Origin: an uncultured Candidatus Bathyarchaeia archaeon
Lineage (GTDB): Archaea > Thermoproteota > Bathyarchaeia > Bathyarchaeales > Bathyarchaeaceae
Length of the DNA stretch: 34,406 nucleotides
NCBI GenBank assembly: GCA_964455275.1
Contig: CAYVVO010000012.1
Coordinates: forward strand, 1-34,406
Reading direction: 5' to 3'
Notes under the pieces: model-generated
Databases searched by the model: none
What the model saw: the letters and a program-made list of their open reading frames with translations, nothing else
Told to the model about the DNA's origin: nothing
In this document: in pieces, positions 1 through 34,406 of the stretch
Layout of the letters: each line of letters opens with the position of its first letter
Numbering within the stretch: position 1 is the stretch's first letter
Made by a program: the position numbers and the translations under genes

Positions 1-48
1 TATTAGTATACTAATATGATTGTTGTCTGGAGAATTTTTGTGTGATAA

Positions 49-125
49 TGGAGCCTCGGGCGGGATTTGATCCCGCGACCAACAGCTTACAAGGCTGCCG
101 CTCTACCGGGCTGAGCCACCGAGGC
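49..125 (-). tRNA. tRNA-Thr (anticodon UGU), CCA encoded
   Basis: The reverse complement folds as a 77-nt cloverleaf. Acceptor GCCUCGG/CCGAGGC, D stem GCUC/GAGC, anticodon stem GCAGC/GCUGU with loop CUUGUAA, 5-nt variable loop, T stem GCGGG/CCCGC, then discriminator U and CCA. Confidence 0.9.
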
Positions 126-228
126 GCGCCCTGTTTAAGGGTTAGTTAATGTTCTATATTGGACTAGCCTATAGATTTTCCGTTTCCAAAAACTGAAAAA
201 TGGAGAAAAAGTGGGAATCCAAACTTTT

Positions 229-1845
229 CTAGCTGTTCTTCGTTTTTCTTTTCGGCTTGAAGATGTTTTTTATTTCTGGTGGTATGTTGTCTCCGATTTC
301 TCTGATGGCTTTGCGCCTGAATTTGTCGATTTTCTTCTGTTTTTCCTCAAACTCGGCTTGGGTGTACAGCTTCTCCGGATGCAGGTAAATGTCGTCCACC
401 ATCCTGATTGCCTTCGGTATCTTGAATCCGGTGGGCGAGTCCTCCCAGTCTTCCAGTCCGCCCCTCAGCAGCGAATCAAGGATAGCCATGGTGTGCTCCA
501 AGGTTATCTCCTTGTACCGTATCCCTTCTCCCACTCCTCCAGTGTTCAAGAGGTAAAAGTTCATGTGCGGCAGACCCTTCAGGATTTCATAGAAGCGGTT
601 GACGTGGGCTGCTCTGTCACCACACATAAACGGGTCATAAAAGAATTCACTCCTTATCTTCCCCGCCTTTGTGGGGTCGCCCGCCGAAGACTCCATTGCC
701 TGCCCCAAAATCATCATAGCCACAGTCTGCTGCAAAGTCAACTTCACTATAGCCGGAATAATAGATCCCCTGGTAATAAGAATCAGGTTGTCGATCTTAT
801 CCACGTCGATGTAGGAGCTGGCATGCATAAAATCCCTTCTCGGTATGACCGCCCGCCCGTTTGTTGTTCTATCCACCATATAGAAGTCCGGGTACCTATC
901 CCCGTTTATGTGCACGTTCTCGCACAGCGTCTCCGGCTTCAGCAAACCATAATAGATTTCTCGCTGGTCCCCAGGATTCACTCCCTCAGTTTTCACGAAT
1001 ACCCCTCCGCATTCGAAGCCGTGAAAAGAGCCGTCTGGCATGAGAACTCCGCCGTCATCTTGGATAAGCCAAGACTTCTCTTTTCCTTTTCTCGCCAATA
1101 TTCTGCAGGTTGTGCTTGTTTTTCCGTTGGCGCTTAACGCCAAAAGCAGTGTTCTGGTGTTCCTGTATTCTCCGTGCACTGACTGGAGATAATCCTCTCT
1201 GCATCCTGCGTGCAAGAAGATTCCTCCTCTTCTGGTTTTGGCGTTCCAGTCTTCTGCGGCGAAGACGCCCTTCTTGTATTCGCCTATGTAGTTGCTGTTT
1301 CTGGCTATCTTAACCATTCTTCCGTCGTCCAGCATCGCCAACCTTATGGTGATGTCCTTTTGGGGCAGCGGCTTCGTCTTGTTCGTTTCGAAGGCTTCGT
1401 CAGTGAAGAACAGAATCTGGTAGGTTGGATTTTTCACTTCCCCTTTTGGGGTTAGGAAAAGTTTTCCTCCTCCGTAGGCGCTGTGAGCGAAGTTTTTAGG
1501 GACAATCAGCCTGACTGTTGTTTTGCTGTCTCTGTTGCCCACGATTCTATCAATGGAAACTAGCGTTTCTTTGGCTAGAGACTTTTCGCACTGCACTAAC
1601 AGTTGACGCTCTTCTTCGCCGAAGGGCGCGTCAATGCTGTTCTCTGTAAACATGGCTGCTCTGGAGGTGGGTTCGCTTTCAGCCACAAAGGTTCTGTACA
1701 CGCTCTGCTTTATTCTCGGCTCTTCTGCCACAAGCTGCCTCATCACCTCTTCGGATGGGTTGCTTATCCACCTGTTTTCCTCTATGGCTTTCTTTCTGAT
1801 TCTCTCAGCGGTTCTCGCGAACTCCTTCAGATCAAAGTTTGACAT
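229..1845 (-). CDS. pckA: phosphoenolpyruvate carboxykinase (ATP) family protein
   Basis: The ORF runs 229..1857. The ATG at 1845 is preceded by GGTGA. By-eye matches to PckA blocks: IGEYKKGVF (cf GGEMKKG), LSANGKTST (cf GLSGTGKTT P-loop), IQDDGG (cf GDDEHG), FECGGVFVKT (cf FEGGCYAK), LNTGGVGEG. Confidence 0.8.
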   Translation of the reverse strand: MSNFDLKEFARTAERIRKKAIEENRWISNPSEEVMRQLVAEEPRIKQSVYRTFVAESEPTSRAAMFTENSIDAPFGEEERQLLVQCEKSLAKETLVSIDRIVGNRDSKTTVRLIVPKNFAHSAYGGGKLFLTPKGEVKNPTYQILFFTDEAFETNKTKPLPQKDITIRLAMLDDGRMVKIARNSNYIGEYKKGVFAAEDWNAKTRRGGIFLHAGCREDYLQSVHGEYRNTRTLLLALSANGKTSTTCRILARKGKEKSWLIQDDGGVLMPDGSFHGFECGGVFVKTEGVNPGDQREIYYGLLKPETLCENVHINGDRYPDFYMVDRTTNGRAVIPRRDFMHASSYIDVDKIDNLILITRGSIIPAIVKLTLQQTVAMMILGQAMESSAGDPTKAGKIRSEFFYDPFMCGDRAAHVNRFYEILKGLPHMNFYLLNTGGVGEGIRYKEITLEHTMAILDSLLRGGLEDWEDSPTGFKIPKAIRMVDDIYLHPEKLYTQAEFEEKQKKIDKFRRKAIREIGDNIPPEIKNIFKPKRKTKNS

Positions 1846-1883
1846 TACATTCACCAATTTTCGATGTGCCTTACACCACTTGA

Positions 1884-1898
1884 TTAACTTTAAGTTAA
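1884..1898. promoter_or_regulatory. perfect 15-bp palindrome TTAACTTTAAGTTAA in the divergent pckA/lrp promoter region
   Basis: Read directly from the sequence. It lies 59 nt upstream of the Lrp/AsnC ATG (1957) and 39 nt upstream of the pckA ATG (1845). It is AT-rich, like known archaeal Lrp operators. Confidence 0.4.
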
Positions 1899-1956
1899 TT
1901 TTGGTCTAGCAAAACTCTTTTAAAGCAGGGAGGTTTTTAAATGTTTTGTTAACAAA

Positions 1957-2433
1957 ATGTTAAGCCCTAAGGACGATCTGGAAAAGAAAATAATTCTCCA
2001 ACTACTTGAGGATGGGAGGCGACCCACTCTTCACATCGCCAGAAACATCGGGGTTACAAGACAAACTGTTGCAAAGAAGCTTGAGCAGTTACGTAATTCT
2101 GGGCTTATAACCTCATTTGCTCCCAGATTAAACCATGAAAAGTTAGGTTTAGCCATCCAAGCCTACGTTTTCATGCGGGAGGACCCAAGCAGCAAACTCC
2201 GAGGTAAGAATGAGCAGACAATCAAGGGTTTCCAGCAGGTAGCCGAGTTCCATCGAATCTTCGGAAAATATGATAGCCTCATAAAGGTGCTGGTGGAGAA
2301 CAACGAGGAGTTGAAAGAATTCGTTGAGAAGCTTCACAGTTTAGAGGGTATTAGAGAAACAGAAACCTTCATAGTCCACAGCACAATAAAAGACAAACCT
2401 GAAGACCCCACCAAGAAAGCACTAACAGAGTAA
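1957..2433 (+). CDS. Lrp/AsnC family transcriptional regulator (HTH plus RAM domain)
   Basis: N-terminal LEKKIILQLLEDGRRPTLHIARNIGVTRQTVAKKLEQLRNSGLI is a typical AsnC-type HTH. The C-terminal alpha-beta ligand domain includes AYVFM...VAEFHRIFGKYDSLIKV. Confidence 0.9.
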   Translation: MLSPKDDLEKKIILQLLEDGRRPTLHIARNIGVTRQTVAKKLEQLRNSGLITSFAPRLNHEKLGLAIQAYVFMREDPSSKLRGKNEQTIKGFQQVAEFHRIFGKYDSLIKVLVENNEELKEFVEKLHSLEGIRETETFIVHSTIKDKPEDPTKKALTE

Positions 2434-2491
2434 ACCTGCCATTCCGGATCAGCAATAGAAGTGCAGTTTAAAAATTTTTTTGGTTTCCGGA

Positions 2492-3418
2492 TCACCAAAT
2501 TATGCCCATTTTTACTACGATATCACCAAAATATGGCTGACCGACTGCAACATCAACAATTTTATCGTTTTGCGGTTCTATGTAAATCAGTCCGATGTCA
2601 GTGGTGTTGAAACAGGCTATTGCATGGGCGCTATCATCAAATTCGATGTAAACGAAACCGCATCTGTAACCCATCTGAAACGCGTTGGTGTTGAAGTCGG
2701 CTGTGAAATCGTAGCAAACATAATCTGGAGTATACTCGTTTTCGTTTGTTCTATCTGAATTTATGAAGGCAATCGCCTCGGCATATGTTGGGTCCCTAAT
2801 GTACCAGCCGCTTCCAGCCCCATCCTCCACACCTTGAGCATACCCCGCATCATAGCCGGCTTGGTAGCTTTCAATCACCTCATTTTCTAATGACGTGATC
2901 TCAGTTTGGAGGCTTGTAATGTTGGCTTGTAACGTTGAAACTTGGTTTTCAAGAGCGGTTTTTTCGTTATTTAGTGAAGTAACTTCAGATTGGAGACTTG
3001 CTACTTGAGCTTCCAGAGCAACCTTATCGTTGTTCAATGAAGCTATTTCTGATTGGAGATCTGAGATGTTAGATTGCAAATTTGAAACTTGTGTTTCTAG
3101 TGTGCTCTTTTCGTTTTCTAGTGCAGTCACCTCAGTTTGGAGGCTTGTAATGTTGGCTTGTAACGTTGAAACTTGGTTTTCAAGAGCGACTTTCTCATTG
3201 GTCAATGAAGCGATTTCCGATTGGAGACCTGAAATGTTAAATTGTAAATTTGCTACCTGCGCTTCTAAACTAAACCTTTCATCTTCAAGTCCAGAAATCT
3301 GATCTGCTTTCATCTGCAGTTCATGGTCTTTCTGGTTAACCGCCATTACAGCTCCAGCAACTGCAACACATAGAACAACGCAAATCAAACTGAGCGCTAC
3401 GATTTTCTTATCAATCAT
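2492..3418 (-). CDS. membrane-anchored coiled-coil stalk protein with C-terminal transglutaminase-like (Cys/His) domain
   Basis: The ORF track gives 2492..3697, but its first 93 codons run across the tRNA at 3550..3626. The ATG at 3418 starts MIDKKIVALSLICVVLCVAVAGAVMAV (TM anchor). About 190 aa of LQSEI(A/T)SL.NEK..LE.QV repeats follow. The globular end contains YVCYDF...SAHAIACF...IEPQND. Confidence 0.75.
   Translation of the reverse strand: MIDKKIVALSLICVVLCVAVAGAVMAVNQKDHELQMKADQISGLEDERFSLEAQVANLQFNISGLQSEIASLTNEKVALENQVSTLQANITSLQTEVTALENEKSTLETQVSNLQSNISDLQSEIASLNNDKVALEAQVASLQSEVTSLNNEKTALENQVSTLQANITSLQTEITSLENEVIESYQAGYDAGYAQGVEDGAGSGWYIRDPTYAEAIAFINSDRTNENEYTPDYVCYDFTADFNTNAFQMGYRCGFVYIEFDDSAHAIACFNTTDIGLIYIEPQNDKIVDVAVGQPYFGDIVVKMGIIW
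2900..3188. repeat. exact 58-bp direct repeat (2900..2957 and 3131..3188, offset 231 bp = 77 codons) inside the coiled-coil CDS
   Basis: Both copies read ctcagtttggaggcttgtaatgttggcttgtaacgttgaaacttggttttcaagagcg. Flanking units are degenerate copies (gattggagac... recurs). Confidence 0.95.
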
Positions 3419-3549
3419 TACGCATTTCCTCCAAACCACTGAAATACATGATTCCTTACGAAACAATATATACGCTTCGCAACCTGAAAACCTTTCTATC
3501 CTCAAACAGCACCAAAATCTAACATAAAAACAGGGGTCCACCGCAAGAA

Positions 3550-3626
3550 TGGAGCCTCGGGCGGGATTTGATCCCGCGACCAACAGCTTACGAGGCTGCC
3601 GCTCTACCGGGCTGAGCCACCGAGGC
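3550..3626 (-). tRNA. tRNA-Thr (anticodon CGU), CCA encoded
   Basis: Identical to the tRNA at 49..125 at 76 of 77 positions. The only difference is anticodon position 34 (loop CUCGUAA). A T-run (TGTTTTTATG) follows downstream. Confidence 0.9.
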
Positions 3627-3822
3627 GTTTCCAGTGAATTGATTCCATAACACATTTTTAAGACGTTCGGGGGGCAAACAAGCCCCTGCAGAGGCATCCA
3701 TGAAATCCTCTGTTATGTTCCTGAAATAAATAATGATTGTGGAGCATTCGATGTTTGTGTATGTGGCTGCAGCGTCTACACGCCTATGAAGTCAAGAAGT
3801 TGGCGTTCCCTCTGTATGGGAC

Positions 3823-5487
3823 TCATTTTTTGTCTGCCTTCATGAAGAAGAAAAGAATCACTCCAATTATGGCGGCTGCGGCTATCACTGCTACAATCAG
3901 TACTATTATGGAGAAGTCTGGTTGCGGAGGCTCTGCCCCCTCGGCTATGGTGAAGTAAACTGTTTCAGACGTTCCAGTTTTTCCATCTGTATCCTCTGCG
4001 TAAAGTGTTATTCTGTGCTCGCCATAAGCTAGGTCGGATAACTTTATGTCTTCAGTGATTGTGACGTTTGCTTGGTCGTCTAGGCTGTATTTTATCCATG
4101 AGGTTGTTTTGCTCACGGTGAATTTTAAGGAAACAGAGTTTACTGTGTATGTCTTGTTTTCTGGTGAATCAATGAAGATGGCGGGGGGGCTTCCATAAGG
4201 CATAAGCGGAAAATTGTCTTGGTTGTTCTGGTTAATAATGTAAGGCGTATCTCCTAATTCGTCGCTGCCTGTCTGGTTTCGGCTCGCTCCGCTCCTCGCA
4301 TCGACACCCGTATAGTCGCTCCAATAATTACCGCCTACAGGATAGCCAACATCCCAGGTGTTTATTGAGACCGCTACAGAATAGTTTTCCCCACTAACAT
4401 CGTAAACCTGTATCTTGTTATCGATAAAATAGTTGCCTCTAATCATGTTATATGAGGACTCCATAAAGCCGATTCCAACGTTGTTGTCTGTTATGTTGTT
4501 TAGCATAATGGTGTTTTGGAGAGAGTTGAAGAGGAAGATGCCATCTGCGCCGTTAGTTATAACATTTGTAGATATGCTGTTAAGGTTTGAAGCGTTACTG
4601 AACTGTATTCCTCTCTCGTTGTCTGTTATGTTGTTTGTACTAATGTAGTTGTCGGAAGACGCAAAGAGTCCTATTCCAGAGTAATTGTCCGTTATCTGAT
4701 TTTCATATAATGTCGACCCTGTTGTGTAAGCCAATAGTATGCCATGCCCATTGCCGGTGAGTTCCAGATGATGGACTGTTATGTTTTTGCAGTTCACGAG
4801 GGCGAGATAACCTACATCTGGAAAAGTGACCGAATTTATGACCAGATTACTTTCGCTAATCAGATAGTAGACTTTTTTGCCGTTGACTGTGTTTGAATTA
4901 TCAATTTCATTATCGAAGTGTGAAGGCTCGTCGCCATAAACCGCGAGATTATAATTATTGTCCATTTTGTTGTCTCTAAGTATATTTTTTGAAGACAAGA
5001 AGATGTTGATACCTATGCCGTTGTTTGTTATGTTGTTTCCAGTAATGGTGTTTTGTGAGGCTTCGTTAAGGTAGAGACCATAATTGTTGTGTGCTAAGGT
5101 GTTTCCAGATATGATGTTTTGTGAAGCGCCCTCAAGGTAGATACCGTAAAAGCTGAATCCTATTTGTAAGTTCTTGATTGTCACGTTGTTTCTGTACGAC
5201 AGGTCTATTCCTCTTTCTCCTTGTCCTGAAAGATAGTAGCCTGCGCCATCAACTACAATGTTATTACGTTGAACTACAAGATAGAAACTGTCAATGTTAT
5301 CTGTGAAGGTGTAGATGTCTCCAGCCTGTTGAATAGGAGCTGTAGTATTTGTTGAAGTGACAATGCTTCCATCACTTAAAATGTAAATGAATCCCTCAAT
5401 ATCTTGTGAGTTAACGGGCTGAGTGTTAACTGCACATAACGAAATTATGGTTAAGACAACTAGAAAAATAACCTTACTTGTGTTCAC
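3823..5487 (-). CDS. secreted right-handed parallel beta-helix (NosD/PbH1-like) repeat protein with C-terminal TM anchor
   Basis: GTG start is preceded by GGGAGAGG. Signal peptide MNTSKVIFLVVLTIISLCAVNT. Many N-x-I-x-x-N beta-helix rungs (NNITNNGIGI, NNITDNERGI, NNITDNNVGI). GNYWSDY...DNFPLMPY module. Tail PQPDFSIIVLIVAVIAAAAIIGVILFFFMKADKK. Confidence 0.85.
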   Translation of the reverse strand: MNTSKVIFLVVLTIISLCAVNTQPVNSQDIEGFIYILSDGSIVTSTNTTAPIQQAGDIYTFTDNIDSFYLVVQRNNIVVDGAGYYLSGQGERGIDLSYRNNVTIKNLQIGFSFYGIYLEGASQNIISGNTLAHNNYGLYLNEASQNTITGNNITNNGIGINIFLSSKNILRDNKMDNNYNLAVYGDEPSHFDNEIDNSNTVNGKKVYYLISESNLVINSVTFPDVGYLALVNCKNITVHHLELTGNGHGILLAYTTGSTLYENQITDNYSGIGLFASSDNYISTNNITDNERGIQFSNASNLNSISTNVITNGADGIFLFNSLQNTIMLNNITDNNVGIGFMESSYNMIRGNYFIDNKIQVYDVSGENYSVAVSINTWDVGYPVGGNYWSDYTGVDARSGASRNQTGSDELGDTPYIINQNNQDNFPLMPYGSPPAIFIDSPENKTYTVNSVSLKFTVSKTTSWIKYSLDDQANVTITEDIKLSDLAYGEHRITLYAEDTDGKTGTSETVYFTIAEGAEPPQPDFSIIVLIVAVIAAAAIIGVILFFFMKADKK

Positions 5488-5712
5488 TTTTTTCCTCTCC
5501 CATATTGAATATAATTGTCATTGCACCAGAACCTCTACATTCATGTAATGTTTTAAGGTTGCTGCTTCAACAATAAATCTCGTCATATTAGTCTTTGGAT
5601 ATAAAAGTTTTTCAGAATTAAACCCACATCCAAAGCCATCAACGTTAAACTTCCCCCTAACAGGTATTTTTAAGACATTCAGAAGCAAATAGTACCTGCA
5701 GAGGTTCCCAAG

Positions 5713-6702
5713 TTGAGTTCAGCTAAGGAGTTGGGCGAAAGAAAAATCATAGAACTCGTTCTAGAGTGCCTAGAGCAAATGCCGAATATGCCCATTCCAT
5801 TCGGCGACGACGCCTCAGCAGTAGATATGGGGCACGACAAACTCGCCGTAATAAACATGGACATGCTTGTCGGAAAAACAGATGTCCCAAAAACCATGAG
5901 CCTCTGGCAAGCCGCCCGCAAAGCAGTAATAATGAACATAAGCGACCTAGCAGCAAAGGGAGCACAGCCCATTGCCCTCCTAGCCTCCCTCGGAGTACCT
6001 CCAGACCTGACAGAAACGGACATACAGCAGATCGGCAAGGGACTAAACGCTGGCGCCCGCGAATACAACGCCTACATATTGGGGGGCGACACCAACGAAG
6101 CCTCCGACCTAATAATCAGCTGCATGGCATTGGGAGTATGCAGCAAACATCACCTTATCAAGCGTAGCGGCGCAAAGCCTGGAGACTACGTGGCGGTAAC
6201 TGGCTCTTTCGGAAAACCAGCCTCTGGACTAAAGATTCTGATGGACGGTCTTTCAGCTCCTGAGGATAGTGGAGCGCTTGTTGACACTGTTCTGATGCCC
6301 AAGGCAAGGGTCCAAGAAGGGATGGCTCTAGCGCAATCGAAGGCGGCAACAGCCTCCATAGACTCGAGCGACGGACTGGCATGGAGTCTCCACGAAATTT
6401 CCCGGGCTAGCAATGTTGGTTTCCGCCTCGATAAACTTCCAGTAGCCCCTGAAGCAGAAAGGTTCGCGGAGATTCACGGTTTCGATTCTGTGGAACTAGC
6501 CTTTTATGGAGGAGAGGAATACGAACTTCTGGTGACAATCAAACCAAAGCTCTGGCAAGAAGCAAAAAAAGCCGTGGAAAATGTGGGAGGAAGCCTCACT
6601 AAAGTGGGGCGGGTCACTGAAGAGAAGCATCTTCTGCTGCAAACAGATGGGAAGCTGGTTTCTATAGAGGCTCGTGGGTGGGAACACTTTAAAACGGCTT
6701 AG
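5713..6702 (+). CDS. thiL: thiamine-monophosphate kinase
   Basis: ELGERKIIELV...FGDDASAV...NMDMLVGKTDVP...AARKAVIMNISDLAAKGAQPIALLASLGVP matches the ThiL/AIR-synthase-like N-terminal pattern. TTG start follows GAGGT. Confidence 0.8.
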   Translation: MSSAKELGERKIIELVLECLEQMPNMPIPFGDDASAVDMGHDKLAVINMDMLVGKTDVPKTMSLWQAARKAVIMNISDLAAKGAQPIALLASLGVPPDLTETDIQQIGKGLNAGAREYNAYILGGDTNEASDLIISCMALGVCSKHHLIKRSGAKPGDYVAVTGSFGKPASGLKILMDGLSAPEDSGALVDTVLMPKARVQEGMALAQSKAATASIDSSDGLAWSLHEISRASNVGFRLDKLPVAPEAERFAEIHGFDSVELAFYGGEEYELLVTIKPKLWQEAKKAVENVGGSLTKVGRVTEEKHLLLQTDGKLVSIEARGWEHFKTA

Positions 6703-6735
6703 AGGAGAAACATGACAAAAGAGGGAGGCAGTTTA

Positions 6736-7836
6736 ATGGTGAGATCATGTGATGTGGGCAGCTTTCCGTTAGTTGGTGATTCAAGGAAGTTTGTGGAGGG
6801 AGCAAGCCGTTTCAGCCTCTCTTCAGCAGATGAATCAGCCGAATTTTTTGAGGAAAAGGTGCTTGAAGGTTTACTGGATAAAATTAGAGTAGGCATTGAT
6901 GTTCCAAATTTTCCTCAGTTTCGAGATATGAACGAGATGTTTCTGTCTATGATGGATGGAGTGGAGCGGATTAAGGGTGGCTACTTAGAAACCGAGATTC
7001 CTTCTGTGAAGGCAGACAGAAGTGGCATACCAGAGGTTATGGTGATAAAAAAGCACTCTCAGATGATCCAAGAGAAGAAGGGTGCAGCTTTCGAAATTAG
7101 GATTTGTGTTACCGGACCCTACACGCTCGCTTCCTTTTTCCCTTACAAAAGGGAGGACACATTCATCAGGATAGGAAACGCCATTTCTCAAATCGTGGAA
7201 AACAGCATCTTCAACAATAAGCACGGCAGAGTCAGTTTGGTTTCGGTGGATGAGCCTCTCTTCGGGCTGCAAGACGATACGTTAATCGATTTCGGTTCCG
7301 AAGGGAGAAAAAACCTGCGAAGGGCATGGGAATCCATTTTCCACAAAATCAAGTCCAAGAACGCTCAAACCTTGATGCATCTTCACAGCACGGTAGATGA
7401 ACTCTTCTGGGATATAGGCTCCCTGGAAATACTCGAGTCTCACGTTGACGACCCCATTCACCAAAGGAAAAACACCAAACAAAAGCTGGAGTCAAGGGAC
7501 AAGTTTCTGAAGGCTAGCTTGGCAGTTAACGACTTCGATGCGTTGATTAAGAAAGGGATTGTTGCAGATTCGCCAGAAAAGCTGGCTGAATCAGACCTAA
7601 ACGAGAGGATTGCTGACGCTTGGACAGACATCAAACATGGACGAATTAATCCCGAAAGCTTTCTTGAAAGTGTAGAACTAATGAAGAATCGGCTGGTTAC
7701 GGTGGTTGAGCGGTTTGGTGCTGAGAGGGTTCTGTACGCGGGACCTGAATGCGGATTAAAGGGGTACCCAACATATGAGACTGCACTTGAGTGCTTGAGA
7801 CGCGTCTCCAGTGCCGTAGAAAGTTTTGAAAAATAA
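6736..7836 (+). CDS. MetE C-terminal-like (cobalamin-independent methionine synthase / UROD-fold) protein
   Basis: The ORF opens at 6712. The ATG at 6736 is preceded by GAGGGAGG. Blocks VDEPLFG (cf IDEP), ILESH (cf IETSRS) and GPECGLKG (cf PDCGLKTR) are present. MHLHS stands where MetE has H-x-C. Confidence 0.55.
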   Translation: MVRSCDVGSFPLVGDSRKFVEGASRFSLSSADESAEFFEEKVLEGLLDKIRVGIDVPNFPQFRDMNEMFLSMMDGVERIKGGYLETEIPSVKADRSGIPEVMVIKKHSQMIQEKKGAAFEIRICVTGPYTLASFFPYKREDTFIRIGNAISQIVENSIFNNKHGRVSLVSVDEPLFGLQDDTLIDFGSEGRKNLRRAWESIFHKIKSKNAQTLMHLHSTVDELFWDIGSLEILESHVDDPIHQRKNTKQKLESRDKFLKASLAVNDFDALIKKGIVADSPEKLAESDLNERIADAWTDIKHGRINPESFLESVELMKNRLVTVVERFGAERVLYAGPECGLKGYPTYETALECLRRVSSAVESFEK

Positions 7837-7889
7837 CCGTTGCTGTCCCTTAAACAAACAGGAATAAACGGTCAGAAAAAGAAAACATT

Positions 7890-8462
7890 TCAGTCTTCTT
7901 TTGGCTTTCCTTTCTCGATGGATGAGAATAACGAAAGAAGATTTTGCAAGATTTTGTAGGTTAATCCCCAGATGATGTGCTTTCCTATGGTGTAGGCTGG
8001 GTATTCTCCGAAACTGAATTTTGCGGTTCCCTTGTGTTTGGCAAGTTCTTCTAGTGGCGTCCAGAAGTATTCCGTTAACTCCTCATTCAATTCTATGGCT
8101 TGTTCCTTCTCTAGGAGAACAACAAAGGGAAGAATCTGCATTTCAGGTTTCTGTGTCGACCTCACAGGCTCCATTGCTCCAAGAAAGCGGCAGCCCTCAG
8201 CAAGGTTTATGTTGGTTTCCTCCAAGGTTTCCCTAACCACGGTCTCCTCCAGATTCCGGTCTTCAGGGTTACCTTTTCCACCGGGAAAAGCGGTCTGTCC
8301 TGACCAGGGGTCACCTGATTTTTCAGCTCTCTTCACAAGCAAGACCTGAAAGTCCTGATTTGCTTCTCTCAGCAGCACAACAACGGCGGCGTTCGCATCC
8401 AGTTTTTCGGATGTTGGCTTCAGCATCTCGGCTAGTCTTTCGATATTCCCAATATAACCCAC
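7890..8462 (-). CDS. Nudix hydrolase (CoA pyrophosphatase-like)
   Basis: Nudix box GGKGNPEDRNLEETVVRETLEETNI. GTG start is preceded by GGAGGAAGG. Confidence 0.85.
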   Translation of the reverse strand: MGYIGNIERLAEMLKPTSEKLDANAAVVVLLREANQDFQVLLVKRAEKSGDPWSGQTAFPGGKGNPEDRNLEETVVRETLEETNINLAEGCRFLGAMEPVRSTQKPEMQILPFVVLLEKEQAIELNEELTEYFWTPLEELAKHKGTAKFSFGEYPAYTIGKHIIWGLTYKILQNLLSLFSSIEKGKPKED

Positions 8463-8658
8463 TTCTGTCCTTCCTCCGTGGCTTTTTTAGAATCATCTAC
8501 CTATTTCAAACAAGCTGTTTATGTTAATCATATATTCTCTCATTTCCTTAATCATCTTCACGTCAAGCTTTACGCTCAACTTTTCGATGTTGTCCTCCCA
8601 GAAAATCTTTTGATGTTTTACTTCCCCATAAAAAAGGGGGAAGGGAAAATTTTTGGTT

Positions 8659-11151
8659 TTATTTTTGTTTTTTGAGTGTCATGTAGGCTATTAGACCTAT
8701 GACCACGCCGACGGCTGCGATTATCAGTATGACTAGGTCGATTGTCAGATATGCTGGTATTTCTGGAATTGATGGGTATGCTGGCATCTGGTTTACGGTT
8801 GTCTGCGCAATCTCTGCTGCGCTGGGAACATCTACTTCTGCTGGCGCTTCGTCTACACCAAATGTGGTTGTTGCCTGTGAGATGCAGTAAGATTTGGAGC
8901 CTTCGAACATTGCAGTGACATGGTATTCGCCGACAACGCTGGGAGCCCACATGTGGCTGAACACGCCATTTTCATCGGTTGTAACGGTGGCTGAGTACCA
9001 TTCTCCATTCGGATCTTGTATTTTTATAAACACTTCGACACCTTCAACTTCATATGTAGTGGGCCACTGCATGTACACGTAATGCATCCAGTCGGTCATG
9101 TTTTCGTCGGCTACTGCTGGAACACCGTTTGGAAATCTTAGTTGCAATGCGATGTCTTTTGTGCCCGGAGATACATCCATTACTGTGCCCTTTATCATTA
9201 CACTGCTTCCGAGTGAAATAACGTCGTTTTGGATTGAAACTGTGGTTGAGCTTGGACCTTTACCTATGGCGTATAAGCGATTATCGTATCCGTTTAATCC
9301 TACTATTGTGCTGTCTCCGATCATTACGTGTCCGCCCCACCAGTTGTTTATCCAGCTAAGCTCCCAGATTTTTGTTCCATTTTCAACATCAAGAACGACT
9401 AATGGACCGCCTCTAGGTATAGGATTAATTGGTGAATGCTCTGAATAGGATAAACAGATTTTTCCATCAGCGAGGAAATGGTATGCGATGTGGAATTTGT
9501 TGCTCCATGTCATTTCAGAGTATTGGTCTAGTACATCATAGGTCCACAAGACTTTTCCAGTTTCAAGGTCGTAGCAAGTTACTATTCCGCTAGCGCGACC
9601 GGTGAAGAATTTTCCATAGCCGTAAGCGGGACCATACCATTTGTCATAGAAGGCTAGGTAGCCTTCTGGTTCAGTTGTCCATTTTAAGTCACCAGTGGTC
9701 AGAGAGAAAGCATGGTATGTTAGAGTCTCTTTTGATGATACTATCATGACATCATTTTCTGGGATAGTGTCTGAGTAAACCAAGGTTGTACCGCTTTCTG
9801 GCAATGTTACAGTTTTCTTGAAAACCATAGTTCCTTCATTTCCCGGAGATACGTCAATTGCCCAATTAGTGACATCTGGAGATGTGCCGCCAAAAATTCC
9901 GCCAGAAGAACTACCAACTATTTTGTCAAATAGATGATATGAACAAGCTGATCCAGGCAGGTCTGTGGGTATATCTATGGTCCATTCGATTCCTGTTGTG
10001 GCGTCGTAAGTGTTTCCTTGTGGTCTCCAGCTGCCCTCATCTGAAACTACTCTACTGGAGTTCCATAATGACAGCGTTCCTGACCTAGTGTTTAAGGTAT
10101 ATCGATAGATTTCGCCTTTAGGTCCATACAGATTATAGCCACCAGGCACGTTTTCCATTGTGTATTCCCATCGTCCTGTCAGTGGGTCATATGCCTTCCA
10201 TGTTCCAGAACCAGCAGCTCCAAAACCTCCGGCACCGCTATCTGTCCATAGGTAGCCGAAAACACCGTGGTAGTTGTATGAGTCCCAAAAGAATGTTTGC
10301 CCAAATTGTAGTCTTTCATTATTCCAGTTTTTGACCCACAGTTCTTCACCAGTTTTTAGATCTACGGCAACAACGTCCTGATCAAGTTCAGGGTTGCTTC
10401 CTTGCCATTCGTATCTGTTGTAGTATAGTACTCCGCTTATTATTACGGAGCCCCTAAATTTTTCTTCGTACGCGTCTCCCATTTCGTATTGAACATTTCC
10501 AAGTTCGACGCTAACTAGTCCTCCTTGTGTGTATGGTTTTGTCCAAAGAACATGTCCGGTTTCGGGTGCATCAGCGTTGCCTGCATGATATTTCGGAATA
10601 GGTGGCATTATATAGGTTCCTGCTGGTCTTAGCCAATCTCCAGAAATTTCTGACCATTCATAGAATTGTGCGTTTATTGGTCGCGTCCAGTATTCTGTTG
10701 GAAGAGAAACACCCGGCCAATAAGGTAGTGATTCTTCTTGCACTACAACTACTAGTTCATCAGTTTCGCTAGCTAACATATTGCCTTGTTCAGGGAAGTG
10801 ACCTTTTACGATGTATTCTCCAACCAGAGTGGGAGTGTAAGGAACTCCAGTTCCTCCAGTGGCATCTGTTGTTATGTCAGAAAGTGTTTCAGTTTGACCG
10901 TCTGGTCTTTGTATGGTTATGCTTAAGCCTTCCCAGCCCATATGCGTGCTGGAGAGTTGTGCTGAAATTCCAACATGGAATAACAGTTGTTCGTTTACTG
11001 GTGCAGGATTAGGTATGGCACCGATATATGGGTAGGTTTTTTTTCCTTGCTGAGCGTTAATAGTCGGAAAAATTGTAAGAATCGACGAAAGCGTTAGAAC
11101 TGTTAGCAAAATAATCATTGAAACTTTGTATCTTTTTCTTAATATTTTCAT
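8659..11151 (-). CDS. secreted PQQ-like beta-propeller repeat protein with Ig-like domains and C-terminal TM anchor
   Basis: Signal peptide MKILRKRYKVSMIILLTVLTLSSILTIFPTINA. Repeated propeller motifs VVAVDLKTGEELW, HAFSLTTGDLKW, TCYDLETGKVLW, LVVLDVENGTKIW, RLYAIGKG. Tail IPEIPAYLTIDLVILIIAAVGVVIGLIAYMTLKKQK. GGAG lies 9 nt before the ATG. Confidence 0.85.
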   Translation of the reverse strand: MKILRKRYKVSMIILLTVLTLSSILTIFPTINAQQGKKTYPYIGAIPNPAPVNEQLLFHVGISAQLSSTHMGWEGLSITIQRPDGQTETLSDITTDATGGTGVPYTPTLVGEYIVKGHFPEQGNMLASETDELVVVVQEESLPYWPGVSLPTEYWTRPINAQFYEWSEISGDWLRPAGTYIMPPIPKYHAGNADAPETGHVLWTKPYTQGGLVSVELGNVQYEMGDAYEEKFRGSVIISGVLYYNRYEWQGSNPELDQDVVAVDLKTGEELWVKNWNNERLQFGQTFFWDSYNYHGVFGYLWTDSGAGGFGAAGSGTWKAYDPLTGRWEYTMENVPGGYNLYGPKGEIYRYTLNTRSGTLSLWNSSRVVSDEGSWRPQGNTYDATTGIEWTIDIPTDLPGSACSYHLFDKIVGSSSGGIFGGTSPDVTNWAIDVSPGNEGTMVFKKTVTLPESGTTLVYSDTIPENDVMIVSSKETLTYHAFSLTTGDLKWTTEPEGYLAFYDKWYGPAYGYGKFFTGRASGIVTCYDLETGKVLWTYDVLDQYSEMTWSNKFHIAYHFLADGKICLSYSEHSPINPIPRGGPLVVLDVENGTKIWELSWINNWWGGHVMIGDSTIVGLNGYDNRLYAIGKGPSSTTVSIQNDVISLGSSVMIKGTVMDVSPGTKDIALQLRFPNGVPAVADENMTDWMHYVYMQWPTTYEVEGVEVFIKIQDPNGEWYSATVTTDENGVFSHMWAPSVVGEYHVTAMFEGSKSYCISQATTTFGVDEAPAEVDVPSAAEIAQTTVNQMPAYPSIPEIPAYLTIDLVILIIAAVGVVIGLIAYMTLKKQK

Positions 11152-11421
11152 TCGTTTTTCTCCTTTTTTATTTTTTGTTGAGTTTGGTTGCCTTTGACAA
11201 CTGATCTGTCAGCGTGCGCATGCATATGCTAGCTGCCAGAGGCTCCCTCAAACCCATCGCACAGAGCTATACCCCATTTTGTTTTTAAAGTTATTCTAAC
11301 CTTTAACAGAAATTTTCATTTGGGTTTGGGATTGAAATTTTAACTTGGAAAAAGGGGAGTTTGCGTGAGAATAGTGGATGTGTCTCCACCGTTTAGTGAA
11401 CAGCCAGTCCCTTAACGTTTT

Positions 11422-11757
11422 TCATGCTTTTACTTTCCTGAACAGTTTCTTGCTTTTAATCTCGCAAACTGGGTCATGAAGCGGTTTTTTTGTGTTGGAA
11501 AACAAGGATTGCTGCCCCCCCAAAACGCCGACTGCCAAGATAACCCAAAGCCAAAGCTCTTGAGAGAAAGCACTTGAACTTTCGTTTGGTGACAGGCGCA
11601 TGCTGATTTGATGGGTGCTATGCAAATAGCTGAATGCAACAAGCCAAGAATCATCCACAGGTGCTATTGAATAGTTGAGTTGATTTTCGTTCCATATCGC
11701 CTTTAATGAAGTCGCCAGAAGCACAGTAACGATAAGATTCTTCAATTTTATGTACAT
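11422..11757 (-). CDS. small hypothetical protein with signal-peptide-like N-terminus and C-terminal TM (uncertain)
   Basis: ATG start, MYIKLKNLIVTVLLATSLKA, later LWLWVILAVGVLGG plus a basic tail. It sits directly downstream of the triple palindrome array. I recognise no homology. Confidence 0.35.
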   Translation of the reverse strand: MYIKLKNLIVTVLLATSLKAIWNENQLNYSIAPVDDSWLVAFSYLHSTHQISMRLSPNESSSAFSQELWLWVILAVGVLGGQQSLFSNTKKPLHDPVCEIKSKKLFRKVKA

Positions 11758-11805
11758 TCCTATTTCTATTAATAATACGCTTTTTCATCGATTAAACGGG
11801 TTTTT

Positions 11806-11868
11806 GTAAAGTTTTCTTGACAAGACTTGGTCAAGGTTTCTTGACTAGATTGGTCAAGTTTTCTTGAC
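11806..11868. promoter_or_regulatory. array of three 16-bp palindromes GTCAAG-N4-CTTGAC, 23-24 bp phasing
   Basis: Units are 11806-11821 GTAAAGTTTTCTTGAC, 11830-11845 GTCAAGGTTTCTTGAC and 11853-11868 GTCAAGTTTTCTTGAC. The proximal unit is 49 nt from the ATG at 11757. Confidence 0.6.
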
Positions 11869-12043
11869 AAAAACGCTTTTCTTCCCCTTCGAGTAGAAAC
11901 ATGGACTGATGGCTCCAACACAGGAAATGAAACTCACCAAAAGTAAGTTGCTTTACAAGTTTCATTTTTCATTCCCCAAATGCCTGTGTAGGAGCCTCAG
12001 CAAACTCCATCATTTTAAGCTCATGAACAGCTTTTGGAAGCAG

Positions 12044-12412
12044 CTATCTTTTTTCTACAATGATTTTTGTTCCGCTCTTGACTTGTTCGAACAGTTCCAG
12101 ATTCTTGGTCACTTTGCCGATTATGTTGACGGGACTGTATGGCTGGGTTTCACCGTAGAATATGCAGAAGGCGCTTCCCATTGGCCAGTAGGCTAAGGTT
12201 CCCTTCTCCACTGTTGGTTTAGCCTTTTCGTTACCCATCTTCACAGGAATACCGAAGTAAACTTCTTGTTGCCACAGGGCTGCTAGACCCTCCAATGGAA
12301 GCTGCCTGATTATGGCATCTGTAGTCCGTGGAGATCGAATGCGAACAAGTTCTCCTTCCGCTTCTCCAACGTTCTCAATAATGAATCTGATGGATAGACG
12401 AGAAACACTCAT
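12044..12412 (-). CDS. cyclophilin-like fold family protein (DUF369-type)
   Basis: The pattern ...TTDAIIRQLPLEG.ALWQQEVYFGIPV...EKGTLAYWPMGSAFCIFYG matches the small cyclophilin-like family as I remember it. Confidence 0.6.
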   Translation of the reverse strand: MSVSRLSIRFIIENVGEAEGELVRIRSPRTTDAIIRQLPLEGLAALWQQEVYFGIPVKMGNEKAKPTVEKGTLAYWPMGSAFCIFYGETQPYSPVNIIGKVTKNLELFEQVKSGTKIIVEKR

Positions 12413-12642
12413 ATTTTAAACACTCACCGACTTAATTTTTACAGGCTCCTATTATCTTTTATCACATAACTCTCTTGACTGGAAGCACAGCATGCAATTT
12501 GGGACACAAAGATGGCGTTATTCGCTCTCTTTTTGCTGTTTTTTAACATGGAACTCTGGAAAAGAAAATGAGTTAGTAAACTTTATATTTCAGATGAAAG
12601 TGCAGTAGCTAGAAATTCAGCTAGATAATAGGAAGGATTTGT

Positions 12643-14277
12643 ATGGCATATTTAACTTCACAGGGTGGACAACCCGTTCTTATCCTTAAGGACGGAACAT
12701 CACGTAAACGTGGAAAGGATGCCCAGAAAAATAATATAATGGCTGCCAAGGTTATTGCCGAAGTTTTAAGGAGCACTCTTGGTCCTCGCGGCATGGACAA
12801 GATGCTCATTGACGGTCTAGGCGACATAACCATAACCAACGACGGCGCAGCGATACTTGACGAGATAGATGTTCAGCATCCAGCGGCAAAGATGATGGTG
12901 GAAGTAGCCAAGACTCAGGATGACATGGTGGGCGACGGAACCACCACCGCAGTAATCTTGGCTGGAGAGCTTTTACAGAAAGCCGAGGAGTTGCTGACTC
13001 AGAATATTCATCCAACAATTATTGTGCAAGGATACAGAAAAGCCGTTGAGAAGGCTGTGGAAGCGTTAGCCAAATTGGCGATAACCATTGACATTGATGA
13101 CCGAGCAACCCTGAAGAAAGTCTCTATGACTTCTATGGGAAGCAAAGCTGTAGGTGACGCTCGAAGCCATCTGTCTGACATCACCATTGACGCCGTTAAA
13201 CTGATCGCTGAGAAACGGGGCGATAAAATGATAGCGGACATTGATAACATTCAGAGAGTTAAGAAAGAGGGAAAAAGCCTCTACGATACAGAACTTATCA
13301 GAGGCATAATCATCGACAAAGAGATTATTAACACAGGCATGCCCAAACGAATTGAAAAAGCAAAAATCGCGCTCCTCGACTCTCCTCTAGAGGTGGAGAA
13401 AACCGAGTTCTCATCAGAAATTAGGATACGAGACCCCACTCAGATGCAGGCGTTTTTGGACAAAGAGACAAGCATGCTCAAGGAGATGGTGGAAAAGATC
13501 AGTTCCTCAGGTGCAACAGTTATATTCTGTCAGAAGGGCATCGGCGACATGTCTCAGCACTTCCTAGCAAAGAAAGGAATCATGGCTGCACGCCGAGTTA
13601 AGCAATCAGACATGGAGAAACTAGCCAGAGCCACTGGAGGCAAAGTCATCACAAAGTTAGACGACTTGAACAGTGAAGACTTGGGAGAAGCAGGACTCGT
13701 GGAAGAACGTAAAGTCGGGGATGACAAAATGATCTTTGTGGAGAAATGCAAGGAACCCCGATCAGTTGCGATTCTCATCCGCGCTGGTCTAGAACGAATG
13801 GTGGACGAAGCGGACAGAGCCATGAACGACGCTCTGTCAGTGGTTGCTGATGTGGTCGAAGATAACAAGATTGTGGCTGGCGGAGGAGCAACAGAAAGCG
13901 AAATCGCAAAAGTTCTCCGCGACTACGCTACAAAGGTCGGCGGCAGGGAACAACTCGCTATAGAAGCGTTCGCTAATTCGCTGGAGATAGTGCCTAAGAC
14001 TCTGGCTGAAAATGCGGGTCTAGAGTCTATAGACATTCTTGTCGGGTTGAGGTCAGCGCACGAAAAGAAGAACGGTCATCTGATGGGCGTCGACGTTTTC
14101 AAGGGCAAGATAGTTAACAGCTACGAGAACGGAGTCGTTGAGCCCCTGAAGGTTAAGGAGCAGGCGATGAAGTCAGCCGCGGAAGTTGCATCCATGATTT
14201 TGAGAATCGACGATGTGATTGCATCGACGAAACCAAAAGAAGGTGCTCCTCCGGGCGGAATGCCTCCAGGCTACTAA
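12643..14277 (+). CDS. ths: thermosome subunit (group II chaperonin)
   Basis: [43 protein letters not shown] and the C-terminal GGMPPGY tail are present. A TATA-like CTTTATATT lies about 55 nt upstream. Confidence 0.95.
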
Positions 14278-14293
14278 GAAACGTAGCTAAACC

Positions 14294-14313
14294 TTTTTTC
14301 TTCATATTTTTTT
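14294..14313 (+). terminator. oligo-T tracts (T6, T7) downstream of thermosome
   Basis: accTTTTTTcttcataTTTTTTTg lies within 40 nt of the stop codon. Archaeal termination typically uses T-runs. Confidence 0.5.
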
Positions 14314-14473
14314 GTTCATTACGTAATCGTGTGCGTTTATTGTTTTTTTGTTTTGTAGAAAAGTTAATTTGTTTTTCTTGCTAACATTCATTAGCTTGAT
14401 AGACGCTGAACTTGAGTTAGGGATGTTACGCAGTTTAGGTCTTGTGTGCTAAGGGTAGGGTATAGGCGGGAAA

Positions 14474-15445
14474 ATGGCTGTGCAGAAGATGGATAAGCCA
14501 GTTACGTTGGGTGTTGACCTCGGAGGCACCAAAGTTAATGTGGCGTTAGTAGACCGTAGCGGTCGCCTTTTGTTTGCCCACAAATCTATGATTCACGCCT
14601 CAAAGGAACCAGAAAGGGTCATCGCCGACATCCAGACAGCCATGGACACCTGCCGCAGCAAAACAGATCAGGAAGTAGAAGCGGTTGGAATCGGCGTAGC
14701 CGCCCAGGTTGACCGAAAAGGGGTTGTGTGCTGTTCTCAAAATTTGGGTTGGCGAAACGTTCCCTTAAAGAAGAAACTGGAAAAAGAGCTTGGGCTGCCT
14801 GTGGCTGTGACTAACGATGTTAATGCAGCTACTTGGGGCGAATGGCGGTTTGGCGCAGGAAGAGGCGTAGACGATTTGGCTGTTCTTTTTGTGGGCACAG
14901 GCGTAGGCGGGGGAGTCATAACTGGCGGAAAACTTCTGTCGGGTTGCAGTAACAGTGGCGGAGAACTGGGGCACATCACCATTGTCTATGATGGACGGAA
15001 GTGCCACTGTCCCAACAGAGGCTGCTTGGAAGCCTATGTGGGTGGCTGGGCAATGGCTGAGCGTGCCCAAGAAGCCGTTAGAAACGCGCCAGAGGAGGGG
15101 CAGCGTCTGGTGGCTTTGGCGGGCGGTGTTGAAAAGGTCACGGCGGCTACTGTTAGCAGAGCTTACCGTGAAGACAGCCTGCTGGCTCGGAGGTTGGTGA
15201 AGGAGACTGGGCGATACTTGGCTGCTGGGGTGGTCAGCATCGTTAACGTTTTTAATCCTTGTGTTCTGGTTCTTGGAGGCGGCGTTATCGAGGGAATCCC
15301 TGAGCTGATCCAGATAGTGAAGGATATTGTTCCAACTATGGCGTTAGAGGCTTCTGTTGAAGAACTGGAAATTGTGAAGGCAGCGTTGGGTGCTGATGCG
15401 GGGGTAATCGGGGCAGCTGCTTTGGCTCAAGATCTGGTAGAATAA
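14474..15445 (+). CDS. ROK family sugar kinase (glucokinase-like)
   Basis: GVDLGGTKVNVALVD (ATP-binding motif), GELGHI, and the zinc motif CHCPNRGCLEAY. Confidence 0.85.
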   Translation: MAVQKMDKPVTLGVDLGGTKVNVALVDRSGRLLFAHKSMIHASKEPERVIADIQTAMDTCRSKTDQEVEAVGIGVAAQVDRKGVVCCSQNLGWRNVPLKKKLEKELGLPVAVTNDVNAATWGEWRFGAGRGVDDLAVLFVGTGVGGGVITGGKLLSGCSNSGGELGHITIVYDGRKCHCPNRGCLEAYVGGWAMAERAQEAVRNAPEEGQRLVALAGGVEKVTAATVSRAYREDSLLARRLVKETGRYLAAGVVSIVNVFNPCVLVLGGGVIEGIPELIQIVKDIVPTMALEASVEELEIVKAALGADAGVIGAAALAQDLVE

Positions 15446-15562
15446 GCTTCGTGAGCTGCGGTAAACCTGTTTTCTGGCATCTGTTTGTCGTCTGCCTTTC
15501 TGTGCTGTTAAGCAAAAGGTTAAAGTTCTTCGGTGCAAAAGTCTGTTAGGCGGGGAAGTCAG

Positions 15563-15814
15563 ATGTCTGTCTCAGCTTATGTGTTGGTTACGTTGAATCC
15601 GGGCACCGAGAAGAATATACTCAAAAAAGTTTCTCACTTTGACGAAGTCAAGAGGGTAAGCATGATGTACGGCGAATACGACGCCATCCTCAAAGTACGC
15701 ACCGAAAATCTGGAAGATCTGAACCAGTTCCTAACAGATAAACTGAGGGTACTACCCGACATCTTCCAAACAGCCACCCTAATAGTAGCCAAAACACACT
15801 CAAACAAACGCTAA
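15563..15814 (+). CDS. stand-alone Lrp/AsnC ligand-binding (RAM) domain protein
   Basis: AYVLVTLNPG...VKRVSMMYGEYDAILKVRTENLEDLNQFLTDKLRVLPDI matches the RAM domain pattern. There is no HTH. The ATG at 15563 follows GGGGAAG; the ORF opens at 15533. Confidence 0.7.
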   Translation: MSVSAYVLVTLNPGTEKNILKKVSHFDEVKRVSMMYGEYDAILKVRTENLEDLNQFLTDKLRVLPDIFQTATLIVAKTHSNKR

Positions 15815-16081
15815 CCCACAAGCCTCTTATATGGCGTTATCCCAGAGTTTCCCTCATGGGCTATTCTGCCGTTGCTTTTTGTTGCATCCTTTGCGGCAAT
15901 AGTATGTAAACAGAGATTACTGAGAAAATCAGGCTGATAATTAATTGGTTGATACGGTTCTTTATCTAATGTGCCTTTGTTTGTGCGAGAAGAAAAAGTG
16001 AAAAAGTCTGCATCTCTGCTTGCTCTTTTGACATTAACACTTTTGAATGAAATATCCACAAAAATAATTGCTGCAAAGTTC

Positions 16082-16660
16082 TTAGACGATGTATGGGTGG
16101 TTTGGTTTTTCTAGGTCTTTAACGAGTTCCATTGCTTGTTTAGATGCTGGTATGTCAGTTAGTGGGATTCCTTTGAGGAGAGACCACGGGGTCTTTTCTG
16201 CCAGTGTTGTGGCTATGTGGTCTTCGCCGAAGCATTGTTTGGATATGTCATAGACTAGGGAGTGGACCTCCGCCTCTGAGATGTGCCCCAAGGCGTGAAG
16301 GTACTCGTGGGTTAAGATGCTGTAGACGAAGGCGTTGACTAGCTTCTTCGATTTTGTTACCGCTTCCACGATGTTGACCAGTCTCCTGTTCAATACTATG
16401 TTGTTTGTGCCCAGCTGATGGTATGCACCCAGGTGAAGAGGCAGGTCATCCAGAAAAAGCAGCATGCCCCGTCTGTGCTCGCCTAAACAAGCTTGGACGG
16501 TTTCCTTGACTATCTCCCAAATTCCGCTGAAGCCTTCAGCCTCGTCAATCCTTAAACGGTAACTTTCAACCGTAGGCAACTCTTTTTCGGTTTTTGACTC
16601 TTCGTCTCTCGTGAGACGATTTGGCTGAAAGTCTGTGGAAAGCAACTTTATCGCGTTCAT
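16082..16660 (-). CDS. hypothetical protein with HEXXH zinc-metallopeptidase-like motif
   Basis: The motif is ILTHEYLHALGHISE (H-E-x-x-H-x-x-G-H). I recognise no further family. Confidence 0.55.
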   Translation of the reverse strand: MNAIKLLSTDFQPNRLTRDEESKTEKELPTVESYRLRIDEAEGFSGIWEIVKETVQACLGEHRRGMLLFLDDLPLHLGAYHQLGTNNIVLNRRLVNIVEAVTKSKKLVNAFVYSILTHEYLHALGHISEAEVHSLVYDISKQCFGEDHIATTLAEKTPWSLLKGIPLTDIPASKQAMELVKDLEKPNHPYIV

Positions 16661-16737
16661 TATTACCTTCCAGTAACTTCTCGGTATTTATACATATCAC
16701 TTTTTAGAGCCACATCACACCGCCGAAAGCAGTCAGC

Positions 16738-17274
16738 CTATTGTATGCTGATTTTCTTGAAAGCCCCAAAAAATAGTGGCGTCAACTGCCTCCGGGACAG
16801 CTCAACGTTTATTTGCTTAACCAAAAAATCTGTCAAGTCATCTAAGGGAACCCGCTGCGTTCCCCTCTCATGGCGAATCCGAAGCTCCAAGCCGCCTTTC
16901 TGGAAGAGAAAACGGAGCACACAATAATCGAACCTTAATGGAACCCGTTTACCGCCATCCCTGACACTGTGATAACAGACAGCAAAGAAAAAATCTAAAG
17001 TCTCCACCTCTGTTTCGTCAACGCTCTTCAGGCACTGCTCAAGCTCCTTCTGGTCAAAAAAATTGAAGTCAACGCCATCAGCCACGCCGAACTCGAAGCT
17101 GACAATGCAATTCTGTTTCAAATAGGGAGTTACGGCACCCAAATCGAAGGTTTCCTGATTCAGACGATGAAACGTGCAGAGAATAGCCTTCTGAACATCT
17201 TTAGCTGAGTCTTGATACTCAAAAGGGGTTATACCGTGAACATTTTCGGGAAAATTTTCGTAACGCCCAAGCAA
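16738..17274 (-). CDS. hypothetical protein
   Basis: A 178-codon ORF with TTG start, 22 nt downstream of the UPF0148 gene on the same strand. No motif recognised. Confidence 0.5.
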   Translation of the reverse strand: MLGRYENFPENVHGITPFEYQDSAKDVQKAILCTFHRLNQETFDLGAVTPYLKQNCIVSFEFGVADGVDFNFFDQKELEQCLKSVDETEVETLDFFFAVCYHSVRDGGKRVPLRFDYCVLRFLFQKGGLELRIRHERGTQRVPLDDLTDFLVKQINVELSRRQLTPLFFGAFKKISIQ

Positions 17275-17296
17275 CCCAAACGCCTTTTGTCCCGGA

Positions 17297-17656
17297 TTAT
17301 GATGCCTTTTTCATCTTTTGTATCCTTTCAAGATTCTCAAGAAGAGTTGACAGGGTTGCTCCAAGGCTATTAAGTTTCTCTGCATCCGTTTCTTCTGCAA
17401 GCTGTTTCTCTATCGCCTGAATCTTAACTAGGATTGTTGATTCTAGGCTAGAGAAAACGGGAGTTTTATCAGCCTCTGGTTCTGGCTCTCCCTCTCTAAC
17501 AATCACGACCCGCTTTTGGCAACTGGCGCACCAGAGGTCTCCGATTCTTAGTTTGAAGAGAGGTGAAGCGCAGGCTGGGCAGGAATGCTCCGTGAGGGTG
17601 GCTCCCTGCCTAAGCAAATCAGCCATAGCCTTGATGTTTTTTGAATCTTTAGTCAC
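17297..17656 (-). CDS. UPF0148 / autoantigen p27-like zinc-ribbon protein
   Basis: IKAMADLLRQGATLTEHSCPACASPLFKLRIGDLWCASCQ matches the archaeal UPF0148 family pattern. Confidence 0.8.
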   Translation of the reverse strand: MTKDSKNIKAMADLLRQGATLTEHSCPACASPLFKLRIGDLWCASCQKRVVIVREGEPEPEADKTPVFSSLESTILVKIQAIEKQLAEETDAEKLNSLGATLSTLLENLERIQKMKKAS

Positions 17657-17723
17657 GTCAAACCCTTCTGAACAAGCTTTACAGCTTAGAGAATATATTT
17701 TTGCCGTCAGTTAATTAACTATC

Positions 17724-19175
17724 CTATGGAGTTGAACGGAATAGCCTCTTTTTTACGATTATTGCAGATAAAGTAGCCATCAAGAATAAGGGCAAGATAA
17801 TCCATGAAGGAAACTCTGGAATTGCATCCGTTCCAATTATTTCTACTGTTTTGATGCGGTGCTGGTAAGTAAAGTATAGGTAGGTGTTGTTTGCTTCTTC
17901 GTTGACTGCTGGAGCTACCGAGGTGCCATCGACCAAAACAGTCCAGTTGCCTTCTGAATGTAACAGGTCTTTTGGTATTGTTACTCTGCAGAATCCTGTT
18001 GTTCCGGTTTCGCCCTCCACATTAAACCGCACTAGAGCAGTTTCAGGGTTGAAACTGAAATCTGAAACAGTTGAGTTACTCATAACATTAACACCATAAC
18101 TAGTCCCTTCCCATGTACCAGCATCAAAGAATGTGATTGGAGCCATGAGTGGGTAATTGTCCCTGTTGTTCTCATTTATGATGTAAGAAGTATCTCCTAT
18201 TCCATCTCCGTCACTGTCGGTTCCGTTGTAATCGCTCCAATAGTTGCCTTCTAGACCGTTATCCCAGAAATTACGGGATAAGCCAGCACCGGCGTTGTGA
18301 GCATTGTTAATAAAATTGTTATGATAGAAAGTGTTGTTGACTGCGCTAGAACTCAAACTCACTCCCATTCCCTCATCAATTTCGGGAATATTATAATTCA
18401 TTATGTAGTTATCATGAAAAACATTGTTAGTGCCATGATAACCAATAGCGATGACAAAAGGACCGCCGTAGTTTTCTCCGTTCATTATGTTTCCTGAAAA
18501 CGTATTATGAGAACTCGTATCCCCAGAACTGGTCATTGAGAAGCCAAGACACGTATTGTTATGTATCACATTTGAATTTGAAAACCGTAAATAGATATAC
18601 TCGTTAAGGACGGTGTTTCCGACAATAGTATTGAATGAAGAGTTCCTTAAACTAAATCTGTAATTTACTTTATTTTTGTTGATGTTGTTATTCGAACCAA
18701 TCAGCGTTATGCCTTTTGTTATGGTACAATTGATTATTTGAGTTCCGTTTCCCATCACGAGAATTATCCCACCGGGTTTAGGCGCAAGTGTGAGATTCGT
18801 TAGTTTGATATTGTTGGCATTGATTTCGATGGCATTTGCATAACTATAGAATGCTTGCATAGTTATCCATGTGACATTGTATGCTGGATGTAGGTTAATT
18901 ATTGTGTTTTCGGGGTTTTCGCCTATAATTGAGATTGTTTTGTTGATAAGTATGGTTTGATTTATAGGGCCTTCATAGATTCCGTTTCTAACGAAAATAG
19001 TATCGCCATCCTCAATAACTCGAATAGCTTCTTGAATAGAAGAATAATCGTCTGGAACAATAAGGGTCTTAGCTTCTGCTTTTGCAGTAAAGTTTTGTGA
19101 AATAGATGCCAGAATAAAGGAAAGAACCAGCAATAACACAATTATTGCTTTGGTTTTCTTTATATTAGAAAGCAT
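17724..19175 (-). CDS. secreted parallel beta-helix (NosD-like) repeat protein with PEF-type C-terminal anchor
   Basis: Signal peptide MLSNIKKTKAIIVLLLVLSFILASISQNFTAKA. SIQEAIRVIEDGDTIFVRNGIY. Beta-helix rungs. GNYWSDYNGTDSDGDGIGDTSYIINENNRDNYPLM. Tail IPEFPSWIILPLFLMATLSAIIVKKRLFRSTP. Paralogous to 3823..5487. Confidence 0.85.
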   Translation of the reverse strand: MLSNIKKTKAIIVLLLVLSFILASISQNFTAKAEAKTLIVPDDYSSIQEAIRVIEDGDTIFVRNGIYEGPINQTILINKTISIIGENPENTIINLHPAYNVTWITMQAFYSYANAIEINANNIKLTNLTLAPKPGGIILVMGNGTQIINCTITKGITLIGSNNNINKNKVNYRFSLRNSSFNTIVGNTVLNEYIYLRFSNSNVIHNNTCLGFSMTSSGDTSSHNTFSGNIMNGENYGGPFVIAIGYHGTNNVFHDNYIMNYNIPEIDEGMGVSLSSSAVNNTFYHNNFINNAHNAGAGLSRNFWDNGLEGNYWSDYNGTDSDGDGIGDTSYIINENNRDNYPLMAPITFFDAGTWEGTSYGVNVMSNSTVSDFSFNPETALVRFNVEGETGTTGFCRVTIPKDLLHSEGNWTVLVDGTSVAPAVNEEANNTYLYFTYQHRIKTVEIIGTDAIPEFPSWIILPLFLMATLSAIIVKKRLFRSTP

Positions 19176-19216
19176 AACAACCTGTTTTATGGTGAATATA
19201 AGGTAAAAGTTTTTTT

Positions 19217-19256
19217 GTCAAATTTTCTTGACTAAATTTTGTCAAGATTTTTTGAC
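19217..19256. promoter_or_regulatory. array of two 16-bp palindromes of the same GTCAAG-N4-CTTGAC family, 24 bp phasing
   Basis: Units are 19217-19232 GTCAAATTTTCTTGAC and 19241-19256 GTCAAGATTTTTTGAC. The proximal unit is 42 nt from the ATG at 19175. A TATA-like TTATAT lies between them. Confidence 0.6.
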
Positions 19257-19360
19257 AACAAGTATATGTTGATTTTATTGTTCTGTATAAAAAAGGTAAC
19301 AGATATTTAGGATCAGAAAAAGAAGGGATAATTGTGGTGGTTTTGTGGTTGCTAGGGTTA

Positions 19361-22156
19361 CTATAAATAAATTACTTCGTAAACTGCTCCTAAAAACAAG
19401 TCGTCCTGAACCGTGCCTTCTATATAGTTAGAGCCGTAGTAGGGAAATCCGTTCACAACCCAATATTGGAAGACTATCGCACCGCCGGGCCAAGCCCAAG
19501 CCACATAGGGTACCTCGAAGCTGTGATCTCCCTCTGATACTTGGTAGGTGTACCATGTGGGCCCGACCTCCTCGCCGTCTATTTCAAAAGGTACCTCGAA
19601 TTGATGATACTGACCGTTATCTAAGTAGACGGAGCCCGTTGAAACATCATGATATGGTAAATAGTGAGCAGTAAGCTCGTGGCCATCAGAAATGTACATG
19701 TTTGCTGGACGGCTGCCATAAATGCTTCCATCGTAACTGAAGTGAGTGAAGACGTAGCCTGGAATGTCACTGACATTGATTGTATAGACTTTACCAATTA
19801 ATCTGGAGATGCCTGGACTAGAATAGGGTTGACCATCTATGTAGAAGGTAGGATAAAGCGGATTGTTATGGTTGTCTTTAGCATCCCAAGTCAACAGAGG
19901 CTGATATAATACTTTGTATCCGTTGCCATAAACTACAAGCCGTCCATCACCAGTTTCATAACCCGGTCTTTGATGCCAGTCACCATCAAAATACGTTGGC
20001 CATATTGCTGTAAAATTATTGTGGAGCGGTGTTTGATCGAAATCATTTCCATAAAAGCACGTATGCGAAGCATCATCTAAAGCTGCCTTTATTGATACAT
20101 AGTCTGCCAAAGCAAAACTAAAGAATTGCTTAAGCCAGTAATGGTAAGGTGCCCAACTGCCTTCAACCGCCTGACTTAGAGATGCTGACCCCCCGACAAA
20201 GCCTATATAACAGAAATCACCGTTGTCCGCAGCTGCGTAACCATCATCACTCATGTGAAGGAGGGTTGTAAACCCAGGCATGGTTTTCGGTTTTACAAGT
20301 CGGTAAGTCCAAGCGAAAGGCATTCCCCGTGCTCTTCCGCCGACTAATCCTTGTGTGGTAACATGCTGTTTGGGGGGGGCACCAAGAGTGTCTTCAATAT
20401 GTGCTGAGTTGCAGGTATTAATGAAAGCAAAGAACGTTTTACCCGAAGTTCGTTGAAATATTTGCATGTCAAAGACAGCGTTTTCATAGGATACGTTCTC
20501 CCATTGATAAACTGGGCCTTCAAAAGTGCCATCGTTGTCTTCAAACATATAATGAAATTCATTTGGATCCTCTAACCAAGGTATATCTACTTGCCCATTG
20601 CCGTGATCGAAATCAACTACCGCCACGCGCGGGTAATTCGCCTCACTGCTTTCAATCTGAGCTAAAATAGTGTCTCTGTACGAACCTTTTTCTCCTTGGT
20701 AGTCGCTAGCAGAATAACCGTTAGCCCAGAATTGCACTTTAAGGAAATCAGCAGTTTCTTCTTGTTGCGCAACCTCATCTGGGTGCTTGCGCCAGCTAAA
20801 CCCGAGGTTGTCATTCCATGCTCCTTCACTTTCGGAACCCCAAATCATGGCACGCCCATATAATGGTGTTGCATTAACAATCGACACCGACATCACAACC
20901 ATTACTGTTGAAAAGAATAGCAGAAGGCAAAGCAGCACACCACTAACCTTGAAGGAGCGTAATTTCGGCAAATTGAAAGACAGTGTTCCTTTTTTCTTCT
21001 TGCTCAAATAGACTGGAACCGCAACTAGCATAAAGACAATAACAGCTGGAAGCGCTATCCACGAGAGCGATAACGAGCTTGACTGAGCTTCATCAGCAGT
21101 AGACCCATCGTCTAACGCAACAGCTACTATATCATCATAAGTAGCGACCAAGTCAGGCGGAGGATCCATTGTGGAAAACCGTTCTTTGATGAAACAGATT
21201 TCTCCTGTGTCAGCCCAAGCGTAAACATTTATTCCGTAAACATTGCCCGGGTAAAACTTGTCCAAACTAACCCAGATGTGCCGCATCGGATAAAGCTCCA
21301 AGAGATCCTTGCTGCGCGCTTTATCCATATAATGAGAGGGAGCAAAGATTGTTTCCCAAACCATCGCATTTGTCACATTATACTTCAATTCAACAGTGTC
21401 ATTTTCAATTTCCATTTTCCCCCATGTGAGAGTCTTGGCTTGTGCTATCGCAATGTCAATCGTCTGCTGCTCAGAAAAGTACACAGTTGTGCTACCGATT
21501 TTATACAGGCCCCAGTTGTCAATAAAGTATTTTAGAACACCATTCTTGTAACGCAATGCTACGCACTTGTCTGGCGCTTCAATACCGTTAAACGTGTATG
21601 TCCACCGGAAAGTTGTAGAGTCTCTTGAGGTAGTCACTTCAAGTTTTCTGTTTCCAGAAATTGATGTTAAGTTTTTGTTTAAGTCAACAGTAGCTAGTGT
21701 CGATCTTAATTCTCCATAAAACGAGTCTCCAGTATGGCTGCGATAATTCCCAAGGAAGTCTTTAGCCATTTCAAGAGGGTTAGCAGTTGCTTCTGTCATC
21801 CACGGTGAGCCGTCAACTTCTAGAACATGTATCTTTTGTAGATTTCCGTTTATGAAAGTATAGAGCATGTCTAGCTTGCTTTCATTGGATTGTAAATTGT
21901 AGCGTATCCTCTCTTGAGGAAGAACGTCTAAGTACGAATCTTGCGGGAATTCTTTTGTAGTAGTAGCATATTTTGTTAGGTCAAGACCAACCACGTCATT
22001 TGAGATCACTAATCCTTTCTCTTGAAGCGTTTCTTCTGCCGCGTATACAGGGGTTGAAAGAAATGAATAAAGGCAAGAGATCAACAGCAAAGAAAATAGA
22101 ACCATTGAAAGCAGAAAGTGTTTTTTCACATATTTTGTCATTTTCGTTACATCCAT
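19361..22156 (-). CDS. large surface protein: signal peptide, ectodomain 1, TM hairpin, ectodomain 2 with clan-CD-like His/Cys signature, C-terminal beta-sandwich repeats
   Basis: The ORF opens at 22231 (GTG). ATG codons at 22156 and 22141 precede the signal peptide KKHFLLSMVLFSLLLISCLYSFLSTPVYA. TM helices are WIALPAVIVFMLVAVPVYL and VLLCLLLFFSTVMVVMSVSIV, flanking the basic loop SKKKKGTLSFNLPKLRSFK. VAVVDFDHGNG and TFFAFINTCNSAH are present. Confidence 0.8.
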   Translation of the reverse strand: MDVTKMTKYVKKHFLLSMVLFSLLLISCLYSFLSTPVYAAEETLQEKGLVISNDVVGLDLTKYATTTKEFPQDSYLDVLPQERIRYNLQSNESKLDMLYTFINGNLQKIHVLEVDGSPWMTEATANPLEMAKDFLGNYRSHTGDSFYGELRSTLATVDLNKNLTSISGNRKLEVTTSRDSTTFRWTYTFNGIEAPDKCVALRYKNGVLKYFIDNWGLYKIGSTTVYFSEQQTIDIAIAQAKTLTWGKMEIENDTVELKYNVTNAMVWETIFAPSHYMDKARSKDLLELYPMRHIWVSLDKFYPGNVYGINVYAWADTGEICFIKERFSTMDPPPDLVATYDDIVAVALDDGSTADEAQSSSLSLSWIALPAVIVFMLVAVPVYLSKKKKGTLSFNLPKLRSFKVSGVLLCLLLFFSTVMVVMSVSIVNATPLYGRAMIWGSESEGAWNDNLGFSWRKHPDEVAQQEETADFLKVQFWANGYSASDYQGEKGSYRDTILAQIESSEANYPRVAVVDFDHGNGQVDIPWLEDPNEFHYMFEDNDGTFEGPVYQWENVSYENAVFDMQIFQRTSGKTFFAFINTCNSAHIEDTLGAPPKQHVTTQGLVGGRARGMPFAWTYRLVKPKTMPGFTTLLHMSDDGYAAADNGDFCYIGFVGGSASLSQAVEGSWAPYHYWLKQFFSFALADYVSIKAALDDASHTCFYGNDFDQTPLHNNFTAIWPTYFDGDWHQRPGYETGDGRLVVYGNGYKVLYQPLLTWDAKDNHNNPLYPTFYIDGQPYSSPGISRLIGKVYTINVSDIPGYVFTHFSYDGSIYGSRPANMYISDGHELTAHYLPYHDVSTGSVYLDNGQYHQFEVPFEIDGEEVGPTWYTYQVSEGDHSFEVPYVAWAWPGGAIVFQYWVVNGFPYYGSNYIEGTVQDDLFLGAVYEVIYL

Positions 22157-22563
22157 TTTTTTGTTTTTCTGCACGGCTTTGATCTCCGTGCCATCTCTTT
22201 CTGTCCTTCCCTTAGGACTAGGTGGTGACACACCCCCGAAACAGTCAGCCTCGGCTTAACTGCCCATCGAAATTAATGGTCGATGGAAGAGGAAAAAATA
22301 TCAAATTTTAACTGTGAGTAATGCTTTTTTTCACATCCCCCACTTCAAACAAATGTAGATTTAATAGGTTAATATTTTTGACAATAAAAGTGTAAAAAAC
22401 ATAAATTGTTGAAATATTTGTTTTGTATTCGTTTAAGCTTTTGAATTAACAACAGAATTGCACTTAACTAGTCAAAAAAATAAGTATAACAAATGAACAA
22501 CGCATCAAATTATTCAGATTCTTTTGGACAGAGTTTTTTGAGCAGTCTCTATTTGTTGATTAT

Positions 22564-22692
22564 TTATATCACGGTTGTGGTAATGAGAAGTGGAAGAATT
22601 GCATCCCAAGACGGAAATTCTGGAATAGAATCAATGTTTTGTTCATCCTTATGATAGAAAAATGAGGAAAGTAATGATTCAGTCTCATCACA
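22564..22692 (-). pseudogene. orphan remnant of a PEF-type C-terminal sorting tail (no start codon)
   Basis: The minus-strand frame reads CDETESLLSSFFYHKDEQNIDSIPEFPSWDAILPLLITTTVI*. It is bounded upstream by TGA and has no Met. IPEFPSW..ILPL matches the tail of the 17724..19175 protein. Confidence 0.4.
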
Positions 22693-22865
22693 TCATCCCA
22701 AAACAATAGCATAATCGTTTTTGGTTAGTTAAATATACATTCAGTTCTATTGAAGCTGATTATTGATTGATTTGTGCGCCGTAAACGGTATAAATCTCCG
22801 CCTATTTATAGGATAAGAATAAATAGGTTACATCTCGTTTAAGCAATGTTAATGGAGGCTTCTAT

Positions 22866-23144
22866 ATGGTGAGAAAAAAGAAACTAGAGGAATACGAGGA
22901 GAGAATAGGAGAAGCCATGAATATTCTTGGCATGGTTTCCGAAGACACCACCACTCCAAGAAACATAAGAAGAGCCGCGAAACAAGCAATCTCAACGCTC
23001 CAAATCTCCGAAAACACCCCCGCAGTCAGAGCAGCCAACGCCATATCCGTTCTGGACGAGATTCTGCAGGACCCCAACATGCCCCCCTACACCAGAGTGA
23101 AACTCTGGAACGTCATGAGTCTACTTGAAGCCATCAAGGACTAA
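22866..23144 (+). CDS. UPF0147 family protein
   Basis: TTPRNIRRAAKQAI...VRAANAISVLDEILQDPNMPPYTRVKLWNVMSLLE matches the archaeal UPF0147 pattern. GGAGG lies 8 nt before the ATG. Confidence 0.85.
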   Translation: MVRKKKLEEYEERIGEAMNILGMVSEDTTTPRNIRRAAKQAISTLQISENTPAVRAANAISVLDEILQDPNMPPYTRVKLWNVMSLLEAIKD

Positions 23145-23453
23145 AAATCCGCAGGATCATCAATGCACGTTTTCTTTCGTACCCAACTCCTTACCGGCAC
23201 CATAACAGCGGAAGCTTAACCCTTTTCGTTCAGTGTAAATGTTTGATGCCGTTATAGCCAGGTTCTCTGATTCAATATCGAAGAAGCAGTCAATTGAATC
23301 CACGCGCCCATCTAAATGCTATACCTCCTGAAGGAGCAGATAGAATCTGGCTTAGCTTTTTAGGGGGATGTGTACACAAAAGCTTTTGACAGATAACCTA
23401 TCAAACTTATTAGAATAGAACAAACATTGCAAATTGCCTGAAAGGATGAAGCC

Positions 23454-24092
23454 ATGAACAAGTTCAACAGAGACATAGAGATTCTATTGGCAAGGTTAAA
23501 CAGGGACACAGACGAAGAATCCCAGAAAAAACTGAATGTTCTAAGAGATAATCTGATTCGCTTGCATGAAGAGAACGTTGTCAAGATCAACCACTCAGTT
23601 ATGGAGCTGGTATGCGCCAAGCACCTGATTCTTAAGGGTTACGAAGTGGACATTGAGCGCCCAGTAGACGGGCTGGTATGTGACCTGTACGGAGTGAAGG
23701 GGTTAGGCTCCCACATCGTTGAGGTGGAGACCGGTTTCATTCCCCCAAGTCACGCTCTTGACCCCGCTAAATACCGCAAATCTAGGATAGCCAGCAAAAT
23801 AATCAGGTATGGCAACCACTCAGACAAGTTTGCTTTAGGCGTACCACCGTACTATCTGCTGCAGATTCCCGATACCCTAGTTAAACCTCCCAGAGACAGA
23901 ACCCCCAAAGATCTGAAGTACCTCAAAACCCTCTGCGACCTCTACTACAAGAATCCACCAGTTAGCCTCGAAGAAATCAGAAACGCGCGCATCCACACCA
24001 TCTACATAATAGACGTGGACGAGGTAACCATAAAGGAAGTTAACCCTGCAACATACCTGAAAAAAAGGGACAGCTTTTCGCTGGCAACATAA
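23454..24092 (+). CDS. hypothetical protein (possible restriction-endonuclease-like fold, weak)
   Basis: A 212-codon ORF. MELVCAKHLILKGYEV...VCDLYGVKGLGSHIVEVETG resembles an E...D...ExK core, but the Lys position is Glu. Confidence 0.55.
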   Translation: MNKFNRDIEILLARLNRDTDEESQKKLNVLRDNLIRLHEENVVKINHSVMELVCAKHLILKGYEVDIERPVDGLVCDLYGVKGLGSHIVEVETGFIPPSHALDPAKYRKSRIASKIIRYGNHSDKFALGVPPYYLLQIPDTLVKPPRDRTPKDLKYLKTLCDLYYKNPPVSLEEIRNARIHTIYIIDVDEVTIKEVNPATYLKKRDSFSLAT

Positions 24093-24180
24093 ACCAAGAA
24101 AAGCAAAAAGTTTTCTCCGAGGCTTGTGCCTCTTAAGCTTCTTATACGCTGCAGTCATAGTTTAGGTTGGTGAACAGAGA

Positions 24181-24963
24181 ATGGTGACAGTTTCCTCGAA
24201 TCTGATACAATCTCATCTGAGCGAGCCAAAGGTTGAGCAGATGTTTCGGTTAATGGAAACGGATTTGGAGATCCAGAATACTCTCCGTATGTCCAATGTA
24301 ATGGCTGTTGAACGTTTGAAATACAATGACCACGGTCCGGTCCACTCCAAAATCACTGCCGGAAGCGCCCTCGAAATTTTTAACCTCTTAATTCAGGAAG
24401 TCACGCCTACAACGGTCCAAAACAACGTTTGCTCTCTTGAAGACGCCAAAGTTGTTGTCTTATGTGGGTCATATCTGCACGACTTGGGGAACAGCATTCA
24501 TCGGCTCGACCATCATTTCCATGGCTGCGTGATAGCCAACCCCATCTTGGACAGGCTTCTGAAGAAGGTTTATCCCGAAGAGCCGGCTTTGGCGGTGAGG
24601 CTGAAGTCTGAGATACTGCATTGCATTTTTTCTCACGAAGATGAAGTTGAGTGTTTAAGCGTGGAGGCTGGGGCGGCGAAGGTAGCTGATGGAACGGATA
24701 TGGCTCGGGGAAGGACCAGAATTCCTTACAGAAGCGGCAAGGTGGACATCCACTCGCTCTCCGCTTTATCCATCACCAAGGTGGAAATCGAGAAGGGAAA
24801 ACGGAAGCCTGTTCAAATCTTGGTTAACATGGATAATCCTGCGGGCGTCTTCCAGATAGAAGAAGTGCTGGAGAAGAAGCTGGAAACTTCGGGCATACAT
24901 GATTTGGTTGATGTTATAGCCTTAGAAAAGGGAGTGCAGATAAGAAGAAAAAAAGTTTACTAA
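24181..24963 (+). CDS. HD-domain metal-dependent phosphohydrolase
   Basis: HGPVHS, GSYLHDLGNSIHR, FSHED and ADGTDM follow the H...HD...H...D pattern. GGTGA lies 8 nt before the ATG. Confidence 0.7.
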   Translation: MVTVSSNLIQSHLSEPKVEQMFRLMETDLEIQNTLRMSNVMAVERLKYNDHGPVHSKITAGSALEIFNLLIQEVTPTTVQNNVCSLEDAKVVVLCGSYLHDLGNSIHRLDHHFHGCVIANPILDRLLKKVYPEEPALAVRLKSEILHCIFSHEDEVECLSVEAGAAKVADGTDMARGRTRIPYRSGKVDIHSLSALSITKVEIEKGKRKPVQILVNMDNPAGVFQIEEVLEKKLETSGIHDLVDVIALEKGVQIRRKKVY

Positions 24964-24992
24964 AGACAAGTTTATGAAATTTTCACTTGTCT
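24964..24992 (+). terminator. hairpin AGACAAGT-N13-ACTTGTCT immediately after the HD gene stop, followed by T-rich tract
   Basis: A perfect 8-bp inverted repeat read from the sequence. gattttgtttgtttttgttt follows. Confidence 0.45.
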
Positions 24993-25219
24993 ATGTCTCC
25001 TAAGCTAGATTTTGTTTGTTTTTGTTTATAGATTGCGGATATGAATGTTCTAACAGTTTGCTGCTTCATATCAGGAGCCTAATAAAGGTTCATTGTTGAA
25101 AACAGTCTTTTTTCTGAGAAACCGCAACCATCTTACTTAAAAGTCGATTTTTAGACGGTGTTGTGCTTAGAAGGGAGTTAAATCATAAAAAAACAGATCA
25201 AGTTGTTTTGTGGTCTGTT

Positions 25220-25288
25220 TCACCATTCCTCGTCTTCATCATCTTCTTCATCCTCGTCTTCATCTTCTTCCCAGTCTTCTTCCTCCAT
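25220..25288 (-). CDS. 22-aa ultra-acidic micro-ORF MEEEDWEEDEDEDEEDDEDEEW (candidate small protein)
   Basis: GGGAGGTG lies 10 nt upstream of the ATG. The TGA is followed at once by hairpin AAACAGA-N16-TCTGTTT and a T7 run (25187..25220). It was too short to appear in the ORF track. Confidence 0.4.
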   Translation of the reverse strand: MEEEDWEEDEDEDEEDDEDEEW

Positions 25289-25381
25289 CAAACATTTTCA
25301 CCTCCCTATCCTTTGTGCTTCACCATCAATGTCTTTGAGAAATCACATAAAAGATTCAAATAAGCATTACGCAGAAAAAAC

Positions 25382-25909
25382 CTACATCCGCCCAAGCCTG
25401 CTCTTTGCTTCTTCCAAAGTTTTTTCTATCTTCTCCCAGTGCGCCCCCCGCCAATACACCTGACCGCACCCCGGACACTTCCAAAAATCATCATAATACA
25501 TAGATGTTGCCTCAGGAATCTCATCAACCACCACCCCCTTAGACACAGCCTCAATTCTGGCATTACATTTGGGACAACGAGAATCACTCAAATCAATCTC
25601 CAACATAAAACCGAACCGCCCAGCCAAATCAGCAAGTTTCCCAGCTTCATCCGTTGCCTCAACCAAAACCGCATCCAGCCCACGAGCCACAGCCTGCTGA
25701 TACAGTTCACGGTCGCGGGTAAGCAGAACCCGCTTCTCAGATTTCGCCAATTCAACAAGCTTTTCGTCGTCAGCAGACCGGAAATAATTGACGTCGTGCC
25801 CCAGCATACGAAGCCAACGGGTTAATTTGCCCAGCATGCCATCAGCTATGAACCTCAAAACCGACAACCAAACACTACTAGCAACAACATAGAATTTAAC
25901 AGTGACCAT
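25382..25909 (-). CDS. Mut7-C (DUF82) PIN-like RNase domain protein with C-terminal zinc ribbon
   Basis: RFIADGMLGKLTRWLRMLGHDV, VLLTRDREL, and CPKCN...CPGCGQVYWRGAHW. Confidence 0.85.
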   Translation of the reverse strand: MVTVKFYVVASSVWLSVLRFIADGMLGKLTRWLRMLGHDVNYFRSADDEKLVELAKSEKRVLLTRDRELYQQAVARGLDAVLVEATDEAGKLADLAGRFGFMLEIDLSDSRCPKCNARIEAVSKGVVVDEIPEATSMYYDDFWKCPGCGQVYWRGAHWEKIEKTLEEAKSRLGRM

Positions 25910-26078
25910 AAACTCAACACATCAAAATAGTGTCCACTAGGTATCCGCTGATAGTCACGTTGTTATGTGACAGAATTACAGCTGGATACAATTTAACAGA
26001 ATTTTTGATGATTTGATGCTTGGTGCAAAGCTAAATTTAAATAGCATATAACGGTGTTATCTCCCTGAGTGTCACAGC

Positions 26079-27242
26079 ATGAGAGTTTACATGGACTACG
26101 CCGCAACCACACCCGTTGACCCCAGAGTATTCAAAGCCATGAAGCCCTACTTCAGCGAAAAATACGGAAACAGCGTCTCCCTACACAAACAGGGCAGAGA
26201 AGCAAAAGAGGCACTAGAAGAATCCAGAAAAACAATCACAGAAATGATGAACGCCAAACCCAACGAACTCATATTCATGGGCAGCGCCACCGAATCCACC
26301 AACATGGCACTGAAGGGAATAGCCTTCGCCAACAGAAAAAAAGGAAAACACATAGTGACATCCAAGATAGAACATCACTGTGTGCTCGAACCTGCCCGAT
26401 GGCTAGAAAAACAAGGATTCGAAATCACTCGCCTCCCAGTAGACAAATATGGATTCATCGACACAAACCAATTAGAAAAGGCGATAAGAAAAGACACAAT
26501 CTTAGTCTCCATAATGCACGCCAACAACGAAATAGGCACCATCCAAGACATCGAAAAGATAGGGAAAATCTGCAAAGAAAAAGGCGTATACTTTCACTCT
26601 GACGCAGCCCAAAGCTTCGGCAAAATTCCCATTGACACCAAAAAAATGAGCATCGACTTGTTATCCATCAGCTCCCACAAGATGTACGGACCCAAAGGGG
26701 TCGGCGGACTCTACATACGGAAAGGCACAAAAATTGACCCACTTCTCCACGGAGGAGGACACGAATTCAGAAAACGTTCATCAACAGTAAACGTTGCCGG
26801 AATTGTCGGATTCGCCGAAGCAACCAGAATCCAAAAAAAGGAAATGGCTTCCGACGCCAAAAACCAGACTGCCCTCAGAGACAGGCTGATAAACGAACTG
26901 CTGAAAATAGAAGATGCGCAACTTACAGGACACCCAACAAAAAGGCTGCCCAACAACGCCAGCTTCTGGTTCGCTTACATCGAAGGAGAATCACTGCTCA
27001 TGCAACTAGACATGAACGGCGTATCCGCCTCCACAGGCTCAGCATGCTCCTCTGAATCCCTAGAAGCAAGCCATGTATTGCTGGCTATCGGACTGAAACC
27101 CCAGGAAGCTCACGGGTCCCTGAGACTATCTCTGGGAAAATACACCACAAACGAGGATGTTGATTACGTTCTGGAAGTAGTGCCAAAATCGGTTGAACGT
27201 TTAAGACAGATCTCGCCCTTCAAGAAAGGCTGGAAACAGTAA
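26079..27242 (+). CDS. cysteine desulfurase (class V aminotransferase, NifS/IscS-like)
   Basis: VYMDYAATTP, the PLP lysine in SSHKMYGPKGVGGLY, and the active-site loop SASTGSACSS. Confidence 0.9.
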   Translation: MRVYMDYAATTPVDPRVFKAMKPYFSEKYGNSVSLHKQGREAKEALEESRKTITEMMNAKPNELIFMGSATESTNMALKGIAFANRKKGKHIVTSKIEHHCVLEPARWLEKQGFEITRLPVDKYGFIDTNQLEKAIRKDTILVSIMHANNEIGTIQDIEKIGKICKEKGVYFHSDAAQSFGKIPIDTKKMSIDLLSISSHKMYGPKGVGGLYIRKGTKIDPLLHGGGHEFRKRSSTVNVAGIVGFAEATRIQKKEMASDAKNQTALRDRLINELLKIEDAQLTGHPTKRLPNNASFWFAYIEGESLLMQLDMNGVSASTGSACSSESLEASHVLLAIGLKPQEAHGSLRLSLGKYTTNEDVDYVLEVVPKSVERLRQISPFKKGWKQ

Positions 27243-27345
27243 GCATAACCAAAAATTTTGGGCAGAAACAAAAGTAGCTCCAGTTGACGACCAGTAACCT
27301 TAAAGACAAAAAACGTTTTAGTGCTAACAAAGGGCGACACAAACA

Positions 27346-28296
27346 ATGCCGCTTGACTTCTCTGAGATTCTTGTAACCGGAGGTGCAGGGTTCATAGGCA
27401 GCCACATCGTGGACCAACTGCTCAATGAAGGATTCAAAGTTAGGGTTCTTGACAATCTTTCTACAGGAGAAAAAAGGAATCTAGTTCAACACCGGAACAA
27501 AAAAAATTTCCAGGTCATAGAAGGCGACACCAGAAACTTCGACATGGTAAAGAAGACAGTTGAAGGTGTCGACGCGGTTATTCACGAAGCAGCCTTGGTA
27601 AGCGTCACCCGTTCAGTAGAAACTCCTCTACTATCAAACGAAATAAACGTCACCGGAACACTGAACCTGCTTAAAGCCAGCGTGGACGCACACATAAAAC
27701 GGTTTGTTTTCGCTTCCTCTTGTGCAGTATATGGAGACACCGAAACGCTGCCAAACCACGAAAAATTGGCGCCTAAGCCCCTTTCGCCTTACGCCGTCGA
27801 CAAGTTGGCTGCCGAAAATTATGCAAAAGTTTTCCACGAGGTTTATGGTCTTGAAACAGTCAGTTTACGATACTTCAATGTTTATGGTCCCAGACAAAAA
27901 CCTGGTCCTTACAGCGGCGTAATCTCCATCCTAATAAACCGCCTTTTAGAAAACAAGTCTCCGACAATTTATGGAGGCGGAGAGCAGACGCGCGACTTCG
28001 TCAACGTCAAAGATGTGGTAGAAGCAAACATGCTCGCCTTATCAAGTCGGAAGGCTGTGGGAAAGGTTTTCAACATCAGCACAGGAGAACCTATCACGAT
28101 AAACAAGCTTACAGAAACACTTCAGAAGATTATGGGTAAGTCATTCCTTAAACCCGTTCACGCCGAACCTAGACCCGGAGACATAAAGCACAGTTACGGC
28201 GACATTACTAAAGCCAGAAGAAACTTGGGATACGAACCGAAGGTCCAGCTTGAGAAGGGGCTAAGCGAGCTCGTCAGATCGTATTCAAAGCAATAA
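27346..28296 (+). CDS. NAD-dependent epimerase/dehydratase (UDP-sugar 4-epimerase-like extended SDR)
   Basis: VTGGAGFIGSH, ASSCAVYG, and YAVDKLAAE (YxxxK). Confidence 0.9.
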   Translation: MPLDFSEILVTGGAGFIGSHIVDQLLNEGFKVRVLDNLSTGEKRNLVQHRNKKNFQVIEGDTRNFDMVKKTVEGVDAVIHEAALVSVTRSVETPLLSNEINVTGTLNLLKASVDAHIKRFVFASSCAVYGDTETLPNHEKLAPKPLSPYAVDKLAAENYAKVFHEVYGLETVSLRYFNVYGPRQKPGPYSGVISILINRLLENKSPTIYGGGEQTRDFVNVKDVVEANMLALSSRKAVGKVFNISTGEPITINKLTETLQKIMGKSFLKPVHAEPRPGDIKHSYGDITKARRNLGYEPKVQLEKGLSELVRSYSKQ

Positions 28297-28300
28297 AGCA

Positions 28301-29290
28301 CTAAATGACGTCACTCTTATTCTTCATTCCAACTTTACTGAACGCGCTTTCTGCAACTTCCAATACTTTAAGCGCATCCTGAGTGTTACAAAGCGGGTCT
28401 AAAACCTTGTTCCTTTTAACAGATTCAACAAAGCACTGCAATTCCATCAATAAAGGCTCACTGGATGACACAGGTATCTCCTCCTCCACATGCCTAGACA
28501 ACCACAGGATATCATCCCAGCTTCCATGCTCAATTTTTGCTTTGGGCGGGGATCTGTAAACTCTCAGTTTTTGCTGTGCATAATTTAAGGTGTAAAAACT
28601 TTCGTTTCCGTACAGGTGGATGAGACGCAACTTATAGTTCGGCAGCCAACTTGCCTCAATGTGACTGTGCATGTGACCATACTTTAATGAAATGTACGCA
28701 TAATCTTCAAAACTGTTGTTTGATCTGCTGGAAAAATGGGCGTATAGGACTTCTGGCTGGGTTTCGGTGAGATAATTCAGTATGTCGATTTCATGGGATG
28801 CCAAATCTAAAAACACGCCGCTGTATTTCGTTCTTGGCGGAAACGGACCAAAACGCATAGAAACCGTGGAATAAATTTGAGAAAAATCTACGAGTTTCCT
28901 TAACTTGATAACTGCAGAATTAAATCTTTCAATATAGCCCACAGCCAACAACCTGTCCATTCTCGCCGCTTTCTTCATCATTTCTTCACCATTTCTTATG
29001 GTGTCAGCGAAAGGTTTCTCAACCAAAACATGTTTGCCTTTTTCCAAAGCCTCTATGACAACGCCTCTGTGCATGGAAGTGGGGGTACATACACTCACTG
29101 CATCCAAATTCTCCCCCAGAAACTCTTCTGAATCCTCAAAAAATTTGCAATTATACGTTTTGGCTAGATGCTTTTTTTCTGGATTGCTATCGCAAATACC
29201 AACTAATTCACATTCCTTCAGTTTGTTGTAAACCCTAGCATGAGCAGAGCCCATGAACCCAAGACCAACGACACCAACTTTCACTTTCAT
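28301..29290 (-). CDS. Gfo/Idh/MocA family oxidoreductase
   Basis: MKVKVGVVGLGFMGSAHARVY is a Rossmann motif. LVEKPFA is present. The ATG at 29290 is preceded by GGTGAG; the ORF opens at 29317 (TTG). Confidence 0.85.
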   Translation of the reverse strand: MKVKVGVVGLGFMGSAHARVYNKLKECELVGICDSNPEKKHLAKTYNCKFFEDSEEFLGENLDAVSVCTPTSMHRGVVIEALEKGKHVLVEKPFADTIRNGEEMMKKAARMDRLLAVGYIERFNSAVIKLRKLVDFSQIYSTVSMRFGPFPPRTKYSGVFLDLASHEIDILNYLTETQPEVLYAHFSSRSNNSFEDYAYISLKYGHMHSHIEASWLPNYKLRLIHLYGNESFYTLNYAQQKLRVYRSPPKAKIEHGSWDDILWLSRHVEEEIPVSSSEPLLMELQCFVESVKRNKVLDPLCNTQDALKVLEVAESAFSKVGMKNKSDVI

Positions 29291-29574
29291 TTTAAACTCA
29301 CCTGAATGGCTAGGCAACCGCTCGCTAATTTTGACTGACAGTGCTAATAAGCGTTAGCAAAATCCAATCAACATCCATGCGCATCTTTCATGAAAAAGTC
29401 AGCGTTTACACTGGAGTATCATCGGTCGCCGTCTTCTTTACGGCAGAGTATCCCGAAGATACTGAAAACTTTTAGCATAAAACAGAAAAGTTGCCCTGAA
29501 GAGTTGTAGTCGCCAAACCAGCGGGTTGAAAACCTCAGAAGAACGGGCAATCAGCCAACTTGCTGCAACTGTTT

Positions 29575-30195
29575 TCAAAGACCAGTTATACTTTCAGTTT
29601 TTGTAAGCATTATCTTCAAATCTATCATAATGGGGATAATGAAAAGAATCAGATAGATAATGTGAGGAATAAGCAATGCCAAAGGAACATACATGGGGAA
29701 ACTTATGAGGGTGGGCAAGAGAACGGTCAGGAGTGGTATGACTAGAATCATGTTTGATGGGTGAGGCTTGAATAGAAAAAATATGTCCTTTGTTTTGACC
29801 ATAAACGCCATCGAGATAATGAAAAGACCCCACTCAAGGGCAACATGGATTAAGCTCCCTCCTTCGATGAAAAAACCATACAGATTAGAGGTCAATGGCC
29901 ACAGTAGCTGCAGGTCTCCACCTATCAGGTAGTCTCCAATTATGATGTGCTGGATTACTGCAACGAAGTACGGTGCAGCTCTTTTTTTGTAGATTGCAAA
30001 GATAGGTAGGAAAACGAGACAGAAAAGTATCACGGAATGTAGTGGTCCTCGATGTACCAACCCAGGTATCAATAGGTCGATGTCAGGAAAAACCGATGCT
30101 AAAAACAGTAAGGGTAAATTAACGTTAACGCCCAGCGATTTGGCTGTCAGCTTTCCGGTCAAGTATCCTAAAGCAAAGTGTCCAACAGCATACAT
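29575..30195 (-). CDS. membrane-bound metal-dependent hydrolase (YdjM/DUF457-like)
   Basis: MYAVGHFALGYL...FPDIDLLIPGLVHRGPLHS plus several TM helices. ATG at 30195; the ORF opens at 30210. Confidence 0.65.
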   Translation of the reverse strand: MYAVGHFALGYLTGKLTAKSLGVNVNLPLLFLASVFPDIDLLIPGLVHRGPLHSVILFCLVFLPIFAIYKKRAAPYFVAVIQHIIIGDYLIGGDLQLLWPLTSNLYGFFIEGGSLIHVALEWGLFIISMAFMVKTKDIFFLFKPHPSNMILVIPLLTVLLPTLISFPMYVPLALLIPHIIYLILFIIPIMIDLKIMLTKTESITGL

Positions 30196-30336
30196 GAACT
30201 GTTCCCTCAAACATCTTAACGCTCACCGTATTCTTGAGGATAAATATTAACAATACTGTTTGTAGTTTCACACCGCAAATTAATACGCCAAATTCATCAA
30301 ATCTATATAGACAGAATCACCAAAGGGGGAAACTGG

Positions 30337-30657
30337 ATGAATATGCTATCTTTCGAACTAACCGCAATTGACATTATTTTGGTTTTAGCAGTTTTAGTTC
30401 TCTTTGTGCTTTACTGGACAAAGTTATCGAAAATTCCTGACGAACGATTTTTCCGAGGAATAGTGACAAAAAATACAAGCCCAGAAACGTTTACATCAAA
30501 CCCTCAAAACGACTACACAGAATGTCCGCGTGGATTTGGAAATATAAAAAAGATTGGTGATGATGGTTCTGTTTCGGAAAAGTGCTTAGGTTGCTACAGA
30601 ATCATGGAGTGCTATAGTGAGAAGGAAGAGATCAGGTCTCGGCTTAACCAAGTTTAG
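30337..30657 (+). CDS. small membrane-anchored protein with C-terminal 4-Cys cluster
   Basis: TM helix LTAIDIILVLAVLVLFVLYW, then CPRGFG-x-CLGCYRIMEC (C-x19-C-x2-C-x5-C). GGGGGA lies before the ATG. Confidence 0.55.
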   Translation: MNMLSFELTAIDIILVLAVLVLFVLYWTKLSKIPDERFFRGIVTKNTSPETFTSNPQNDYTECPRGFGNIKKIGDDGSVSEKCLGCYRIMECYSEKEEIRSRLNQV

Positions 30658-30823
30658 CGGATAAGATTAGTTGATGTATCTAAGTTGAATTTTCTATCTG
30701 TAATTGTTTTTCTGAGTAGTAATTCTGTTTTTTTGGGTTTTTGTGAATATTTGTATATGTGTAGTTCGCTTAAACGAAAATATTTATTAAGTCTTAATAC
30801 ACAGTATAACAAAGGTGAAATCA

Positions 30824-31294
30824 ATGGCAAGTAAAGAATCCATAATCACAGGAGCAATGTTCATACTCATAACCTACACACTAGGTCTATCACTAGTAAG
30901 CCAAGCATTCCCTGCAACCCAAACAAGCCAAACATTATCCAGCACAGGATCAATACAGATACAAACTACTACCGCCGACCTGGGCGTTTATTCAGATTTA
31001 GGATGCACCACTCCACTAACTTCTTTGTCATGGGGAACACTTCAACCCGGCGGAATCCAAACCCAGGATTGCTACATCAAAAACGAAGGCACTACACCAT
31101 TGACACTATCTCTGCAAACTTCAGATTGGACCCCCGCAAACGCCGAAAATTACCTTGACCTCAGCTGGAACTATAATGGATCCCCCATCGGTGCAGGTGC
31201 AGCAGTCCACGTTACATTCACGCTAACTGTAGACGCAGGCATTGAAGGAATAACAAGCTTCAGCTTTGACATCACCATAGTTGGAACCAGCTAA
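30824..31294 (+). CDS. small secreted beta-sandwich protein (possible surface-filament or adhesin subunit)
   Basis: GGTGA lies 5 nt before the ATG at 30824; the ORF opens at 30815. Hydrophobic leader IITGAMFILITYTLGLSLVSQA. The Thr/Ser-rich all-beta-looking domain includes WGTLQPGG...IKNEGTTPLTLSL...FSFDITIVG. Confidence 0.65.
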   Translation: MASKESIITGAMFILITYTLGLSLVSQAFPATQTSQTLSSTGSIQIQTTTADLGVYSDLGCTTPLTSLSWGTLQPGGIQTQDCYIKNEGTTPLTLSLQTSDWTPANAENYLDLSWNYNGSPIGAGAAVHVTFTLTVDAGIEGITSFSFDITIVGTS

Positions 31295-31612
31295 CAGAAA
31301 CAGTTCCGTGAATGGAACACACATCCTCTCCCCTTCAATATTTTTTGTTAATTAGAAATCGTGTTTTGATGAGTTAGAGCAGCTCGTATTTGATTTACTT
31401 TGATTTGACACGATAGTGTATTCTGTCAATGGATAAGATTCGGAGAGGCTAAGGAGCGGTTAGCCATTTTTAGGACTTCTAAGATCAACGTTTTTCTTAG
31501 GGGAAGAACCGTGGCAAAGTCTAGGAATAATCAAGTGGTCCTTGACTCTAAGCGGGTGTAATAAAGGGAATGCAGATTGGAAGAAGCAGGTTTTCGTCTT
31601 TCAAAGCTAAAT

Positions 31613-31822
31613 TTAGATTATGGAGGGTGTAATCGCTCGCAGTAAGACTGTGACCGTGAATGCTGCACCCAGGATAAGAGCCGCCAGTCGCAAGCGTGTT
31701 TTGTCTATTGGAAAGTTCATGCGTCCTGAGTGTGAGAACAGCAATTCTGAAGTTATAAGTAAGATTAACGCGGTGATTGCTATCCAGAGGCTGATGTCGG
31801 ATATGGAAAGAGGAAACTGCAC
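31613..31822 (-). CDS. small two-TM membrane protein (uncertain)
   Basis: The GTG start lies 4 nt after the stop of the upstream 370-aa membrane protein gene. Two hydrophobic helices. Confidence 0.4.
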   Translation of the reverse strand: MQFPLSISDISLWIAITALILLITSELLFSHSGRMNFPIDKTRLRLAALILGAAFTVTVLLRAITPSII

Positions 31823-31826
31823 TGGT

Positions 31827-32939
31827 CTAACCTTCTATGAGTTGATACCATATTTCGAGGCTTTTCAGATCTGGGGAAATTTTACTTTTGGTTATGGTTA
31901 CAGGTTTTCCGGTTTTTATAGCTAAGGCACAGCTAACGGCGCTTGTCAATGGGCACCCAACGGAGTGAATGGTTTTCAGGTTCTGGTTTTTGGAGTAAAG
32001 ATGGCTGTAGACTGAATCAGTAATTTTCACATAAACGACTTCTTTTTCAGCTTTTATCTCAAAGTTGCCAGCTAACTCCAAGTTATTTACTATAACCGTG
32101 GGTAGCCCCTCATAAAAGCTCTCTTGGTCGATCTTTGTGAAATCAGTTCTTAATTCTTTTTCAAACAGGTTTACGAGACCGGAGCCTGGAGGTGTAATGC
32201 ATATTCCTTGAGGGTTTTTAACCATAAATTGTTTTTTTGCCATTTCTTCGATGGCAGGTATGGTCATGGACTCTTTGGCTGAAATGAAAAGAATCATTTC
32301 TTTTAGGCCTGCTAGATGTTCTGGAAGATATGTGTCCTTCGGGTATGGAGGTATGTATACAGGGTTTCCTTTGTAGTTCAGATCATCGATTATTCTATCG
32401 AGTGTGGTGTAGGGTGACATGGCGGTGGCACCTAGAATTGTGCTTCTTACGAATTTGGTTGACCTGACGAAAAGGAAAAGGACTCCCCAGAATGTCAGAC
32501 CTAATCCCATAAAAGCAAGAATCGTTGATGAGGTCACGACGGAAGCAACGAGTAGCAGTGCTCCGGCGATAAGAAGGGCTATTCCGATTTTATTAGAGGG
32601 AATCTTATTGGAGCTCAGCAGTTCATGTTTCAGCAGCTCGTTTTCTCTTCGCAAATCTTCTAGAGTTTTTGCAGAAGGTGCAGAAGGAGCGGAAACGGTT
32701 GAAACATGATGGACGCGTTTCATGGGTATTTCAAGAAGGATTAGAGCAACTATTGATGTTGTGTAAAGCACCACGTTAGGAATGGAGGACTGTATGGACT
32801 CAACAAAGGTTTTGTTCCAAACGCTCATCTCGTAAATGTGTGCCCAAAAAAAGGACCACAACGCTGCGAACAGAAAGAAAAGCTGGAACAATCTAACCAT
32901 GTTGGCGGTGCTTATTCGATAAAAGTTTTGATTCAACAA
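31827..32939 (-). CDS. multi-pass membrane protein with about 200-aa C-terminal soluble domain, unknown function
   Basis: Four predicted TM helices, a short charged coiled linker (LEDLRRENELLKHELL), and a soluble C-terminus. TTG at 32939; alternative ATG at 32900. Confidence 0.6.
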   Translation of the reverse strand: MLNQNFYRISTANMVRLFQLFFLFAALWSFFWAHIYEMSVWNKTFVESIQSSIPNVVLYTTSIVALILLEIPMKRVHHVSTVSAPSAPSAKTLEDLRRENELLKHELLSSNKIPSNKIGIALLIAGALLLVASVVTSSTILAFMGLGLTFWGVLFLFVRSTKFVRSTILGATAMSPYTTLDRIIDDLNYKGNPVYIPPYPKDTYLPEHLAGLKEMILFISAKESMTIPAIEEMAKKQFMVKNPQGICITPPGSGLVNLFEKELRTDFTKIDQESFYEGLPTVIVNNLELAGNFEIKAEKEVVYVKITDSVYSHLYSKNQNLKTIHSVGCPLTSAVSCALAIKTGKPVTITKSKISPDLKSLEIWYQLIEG

Positions 32940-33216
32940 TCGCTAACAACATCCCCAATTACATTACCATTTCTAATCTTTAATGTTATGGATTATAAGT
33001 GTTTGAATGAACACATATTAATTTTAAAGTTTGCTCCCAACCTTGGAACATTTCATCAACTTGGCTACTGGAGGGATAACAAGTAGCGTTCTAGGGAAAT
33101 GACCCATCAGATGCTTCGTTACTTGTTGACTATCGGCGTAGTCTAGGGCATCAGAATAAAAGTTTGCCTGAATAAAAAATGCAGGGGGGAAGTAGCAGCA
33201 TCAAAGTAGGTGCAGC

Positions 33217-33669
33217 TTACTTGCGTTTTCTTCTTTTAACCGTGAAAAGTCCAACGGCTAACAACATAGCTATTATAGCGCCAGCTGTTCCCACTAACGG
33301 AATCTCGGGGATAACATGAACAGTGAAGTGCACCCTGAAAGTGGCACTGAACTCATTTCCATCGAGGTCTACGCTAACTTTGTATTCTCCGATCACACTT
33401 GAATCCGCACCTGAGAAGTCGTCTGGATACGTTACAGAAACTGGGCTGCCTGCTGAAACTGTTATACTTTTGCTGTATGAGCCTCCAGGAGCATCCACAG
33501 TTATTATCCCGCTGGCGTCTTCATCGCATGTTACGGTTATTACTGTTGATTCTCCAGGGATTATTTTATTTGGAGCAGTTGTGACAGTGACAGACGCAGC
33601 TTGAACCATGCTTACCATTAGAAAGGAAACTAAGAATAGTGTAGTTAGGGGTAATAATATTTTTTTCAT
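33217..33669 (-). CDS. small secreted Ig-like/beta-sandwich protein with PEIP-type C-terminal anchor
   Basis: Signal peptide MKKILLPLTTLFLVSFLMVSMVQA. Tail IPEIPLVGTAGAIIAMLLAVGLFTVKRRKRK. Confidence 0.75.
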   Translation of the reverse strand: MKKILLPLTTLFLVSFLMVSMVQAASVTVTTAPNKIIPGESTVITVTCDEDASGIITVDAPGGSYSKSITVSAGSPVSVTYPDDFSGADSSVIGEYKVSVDLDGNEFSATFRVHFTVHVIPEIPLVGTAGAIIAMLLAVGLFTVKRRKRK

Positions 33670-33871
33670 CTTCTAACTTCCCTTTTGTCTCACGTTAACA
33701 CAATTTTGACTATTTTAATACATATGGATAATGCATATGGAAAAATGGAGCAAGTATTCTATAACAAGCATTAATGAAGAAATTCGTTTTCCATACGGGC
33801 GTCTCACCAAAAATCAATTGACCCACATCGCTAACCCGATCACGAGGAAACTCTATCTCTGATTTTTTTCG

Positions 33872-34406
33872 TTATGAGCGCTTCCAAACAAGTTGCGGCT
33901 CATCATTCATATTCACGATGTCTATTTCGGCAAGCCCATTTTCTTGCAAATGATTTAACATACGAACTAACTCGTCTAAATCAGCGGGTTTGCCTGTGGC
34001 ATGTTCAAGAGCGTGAGCAATTTCTTTAGTTGTTGCTCCGGTTCCTTCATTTAACTCTTTTACAGTCTGGTACAACAGCTTTTCACTTGGCGAAACAAGT
34101 TTCTCAAATATCTTTAGGTTTTCGTTTTTTTTCCGCCATTTTCGTGTGTATTGAGTAGTTCCGGTAATAATTATAAAAAGTGTTGTTACACCAAGCAGGG
34201 ACTGCTGGAGAGGAACACTTAAAGAAAAAAGAGACTGCTCTTTTAGCGGTTCCCAATACGCTGAAATCGATTGTGCAAATGTTAGCAAGTTTTCTTCATG
34301 CATAGGGTACGCCGTTGAGTTTGCTGCCAGAATTATAAGCGTAATTCTAACAAATTTTTGTTCAACTGTGATGCCAGTGTTAAACAAAGCCTTTTCGTAC
34401 CAGTAG
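33872..34406 (-). CDS. membrane-associated protein with C-terminal winged-helix-like domain (5' end may lie outside the window)
   Basis: The frame stays open to the window edge. It has a TM segment LLGVTTLFIIITGTT, a basic stop-transfer RKWRKK, then LLYQTVKELNEGTGATTKEIAHAL...LNHLQENGLAEI, typical of a wHTH. Confidence 0.55.
   Translation of the reverse strand, partial: YWYEKALFNTGITVEQKFVRITLIILAANSTAYPMHEENLLTFAQSISAYWEPLKEQSLFSLSVPLQQSLLGVTTLFIIITGTTQYTRKWRKKNENLKIFEKLVSPSEKLLYQTVKELNEGTGATTKEIAHALEHATGKPADLDELVRMLNHLQENGLAEIDIVNMNDEPQLVWKRS

Follow-up and report, generated by a model that had tools for sequence, protein, structure and literature searches.

Tandem GTCAAG-N4-CTTGAC palindromes at positions 11806 to 11868 of the window, the whole 34,406-nt stretch of Bathyarchaeia DNA analyzed here, belong to a recurrent promoter module in which two direct repeats of a 22-bp unit precede a BRE/TATA core promoter, mostly in front of genes for cell-surface and secreted proteins. 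This module is very probably bound by a protein, because its tandem dyad units, rigid register with BRE/TATA, strict orientation, and conservation before unrelated genes all point that way. Going by sequence comparison, we further think it probable that a promoter-proximal cis-regulatory module, widespread in and specific to Bathyarchaeia, has these palindromes as its recognition units. Our favored reading, held with similar confidence, is that such a tandem transcription factor site abutting BRE/TATA acts as the upstream activating sequence of a surface-protein regulon. An array of transcription factor sites upstream of BRE/TATA is a well-known kind of element. We found no published account of the motif, or of any Bathyarchaeia promoter element, in the full-text literature searched, and text searches for GTCAAG or TTGACTAA plus archaea returned nothing relevant. 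This agrees with the first-pass annotation of this DNA, which had not recognized GTCAAG-N4-CTTGAC as a described archaeal operator.

The first-pass annotation had reported three units in this region (array 1), two of them perfect, with starts 24 and 23 bp apart. All of this holds: two units are exact, the third has one mismatch (GTAAAGTTTTCTTGAC), and the spacing is as given (Table 1). The proximal unit does lie 49 nt from the ATG at 11757, with the 830-aa PQQ gene next on the same strand. The exact unit was also rightly called rare, as the window contains 2 exact copies against 0.0019 expected from base composition; with up to one mismatch allowed, there are 5 units against 0.07 expected. Allowing two mismatches gives 6 units against 1.65 expected, a weak test because single loose units are chance occurrences (19 of 33 isolated loose units lie inside ORFs). 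Two further claims did not survive. The units had been placed on the same face of the helix, but 23 to 24 bp correspond to 2.2 to 2.3 helical turns, which leaves them ~100 degrees out of register. The triple layout had been taken as the element itself, but the canonical form is a pair. Tandem Repeats Finder reports a 23-bp repeat with 2.6 copies at array 1, and the 23-bp insertion holding the middle unit is missing from all four orthologous promoters (L181, L099, L184, and L187), so the third unit and the odd 23-bp spacing result from a local, window-specific tandem duplication. The TATA-like CGTTTAATC of array 1 starts 8 to 9 bp past the proximal unit, in the class-wide register RARAAns-CTTTTA, and aligns with AAAAACCCTTTAATCA of L187.

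Table 1. Coordinates of the arrays and associated features in the window
Feature	Position	Strand	Description
Distal unit, array 1	11853..11868	-	Exact GTCAAG-N4-CTTGAC; minus-strand reading GTCAAGAAAACTTGAC
Middle unit, array 1	11830..11845	-	Exact, GTCAAGAAACCTTGAC; inside 23-bp tandem duplication
Proximal unit, array 1	11806..11821	-	1 mismatch, GTCAAGAAAACTTTAC
Core promoter, array 1	11790..11805	-	Purine-rich BRE-like AAAAACC, then TATA-like CGTTTAATC
111-aa ORF	11422..11757	-	Decayed remnant of ~514-aa surface-protein gene; no counterpart in L099, L181, L184
PQQ-gene promoter and leader	11152..11292	-	Separate promoter; TATA AACTTTAAAAAC at 11281-11292, conserved leader of ~125 nt
PQQ-propeller surface protein	8659..11151	-	830 aa; at most a read-through target of array 1
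Distal unit, array 2	19241..19256	-	1 mismatch, GTCAAAAAATCTTGAC
Proximal unit, array 2	19217..19232	-	1 mismatch, GTCAAGAAAATTTGAC
Core promoter, array 2	19202..19216	-	BRE-like AAAAAAA, then TATA-like CTTTTACC, canonical +8 register
Array 2 target gene	17724..19175	-	483 aa; N-terminal signal-like segment, NosD/beta-helix domain

Among the archaeal markers encoded in the window is a thermosome, and homologues of the 830-aa PQQ protein carry the source labels Bathyarchaeota or Bathyarchaeia. A scan of GTDB, with a single genome for each species, for neighboring pairs of GTCAAR-N4-YTTGAC units separated by a gap of 7 to 8 gave 97 loci, against ~0.07 expected (an estimate from the degeneracy of the pattern and the 596 Gb covered). 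Thirty-eight of these loci come from ~28 Bathyarchaeia assemblies, five of them from strain BE326-BA-RLH, and the remainder are bacterial. Such recurrence, together with conservation in orthologous promoters, is a trait of upstream activating sequences. Two loci labeled as bacterial, L010 (CAZMCS010000030.1, labeled Muribaculaceae, GC 0.33) and L057 (DATIXS010000122.1, labeled Acidoferrum, GC 0.40), have arrays of the Bathyarchaeia type with A/T-rich centers and a TAAG spacer; these may be mis-binned archaeal contigs in bacterial bins. A scan of viral contigs gave only 2 matches, both of the bacterial type, and we therefore rejected a viral or mobile origin of the array.

Oriented by the A-rich center, the archaeal arrays have the consensus tTTAGTCAAGAAAsyTTGAC-TaAnn-TTAGTCAAGAAAnCTTGAC-RARAAns-CTTTTA-y. 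The search pattern imposed neither the TTA flanks nor the A-rich center nor the RARAAns-CTTTTA tail. The recognition core is the 6-N4-6 palindrome. Conserved TTA/TAA flanks around an AAA center extend the consensus to 9-N4-9 (TTAGTCAAG...CTTGACTAA), a form that suits a dimeric HTH protein, and thus widen each unit to a 22-bp palindrome, TTAGTCAAG-AAAsy-TTGACTAA, which the canonical module holds as two direct repeats 24 bp apart. All five units in the window have the A-rich center (GTCAAGAAAAYTTGAC) on the minus strand, the strand of the genes that follow, so the "palindrome" is directional and the units are direct repeats. The same holds throughout the arrays, where the A-rich center always sits on the strand of the downstream gene. 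Within arrays, all units share one orientation in 43, 5 are mixed, and 7 include a unit with a neutral center. Neighboring units are 24 bp apart in 47 of 60 pairs, although the pattern allowed 23 bp equally, and within the canonical pair the GTCA/TGAC cores alternate at an exact 12-bp period.

The register with the core promoter is similarly rigid. The purine-rich BRE (RARAA) lies 1 to 2 bp from the end of the proximal unit, and at 8 bp from the same end comes the half-strength TATA box (CTTTTA). Counted from the end of this unit, the purine-rich tail has A at +2, +4, and +5 in 41 to 47 of 53 arrays, and the positions of CTTTTA at +8 to +13 are conserved in 37 to 47 of the 53. In 43 of 54 nonredundant arrays the first TATA-like word starts at +8 or +9 when the A-rich side is read, compared with 6 of 54 for the opposite side. 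The sites thus stand upstream of BRE/TATA and overlap neither the TATA box nor the start site; if the TATA box is centered near -27, the unit centers would fall near -47 and -71. Downstream of the arrays, conservation of the TATA box stops after its first half, CTTTTA, whereas promoters in the window that lack an array have fuller boxes: TTTTATAT (gene starting at 5487), TTTATATT (thermosome), and TATAAATA (16660).

Of 55 arrays with at least two units, 53 fall outside ORFs, in DNA that is 66% coding. They are also enriched before genes whose products begin with a signal-peptide-like segment, called here by a crude Kyte-Doolittle criterion for a hydrophobic N terminus: 28 of 45 downstream ORFs have such an N terminus, compared with 72 of 300 (24%) in the background (Fisher p = 6e-7, and 3e-11 without the loci fetched through the regulator discussed below). 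The downstream ORF usually starts 30 to 60 nt past the array, and leaderless or short-leader mRNAs are therefore predicted. The secreted products include NosD/right-handed beta-helix surface proteins with C-terminal membrane anchors (in eight genomes, including the window gene 17724-19175), PQQ propellers, a periplasmic-binding protein (Peripla_BP_2), and several unannotated families. Non-secreted products are a multi-wHTH regulator, a putative glycosyltransferase, and a hemA-like enzyme, the last two judged from sequence with no Pfam hit. The NosD/beta-helix, PQQ propeller, Peripla_BP_2, regulator, and putative glycosyltransferase families are mutually unrelated. Many of the target genes form one large surface-protein superfamily, so part of the spread of the array may reflect duplication of promoter plus gene. 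Secreted-protein genes at 5487 and ~22150 of the window have no array upstream.

Array 2, at 19217-19256, is the canonical and clean case in the window: two units 24 bp apart, aimed at a minus-strand gene, with a TATA-like word at +8 and the ATG (19175) of the 483-aa NosD-like gene 41 nt downstream. The ATG lies so close to the array that we predict little or no leader on the mRNA of this gene. In 7 other genomes, genes for homologues of its product have the same array.

Array 1 turned out to be more complicated. The gene order of cyclophilin-like gene, array, and PQQ gene is kept in three other contigs: L181 (PQQ protein 93% identical to that of the window), L099 (88%), and L184 (86%). In all three, a two-unit array occupies the same place and is nearly identical base for base, which bears out the expectation that the motif would be conserved in orthologous promoters. 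The DNA directly downstream of the array is unalignable across these contigs, and the window has ~330 bp extra there, containing the 111-aa ORF. The first-pass annotation took this for a small signal-peptide ORF; it is instead an internally deleted and frameshifted remnant of a gene for a 514-aa surface protein (P0122). Its residues 15-80 match the C termini of many large surface proteins in a search of 1.8 billion representative proteins, residues 6-90 align with C-terminal residues 415-502 of P0122 at 62% identity, and residues 1-15 weakly match the P0122 signal peptide (9/15 identical, E = 0.022). A frameshift in a G-run destroys the membrane anchor after the matched region. On this alignment, with its internal deletion and frameshift, we rejected the ORF as a genuine small secreted protein. 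An intact homologue, L187:441-1985, follows a canonical two-unit array and then AAAAACCC-TTTAATCA, with the ATG at the homologous position. The presence of a remnant in the window and the loss in L099, L181, and L184 indicate that turnover of surface-protein genes is ongoing behind a conserved promoter.

The PQQ gene, in contrast, has a promoter of its own. Its TATA box, AACTTTAAAAAC, and leader are also present in L098, where there is no array upstream, and the ~125-nt leader is nearly invariant in five loci (the window, L098, L099, L181, and L184). A long stem is predicted in this leader; no covariation was seen among the five sequences, which are too similar to show any. The leader may have a regulatory role. 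No array is present at more distant PQQ orthologues located in other contexts (L098, L100, L182, and L183). Of the proposed surface-protein transcription unit, then, one part stands, in that the array precedes a surface-protein gene, but a single unit of small ORF plus PQQ gene is doubtful because a conserved TATA box and leader belong to the PQQ gene itself. A role for the PQQ gene as a direct target of array 1 is doubtful for the same reason and in view of its array-less distant orthologues. Taken together, the remnant ORF, the array at the L187 homologue, and the separate PQQ promoter point to array 1 as the promoter of a since-decayed surface-protein gene; the array gained its third unit by the 23-bp duplication.

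It is also worth recording two observations from these loci. A non-coding block of ~150 bp (~11880-12040; GGGTTTGCTGAGGCTCCTGCACAGGCGTTTTGGGGAATGAAAAATGAAACTT...) lies between array 1 and the cyclophilin-like gene (12044-12412). It includes an inverted repeat (ATGAAACTT...AGTTTCAT) and is conserved throughout the four syntenic loci; it may represent a small RNA, or else the 3' UTR or terminator of that gene. At L098:7774-7834, two good units stand 45 bp apart and face the 3' end of a TrmB-family gene. This pair has no TATA box at +8 and is atypical, outside the canonical module.

How might the module work? A winged-helix-type regulator, bound as two dimers or as one tetramer, would occupy the units centered near -47 and -71 and contact TFB/TBP on the adjacent BRE/TATA, helping to recruit both. 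Binding would thereby switch on a regulon made up mainly of cell-surface and secreted proteins, expressed from leaderless or short-leader mRNAs. Side-by-side dimers and a tetramer on the four cores at 12-bp period are equally possible. We infer activation because the sites lie wholly upstream of BRE/TATA and the TATA box is weak; CTTTTA, set against the fuller boxes of array-free promoters, fits dependence on an activator. Archaeal regulators that bind upstream of BRE/TATA activate, as documented for TrmBL1, Tar/TK0271, Ptr2, and TFB-RF1 (PMC4706686, PMC6737238). A point against this picture as a whole is that the 24-bp repeat does not amount to a whole number of helical turns. The earlier proposal of a multi-site operator for a dimeric factor upstream of BRE/TATA thus keeps its layout (register, orientation, intergenic position, and conservation) and loses the shared helical face.

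The closeness of the array to the core promoter also admits the opposite sign. Because the proximal unit abuts the RARAA BRE-like stretch at a distance of just 1 to 2 bp, a dimer bound there could cover the BRE and bar TFB/TBP, and the genes would be expressed once the factor leaves. Footprints typically reach beyond the palindrome, tandem palindromes are typical of repressors, and in bacteria the same palindrome pair stands beside Xre and MarR genes. We nevertheless consider repression unlikely: there is no overlap with the TATA box or start site, characterized archaeal factors activate from such wholly upstream positions, and a repressed promoter has no need of a weak TATA box. Alternatively, the element might be read by or with a specialized basal factor (a TFB or TBP paralogue) or a DNA-bending protein and mark a constitutive, high-expression class of envelope promoters. 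This would accommodate the rigid BRE/TATA register, the strict orientation, the A-tract-like centers, the conservation across the class, and the lack of a cognate regulator gene near the arrays, but it is improbable on two counts. No TFB or TBP paralogue was seen beside the arrays, and tandem dyad-symmetric 6+6 units point to dimeric HTH regulators, of which they are a hallmark, whereas TFB and TBP read the asymmetric BRE/TATA.

Least probable of all is that the array has no function of its own, being either a repeat that spread with duplicated surface-protein genes and their promoters or an RNA or DNA hairpin (terminator or cruciform); the evidence largely refutes it. Membership of many downstream genes in one superfamily and the recent 23-bp duplication in the window are what spread by duplication would produce, but the array precedes unrelated gene families at a fixed distance from the TATA box, and it is nearly invariant while the adjacent promoter and leader DNA is unalignable (L181, L099, L184, and L187). 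A single strand of the array folds well (z-scores of -4.6 to -5.9), as any palindromic sequence trivially would. No covariation links the variable positions 6 and 11 (GTCAAA...CTTGAC and GTCAAG...TTTGAC), the array lies upstream of the TATA box and the predicted start site with no adjacent T-run, and Rfam run over the whole window returned two tRNAs only and nothing at the array. On these grounds of position, covariation, T-run, and Rfam match, we rejected a structured RNA, terminator, or hairpin.

Returning to an activator bound upstream, the neighborhoods of the arrays offer few candidates for the factor. Clustering of the ORFs within 2.5 to 3.5 kb of 46 archaeal arrays revealed no recurrent regulator family, with the exception of a multi-wHTH gene downstream of the array in 3 loci (L025, L048, and L092). 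An autoregulatory operator beside its own regulator gene, in the MarR or Xre style, is not what we observe, as an adjacent regulator is not recurrent. The multi-wHTH regulator, a Zn-ribbon protein of 328 aa, combines an N-terminal CxxC...CxxxC motif with two to three winged-helix regions, and by sequence its family has no relative in the PDB. Its family has 975 homologues, few of them with a named source; these are mostly Bathyarchaeota/Bathyarchaeia, with one Chloroflexi. We fetched 80 homologous loci, of which 68 had usable upstream DNA. A GTCAAG array upstream of the TATA box was found in 11 of the 68 promoters. The other 57 (L108-L179, e.g., L113:2800-3000) have two ATGAC-N4-GTCAT sites 19 bp apart immediately downstream of a strong TATA box (TTATTTAAAT), an arrangement that resembles textbook autorepression. 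Clearly, this family is under autoregulation or tight control.

In a neighbor-joining tree, the 11 array-bearing proteins separate cleanly from the other 57, yet the groups differ at two alignable positions only (K153M and V188A), apart from a C-terminal tail restricted to the array-bearing group. With almost no differences in the DNA-binding domains of proteins that stand behind different promoter elements, and with the array at 11 of 68 promoters, the link between this family and the array stays weak, and that its members read the GTCAAG array is a tentative suggestion at best. A bolder version would have one class-specific master activator reading the four alternating GTCA cores at their strict 12-bp period, the array being the mark of a Bathyarchaeia-wide cell-surface program that activates the bulk of the envelope and secreted proteome and, in one clade, the activator's own gene; the highly conserved Zn-ribbon protein of the multi-wHTH family, with three winged-helix domains, could be this activator. 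We think this unlikely as it stands. If it were true, it would define the first regulon for this abundant uncultured class and reveal an unusual multi-domain way of reading a promoter. Lrp/AsnC genes occur in the window (1957-2433) and also beside array-less PQQ orthologues.

Several described archaeal systems resemble the array in part. The upstream activating sequence of Ptr2 (Lrp family, Methanocaldococcus jannaschii), which uses two tandem sites, and the sites of TFB-RF1 (Pyrococcus furiosus) are likewise palindromic and directly upstream of BRE/TATA. Ptr2 activates by recruiting TBP, and TFB-RF1 does so by recruiting TFB (PMC4706686, PMC6737238). The array differs from both in its unrelated sequence, its Bathyarchaeia lineage, its 16/22-bp directional A-rich unit with a strict 24-bp repeat, and its targets, which are surface proteins and not redox genes. 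The Tar (TK0271) box of Thermococcus kodakarensis, TGGACA-N8-TGTCCA, differs from the array in sequence, in its N8 spacer, and in occurring as a single site; the regulon under Tar is one of amino-acid biosynthesis. The Thermococcales glycolytic motif (TGM) of TrmBL1/Tgr is, like the array, a palindromic archaeal operator, and its effect depends on its place relative to BRE/TATA, with upstream positions giving activation; it is usually present in single copy and both up- and downstream of promoters, whereas the Bathyarchaeia array is found upstream only and always paired. GTCAAG-N4-CTTGAC matches neither the Tar box nor the TGM consensus, TATCAC-N5-GTGATA. Lrp/AsnC boxes are imperfect palindromes of 13 to 15 bp with an A/T-rich center, often in regular arrays; the A-rich center and regular spacing of the array are broadly of this kind, but its unit is 16 to 22 bp. 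The GvpE upstream activating sequence of haloarchaeal gas-vesicle promoters is a bipartite 20-nt element with two conserved portions, directly upstream of BRE (PMC2241852). Unlike the array, the GvpE element is non-palindromic and is found in a single gene cluster, where a leucine-zipper-type activator binds it. The array adds one case to the short list of archaeal activator-position elements directly upstream of BRE.

The bacterial loci of the scan share with the archaeal array an identical 6-N4-6 palindrome and a 23- to 24-bp repeat. They differ from it in their G+C-rich, non-directional centers, in having no TATA register, and in lying beside the regulator gene itself. Among the bacterial loci of L002-L097 (e.g., L019, L063, L097, and L023), those of Actinobacteria have pairs beside ~72-aa Xre genes with a membrane-protein neighbor, and those of Myxococcota and Acidobacteria have pairs beside ~165-aa MarR genes; the operators of the MarR group also have the same TAGTCAAG...CTTGACTA flanks as the archaeal array. 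These pairs appear to be conserved bacterial operators. That two unrelated bacterial regulator families use the same palindrome suggests that the likeness is probably convergent and gives no indication of the archaeal factor. We therefore rejected the bacterial look-alikes, as independent Xre and MarR systems, as a guide to that factor.

In sediments, peat, and the deep subsurface, Bathyarchaeia rank with the most abundant archaea. We know of no genetic system for them, and we found no publication on their transcription regulation in the literature searched. The module permits co-regulated surface and secreted proteins, the interface with detrital substrates, to be predicted from sequence only, and as a defined element it makes the search for the cognate regulator experimentally direct. 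It also helps in fixing gene starts and in recognizing decayed genes such as ORF 11422-11757, and it can expose mis-binned contigs.

The two tRNA genes of the window lie at 52-125 and 3553-3626, both on the minus strand. The latter falls inside the listed ORF 2492-3697, which encodes a coiled-coil protein, and the true start of that gene must therefore be downstream of the tRNA.

Follow-up and report, generated by a model that had tools for sequence, protein, structure and literature searches.

We wanted to establish whether four similar C-terminal tails, encoded in one stretch of archaeal DNA, are signals by which secreted proteins are sorted to the cell surface and, if so, which enzymes would read them. 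The DNA (hereafter the window, i.e. the whole stretch of 34,406 nucleotides that was analyzed) derives from a 58%-complete MAG of an uncultured member of Candidatus Bathyarchaeum, a genus in the class Bathyarchaeia. In sediments without oxygen, Bathyarchaeia rank with the most abundant archaea, but the construction of their cell surface has scarcely been described. The initial annotation had proposed that the tails of proteins P0002, P0003, P0004, and P0005 are archaeosortase-type sorting signals of one shared kind, in which an IPE[FI]P or PDF motif is followed by a transmembrane (TM) helix and a basic end. As shown in Table 1, translation confirmed that the four tail peptides are present, all on the minus strand, and that each runs into a stop codon. 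The hosts were also as described: P0002 and P0005 are NosD/beta-helix proteins, P0003 combines a PQQ_2 propeller with an Ig-like part, and P0004 is small, with weak Ig-like matches.

Table 1. Coordinates of the tails, genes, and gene fragments of the window discussed in the text
Feature	Position	Strand	Score or basis
P0005 tail (PQPDF + TM helix + KADKK)	3823..3927	-	tail HMM 0.5 bits
P0003 tail (IPEIP + PAYLTID + TM helix with GxxxG + KKQK)	8659..8769	-	tail HMM 0.4 bits
Orphan intact class A tail (GVIPEFPSWAILPLLFVASFAAIVCKQRLLRK), no gene in front	15815..15937	+	51.6 bits; 40-aa open frame, no start
Class A tail of P0002 (IPEFPSW + TM helix + KKRLFR) and stop	17724..17822	-	51.7 bits, E 4e-15
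P0002, secreted NosD/right-handed beta-helix protein, class A cargo	17724..19175	-	Pfam NosD 31.6 bits; N-terminal signal peptide
Decayed class A tail (..DSIPEFPSWDAILPLLITTTVI*) in a gap without genes	22534..22692	-	27.8 bits; internal stops
DUF7982-type membrane protein, found as a conserved partner downstream of the exosortase/P0004 cassette	31827..32939	-	75% identity to the L085 DUF7982 protein
Class C tail of P0004 (HVIPEIPLVGTAGA; HVIPEIP-LVGTAGA...-KRRKRK) and stop	33217..33312	-	translation
P0004, 150-aa secreted protein, dedicated neighbor of the type-3 exosortase	33217..33669	-	gene order
3' end (last 175 codons) of the 679-aa XrtA-like type-3 exosortase, cut by the contig end	33872..34405	-	homology

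In the ORF set of the genome, 109 C-terminal tails combine a TM helix with a basic end, and in 25 of these an [IV]PE motif abuts the hydrophobic run, compared with 0.07 expected (binomial p ~1e-56). A tail HMM built from 30 tails of the genome detected 38 of its own ORFs at 27 bits or more, with every match at the extreme C-terminus and the next-best match at ~16 bits. The 38 tail hosts fell into at least 16 clusters unrelated by BLAST, had a signal peptide in 31 cases, and covered at least seven Pfam domain types (Kelch, NosD, PQQ_2, S9 esterase, Metallophos, Oxidored_molyb, and InlB-B repeats). When the four window tails were scored by leave-one-out HMMs from the genome's tails, the P0002 tail reached 51.7 bits, compared with 4.6, 0.4, and 0.5 bits for the tails of P0004, P0003, and P0005, respectively, and the proposed single class was thus split. 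It could still be argued that the four tails form one class for which one archaeosortase, encoded at another site, is responsible, as an acidic residue before the TM helix and a basic end are common to all four, and IPE to three. We find this scarcely credible because, in addition to the split by the HMM, the PQPDF motif of P0005 is unique in the genome, the P0004 tail travels with an exosortase of its own, and at least three enzymes of this kind are encoded in the genome (see below).

The P0002 tail belongs to a group that we refer to as class A (motif IPEF[PSA]SW) and is of the same type as all 20 best tails in the closed genome of Bathyarchaeum tardum. The class A motif was found in about 28 genes and in seven orphan or decayed fragments of the 58%-complete MAG, and the copy number is ~30-40 per complete genome. 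In the tail motif, neither P nor E varies and the conservation of I is at least 90%, and the sequence of the helix drifts. In the window, an intact but orphan class A tail and a decayed one were also detected (Table 1). We note that synteny with the three closest genomes (G154, G144, and G132) stops at ~15828, where the orphan tail starts, and conclude that the orphan tail is a remnant left at the breakpoint of a rearrangement. Its interpretation as a stand-alone mini-gene was rejected, because it has no start codon and because synteny stops at the tail start.

Further, the tail-coding DNA displays 75-94% identity to that of many other tails over 33-96 nt. These matches, together with the seven orphan or decayed class A tails, of which one lies exactly at a synteny breakpoint, are consistent with a different explanation, namely that the tails are type-I membrane anchors that are never cleaved, that their 3' cassette has been spread by recombination, and that the sortase-like enzymes act on something else. 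However, this explanation does not account for the observation that each tail class tracks, and adjoins, its own enzyme clade, nor for the disappearance of tails from those members of a genus in which the enzyme is missing (both described below); invariant P and E residues next to a drifting helix are, moreover, the pattern of a recognition motif. We therefore consider it unlikely that the tails are uncleaved anchors of this kind, and favor their interpretation as sorting signals.

The search of the genome for archaeosortases that the initial annotation had suggested was positive: two archaeosortase-family genes with the Cys, Arg, and His residues were found, a type-1 gene on contig C183 and a type-2 gene on contig C223, as well as part of a third gene, for an exosortase (type 3), of which the window contains the 3' end. 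The type-1 and type-2 products passed both the TIGR04178 family model (49.5 and 47.8 bits, respectively; cut-off 23) and PF09721 (56.2 and 37.6 bits, respectively; cut-off 25.7). The enzymes are polytopic, with 6-9 hydrophobic segments; Cys243, Arg288, and His308 are invariant in 24 sequences; and type 1 and type 2 form one clade each, with a support of 100/100. A PDB sequence search with the type-1 sortase returned no relative.

The distribution of tails across Bathyarchaeia follows that of the enzymes. Among 150 Bathyarchaeia genomes, tails were present in 22 of the 25 with a strong sortase orthologue, compared with 20 of the 125 without (p 5e-12). The same was seen within the order (21/24 genomes with a sortase versus 4/15 without; p 3e-4) and within one other genus (4/4 versus 0/3). 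Exceptions include three sortase-bearing genomes without tails and two genomes (G058 and G108) that have no sortase but three good tails each, and the co-occurrence of tails and sortase partly reflects phylogeny. In the closed B. tardum genome, our archaeosortase profile (A1), which detects type 3 weakly, finds one archaeosortase, and this is of type 1. By exclusion, class A would most likely pair with the type-1 archaeosortase, with the qualification that a type-3 enzyme may still be present in B. tardum. A second signal (class B; IPE[GS]LxFGVMVLLSS...RKR) is carried by nine genes in this MAG. Class B tails were found in 9/9 genomes with the type-2 enzyme and 0/5 without, and class B genes are located 0.2-6 kb from the type-2 gene in at least five genomes. 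This suggests that class B tracks the type-2 archaeosortase, although the 9/9 versus 0/5 distribution may reflect very few gain or loss events. A structure predicted by AlphaFold for a class B cargo protein was rejected as a query for fold search, given its pLDDT of 55.

The P0004 tail represents a third signal (class C), with the pattern [IV]PE[IVY]P.(V)G[TS].... Its motif [IV]P[ED][IF]P, the VGTAGA segment, and the basic cluster are kept in 11 homologues with 52-81% identity, and class C tails also occur on three unrelated proteins that flank the type-3 exosortase. The initial annotation had seen no archaeosortase-like gene in the window, and this holds for the catalytic domain; however, the gene fragment at the contig end encodes the C-terminal 175 residues of an exosortase-family protein and is 80% identical (E 1e-98) to residues 504-678 of the homologue L085:4161-6200. 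The remainder of the type-3 gene, i.e. its catalytic part, was absent when this 58%-complete assembly was searched. A full-length type-3 homologue scored 118.9 bits with PF09721 and 64.6 bits with TIGR04178, and has the residues Cys215, Arg260, and His281. The gene order exosortase, P0004 homologue, DUF7982 was found in 7/7 related contigs as well as in the window, with the P0004 gene directly downstream of the exosortase gene and the DUF7982 protein in the same position in L085, L086, L088, L089, L091, L092, and L093. The neighborhood of the type-3 gene further includes genes for glycan synthesis, a Wzx-type flippase, and sugar-modifying enzymes.

A tripartite design with a motif abutting the helix, and a Cys/Arg/His triad, have been described previously (bioRxiv 10.1101/2023.06.07.544157). 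We judged the tails by the criteria of Haft for tripartite signals, i.e. location at the extreme C-terminus, many copies per genome, an invariant motif abutting a TM helix, a basic cluster, unrelated hosts, and co-occurrence with or adjacency to an enzyme. Classes A, B, and C display these properties; the P0005 tail, a singleton, falls outside, and the P0003 tail is ambiguous. The reading as tripartite sorting signals is supported because enzymes are encoded in the genome, because the tails occur on at least 16 unrelated families, and because tails and enzymes co-occur across Bathyarchaeia. Overall, we conclude that the proposal for exosortase/archaeosortase-type signals is supported for two of the four window tails, those of P0002 and P0004, which are predicted to be signals of two classes for different sortase-like membrane enzymes, falls away for the singleton P0005 tail, and is doubtful for the P0003 tail, which looks like a family-specific anchor. 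It is likely that this organism has three separate exosortase/archaeosortase sorting systems, each enzyme with a tripartite tail class of its own. Cleavage by another intramembrane protease (rhomboid/rhombosortase-like or CPBP/myxosortase-like), as is the case for other tripartite signals (bioRxiv 10.1101/2023.06.07.544157), is very improbable, since the myxosortase-type signals in that work have an invariant Cys, which the tails here do not have, and since class-specific co-occurrence and adjacency favor the exosortase-family genes.

The enzymes and tails described here are uncatalogued members of the exosortase/archaeosortase kind, because all three enzyme types score below every named NCBIfam subfamily cut-off, as do nearly all of the tails. 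The PEF-CTERM, PEFG-CTERM, and PGF-CTERM models, which the initial annotation had named as a check, support none of the four window tails. The LPXTG, PEP-CTERM, PEFG-CTERM, and Loki-CTERM models stayed below their cut-offs on the tails and the genome: the best tail in the genome reached 16.6 bits with PEFG-CTERM TIGR04296 (cut-off 25) and 17.1 bits with Loki-CTERM NF033507 (cut-off 19.9; 14.7 bits for the P0002 tail), and the P0004 tail reached 14.8 bits with PEP-CTERM TIGR02595 (cut-off 16). With PEF-CTERM TIGR03024 (cut-off 23), one class A tail, located outside the window, scored 23.6 bits, and four more scored 17-20 bits.

Several known systems resemble those described here. In the PEF-CTERM/archaeosortase C system of Euryarchaeota, P-E-F likewise abuts a TM helix with a basic cluster behind it, the secreted host proteins are numerous and unrelated, and archaeosortase C is an archaeosortase with Cys/Arg/His, as are the enzymes found here. 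However, the motif here is extended to IPEFPSW, and the lineage is Bathyarchaeia rather than methanogens or Archaeoglobi; with the ArtC model TIGR03762 (cut-off 100), types 1 and 2 score 36.5 and 42.3 bits, respectively. The best named model for both is that of thaumarchaeosortase (TIGR04297, cut-off 250; 103.4 bits for type 1 and 79.3 bits for type 2), an enzyme of a sister class in the phylum to which Bathyarchaeia belong; its reputed signal is the PEFG-CTERM of Nitrososphaeria. The signature is P-E-F-like in both cases, but here two paralogous enzymes and two distinct tail flavors are found. For the type-3 enzyme, the best named match is XrtA (TIGR03109, 92.2 bits; cut-off 208), with 77.6 bits for 8TM_EpsH. 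The signature of the bacterial XrtA/PEP-CTERM system (TIGR03109, TIGR02602, and TIGR02595) contains P-E, like class C, and the location of the type-3 gene among genes for glycan synthesis is a further resemblance, but the host here is archaeal, and the type-3 cargo genes are small and directly adjacent. ArtA (TIGR04125) gave no match at E <= 1 in the 58%-complete genome. The ArtA/PGF-CTERM system of Haloferax volcanii belongs to the same enzyme superfamily, follows the same tripartite logic, and is our model for the mechanism proposed below; the motif here is IPE and not PGF. We note that the stretch before the motif is mildly enriched in Ser/Thr (17%, compared with 13% for the proteome). In the literature searched, we found no report of C-terminal cleavage or re-anchoring in Bathyarchaeia, no paper pairing an archaeosortase with Bathyarchaeia, and none with the word thaumarchaeosortase; the description of B. 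tardum does not mention sortases.

The P0003 tail is 91% identical among its own paralogues, compared with 46% for the ectodomain, and has a helix and an RKQK end of fixed length. It is hyperconserved and specific to one protein family, and is probably a permanent anchor. Whether the P0003-type tail (P-E-I-PAYLTID + GxxxG + RKQK) could also be a sorting signal, either as a relative of class C read by type 3 or as a fourth class, is a question on which the evidence is divided. P[ED] precedes PAY by two residues in 92/110 homologues of the P0003 family, the IPEIP core is identical to the P0004 motif, every genome with the P0003 family also has sortases, and the closest relatives have 7-15 family copies per genome. 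Conversely, the Pro-Glu is absent in 18/110 homologues in which the rest of the tail is kept, an Asp is located in the first turn after the motif, the tail HMM gives no match, and no sortase adjacency was seen in this analysis; further, the helix of fixed length and the difference in conservation between tail and ectodomain fit a helix that is retained and interacts better than one that is discarded. Sorting of the P0003 family is thus possible but doubtful, and the permanent anchor is the reading we prefer. That the P0003-type tail goes with the type-2 sortase was considered and rejected, because diverged versions of the tail occur in genomes with type 1 alone. With respect to P0005, no second PQPDF-type tail was found among the genome's 109 C-terminal TM tails, and the tail had no match to a curated sorting domain. 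On these sequence grounds, we take the P0005 tail to be a plain C-terminal membrane anchor.

We propose that each of the three systems would consist of a polytopic Cys-Arg-His membrane enzyme and its own C-terminal signal, in which [IV]PE abuts a TM helix that is followed by a Lys/Arg cluster. The cargo would be exported via Sec with its N-terminal signal peptide; the C-terminal helix would retain it in the membrane, the basic cluster facing the cytoplasm. The enzyme would then read the motif and helix at the outer face of the membrane, cut there, and pass the new C-terminus to a lipid or other surface acceptor, as Haloferax ArtA does. ArtA is the only archaeal case with experiments, which revealed that, dependent on ArtA, the helix is removed and a prenyl lipid attached (bioRxiv 10.1101/2023.06.07.544157). 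In the present systems, the architecture, enzyme family, catalytic residues, co-occurrence, and adjacency were observed, and cleavage, its site, and the acceptor are inferred.

This work defines three uncatalogued sortase/signal pairs. It also provides a rule by which the covalently sorted surface proteome can be predicted, at about 30-50 proteins per genome; among the cargo would be propeller proteins (Kelch and PQQ), beta-helix proteins, a molybdoenzyme, an esterase, and a phosphoesterase. As to annotation, most of the cargo observed in this analysis is labeled "hypothetical protein" or with a generic family name, and the enzymes are now just called "exosortase/archaeosortase family protein"; new annotation HMMs are possible for both. 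For B. tardum, a closed genome and an enrichment culture are available, and its S-layer and sheath are visible.

Finally, the 679-aa type-3 protein has several additions: a Zn ribbon, one more TM helix, an outer domain, and, in the cytoplasm, a helix-helix-helix-strand-strand domain. The window fragment encodes a TM helix and this cytoplasmic domain according to an AlphaFold model of low confidence (pLDDT 56), of which the order of secondary structure elements alone was used. The type-3 exosortase ends in a cytoplasmic Zn ribbon and a membrane-tethered domain of winged-helix-like topology (33872-34405), and we think it quite improbable that this domain would be the regulator that reads the palindrome GTCAAG-N4-CTTGAC. 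If this were true, one protein, the type-3 exosortase, would handle both the processing of surface cargo and the tuning of transcription in the regulon of surface proteins. In a milder version, the three orthogonal sortase/signal pairs would deliver cargo to different layers of the Bathyarchaeum envelope (membrane, S-layer, and outer sheath). The 16-bp palindrome is found before surface-protein genes, including in the promoters of the P0002 unit (19217-19256) and the P0003 unit (11806-11868), and the former region, upstream of P0002, contains two palindromes.

The C-terminal peptides of the secreted proteins P0002, P0003, P0004 and P0005 were translated from the window and agreed with the initial annotation, each lying on the minus strand and ending at a stop codon; leave-one-out scoring with a tail HMM, however, separated the P0002 tail from the other three, so that the four do not form the single class of archaeosortase-type sorting signal that had been proposed (see the table). 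The MAG is 1.39 Mb in 321 contigs and 58% complete, with the window its entire contig C12, and its genus, Candidatus Bathyarchaeum, includes B. tardum M17C, for which a closed genome exists. Among ORFs called across the whole assembly, 109 have a C terminus made up of a hydrophobic stretch and, after it, two or more Lys/Arg residues; [IV]PE abuts that stretch in 25 of them compared with 0.07 expected from proteome frequency (p ~1e-56). A tail HMM (A2) built from 30 [IV]PE tails of this genome matched 38 ORFs at 27 bits or more, all within 25 residues of the C terminus, with the next-best match at ~16 bits. By BLAST, these hosts group into at least 16 unrelated clusters, and an N-terminal signal peptide can be recognised in 31 of the 38. 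Among their domains are Kelch and PQQ propellers, NosD/beta-helix, S9-type esterase, metallophosphoesterase, molybdopterin oxidoreductase and InlB-B repeats, and many hosts have no Pfam match at all. Such a distribution over unrelated hosts reads as the signature of a sorting signal rather than of shared descent. Class A (IPEF[PSA]SW...) is represented in this genome by 28 genes and a further 7 fragments, orphan or decayed, and class B (IPE[GS]LxFGVMVLLSS...RKR) by 9 genes from at least three unrelated families; the third group, class C, consists here of P0004 and C135_3041 (IPE[IV]P..G[TS]).

Features of the window and of other contigs of the MAG (window positions unless a contig is named)
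Feature	Position	Strand	Description
P0005	3823-5487	-	NosD-type beta-helix; leave-one-out tail HMM 0.5 bits
P0003	8659-11151	-	PQQ_2 beta-propeller and Ig-like domains; leave-one-out tail HMM 0.4 bits
32-residue end of P0003	8659-8757	-	PAYLTIDLVILIIAAVGVVIGLIAYMALRKQK
Palindromes	11806-11868		GTCAAG-N4-CTTGAC
Lrp/AsnC-like ORF	15533-15814		small
Orphan class A tail	15815-15937	+	intact; 51.6 bits; 40-codon frame, no start
P0002	17724-19175	-	NosD-type beta-helix; leave-one-out tail HMM 51.7 bits, E 4e-15
Palindromes	19217-19256		GTCAAG-N4-CTTGAC
Orphan/decayed class A tail	22534-22692	-
Orphan/decayed class A tails	C18:2827-2988; C253:9832-10014; C130:3085-3186; C216:2250-2420; C168:2131-2232
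DUF7982 partner ORF	31827-32939	-	counterpart of cassette's downstream gene
P0004	33217-33669	-	secreted, 150 aa; weak Ig-like matches; leave-one-out tail HMM 4.6 bits
Type-3 exosortase, truncated ORF	33872-34405	-	80% identical to residues 504-678 of 679-aa protein, E 1e-98
Type-1 enzyme	C183		366 aa
Type-2 enzyme	C223		367 aa

The search for an archaeosortase elsewhere in the genome yielded two genes, types 1 and 2, that pass both PF09721 and the exosortase/archaeosortase signature TIGR04178, but ArtA was not found in this 58% complete genome. The two proteins are 38% identical and form separate clades in the tree (support 100/100). Their best named model is thaumarchaeosortase (103 and 79 bits, respectively; cut-off 250), and they fall well short of the ArtC model (36 and 42 bits; cut-off 100). 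Both have 6-9 hydrophobic segments, and Cys243, Arg288 and His308 are invariant across 24 Bathyarchaeal sequences. In GenBank, the B. tardum enzyme is named "exosortase/archaeosortase family protein", nothing narrower, and a PDB sequence search for a solved structure among relatives of the type-1 sortase found none. Type 1 has MsrB as a neighbour in most loci, and in 4 of 10 it converges on a gene for a GT2 of ~490 aa.

We searched 150 Bathyarchaeia genomes, each at least 80% complete, counting enzymes as strong orthologues at E < 1e-50 and tails at E <= 1e-3. Tails were present in 22 of the 25 genomes with a strong type-1/2 orthologue compared with 20 of the remaining 125, where they were mostly single weak matches (Fisher p 5e-12). 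The association was also seen within the order (21/24 with enzyme versus 4/15 without; p 3e-4) and within one other genus (4/4 versus 0/3). Tail counts per genome are 29-47 in the window's own genus and 1-8 in other genera. The exceptions were three genomes with an enzyme and no tails, and two (G058 and G108) with three good tails each and no enzyme detected.

In the genus (14 genomes), class B tails occurred in 9/9 genomes with a type-2 enzyme and 0/5 without (p 5e-4), a pattern behind which there may be few evolutionary events; the nine include G160, whose type-2 enzyme has diverged and lies in pieces at contig ends. Gene adjacency supports the link between class B and type 2 independently. 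On contig CAZUDX010000001.1 (L032:2941-6908), the type-2 gene lies behind a GT2 glycosyltransferase gene, to which it is translationally adjacent, and two convergent class B genes come 140 nt after it; class B genes also lie 0.2-6 kb from type 2 in G151, G158, G159, G160 and the L028 contig. The latter (DATGZD010000012.1), labelled Candidatus Sulfotelmatobacter (Acidobacteriota), has a Bathyarchaeum-type type-2 archaeosortase beside a class B tail gene and is probably mis-binned. GT2 adjoins type 2 in 4/9 loci. In the closed B. tardum genome, the archaeosortase profile A1, which detects type 3 only weakly and could have missed it here, finds one archaeosortase, of type 1, and 20/20 best tails read IPEF[PSAT]SW..., one of them, IIGTDAIPEFPSW, being a close counterpart of that of P0002. 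By exclusion, class A would go with type 1, a more tentative pairing than those of classes B and C. The B. tardum genome (G081, CP122380) also carries class A cargo genes in tandem, one array having six tails in 7 kb (~324-331 kb) and another four in 4 kb (1331-1336 kb).

Homologues of P0004 (52-81% identity) retain [IV]P[ED][IF]P, VGTAGA..AML and KRRR. Directly upstream of the homologue, 7/7 metagenome contigs encode a 679-aa exosortase-family protein (type 3) or its C-terminal fragment, and a DUF7982 gene is directly downstream wherever the contig extends that far. The 679-aa protein scores 118.9 bits with PF09721 and 64.6 bits with TIGR04178, contains Cys215, Arg260 and His281 and a CxxC..CxxC ribbon at 318-340, and remains far below the cut-off of XrtA, its best named model (92 versus 208 bits). 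Because a truncated exosortase ORF and a DUF7982 ORF in the window match the cassette genes, the window holds the same cassette (exosortase, P0004, DUF7982), with the catalytic domain removed by the contig end; the remainder of the type-3 gene is absent from this 58% complete assembly. The earlier statement that the window has no archaeosortase-like gene is thus correct for the catalytic domain but not for the C-terminal part. Class C-type tails also end an unrelated 169-179-aa neighbour of the type-3 enzyme (NNTIPEYPFGT..KKNRVKK), which C135_3041 (NNNIPEVPFGS..) matches, and an unrelated 302-aa neighbour (SHVIPEVPLGT..). The type-3 family has >500 members of uniform length (~680 aa), those from named organisms all being Bathyarchaeota or Thermoproteota, and in two genomes type 3 lies beside a Wzx-type flippase and sugar-modifying genes. 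In a low-confidence structural model (pLDDT 56 overall, 57-80 in this part), the type-3 cytoplasmic end runs helix-helix-helix-strand-strand, which would fit a winged helix; this end matches no Pfam family.

Nine paralogues of P0003 are encoded in this MAG, and their tails are 91% identical, compared with 46% for the adjacent ectodomain. In 120 database homologues, the PAYLTID-helix-RKQK segment has a GxxxG motif and, in most cases, a length of exactly 32 residues; P[ED] precedes PAY in 92/110 and is missing in 18/110. Strict copies of the tail are confined to the closest relatives (7-15 per genome), and diverged ones are found across the genus, also where the type-2 enzyme is lacking. This conservation pattern suggests that the helix is retained and has an interaction partner. 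IPEIP is common to this tail and class C, and a sorting role for the P0003 tail seems rather doubtful. The fixed end of this PQQ-propeller family has ~1,770 database homologues. A second copy of PQPDF, from the P0005 tail, was not found in the genome, and we read that tail as a plain anchor.

Sorting of proteins with tripartite signals by Cys-Arg-His membrane enzymes is the established model for this enzyme family, and ArtA sets the precedent for re-anchoring by an attached prenyl lipid (bioRxiv 10.1101/2023.06.07.544157). The architecture, enzyme family, co-occurrence and adjacency of the present systems are directly observed. Under the model, Sec would export the protein, the C-terminal helix would tether it, leaving the basic cluster on the cytoplasmic side, and a Cys-Arg-His membrane endopeptidase/transpeptidase would recognise the motif abutting the helix; the helix would then be removed and the protein re-anchored, as in the ArtA case. 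We infer the cleavage, its site and the acceptor. The Bathyarchaeal systems belong to the known exosortase/archaeosortase paradigm; because all three enzymes and nearly all tails are below the curated cut-off of every named subfamily, and a literature search found no paper linking archaeosortases with Bathyarchaeia, we regard them as new members of this kind. PEF-CTERM, one of the suggested tail models, is just reached by a single class A tail, which lies outside the window; no window tail reaches it. These findings give a rule by which the sorted surface proteome can be predicted for an archaeal class that is abundant worldwide and has barely been cultured; the prediction is testable in the enrichment culture of B. 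tardum, an organism with an S-layer and sheath (PMC10477458).

The palindromes in the table precede the P0002 gene and the transcription unit containing P0003; none was found in the vicinity of the P0004/exosortase cassette. The intact orphan class A tail directly follows, in frame, the stop codon of the Lrp/AsnC-like ORF. Homology with the three closest genomes stops at ~15828, so this tail marks a rearrangement breakpoint. Since the IPEFPSW-coding DNA is up to 94% identical to other tails over 33-50 nt, the tails may provide short stretches of homology through which surface-protein genes recombine with one another.

Follow-up and report, generated by a model that had tools for sequence, protein, structure and literature searches.

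Phased palindromes beside the core promoters of surface-protein genes in Bathyarchaeia: a predicted upstream activating module

Palindrome clusters at two loci of an archaeal contig

The window, that is, the whole 34,406-nucleotide (34.4-kb) stretch of DNA analysed here, encodes a thermosome, a UPF0147 protein, a ROK kinase and an Lrp/AsnC protein. The closest named relatives of the thermosome are labelled 'Candidatus Bathyarchaeota archaeon' (95%) and 'Candidatus Bathyarchaeum sp.' (91%). Given the thermosome, the UPF0147 protein and these relatives, promoters in the window are to be read as archaeal, with a BRE and a TATA box, rather than as bacterial. Several JGI metagenomes contain the region in identical form, and Rfam at gathering score returned two tRNA genes in the window and nothing else.

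Two loci in the window, here called A and B, carry copies of a palindrome with the dyad symmetry GTCAAG-N4-CTTGAC, whose half-site centres lie 10 bp apart, about one helical turn (Table 1). Specifically, the window holds four exact matches to GTCAA-N6-TTGAC (at 11830, 11853, 19217 and 19241) where 0.06 would be expected, a count reached by none of 100 shuffled windows, and a fifth unit with one mismatch, GTAAAGTTTTCTTGAC, at 11806. A relaxed scan for tandem pairs, in which each unit could depart from GTCAAG/CTTGAC at up to 4 of its 12 positions, the mismatches of a pair could add up to no more than 5 and spacings ran from 23 to 26, found three pairs against 0.01 expected, solely at 11806-11868 and 19217-19256. 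An earlier note on this DNA had described five copies restricted to two loci, which agrees with both counts. The two locus B units, reading GTCAAATTTTCTTGAC (19217-19232) and GTCAAGATTTTTTGAC (19241-19256) on the plus strand, lie 24 bp apart from start to start, as the note had stated, and the distances from unit to ATG that it gave as 42 and 49 nt were measured as 41 nt (ATG 19175) and 48 nt (ATG 11757). The note had also proposed that the T-rich core keeps one orientation. This is so for all five units of the window, in which it lies on the plus strand, but not relative to the promoter across relatives, where the asymmetric core (AAAC or GTTT) is mostly alike within a pair while its orientation toward the promoter varies. 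T-form units stand beside the promoter in five comparison loci (L015, L032, L040, L054, L073), and some pairs are mixed.

Table 1. Features at the two palindrome loci of the window.
Feature	Position	Strand	Remarks
Locus A, unit 1	11853..11868		Plus strand GTCAAGTTTTCTTGAC; exact match; proximal for the plus promoter flank
Locus A, unit 2	11830..11845		GTCAAGGTTTCTTGAC; exact match; 23 and 24 bp from the neighbouring units
Locus A, unit 3	11806..11821		Plus strand GTAAAGTTTTCTTGAC; one mismatch; proximal for the minus promoter flank
Locus A, minus-side BRE/TATA-like flank	11791..11805	-	AAAAACC + CGTTTAAT; fits the consensus; absent at the syntenic L221 locus
Locus A, plus-side BRE/TATA-like flank	11869..11883	+	AAAAACG + CTTTTCTT; conserved in L221 and L058
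Candidate structured non-coding transcript	11900..12052	+	Follows the plus-side flank; T6 run at its end
111-aa ORF, doubtful gene	11422..11757	-	Signal-peptide-like start; hydrophobic stretch close to the C-terminus; first ORF on the minus side
830-aa PQQ-like beta-propeller / Ig-like surface protein	8659..11151	-	Pfam PQQ_2, Big_1; signal peptide; C-terminal anchor
Locus B, distal unit	19241..19256	-	Gene strand GTCAAAAAATCTTGAC; exact match; centre about -68 from the predicted start; fits the conserved distal position
Locus B, proximal unit	19217..19232	-	Gene strand GTCAAGAAAATTTGAC; exact match; centre about -44; abuts the BRE-like stretch
Locus B, predicted core promoter	19202..19216	-	BRE-like AAAAAAA (19216-19210) + TATA-like CTTTTACC (19209-19202)
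Predicted target gene of locus B, 483-aa NosD-like beta-helix protein	17724..19175	-	Pfam NosD; homologues all with an upstream module

Locus B lies 105 nt past the stop codon of a gene for a 956-aa protein (19361-22231). Its minus strand from 19232 to 19202 reads GTCAAGAAAATTTGAC-AAAAAAA-CTTTTACC, an exact fit to the module design described below, and the probable TATA box is therefore CTTTTACC and not the TTATAT box named in the earlier note. That hexamer is present (minus strand 19201-19196), but the conserved TATA-like element lies 8 nt nearer the unit. The putative BRE and TATA functions of this stretch follow from its fit to the module consensus, and with CTTTTACC as the TATA box the predicted transcription start falls just about 5 nt ahead of the ATG. 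The NosD-like protein has a signal-peptide-like N-terminal segment and ends in PEFPSW, a membrane helix and a basic tail (...IPEFPSWIILPLFLMATLSAIIVKKRLF). This C-terminus is what we take to be a likeness to PEF-CTERM / archaeosortase substrates; an NCBIfam search gave no PEF-CTERM profile match for the module targets, the NosD-like protein of the window included.

Locus A carries a flank that fits the module consensus on both of its sides, and it is the plus side that is conserved. The corresponding flanks read AAAAAGG CTTTTCTT in L221 and AAAAAAC CTTTTCTT in L058, and flanks of this type occur in L015, L040, L054, L073, L058 and L221. The sequence downstream of it folds as a long hairpin (MFE -44.8 versus -30.0 kcal/mol in shuffles, z = -4.0), contains no credible ORF, and is conserved in L221 and partly in the more distant L058; a fold tool found one compensatory pair among the three sequences of this plus-side region.

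On the minus side, the earlier note had treated 8659..11757 as one gene, which proved to be two ORFs, one of 830 aa (8659-11151) and one of 111 aa (11422-11757), with a gap of 270 nt. The 111-aa ORF has no Pfam or NCBIfam match, its homologue is absent from all comparison loci, the syntenic one included, and its status as a gene is doubtful. The syntenic locus, L221, whose thermosome is 95% identical to that of the window, keeps, in this order, the cyclophilin-like gene, the units and a PQQ/Big gene 78% identical to that of the 830-aa protein. There, two perfect units lie 34 bp apart with the PQQ/Big orthologue downstream of both, the 111-aa ORF is missing and the minus side is without a clear TATA box. 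Additionally, the PQQ genes have a TATA-like box of their own, CTTTAAAAAC for the 830-aa gene and TTTTAAAAAC, and are preceded by a conserved leader of about 125 nt, found twice in L221 and once in the window (about 11152-11295); a Shine-Dalgarno sequence lies ahead of the 830-aa gene. The syntenic arrangement together with this conserved box and leader makes it unlikely that locus A drives the 830-aa PQQ gene directly, and the gene is a possible indirect target. On the most conservative reading, locus A would be a bidirectional module whose conserved output is the candidate plus-strand non-coding transcript, and any control of the 830-aa gene would be indirect or act at a distance. Of the two promoters that the earlier note took to drive secreted proteins, locus A does not conform, with a doubtful minus-side ORF and no ORF on its conserved side.

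Architecture and phasing of the module

The tandem arrangement was searched for in one genome per GTDB species (185,579 species) as GTCAA-N6-TTGAC, a gap of 6-10 nt, and GTCAA-N6-TTGAC, for which our own arithmetic gives about 3 chance matches in 596 Gb at uniform composition. The scan returned at least 120 loci. Among the matches listed, 47 loci, picked by motif and blind to context, are of Bathyarchaeia type; about 27 MAGs contribute them, none with more than 5. They comprise 42 labelled Bathyarchaeia, Bathyarchaeota or MCG-6, 2 labelled 'uncultured archaeon' and 3 low-GC contigs in bacterial bins, which share the same consensus and are probably mis-binned. The remaining listed matches are bacterial. 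Myxococcota and Acidobacteriota pairs sit in the divergent promoter of a MarR-family gene, and Limnohabitans pairs, which read TGTCAA-N6-TTGACA and adjoin a gene with a bchG-like N-terminus, presumably resemble the TGT-N12-ACA operators of PpsR/CrtJ. A viral contig collection contained no such module; the single match in it was an unrelated direct repeat in a coding region of a high-GC contig.

When the Bathyarchaeia sites were oriented by their flanks, 48 promoters could be aligned, with the consensus TTA-GTCAAGAAAnnTTGAC-TAAgnnTTA-GTCAAGAAAcCTTGAC-(A/G)A(A/G)AAC-g-CTTTTAtc. The module thus consists of two, sometimes three, GTCAAG-N4-CTTGAC units, a 7-nt A-rich stretch and then CTTTTA or CTTTAA, followed after a further 30-50 nt or so by the start codon. 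In the 48 promoters exactly 7 nt separate the proximal unit from the TATA-like box, and both loci of the window conform. Outside the units, conservation is highest in the TTTA core of the TATA box and at the second and fifth nucleotides that follow the unit (+2 and +5); these two are nearly always A, which makes the stretch BRE-like. In archaeal promoters the centre of the TATA box lies about 26 nt before the transcription start, which would place the unit centres at about -44 and -68.

The spacing of the units is equally constrained. In the scan loci, where the gap was fixed at 6-10 nt, it is 24 (n=23), 25 (n=21) or 26 bp (n=1), and sites found without this gap constraint also show 33-35 and 43-45 bp. 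Overall, just these classes and their sums occur, and no spacing falls between the 24-25, 33-35 and 43-45 classes. Steps of about 10 bp mean that the palindromes keep the same rotational relation to each other. Two dimers that bind cooperatively, or DNA wrapped around an oligomer, would require such phasing, and it would be hard to explain without a protein.

The core promoter itself also appears to be of a particular kind. In 281 generic Bathyarchaeia promoters without the module, TTTAAA, TTAAAT and TTTATA are enriched 6-8x and CTTTTA merely 3.2x, which indicates that module promoters have a distinct and probably weaker TATA box.

Genes downstream of the module

Support for a regulon comes from the function or location that the targets share beyond chance. 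A signal-peptide-like N-terminus, called with a crude hydrophobic-stretch rule on naively called ORFs, was found in 35 of 42 promoter-side ORFs versus 47 of 213 other long ORFs at the same loci (odds ratio 17.7, p = 6e-14). At least 23 of the 42 have a C-terminal membrane helix and a basic tail, some with PEFPSW ahead of the helix. In Pfam, NosD/beta-helix proteins (8), PQQ-type propellers (7), Kelch (2) and Big_13 (2) recur among these 42 targets, and most of the others have no family.

Since these first loci had been chosen by motif, homologues of the NosD-like protein were taken by identity alone, with the motif disregarded. In all seven (63, 57, 49, 46, 46, 41 and 39% identity) the module precedes the gene itself or the operon that contains it, with two units, the A-rich/CTTTTA flank and spacings of 24, 33, 45, about 35, 34, 35 and 34. 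At the level of sequence, the module before these homologues reads as a phylogenetic footprint across deep divergence. The upstream neighbours of the modules are unrelated genes, several of which resemble housekeeping genes at their N-termini, three of them ABCE1, pelota and aRF1, and the flanks outside the module are unrelated as well; the module therefore travels with the downstream gene. The earlier note had argued for a surface-protein regulon from two promoters, and the same module before signal-peptide proteins in about 27 MAGs and before seven of seven NosD-like homologues supports this argument strongly.

The module nevertheless marks a subset and not the whole secretome, since in the window three other signal-peptide genes have no unit before their own start, namely 3823-5487 (NosD), 19361-22231 (956 aa) and the 830-aa gene at 8659-11151. 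A few modules precede non-secreted proteins, such as a transcription factor (L046) and what may be hemA (L102).

A predicted upstream activating site and its candidate regulators

From the pattern as a whole we infer that a protein binds the units and activates rather than represses, where transcription starts, and which proteins are candidates for the regulator. The palindromes are, with good confidence, predicted sites for a dimeric sequence-specific DNA-binding protein, probably of the winged-helix type, within a conserved upstream activating module. Archaeal activators typically bind directly upstream of the BRE, whereas repressor sites overlap the promoter or lie further downstream (PMC5512572; PMC4706686). 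The position of the sites just upstream of the BRE-like stretch, combined with a distinct and probably weak TATA box, makes an upstream activating site the most likely reading. In such a mechanism, two cooperating dimers on the phased units would form the activating site before the BRE, and the bound module would switch on genes mostly for secreted or membrane-anchored surface proteins, including the NosD-like gene at 17724-19175.

The same architecture could instead serve a repressor, whose dimers abutting the BRE would exclude TFB/TBP and silence costly surface genes until a signal arrives. We regard this as unlikely, if worth serious attention. The proximal unit ends at the upstream edge of the BRE-like stretch, so that steric interference is conceivable and TFB could be blocked, and the bacterial versions of the tandem palindrome sit in divergent promoters of genes of the MarR family, whose members are mostly autorepressors. 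Against repression, the archaeal repressors characterised so far mostly sit on the BRE/TATA or the start site, while sites just above the BRE typify activators, and a non-generic, probably weak TATA box suits dependence on an activator.

It is very improbable that the units belong to a dispersed mobile repeat such as a MITE and lie near these genes by chance, a possibility that the earlier note had named as fatal to its own proposal. Several copies per genome, the palindromic form and a spacer that varies little inside some genomes (TAAGCCWGG in CAZJBY) would suit such an element, but the shared sequence is confined to the module of about 65 bp, the upstream neighbours are unrelated, and beyond the units there are neither terminal repeats nor target duplications. 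Moreover, the module always lies close to a promoter, at a fixed distance from the TATA box and in the orientation of the gene that follows; no copy was found in the viral collection, and the module is kept before NosD-like homologues down to 39% identity with phased changes in spacing.

Hardly more credible is a role in RNA, in which hairpins formed by the palindromes would terminate or stabilise transcripts from the preceding gene. A unit can fold into a 6-bp stem closed by a 4-nt loop, and the closeness of locus B to the preceding stop codon would fit, but such stems are short and weak, the module also lies between divergent genes, and it keeps its place relative to the downstream BRE/TATA rather than to preceding stop codons; nor would there be an oligo-T terminator, the core being A-rich on the strand of the upstream gene. 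Finally, promoters of the bacterial type, in which TTGACA would be the -35 box for sigma-70 and TTATAT/TATATT the -10 box, can be dismissed for practical purposes: every unit does end in TTGAC(A), and TATATT follows about 15 nt downstream at locus B, but the host is an archaeon (thermosome, UPF0147) and the 48 promoters conserve the A-rich stretch and CTTTTA at 7 nt, with no hexamer at 16-18 nt.

An activating module of this kind has partial precedents. The EarA sites of the fla (archaellum) promoter in Methanococcus maripaludis and Pyrococcus furiosus are likewise repeated short sites just upstream of the BRE/TATA that serve surface-structure genes (PMC5512572, PMC10665913), and the EarA activator is needed because the fla core promoter is weak (PMC5512572). 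EarA differs in having four 6-bp repeats at one operon in Euryarchaeota, whereas the module consists of 16-bp palindromes at many promoters. Ptr2, an Lrp-family protein of Methanocaldococcus jannaschii, uses two adjacent sites. Ptr2 and TFB-RF1 of P. furiosus also have palindromic sites upstream of the TATA/BRE, from which Ptr2 recruits TBP and TFB-RF1 recruits TFB to sub-optimal promoters, while both differ from the module in consensus, in regulator and in having few targets (PMC5937170). TrmBL1 and its Thermococcales glycolytic motif (TGM), TATCAC-N5-GTGATA, likewise combine a palindrome for a winged-helix dimer with a multi-promoter regulon, and its sites activate when upstream of the BRE/TATA and repress when downstream (PMC4706686). 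TGM sites are single, variably placed and tied to sugar metabolism, whereas the module is tandem, phased, at a fixed distance and associated with surface proteins; half-site and spacer differ, and the units do not fit the TGM consensus. The Sulfolobus ara-box is a conserved box just upstream of the BRE/TATA common to co-induced genes, but its sequence, lineage and signal are different (PMC5512572). The site itself recurs in the bacterial MarR-family operators of Myxococcota and Acidobacteriota loci such as L064, L096, L117 and L123, which have the same tandem GTCAAG-N4-CTTGAC pairs 22-24 bp apart but adjoin the regulator's own gene at a bacterial promoter without a BRE/TATA. These loci show that such a tandem site suits a pair of winged-helix dimers. 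A literature search for the motif and for work on Bathyarchaeia promoters or palindromes found no description of it. Read as a transcription-factor site that would define a regulon, the module is unusual in its rigidity, its phasing and its surface-protein-dominated targets.

The upstream neighbours of the modules were surveyed and are heterogeneous, so that no regulator gene is consistently adjacent. Two candidates emerged, neither of which is encoded in the window. The first is a 318-aa protein in L046 with an N-terminal Cys4 motif (Zn-ribbon) and two or three ArsR-like winged-helix domains, whose gene is itself the direct target of a module there. Its family is highly conserved in Bathyarchaeia (1481 matches, the best 120 of which are all at least 63% identical). 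The module, with one or both units clear, lies upstream of 16 of 80 metagenomic homologues, one of these 16 loci being present in further copies (L126-L128); most of the others carry a different, highly conserved operator with GTCAT half-sites. No single genome was found with both module-bearing surface-protein genes and the promoter class of this candidate. The second candidate is a family with ArsR-type winged-helix and membrane-helix parts that adjoins module-bearing genes in L094, L121 and L218. It is preceded by a degenerate module in L218, while in L094 and L121 the geometry at its own promoter does not match the module design, and the case for it as the regulator is suggestive only. The Lrp/AsnC gene of the window (1957-2433) has no unit upstream, and nothing ties it to the motif.

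These observations allow a broader reading, which we put forward tentatively and would not call probable, namely that Bathyarchaeia possess a class-wide 'cell-surface switch' in which the phased module and a dedicated weak core promoter link dozens of genes for secreted and surface-anchored proteins per genome, a structured small RNA and a master regulator. If this were true, the plus side of locus A would be an instance of the RNA output. The master regulator would be the highly conserved module-driven protein of one clade, with its Zn-ribbon and up to three winged helices, acting on its own gene; the alternative would be an ArsR-type factor anchored in the membrane and sensing the envelope.

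Few archaea in sediments and soils are as abundant as Bathyarchaeia, which have scarcely been brought into culture, and their secreted and surface proteins are central to their presumed polymer degradation and interaction with the environment. To our knowledge, nothing is known about how they regulate their genes. The signature of the module would allow a co-regulated set of surface-protein genes to be predicted from MAGs, and the module itself offers a defined DNA bait for finding its regulator. Taken together, it represents a compact and rigid natural case of helical phasing beside an archaeal core promoter, which may be put to use in existing in vitro transcription systems.

Related palindromes in other genomes

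The multi-winged-helix gene, whose product of ~315 aa is a candidate regulator, carries in the highly conserved divergent promoter region ~100 nt upstream an operator of the form ATGAC-N4-GTCATA-N3/4-TATGAC-GCGT-GTCATGAC. The ATGAC-N4-GTCATA operator was present in L129-L132 and in about 55 of L133-L212, all loci of this gene, where it separates the regulator gene from a small, divergently oriented neighbor encoding about 118-128 aa. It is distinct from the GTCAAG module (tandem GTCAAG-N4-CTTGAC palindromes before BRE-like and TATA-like elements), to which its GTCA half-site is related.

In the Myxococcota and Acidobacteriota loci L064, L069, L096, L117 and L123, a regulator gene that scans assign to the MarR family is separated by tandem GTCAAG-N4-CTTGAC pairs from a divergently oriented neighbor (~230-330 aa where inspected). 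Seven further loci (L017, L027, L052, L072, L081, L093, L110) resemble these, judged by N-termini. The tandem pair probably serves this MarR clade as its autoregulatory operator. In Limnohabitans and relatives (L022, L038, L049, L071, L075, L116), the pairs read TGTCAA-N6-TTGACA, and the adjoining gene looks bchG-like by its N-terminus. We take these pairs to resemble the TGT-N12-ACA operators of PpsR/CrtJ in photosynthesis gene clusters.

Perfect Bathyarchaeia-type modules with signal-peptide targets furthermore occur on low-GC contigs (0.33-0.40) binned as Sulfotelmatobacter (L012, L076) and Muribaculaceae (L050), which are probably mis-binned archaeal contigs.

Neighbors of the module

The 956-aa membrane protein encoded upstream of the NosD-like gene has homologs that are often neighbors or targets of modules (L079, L104, L214, L215, L219). 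Its residues ~70-280 share 30% identity with the extracellular part of the ArsR + membrane-helix regulators of L094 and L121, and its gene is broken into 2-3 ORFs in the otherwise identical metagenome contigs L002-L004.

Two loci of NosD-like homologs, L215 and L217, contain a tRNA-like gene whose long insert is apparently an intron; beyond it lies a divergent HxlR-type regulator gene. The ORF containing tRNA-Thr(CGU) was mechanically listed as a coiled-coil protein of 401 aa, and its true start must lie downstream of the tRNA.

Features in the window and in comparison loci
Feature	Sequence	Position	Strand	Context
tRNA-Thr(CGU) gene	window	3550-3626	-	within 5' part of ORF 2492-3697 (-)
second NosD/beta-helix signal-peptide protein	window	3823-5487	-	upstream region 5488-5620
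PQQ/Big upstream element	window	~11152-11295	-	conserved, upstream of surface-protein gene
same, two copies	L221	6138-6291; 8776-8950		
ORF-less conserved stretch	window	11900-12052	+	downstream of locus A plus-side promoter flank
counterpart	L221	9166-9400	+	
counterpart	L058	~5130-5350	-	
956-aa membrane protein	window	19361-22231	-	upstream of NosD-like gene
tRNA-like gene with long insert	L215	~2180-2390		just upstream of module of NosD-like homolog
tRNA-like gene with long insert	L217	~2200-2390		just upstream of module of NosD-like homolog

Leader, hairpin and a surface-protein gene lacking the module

The upstream element that PQQ/Big surface-protein genes have in common runs from a TATA-like TTT(T)AAAAAC through a ~125-nt leader (…GGGGTATAGCTCT…GGCAGCTAGC.TATGCATGC…GATCAGTTGTCAAAGGCAAC) to a Shine-Dalgarno sequence. 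It had no match in Rfam and may be a structured 5' leader.

For the ORF-less stretch beside locus A, which terminates in T6, a long hairpin is predicted (z = -4.0), and comparison of the window with L221 (the syntenic relative) and the more distant L058 shows one compensatory pair. The stretch may correspond to a small RNA driven by the module or, alternatively, to the 3' structure of the cyclophilin-like gene that converges on it.

Upstream of the second NosD/beta-helix gene, we found a promoter-like box, GAAAAAC-TTTTATAT, and no palindrome unit in the region tabulated. Judged by sequence, the module would govern some, not all, surface-protein genes of this genome.

Follow-up and report, generated by a model that had tools for sequence, protein, structure and literature searches.

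An ultra-acidic 23-residue microprotein gene conserved behind stand-alone MUT7-C: a candidate trans-acting polyanion from a Bathyarchaeia archaeon

On the minus strand of a 34,406-nt stretch of DNA from a Bathyarchaeia archaeon, which was analysed as a whole and is referred to below as the window, a very short and extremely acidic open reading frame (ORF) adjoins a Mut7-C gene on its downstream side. Does this tract encode a peptide, in which frame and under which signals, and on what would such a peptide act? An earlier note on the same DNA had described a 22-residue ORF with 19 Asp or Glu residues and two Trp, one of them C-terminal, and a re-reading of the letters on the minus strand bears this description out. 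The features discussed here are compiled in Table 1.

Table 1. Coordinates of the acidic ORF, its signals and its neighbours in the window
Feature	Position	Strand	Remarks
Microprotein ORF	25220..25291	-	23 codons plus stop; frame shared by about 48 related loci
First invariant Trp codon (residue 7 of the 23-aa product)	25271..25273	-	Inside the invariant EED-W core
C-terminal invariant Trp codon	25223..25225	-	Stop always comes directly after
Shine-Dalgarno sequence GGGAGGTGA	25298..25306	-	6 nt upstream of the TTG start; conserved in the alignment
Promoter-like block TTTTCTGCGTAATGCTTATTTGAATC	25353..25378	-	Best-conserved non-coding block of the intergenic alignment
T6 run directly after the Mut7-C stop	25375..25380	-	T-runs at the same place in relatives
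T7 run, 29 nt after the ORF stop	25187..25193	-	T-run conserved in relatives
Hairpin AAACAGA-N16-TCTGTTT	25191..25220	-	Lineage-specific
Mut7-C gene, stand-alone MUT7-C (PIN/TOPRIM-like domain plus Cys4 zinc ribbon)	25382..25909	-	PF01927
Class-V aminotransferase (NifS/IscS-like cysteine desulfurase)	26079..27242	+	PF00266, E = 1.8e-89; divergent

The acidic frame in the window and in related loci

In the window, the frame opens with a TTG codon (25291..25289), continues with an in-frame ATG (25288..25286) and closes with TGA (25222..25220). Its product, M-MEEEDWEEDEDEDEEDDEDEEW, has a computed net charge of about -19.5 and a mass of about 3.0 kDa; counted from the ATG, 19 of the 22 residues of MEEEDWEEDEDEDEEDDEDEEW are Asp or Glu, and from the third residue onwards these two amino acids make up more than 80% of the free-standing peptide. 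The tract itself is an imperfect (GAN)n repeat at the DNA level (TRF: period 3, 77% matches). If GAN codons constitute about 0.066 of random codons, which is a rough estimate from base composition and not a value computed from the window, 19 GAN codons out of 22 are expected about 1e-14 times in DNA of this size, so that chance does not explain the acidic ORF.

Searches with the peptide returned no relatives of known identity: hmmscan against Pfam at E values up to 10 yielded no family, under composition filters of HMMER that may hide weak matches, no match emerged among NCBIfam or PDB sequences, and a degenerate DNA pattern of the peptide had no match in viral contigs. Gene calling has likewise largely passed the ORF by. 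It is uncalled on six contigs that carry the same peptide and a Mut7-C identical to that of the window, and it is annotated once elsewhere, as a 29-aa hypothetical protein with a wrong start. The locus thus represents a clean case of a conserved gene mostly overlooked by standard gene callers.

Related loci were collected by Mut7-C anchoring, and all peptide counts refer to Mut7-C-anchored loci. The acidic frame lies just downstream of Mut7-C in about 48 of these loci, within a clade of Bathyarchaeia and at Mut7-C identities of 62-100%. They fall into 27 different DNA versions and encode 23 different peptides with the consensus M-[MIVF]-EEEDWEED-x(7-10)-[EG]DEEW-stop. Free variation of the repeat length, named in the earlier note as a mark of a non-coding microsatellite, is not what the relatives display: the ORF measures 63, 66, 69 or 72 nt in the 27 distinct versions, always a multiple of three, the sense codons are confined to 20-23, and the single indel in the tract among co-occurring strains is a 3-nt deletion. 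Substitutions follow the codon grid as well, with non-consensus fractions of 0.005, 0.021 and 0.15 and variable columns numbering 1, 4 and 12 of 14 at the first, second and third codon position, respectively. At about ten codons Glu or Asp is fixed while GAA/GAG or GAC/GAT are swapped, i.e. changes are exclusively synonymous. Both TGG codons are invariant in all 27 distinct ORF sequences, and in each of them the stop directly follows the C-terminal Trp (TGA in 19, TAA in six and TAG in two). Conservation of the acidic frame, which the earlier note had proposed to examine, therefore takes the form of a third-position, synonymous pattern that marks this frame as the selected one, and on these grounds the ORF is very probably a real coding gene under purifying selection.

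The comparison also shifts the start site. The ATG designated by the earlier note exists, but relatives carry ATT, ATC, GTT, GTG or TTT at that position, and the conserved start is the TTG one codon upstream. In nearly all lineages a single fixed start position, at which TTG, GTG and ATG interchange, lies 6-9 nt past GGAGGTG(A); in loci L014 and L045 the start is 12 nt past the Shine-Dalgarno sequence and a nearer in-frame GTG is present. Since relatives keep TTG, GTG or ATG one codon before the noted ATG, the product comprises 23 amino acids.

Further open frames, i.e. poly-Ser and hydrophobic frames on the plus strand and a basic one on the minus strand, exist in the window as the earlier note had listed them. 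On the sense strand, the +1 frame is closed in 25 of the 27 versions and the +2 frame in all 27, and the basic frame beginning MKTRMKK was rejected for being closed in 25 of 27 relatives. On the opposite strand, the complement of GAN is devoid of stops, which leaves all three frames open in the tract. Across relatives these antisense ORFs share neither start nor end nor length, with no start at all in many lineages and an interruption of the Ser frame in L020. Since wobble changes never alter a residue of the poly-Ser frame, the sites distinguishing Asp from Glu would vary freely there; the retention of Asp-versus-Glu identity through synonymous changes rules against this frame. The poly-Ser and hydrophobic antisense frames were rejected on account of this retention and the lack of a conserved start or end. 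In L014, a convergent 467-aa ORF reads antisense across the tract. An extension of Mut7-C by read-through was rejected as well: both genes share one frame in the window, four in-frame stops lie between them, and the spacer length varies by non-multiples of three.

Expression signals around the ORF

The earlier note regarded the ORF as a stand-alone small gene with signals of its own, and at the sequence level it indeed comes with a ribosome-binding site as well as a promoter-like block and an oligo-T run that are both conserved. The Shine-Dalgarno element GGGAGGTG at 25306..25299 and its 10-nt spacer to the ATG stand where they had been noted. The octamer GGAGGTGA occurs a single time in the 34 kb, both strands searched, and constitutes the longest Shine-Dalgarno match among 30 ORFs examined (runner-up 5 nt); the conserved start sits 6 nt past it.

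The T-run and the TTTTATG box (25351..25345) that the earlier note had placed ahead of the ORF, after the Mut7-C stop (25384..25382), were both found there, but it is TTTTCTGCGTAATGCTTATTTGAATC, not TTTTATG, that is conserved in the alignment. This block, which begins 4 nt past the Mut7-C stop, combines a BRE-like CGTAAT with a TATA-like GCTTATTTGA and is a predicted promoter; it resembles motifs upstream of other genes in the window, e.g. CGTAAACGGTATAAAT before 22866. If TTTTCTGCGTAATGCTTATTTGAATC serves as promoter, the transcript would start near the conserved TCTCAAAGA at 25340..25332.

Oligo-T runs function as terminators in archaea, and in keeping with this the T6 run at 25380..25375 likely terminates the Mut7-C transcript. 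By the same token, the microprotein transcript likely ends at the T7 run at 25193..25187; of 31 distinct contexts, 30 show five or more consecutive T 20-38 nt past the stop. Of the hairpin terminator proposed earlier, the letters are present (AAACAGA at 25220..25214 and TCTGTTT at 25197..25191, 16 nt apart) and the T-run is conserved, but the hairpin is absent from all lineages other than the window's own when relatives' contexts are compared. With an energy of -5.6 kcal/mol versus -3.0 +/- 1.8 for shuffles, it is probably not functional. RNAalifold yielded zero consensus pairs around and after the ORF across relatives, whereby a structured 3'UTR was rejected, and a downstream C/D-box sRNA was discarded since the sole Rfam match, snoR53, scored 21.7 bits (E = 2.1), far under the gathering score. 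A search of RNA runs turned up none that contains the stretch. Among metatranscriptome contigs, those of set X25 meet the acidic tract solely via 35-nt low-complexity matches, while X26-X28 cover part of one relative's Mut7-C gene at a depth of 2-4, with the peptide ORF lying outside.

The Mut7-C neighbour, the preferred reading and its rivals

The upstream gene was identified in the earlier note as a Mut7-C/PIN-like RNase. The assignment to Mut7-C stands by a full-length match to PF01927 (E = 1.8e-46; 158.3 bits, cut-off 23.3; positions 2-145 of the 146 in the profile), but the literature credits prokaryotic MUT7-C with no nuclease activity (PMC11347159, PMC5499597). The zinc-ribbon residues C112, C115, C145 and C148 are invariant, and D23, the first acidic residue after strand 1, is kept in at least 90% of 51 homologues. 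The AF2 model has a pLDDT of 89; its low confidence at residues 1-9 makes a true start downstream of the annotated ATG probable. Foldseek placed PIN proteins as best matches (E about 0.01-0.02, none at E <= 0.001), and the match to the MUT-7 CTD, 8Q66_A, was weak (E = 0.038, TMq 0.45, 146 columns). According to the only structural study, MUT7-C is an RNA-binding domain, TOPRIM-like with a zinc finger, which helps in RNA binding in animals and for which the archaeal stand-alone form is predicted to bind RNA via a highly positive surface (PMC11347159). The protein of the window has a pI of 5.8-6.2 and is slightly acidic overall rather than globally basic; among relatives the net charge ranges from -3 to +10 and is unrelated to the presence of the peptide.

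In most loci the usual block is NifS - Mut7-C - peptide, stable across 62-100% identity, and in the window the peptide has Mut7-C, an HD-like protein and NifS as neighbours, with the cysteine desulfurase gene two genes away. Adjacency to Mut7-C, a further point that the earlier note had wished to see checked, holds at every locus with the peptide, whether or not the flanking genes have changed. The peptide remains beside Mut7-C in L017, L018, L027 and L038, where NifS is at least 2.4 kb off or missing from the flank, and it follows Mut7-C by 90-160 nt even where the downstream neighbour is wholly different. The gene after the peptide differs between lineages and is often convergent, as it is in the window; in L012 the convergent gene ends 20 nt past the peptide stop. 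Farther downstream lies a conserved DNA core, which also turns up away from the peptide, both in L012 and, as an additional copy, in L057. Seven Mut7-C loci of 62-67% identity in another genomic context are devoid of such a peptide for 3-4 kb around, and no Mut7-C::peptide fusion occurs among longer Mut7-C homologues, whose extensions are all N-terminal start-site artefacts. As evidence of a functional tie this synteny is weak, because genes 90-160 nt apart stay linked by inertia.

The product is best read as an intrinsically disordered peptide of 23 residues with a hydrophobic residue 2, the invariant EED-W near the N-terminus and DEEW at the C-terminus. In the mechanism that we propose, the gene would be transcribed from its own BRE/TATA-like promoter, translated from the TTG start behind the strongest Shine-Dalgarno sequence of the window, and its transcript ended at the oligo-T run. 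The free peptide would then work in trans by laying its carboxylates along a basic surface that normally binds nucleic acid, with the two Trp side chains as anchors, and would thereby outcompete RNA or DNA or shield that surface. Such a trans-acting polyanionic binder is the role we favour, with moderate confidence. That disordered acidic segments can bind with Trp as anchors is well established for DSS1 (PMC9381478). Should binding to a basic surface prove true, hardly any known natural polyanionic competitor or chaperone would be smaller than the peptide.

As partner, genomic linkage points to the adjacent MUT7-C RNA-binding protein before any other; the pairing itself is possible yet rather doubtful. 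The proposal in its entirety, i.e. an independently expressed disordered polyanion that binds in trans and has MUT7-C as its most likely partner, is put forward as tentative, a little closer to doubt than to acceptance. For stand-alone prokaryotic MUT7-C, to which no function has been assigned (PMC11347159, PMC5499597), a linked partner candidate offers an experimental handle. N-terminal Asp/Glu runs abort translation in bacteria and eukaryotes through intrinsic ribosome destabilization, and proteomes are reported to avoid them (PMC12340396), which makes the output of full-length peptide uncertain. The strict conservation of such an acidic N-terminus in an archaeal clade thus raises the question of whether archaeal ribosomes handle it in their own way or whether the abortive behaviour is exploited. 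A bolder version, in which the peptide, with its roughly 19 negative charges and two Trp anchors, is a minimal 'RNA mimic' on the positive RNA-binding face of the ancient stand-alone MUT7-C and its synthesis is gated by ribosome tolerance, e.g. via Mg2+, strikes us as quite improbable; if true, the peptide would be the first natural regulator of prokaryotic MUT7-C, and through the pair RNA processing would be tied to ionic or translational conditions in the cell.

The rival that survives best retains the translated polyanion and assigns it to a partner other than Mut7-C, either the NifS/IscS-type desulfurase or, as a general chaperone or shield, very basic proteins; it is unlikely, though deserving of attention. 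Ribosomal or chromatin proteins come into view as very basic clients of a general shield. The small acidic proteins IscX and CyaY act on a basic patch of IscS, and NifS belongs to the usual block. In addition, the presence of the peptide does not follow the charge of Mut7-C, and a promoter of its own, as predicted from the sequence, would make co-expression with Mut7-C non-obligatory. Against NifS speak the four loci in which it is displaced or missing while the peptide stays beside Mut7-C, and the sequence gives no pointer to any specific alternative partner.

In a second rival, which we consider improbable to a high degree, the ORF would serve as a translational sensor in cis: the Asp/Glu run stalls or destabilises the ribosome and thus controls termination or the fate of the RNA, the peptide being a by-product. 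Models would be the intrinsic ribosome destabilization known from MgtL or, at a Trp-stop, the arrest known from TnaC. The invariant Trp at the last codon, together with the second Trp 16 residues before, recalls arrest peptides such as TnaC, and the T-run 20-38 nt past the stop would suit such control, as would the known capacity of N-terminal Asp/Glu runs to trigger intrinsic ribosome destabilization (PMC12340396, citing Chadani 2017 and Ito 2022). However, no downstream gene is conserved, neighbours vary by lineage, and a convergent gene comes next in the window, while in L012 one ends 20 nt past the stop. Neither is the RNA structure around or after the ORF conserved, and the downstream DNA core occurs apart from the peptide. 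Moreover, destabilization does not require a fixed Asp-versus-Glu identity.

The toxin-inhibitor-like pair suggested by the earlier note, with Mut7-C as a PIN-like RNase toxin neutralised by the acidic peptide, has very little left to recommend it. Its basis is the conserved adjacency of the two genes, as well as the prediction that COG4634, PIN_10 and PIN_16 from the same PIN-like group are toxins, but that source lists PF01927 as 'function unknown' (PMC5499597) and the lack of any demonstrated nuclease activity (PMC11347159) counts against the toxin. Furthermore, the arrangement of the locus departs from that of such pairs: a T-run and a promoter-like block occupy the 90-160 nt gap, the small gene lies downstream, the 23-aa peptide has neither a DNA-binding module nor a domain match, and the block with housekeeping-type genes is stable at 62-100% identity instead of patchy or mobile, while some Mut7-C homologues have no peptide nearby. 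Finally, a non-coding triplet microsatellite, or an antisense poly-Ser or hydrophobic frame as the real gene, is scarcely credible, since the (GAN)n character of the tract and its open antisense frames, including the long convergent ORF of L014, are outweighed by bounded lengths with indels always in multiples of three, by Asp-versus-Glu identity kept at about ten codons, by antisense starts that are missing, ends that are scattered and a Ser frame broken in L020, and by start, stop, Shine-Dalgarno sequence, promoter-like block and T-run that all match the acidic frame.

Comparison with known systems

VapBC type II toxin-antitoxin systems resemble the locus in that a small gene adjoins a PIN-like gene, but differ from it in gene order, spacing, transcription signals, the DNA-binding antitoxin domain that is missing here, and the stable synteny observed here. 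In type II modules the two genes are co-transcribed, lie close together or overlap, mostly with the antitoxin gene leading, and the antitoxin joins a DNA-binding domain to a tail that binds the toxin. Leader and arrest peptides such as MgtL, with its destabilization driven by Asp/Glu and Pro, and TnaC, with 24 residues and a Trp-dependent arrest at the stop codon, share with the acidic ORF a comparable length, an N-terminal acidic run, a critical Trp and a terminator soon after the stop. On the contrary, they precede the gene that they regulate in one transcript and operate via alternative RNA structures or Rho, and across relatives neither a conserved downstream gene nor an RNA structure was found.

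The small acidic cysteine-desulfurase effectors IscX and CyaY/frataxin and the nucleic-acid mimics Ocr, ArdA and others dock by a carboxylate-rich surface on a basic patch, be it of an enzyme or of a protein that binds nucleic acid, as the proposed mode of action would have it for the peptide. They are folded proteins of 66-120 aa or longer, whereas the peptide is too short for a fold and resembles none of them in sequence. The amino-group carriers LysW and ArgW, likewise very small prokaryotic or archaeal proteins, possess an acidic Trp motif at the end of their tail, EDWGE, to which EEDWEE comes close and which the L011 peptide matches literally. LysW docks on basic enzyme surfaces by charge. 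Yet LysW features an N-terminal zinc ribbon, a C-terminal Glu as attachment site and a LysX ATP-grasp neighbour, whereas the peptide contains no Cys and ends in Trp, and no LysX ATP-grasp gene occurs among its neighbours in the window.

The eukaryotic DSS1/Sem1 protein, which acts as a DNA mimic towards BRCA2 and RPA and has proteasome lid subunits and ubiquitin as further binding partners, is similarly small and disordered, with dense Asp/Glu tracts and conserved Trp that anchor it on basic or hydrophobic patches. It is longer, with 70-90 aa, carries a C-terminal helix and has its Trp pair 2-3 residues apart, whereas the 23-aa peptide has its Trp 16 apart and one of them at the free C-terminus; homology is not claimed, as the family PF05160 gave no match to the peptide in hmmscan at E values up to 10, where composition filters may hide weak matches. 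What the two share would be the manner of binding, given that the determinants in DSS1 are acidic residues together with Trp (PMC9381478).

Reading frame and conservation of the acidic ORF

A short minus-strand ORF encoding an ultra-acidic peptide lies downstream of the Mut7-C gene, and all sequence elements described for it in an earlier note, other open frames included, are present in the sequence. The nearest genomes to the window are Candidatus Bathyarchaeia MAGs, and its DNA was found again in metagenomes of salt marsh and marine sediment.

Coordinates of the peptide gene, its neighbours and the Rpo6/RpoK ORFs of related loci
Feature	Coordinates	Strand	Remark
Upstream gene, full-length MUT7-C protein	25382..25909	minus	PF01927, E = 1.8e-46
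Mut7-C stop TAG	25384..25382	minus	
T6 run	25380..25375	minus	
Promoter-like block	25378..25353	minus	TTTTCTGCGTAATGCTTATTTGAATC
Shine-Dalgarno	25306..25298	minus	GGGAGGTGA
Spacer	25297..25292	minus	6 nt
TTG	25291..25289	minus	
ATG	25288..25286	minus	start in the earlier note
TGG codons	25273..25271 and 25225..25223	minus	within (GAN)-rich codons
Stop TGA	25222..25220	minus	
T7 run	25193..25187	minus	
HD-like protein	24181..24963		convergent
Class-V aminotransferase	26079..27242		NifS/IscS type, divergent
Rpo6/RpoK longest ORF, locus L011	6620..6940	minus	
Rpo6/RpoK longest ORF, locus L022	4468..4776	minus	
Rpo6/RpoK longest ORF, locus L028	4919..5227	minus	

Conservation was assessed in 59 related loci gathered around Mut7-C homologues, a mode of sampling that renders co-occurrence statistics one-sided. 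The acidic frame occurs 90-160 nt past the Mut7-C stop in every locus with a Mut7-C identity of at least about 66% and sufficient downstream sequence, and also in some loci at 62-63% identity (L016, L056). The 27 distinct ORF sequences, encoding 23 distinct peptides, are 63, 66, 69 or 72 nt long, and in their alignment (A1) the residues E4 E5 D6 W7 and D20 E21 E22 W23 are invariant.

Since the complement of (GAN)n is devoid of stops and an antisense TCN frame makes all wobble changes synonymous, features unique to the acidic frame were sought. At about 10 codons the identity of Glu or Asp is fixed while GAA/GAG or GAC/GAT alternate; a poly-Ser frame would make these sites four-fold degenerate, which points to the acidic frame. 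Non-consensus bases make up 0.005, 0.021 and 0.15 of codon positions 1, 2 and 3, respectively (gap-free N- and C-terminal blocks), which, together with the synonymous swaps, bears out that substitutions in relatives preserve this frame. The codon after the last Trp is a maintained stop (TGA in 19, TAA in 6 and TAG in 2 versions) and not a His or Tyr codon, while the sense +1 frame is closed in 25 of the 27 versions and the +2 frame in all of them. Free variation of repeat length, regarded in the earlier note as the mark of a non-coding microsatellite, is absent, the sole indel in the tract among co-occurring strains of four metagenomes being a 3-nt deletion. A microsatellite is thus rejected by the fixed Glu/Asp residues, the maintained stop and the in-frame indel, and so are the antisense frames as a real gene, as their start codon is missing in many lineages, their ends range from within the tract to 199 nt past it, and Glu/Asp identity is kept.

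A convergent ORF for a 467-aa membrane protein runs up to the peptide gene without a stop in L014 (3302..4705 on the minus strand of that locus) and also in L044; in L014 it reads antisense through that gene in a hydrophobic frame (...LPFFIFIVFVVIVVFFPIFLF...), finishing about 37 nt past the end of the Mut7-C match, because the (GAN)n complement contains no stop codons. The peptide ORF of the window shares its frame with Mut7-C, with four stop codons in between (25223..25909, minus); a read-through product was rejected, as spacer differences in relatives are not multiples of three and the shared frame is hence coincidental.

Start codon and expression signals

The small acidic ORF stands as proposed, but its start, placed in the earlier note at an ATG to give 22 codons, has to be moved. 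In relatives the codon at this position is ATT (15 versions), ATG (6) or else ATC, GTT, GTG or TTT, while the preceding codon is always TTG, GTG or ATG. In almost every lineage this preceding codon lies 6-9 nt past GGAGGTG(A); L014/L045, with a distance of 12 nt, have a nearer in-frame GTG. Hence the window's conserved start is the TTG at 25291, one codon earlier, and the product, presumably translated in vivo, comprises 23 aa. Public gene calls omit the gene on six contigs (L001-L006) that match the window exactly in Mut7-C protein and have the same peptide; the only existing call (L057 1327..1416, 29 aa) begins at an ATG that lies upstream and overlaps with the Shine-Dalgarno sequence, probably the wrong codon. 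That the ORF possesses its own Shine-Dalgarno sequence is confirmed by its retention in relatives and by GGAGGTGA, which is present once in the whole window and constitutes the longest such match among 30 ORFs (next best, 5 nt).

The best-conserved non-coding block, TTTTCTGCGTAATGCTTATTTGAATC, begins 4 nt past the Mut7-C stop and resembles BRE/TATA-like motifs upstream of other window genes; from its conservation and general archaeal promoter architecture we infer a promoter that would leave a leader some 40-45 nt long. In 30 of 31 distinct contexts, five or more consecutive T occur 20-38 nt past the peptide stop; on its conservation and general knowledge, this T-run is a putative terminator. 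The hairpin previously assigned to this terminator is limited to the window's own lineage, its stability not exceeding that of shuffled sequence. Judged from sequence, the T-run directly past the Mut7-C stop and the promoter block argue for a separate peptide transcript, though transcription may read on from Mut7-C.

Farther downstream lies a conserved AT-rich core, TTTTCAG-AAAAAA-nnCTG-TTTTCAACAAT-N6-TATTAGGCTCCTAATATG (25067..25130, minus; wider conservation about 25066..25192), which contains a TATTAGG/CCTAATA palindrome. Most peptide-bearing loci have this core 84-97 nt past the peptide stop, and three have it at 50-150 nt. In L012 (7145-7200) it is found 2.5 kb away from the peptide, and L057 has a second copy (3920-3973) in front of a flavodoxin-like gene. 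Contigs of the metatranscriptome run X25 match its central part, and no consensus RNA structure was found in it; its appearance is that of a promoter or operator motif and not of a part of the peptide gene. Repeated operator sites are suggested by the appearance of 23-nt tandem repeats of AAGTTTTCTTGACAAGACTTGGTC (2.6 copies, 11809..11870) and of similar CTTGACAA / GTCAAGAAAA repeats upstream of two different minus-strand genes, including 17724..19175 (repeats at about 19180..19280). Elsewhere in the window, a tRNA-Thr(CGT) gene (3550..3626, minus) lies within the 5' part of a same-strand 401-codon ORF (2492..3697), whose real start must hence be further downstream, and ORF 3823..5487 contains a 66-nt tandem duplication (5020..5149, 2.0 copies, 78% identity).

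Linkage to Mut7-C and gene context

Within a clade the linkage of peptide and Mut7-C is consistent. The usual upstream order is NifS - Mut7-C, yet where NifS is missing from the 3-kb flank (L017, L018, L027) or 2.4 kb distant (L038), the peptide remains behind Mut7-C in all four cases. The downstream neighbour varies by lineage, being HD-like in the window lineage and L052 only, and KaiC-like, TRAM, ferredoxin-like, thermosome/RpoK or convergent genes in others; in L012 a convergent gene terminates 20 nt beyond the peptide stop. UPF0147 and a sugar epimerase are further neighbours in the window. In seven Mut7-C loci of 62-67% identity, where the context differs and the gene downstream is a convergent zinc-ribbon one, the peptide is missing within 3-4 kb, and in none of the homologues checked is it fused to Mut7-C as a tail. 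Linkage over 90-160 nt hints, weakly, at a functional tie.

In L011, L022 and L028 the longest Rpo6/RpoK ORFs open with acidic, Trp-rich extensions (MVEWEEWAEWEWD..., MVEWAEWECPQAQE...). As the L055 homologue is called with 77 aa only, this extension may be untranslated; it is the same acidic-plus-Trp kind of sequence and may be unrelated to the peptide.

Putative action of the peptide and related systems

With 23 aa and a net charge of about -19.5, the peptide is unable to fold alone. A hydrophobic residue 2, the motif EED-W and, at the free C-terminus, DEEW are conserved, whereas the centre is acidic in composition yet variable, tolerating K, T, V, Y or G. By analogy, a disordered ligand that binds through charge and takes its position from aromatic anchors would show this pattern; DSS1 is an established example of such a ligand (PMC9381478). 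The pattern favours a polyanion that would act in trans by covering a basic, probably nucleic-acid-binding, surface.

Its position suggests Mut7-C as the partner. PF01927 is catalogued as of unknown function, with the first PIN-type acidic residue alone generally conserved (PMC5499597). The sole structural study of MUT7-C describes a TOPRIM-like fold with a Cys4 zinc finger and reports a role of the domain in RNA binding, nuclease activity not being shown for it; moreover, AlphaFold3 predicts that a stand-alone Thermococcus MUT7-C binds RNA via a highly positive surface (PMC11347159). The AF2 model of the window protein is confident (pLDDT 89) and weakly matches 8Q66_A (TMq 0.45 over 146 columns) and, at E of about 0.01-0.02, the PIN proteins 3I8O and 1O4W. 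The four Cys of the protein do not vary among 51 homologues, of which at least 90% also keep D23. The window protein has a pI of about 6, and net charge across relatives, ranging from -3 to +10, bears no relation to peptide presence.

The same peptide could instead serve another partner. One candidate is cysteine desulfurase, for which IscX and CyaY provide the analogy; the other is basic proteins at large. A rival to any trans-acting peptide is a translational sensor in cis, in which the acidic ORF acts through its own translation: N-terminal Asp/Glu runs abort translation in bacteria and eukaryotes (PMC12340396) and the Trp-stop ending recalls TnaC, but neither a downstream gene nor an RNA structure is conserved. 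The toxin-inhibitor-like pair with Mut7-C envisaged earlier fails, like any toxin-antitoxin arrangement of the two, on gene order, spacing, domain content and distribution.

The trans-acting polyanion remains the favoured reading. The peptide matches no profile, protein family or solved structure, and by their membership criteria it falls outside DSS1, LysW and the IscX-type effectors; in action, it would nevertheless be most like such small disordered acidic binders, namely DSS1, the LysW tail and IscX-type effectors.
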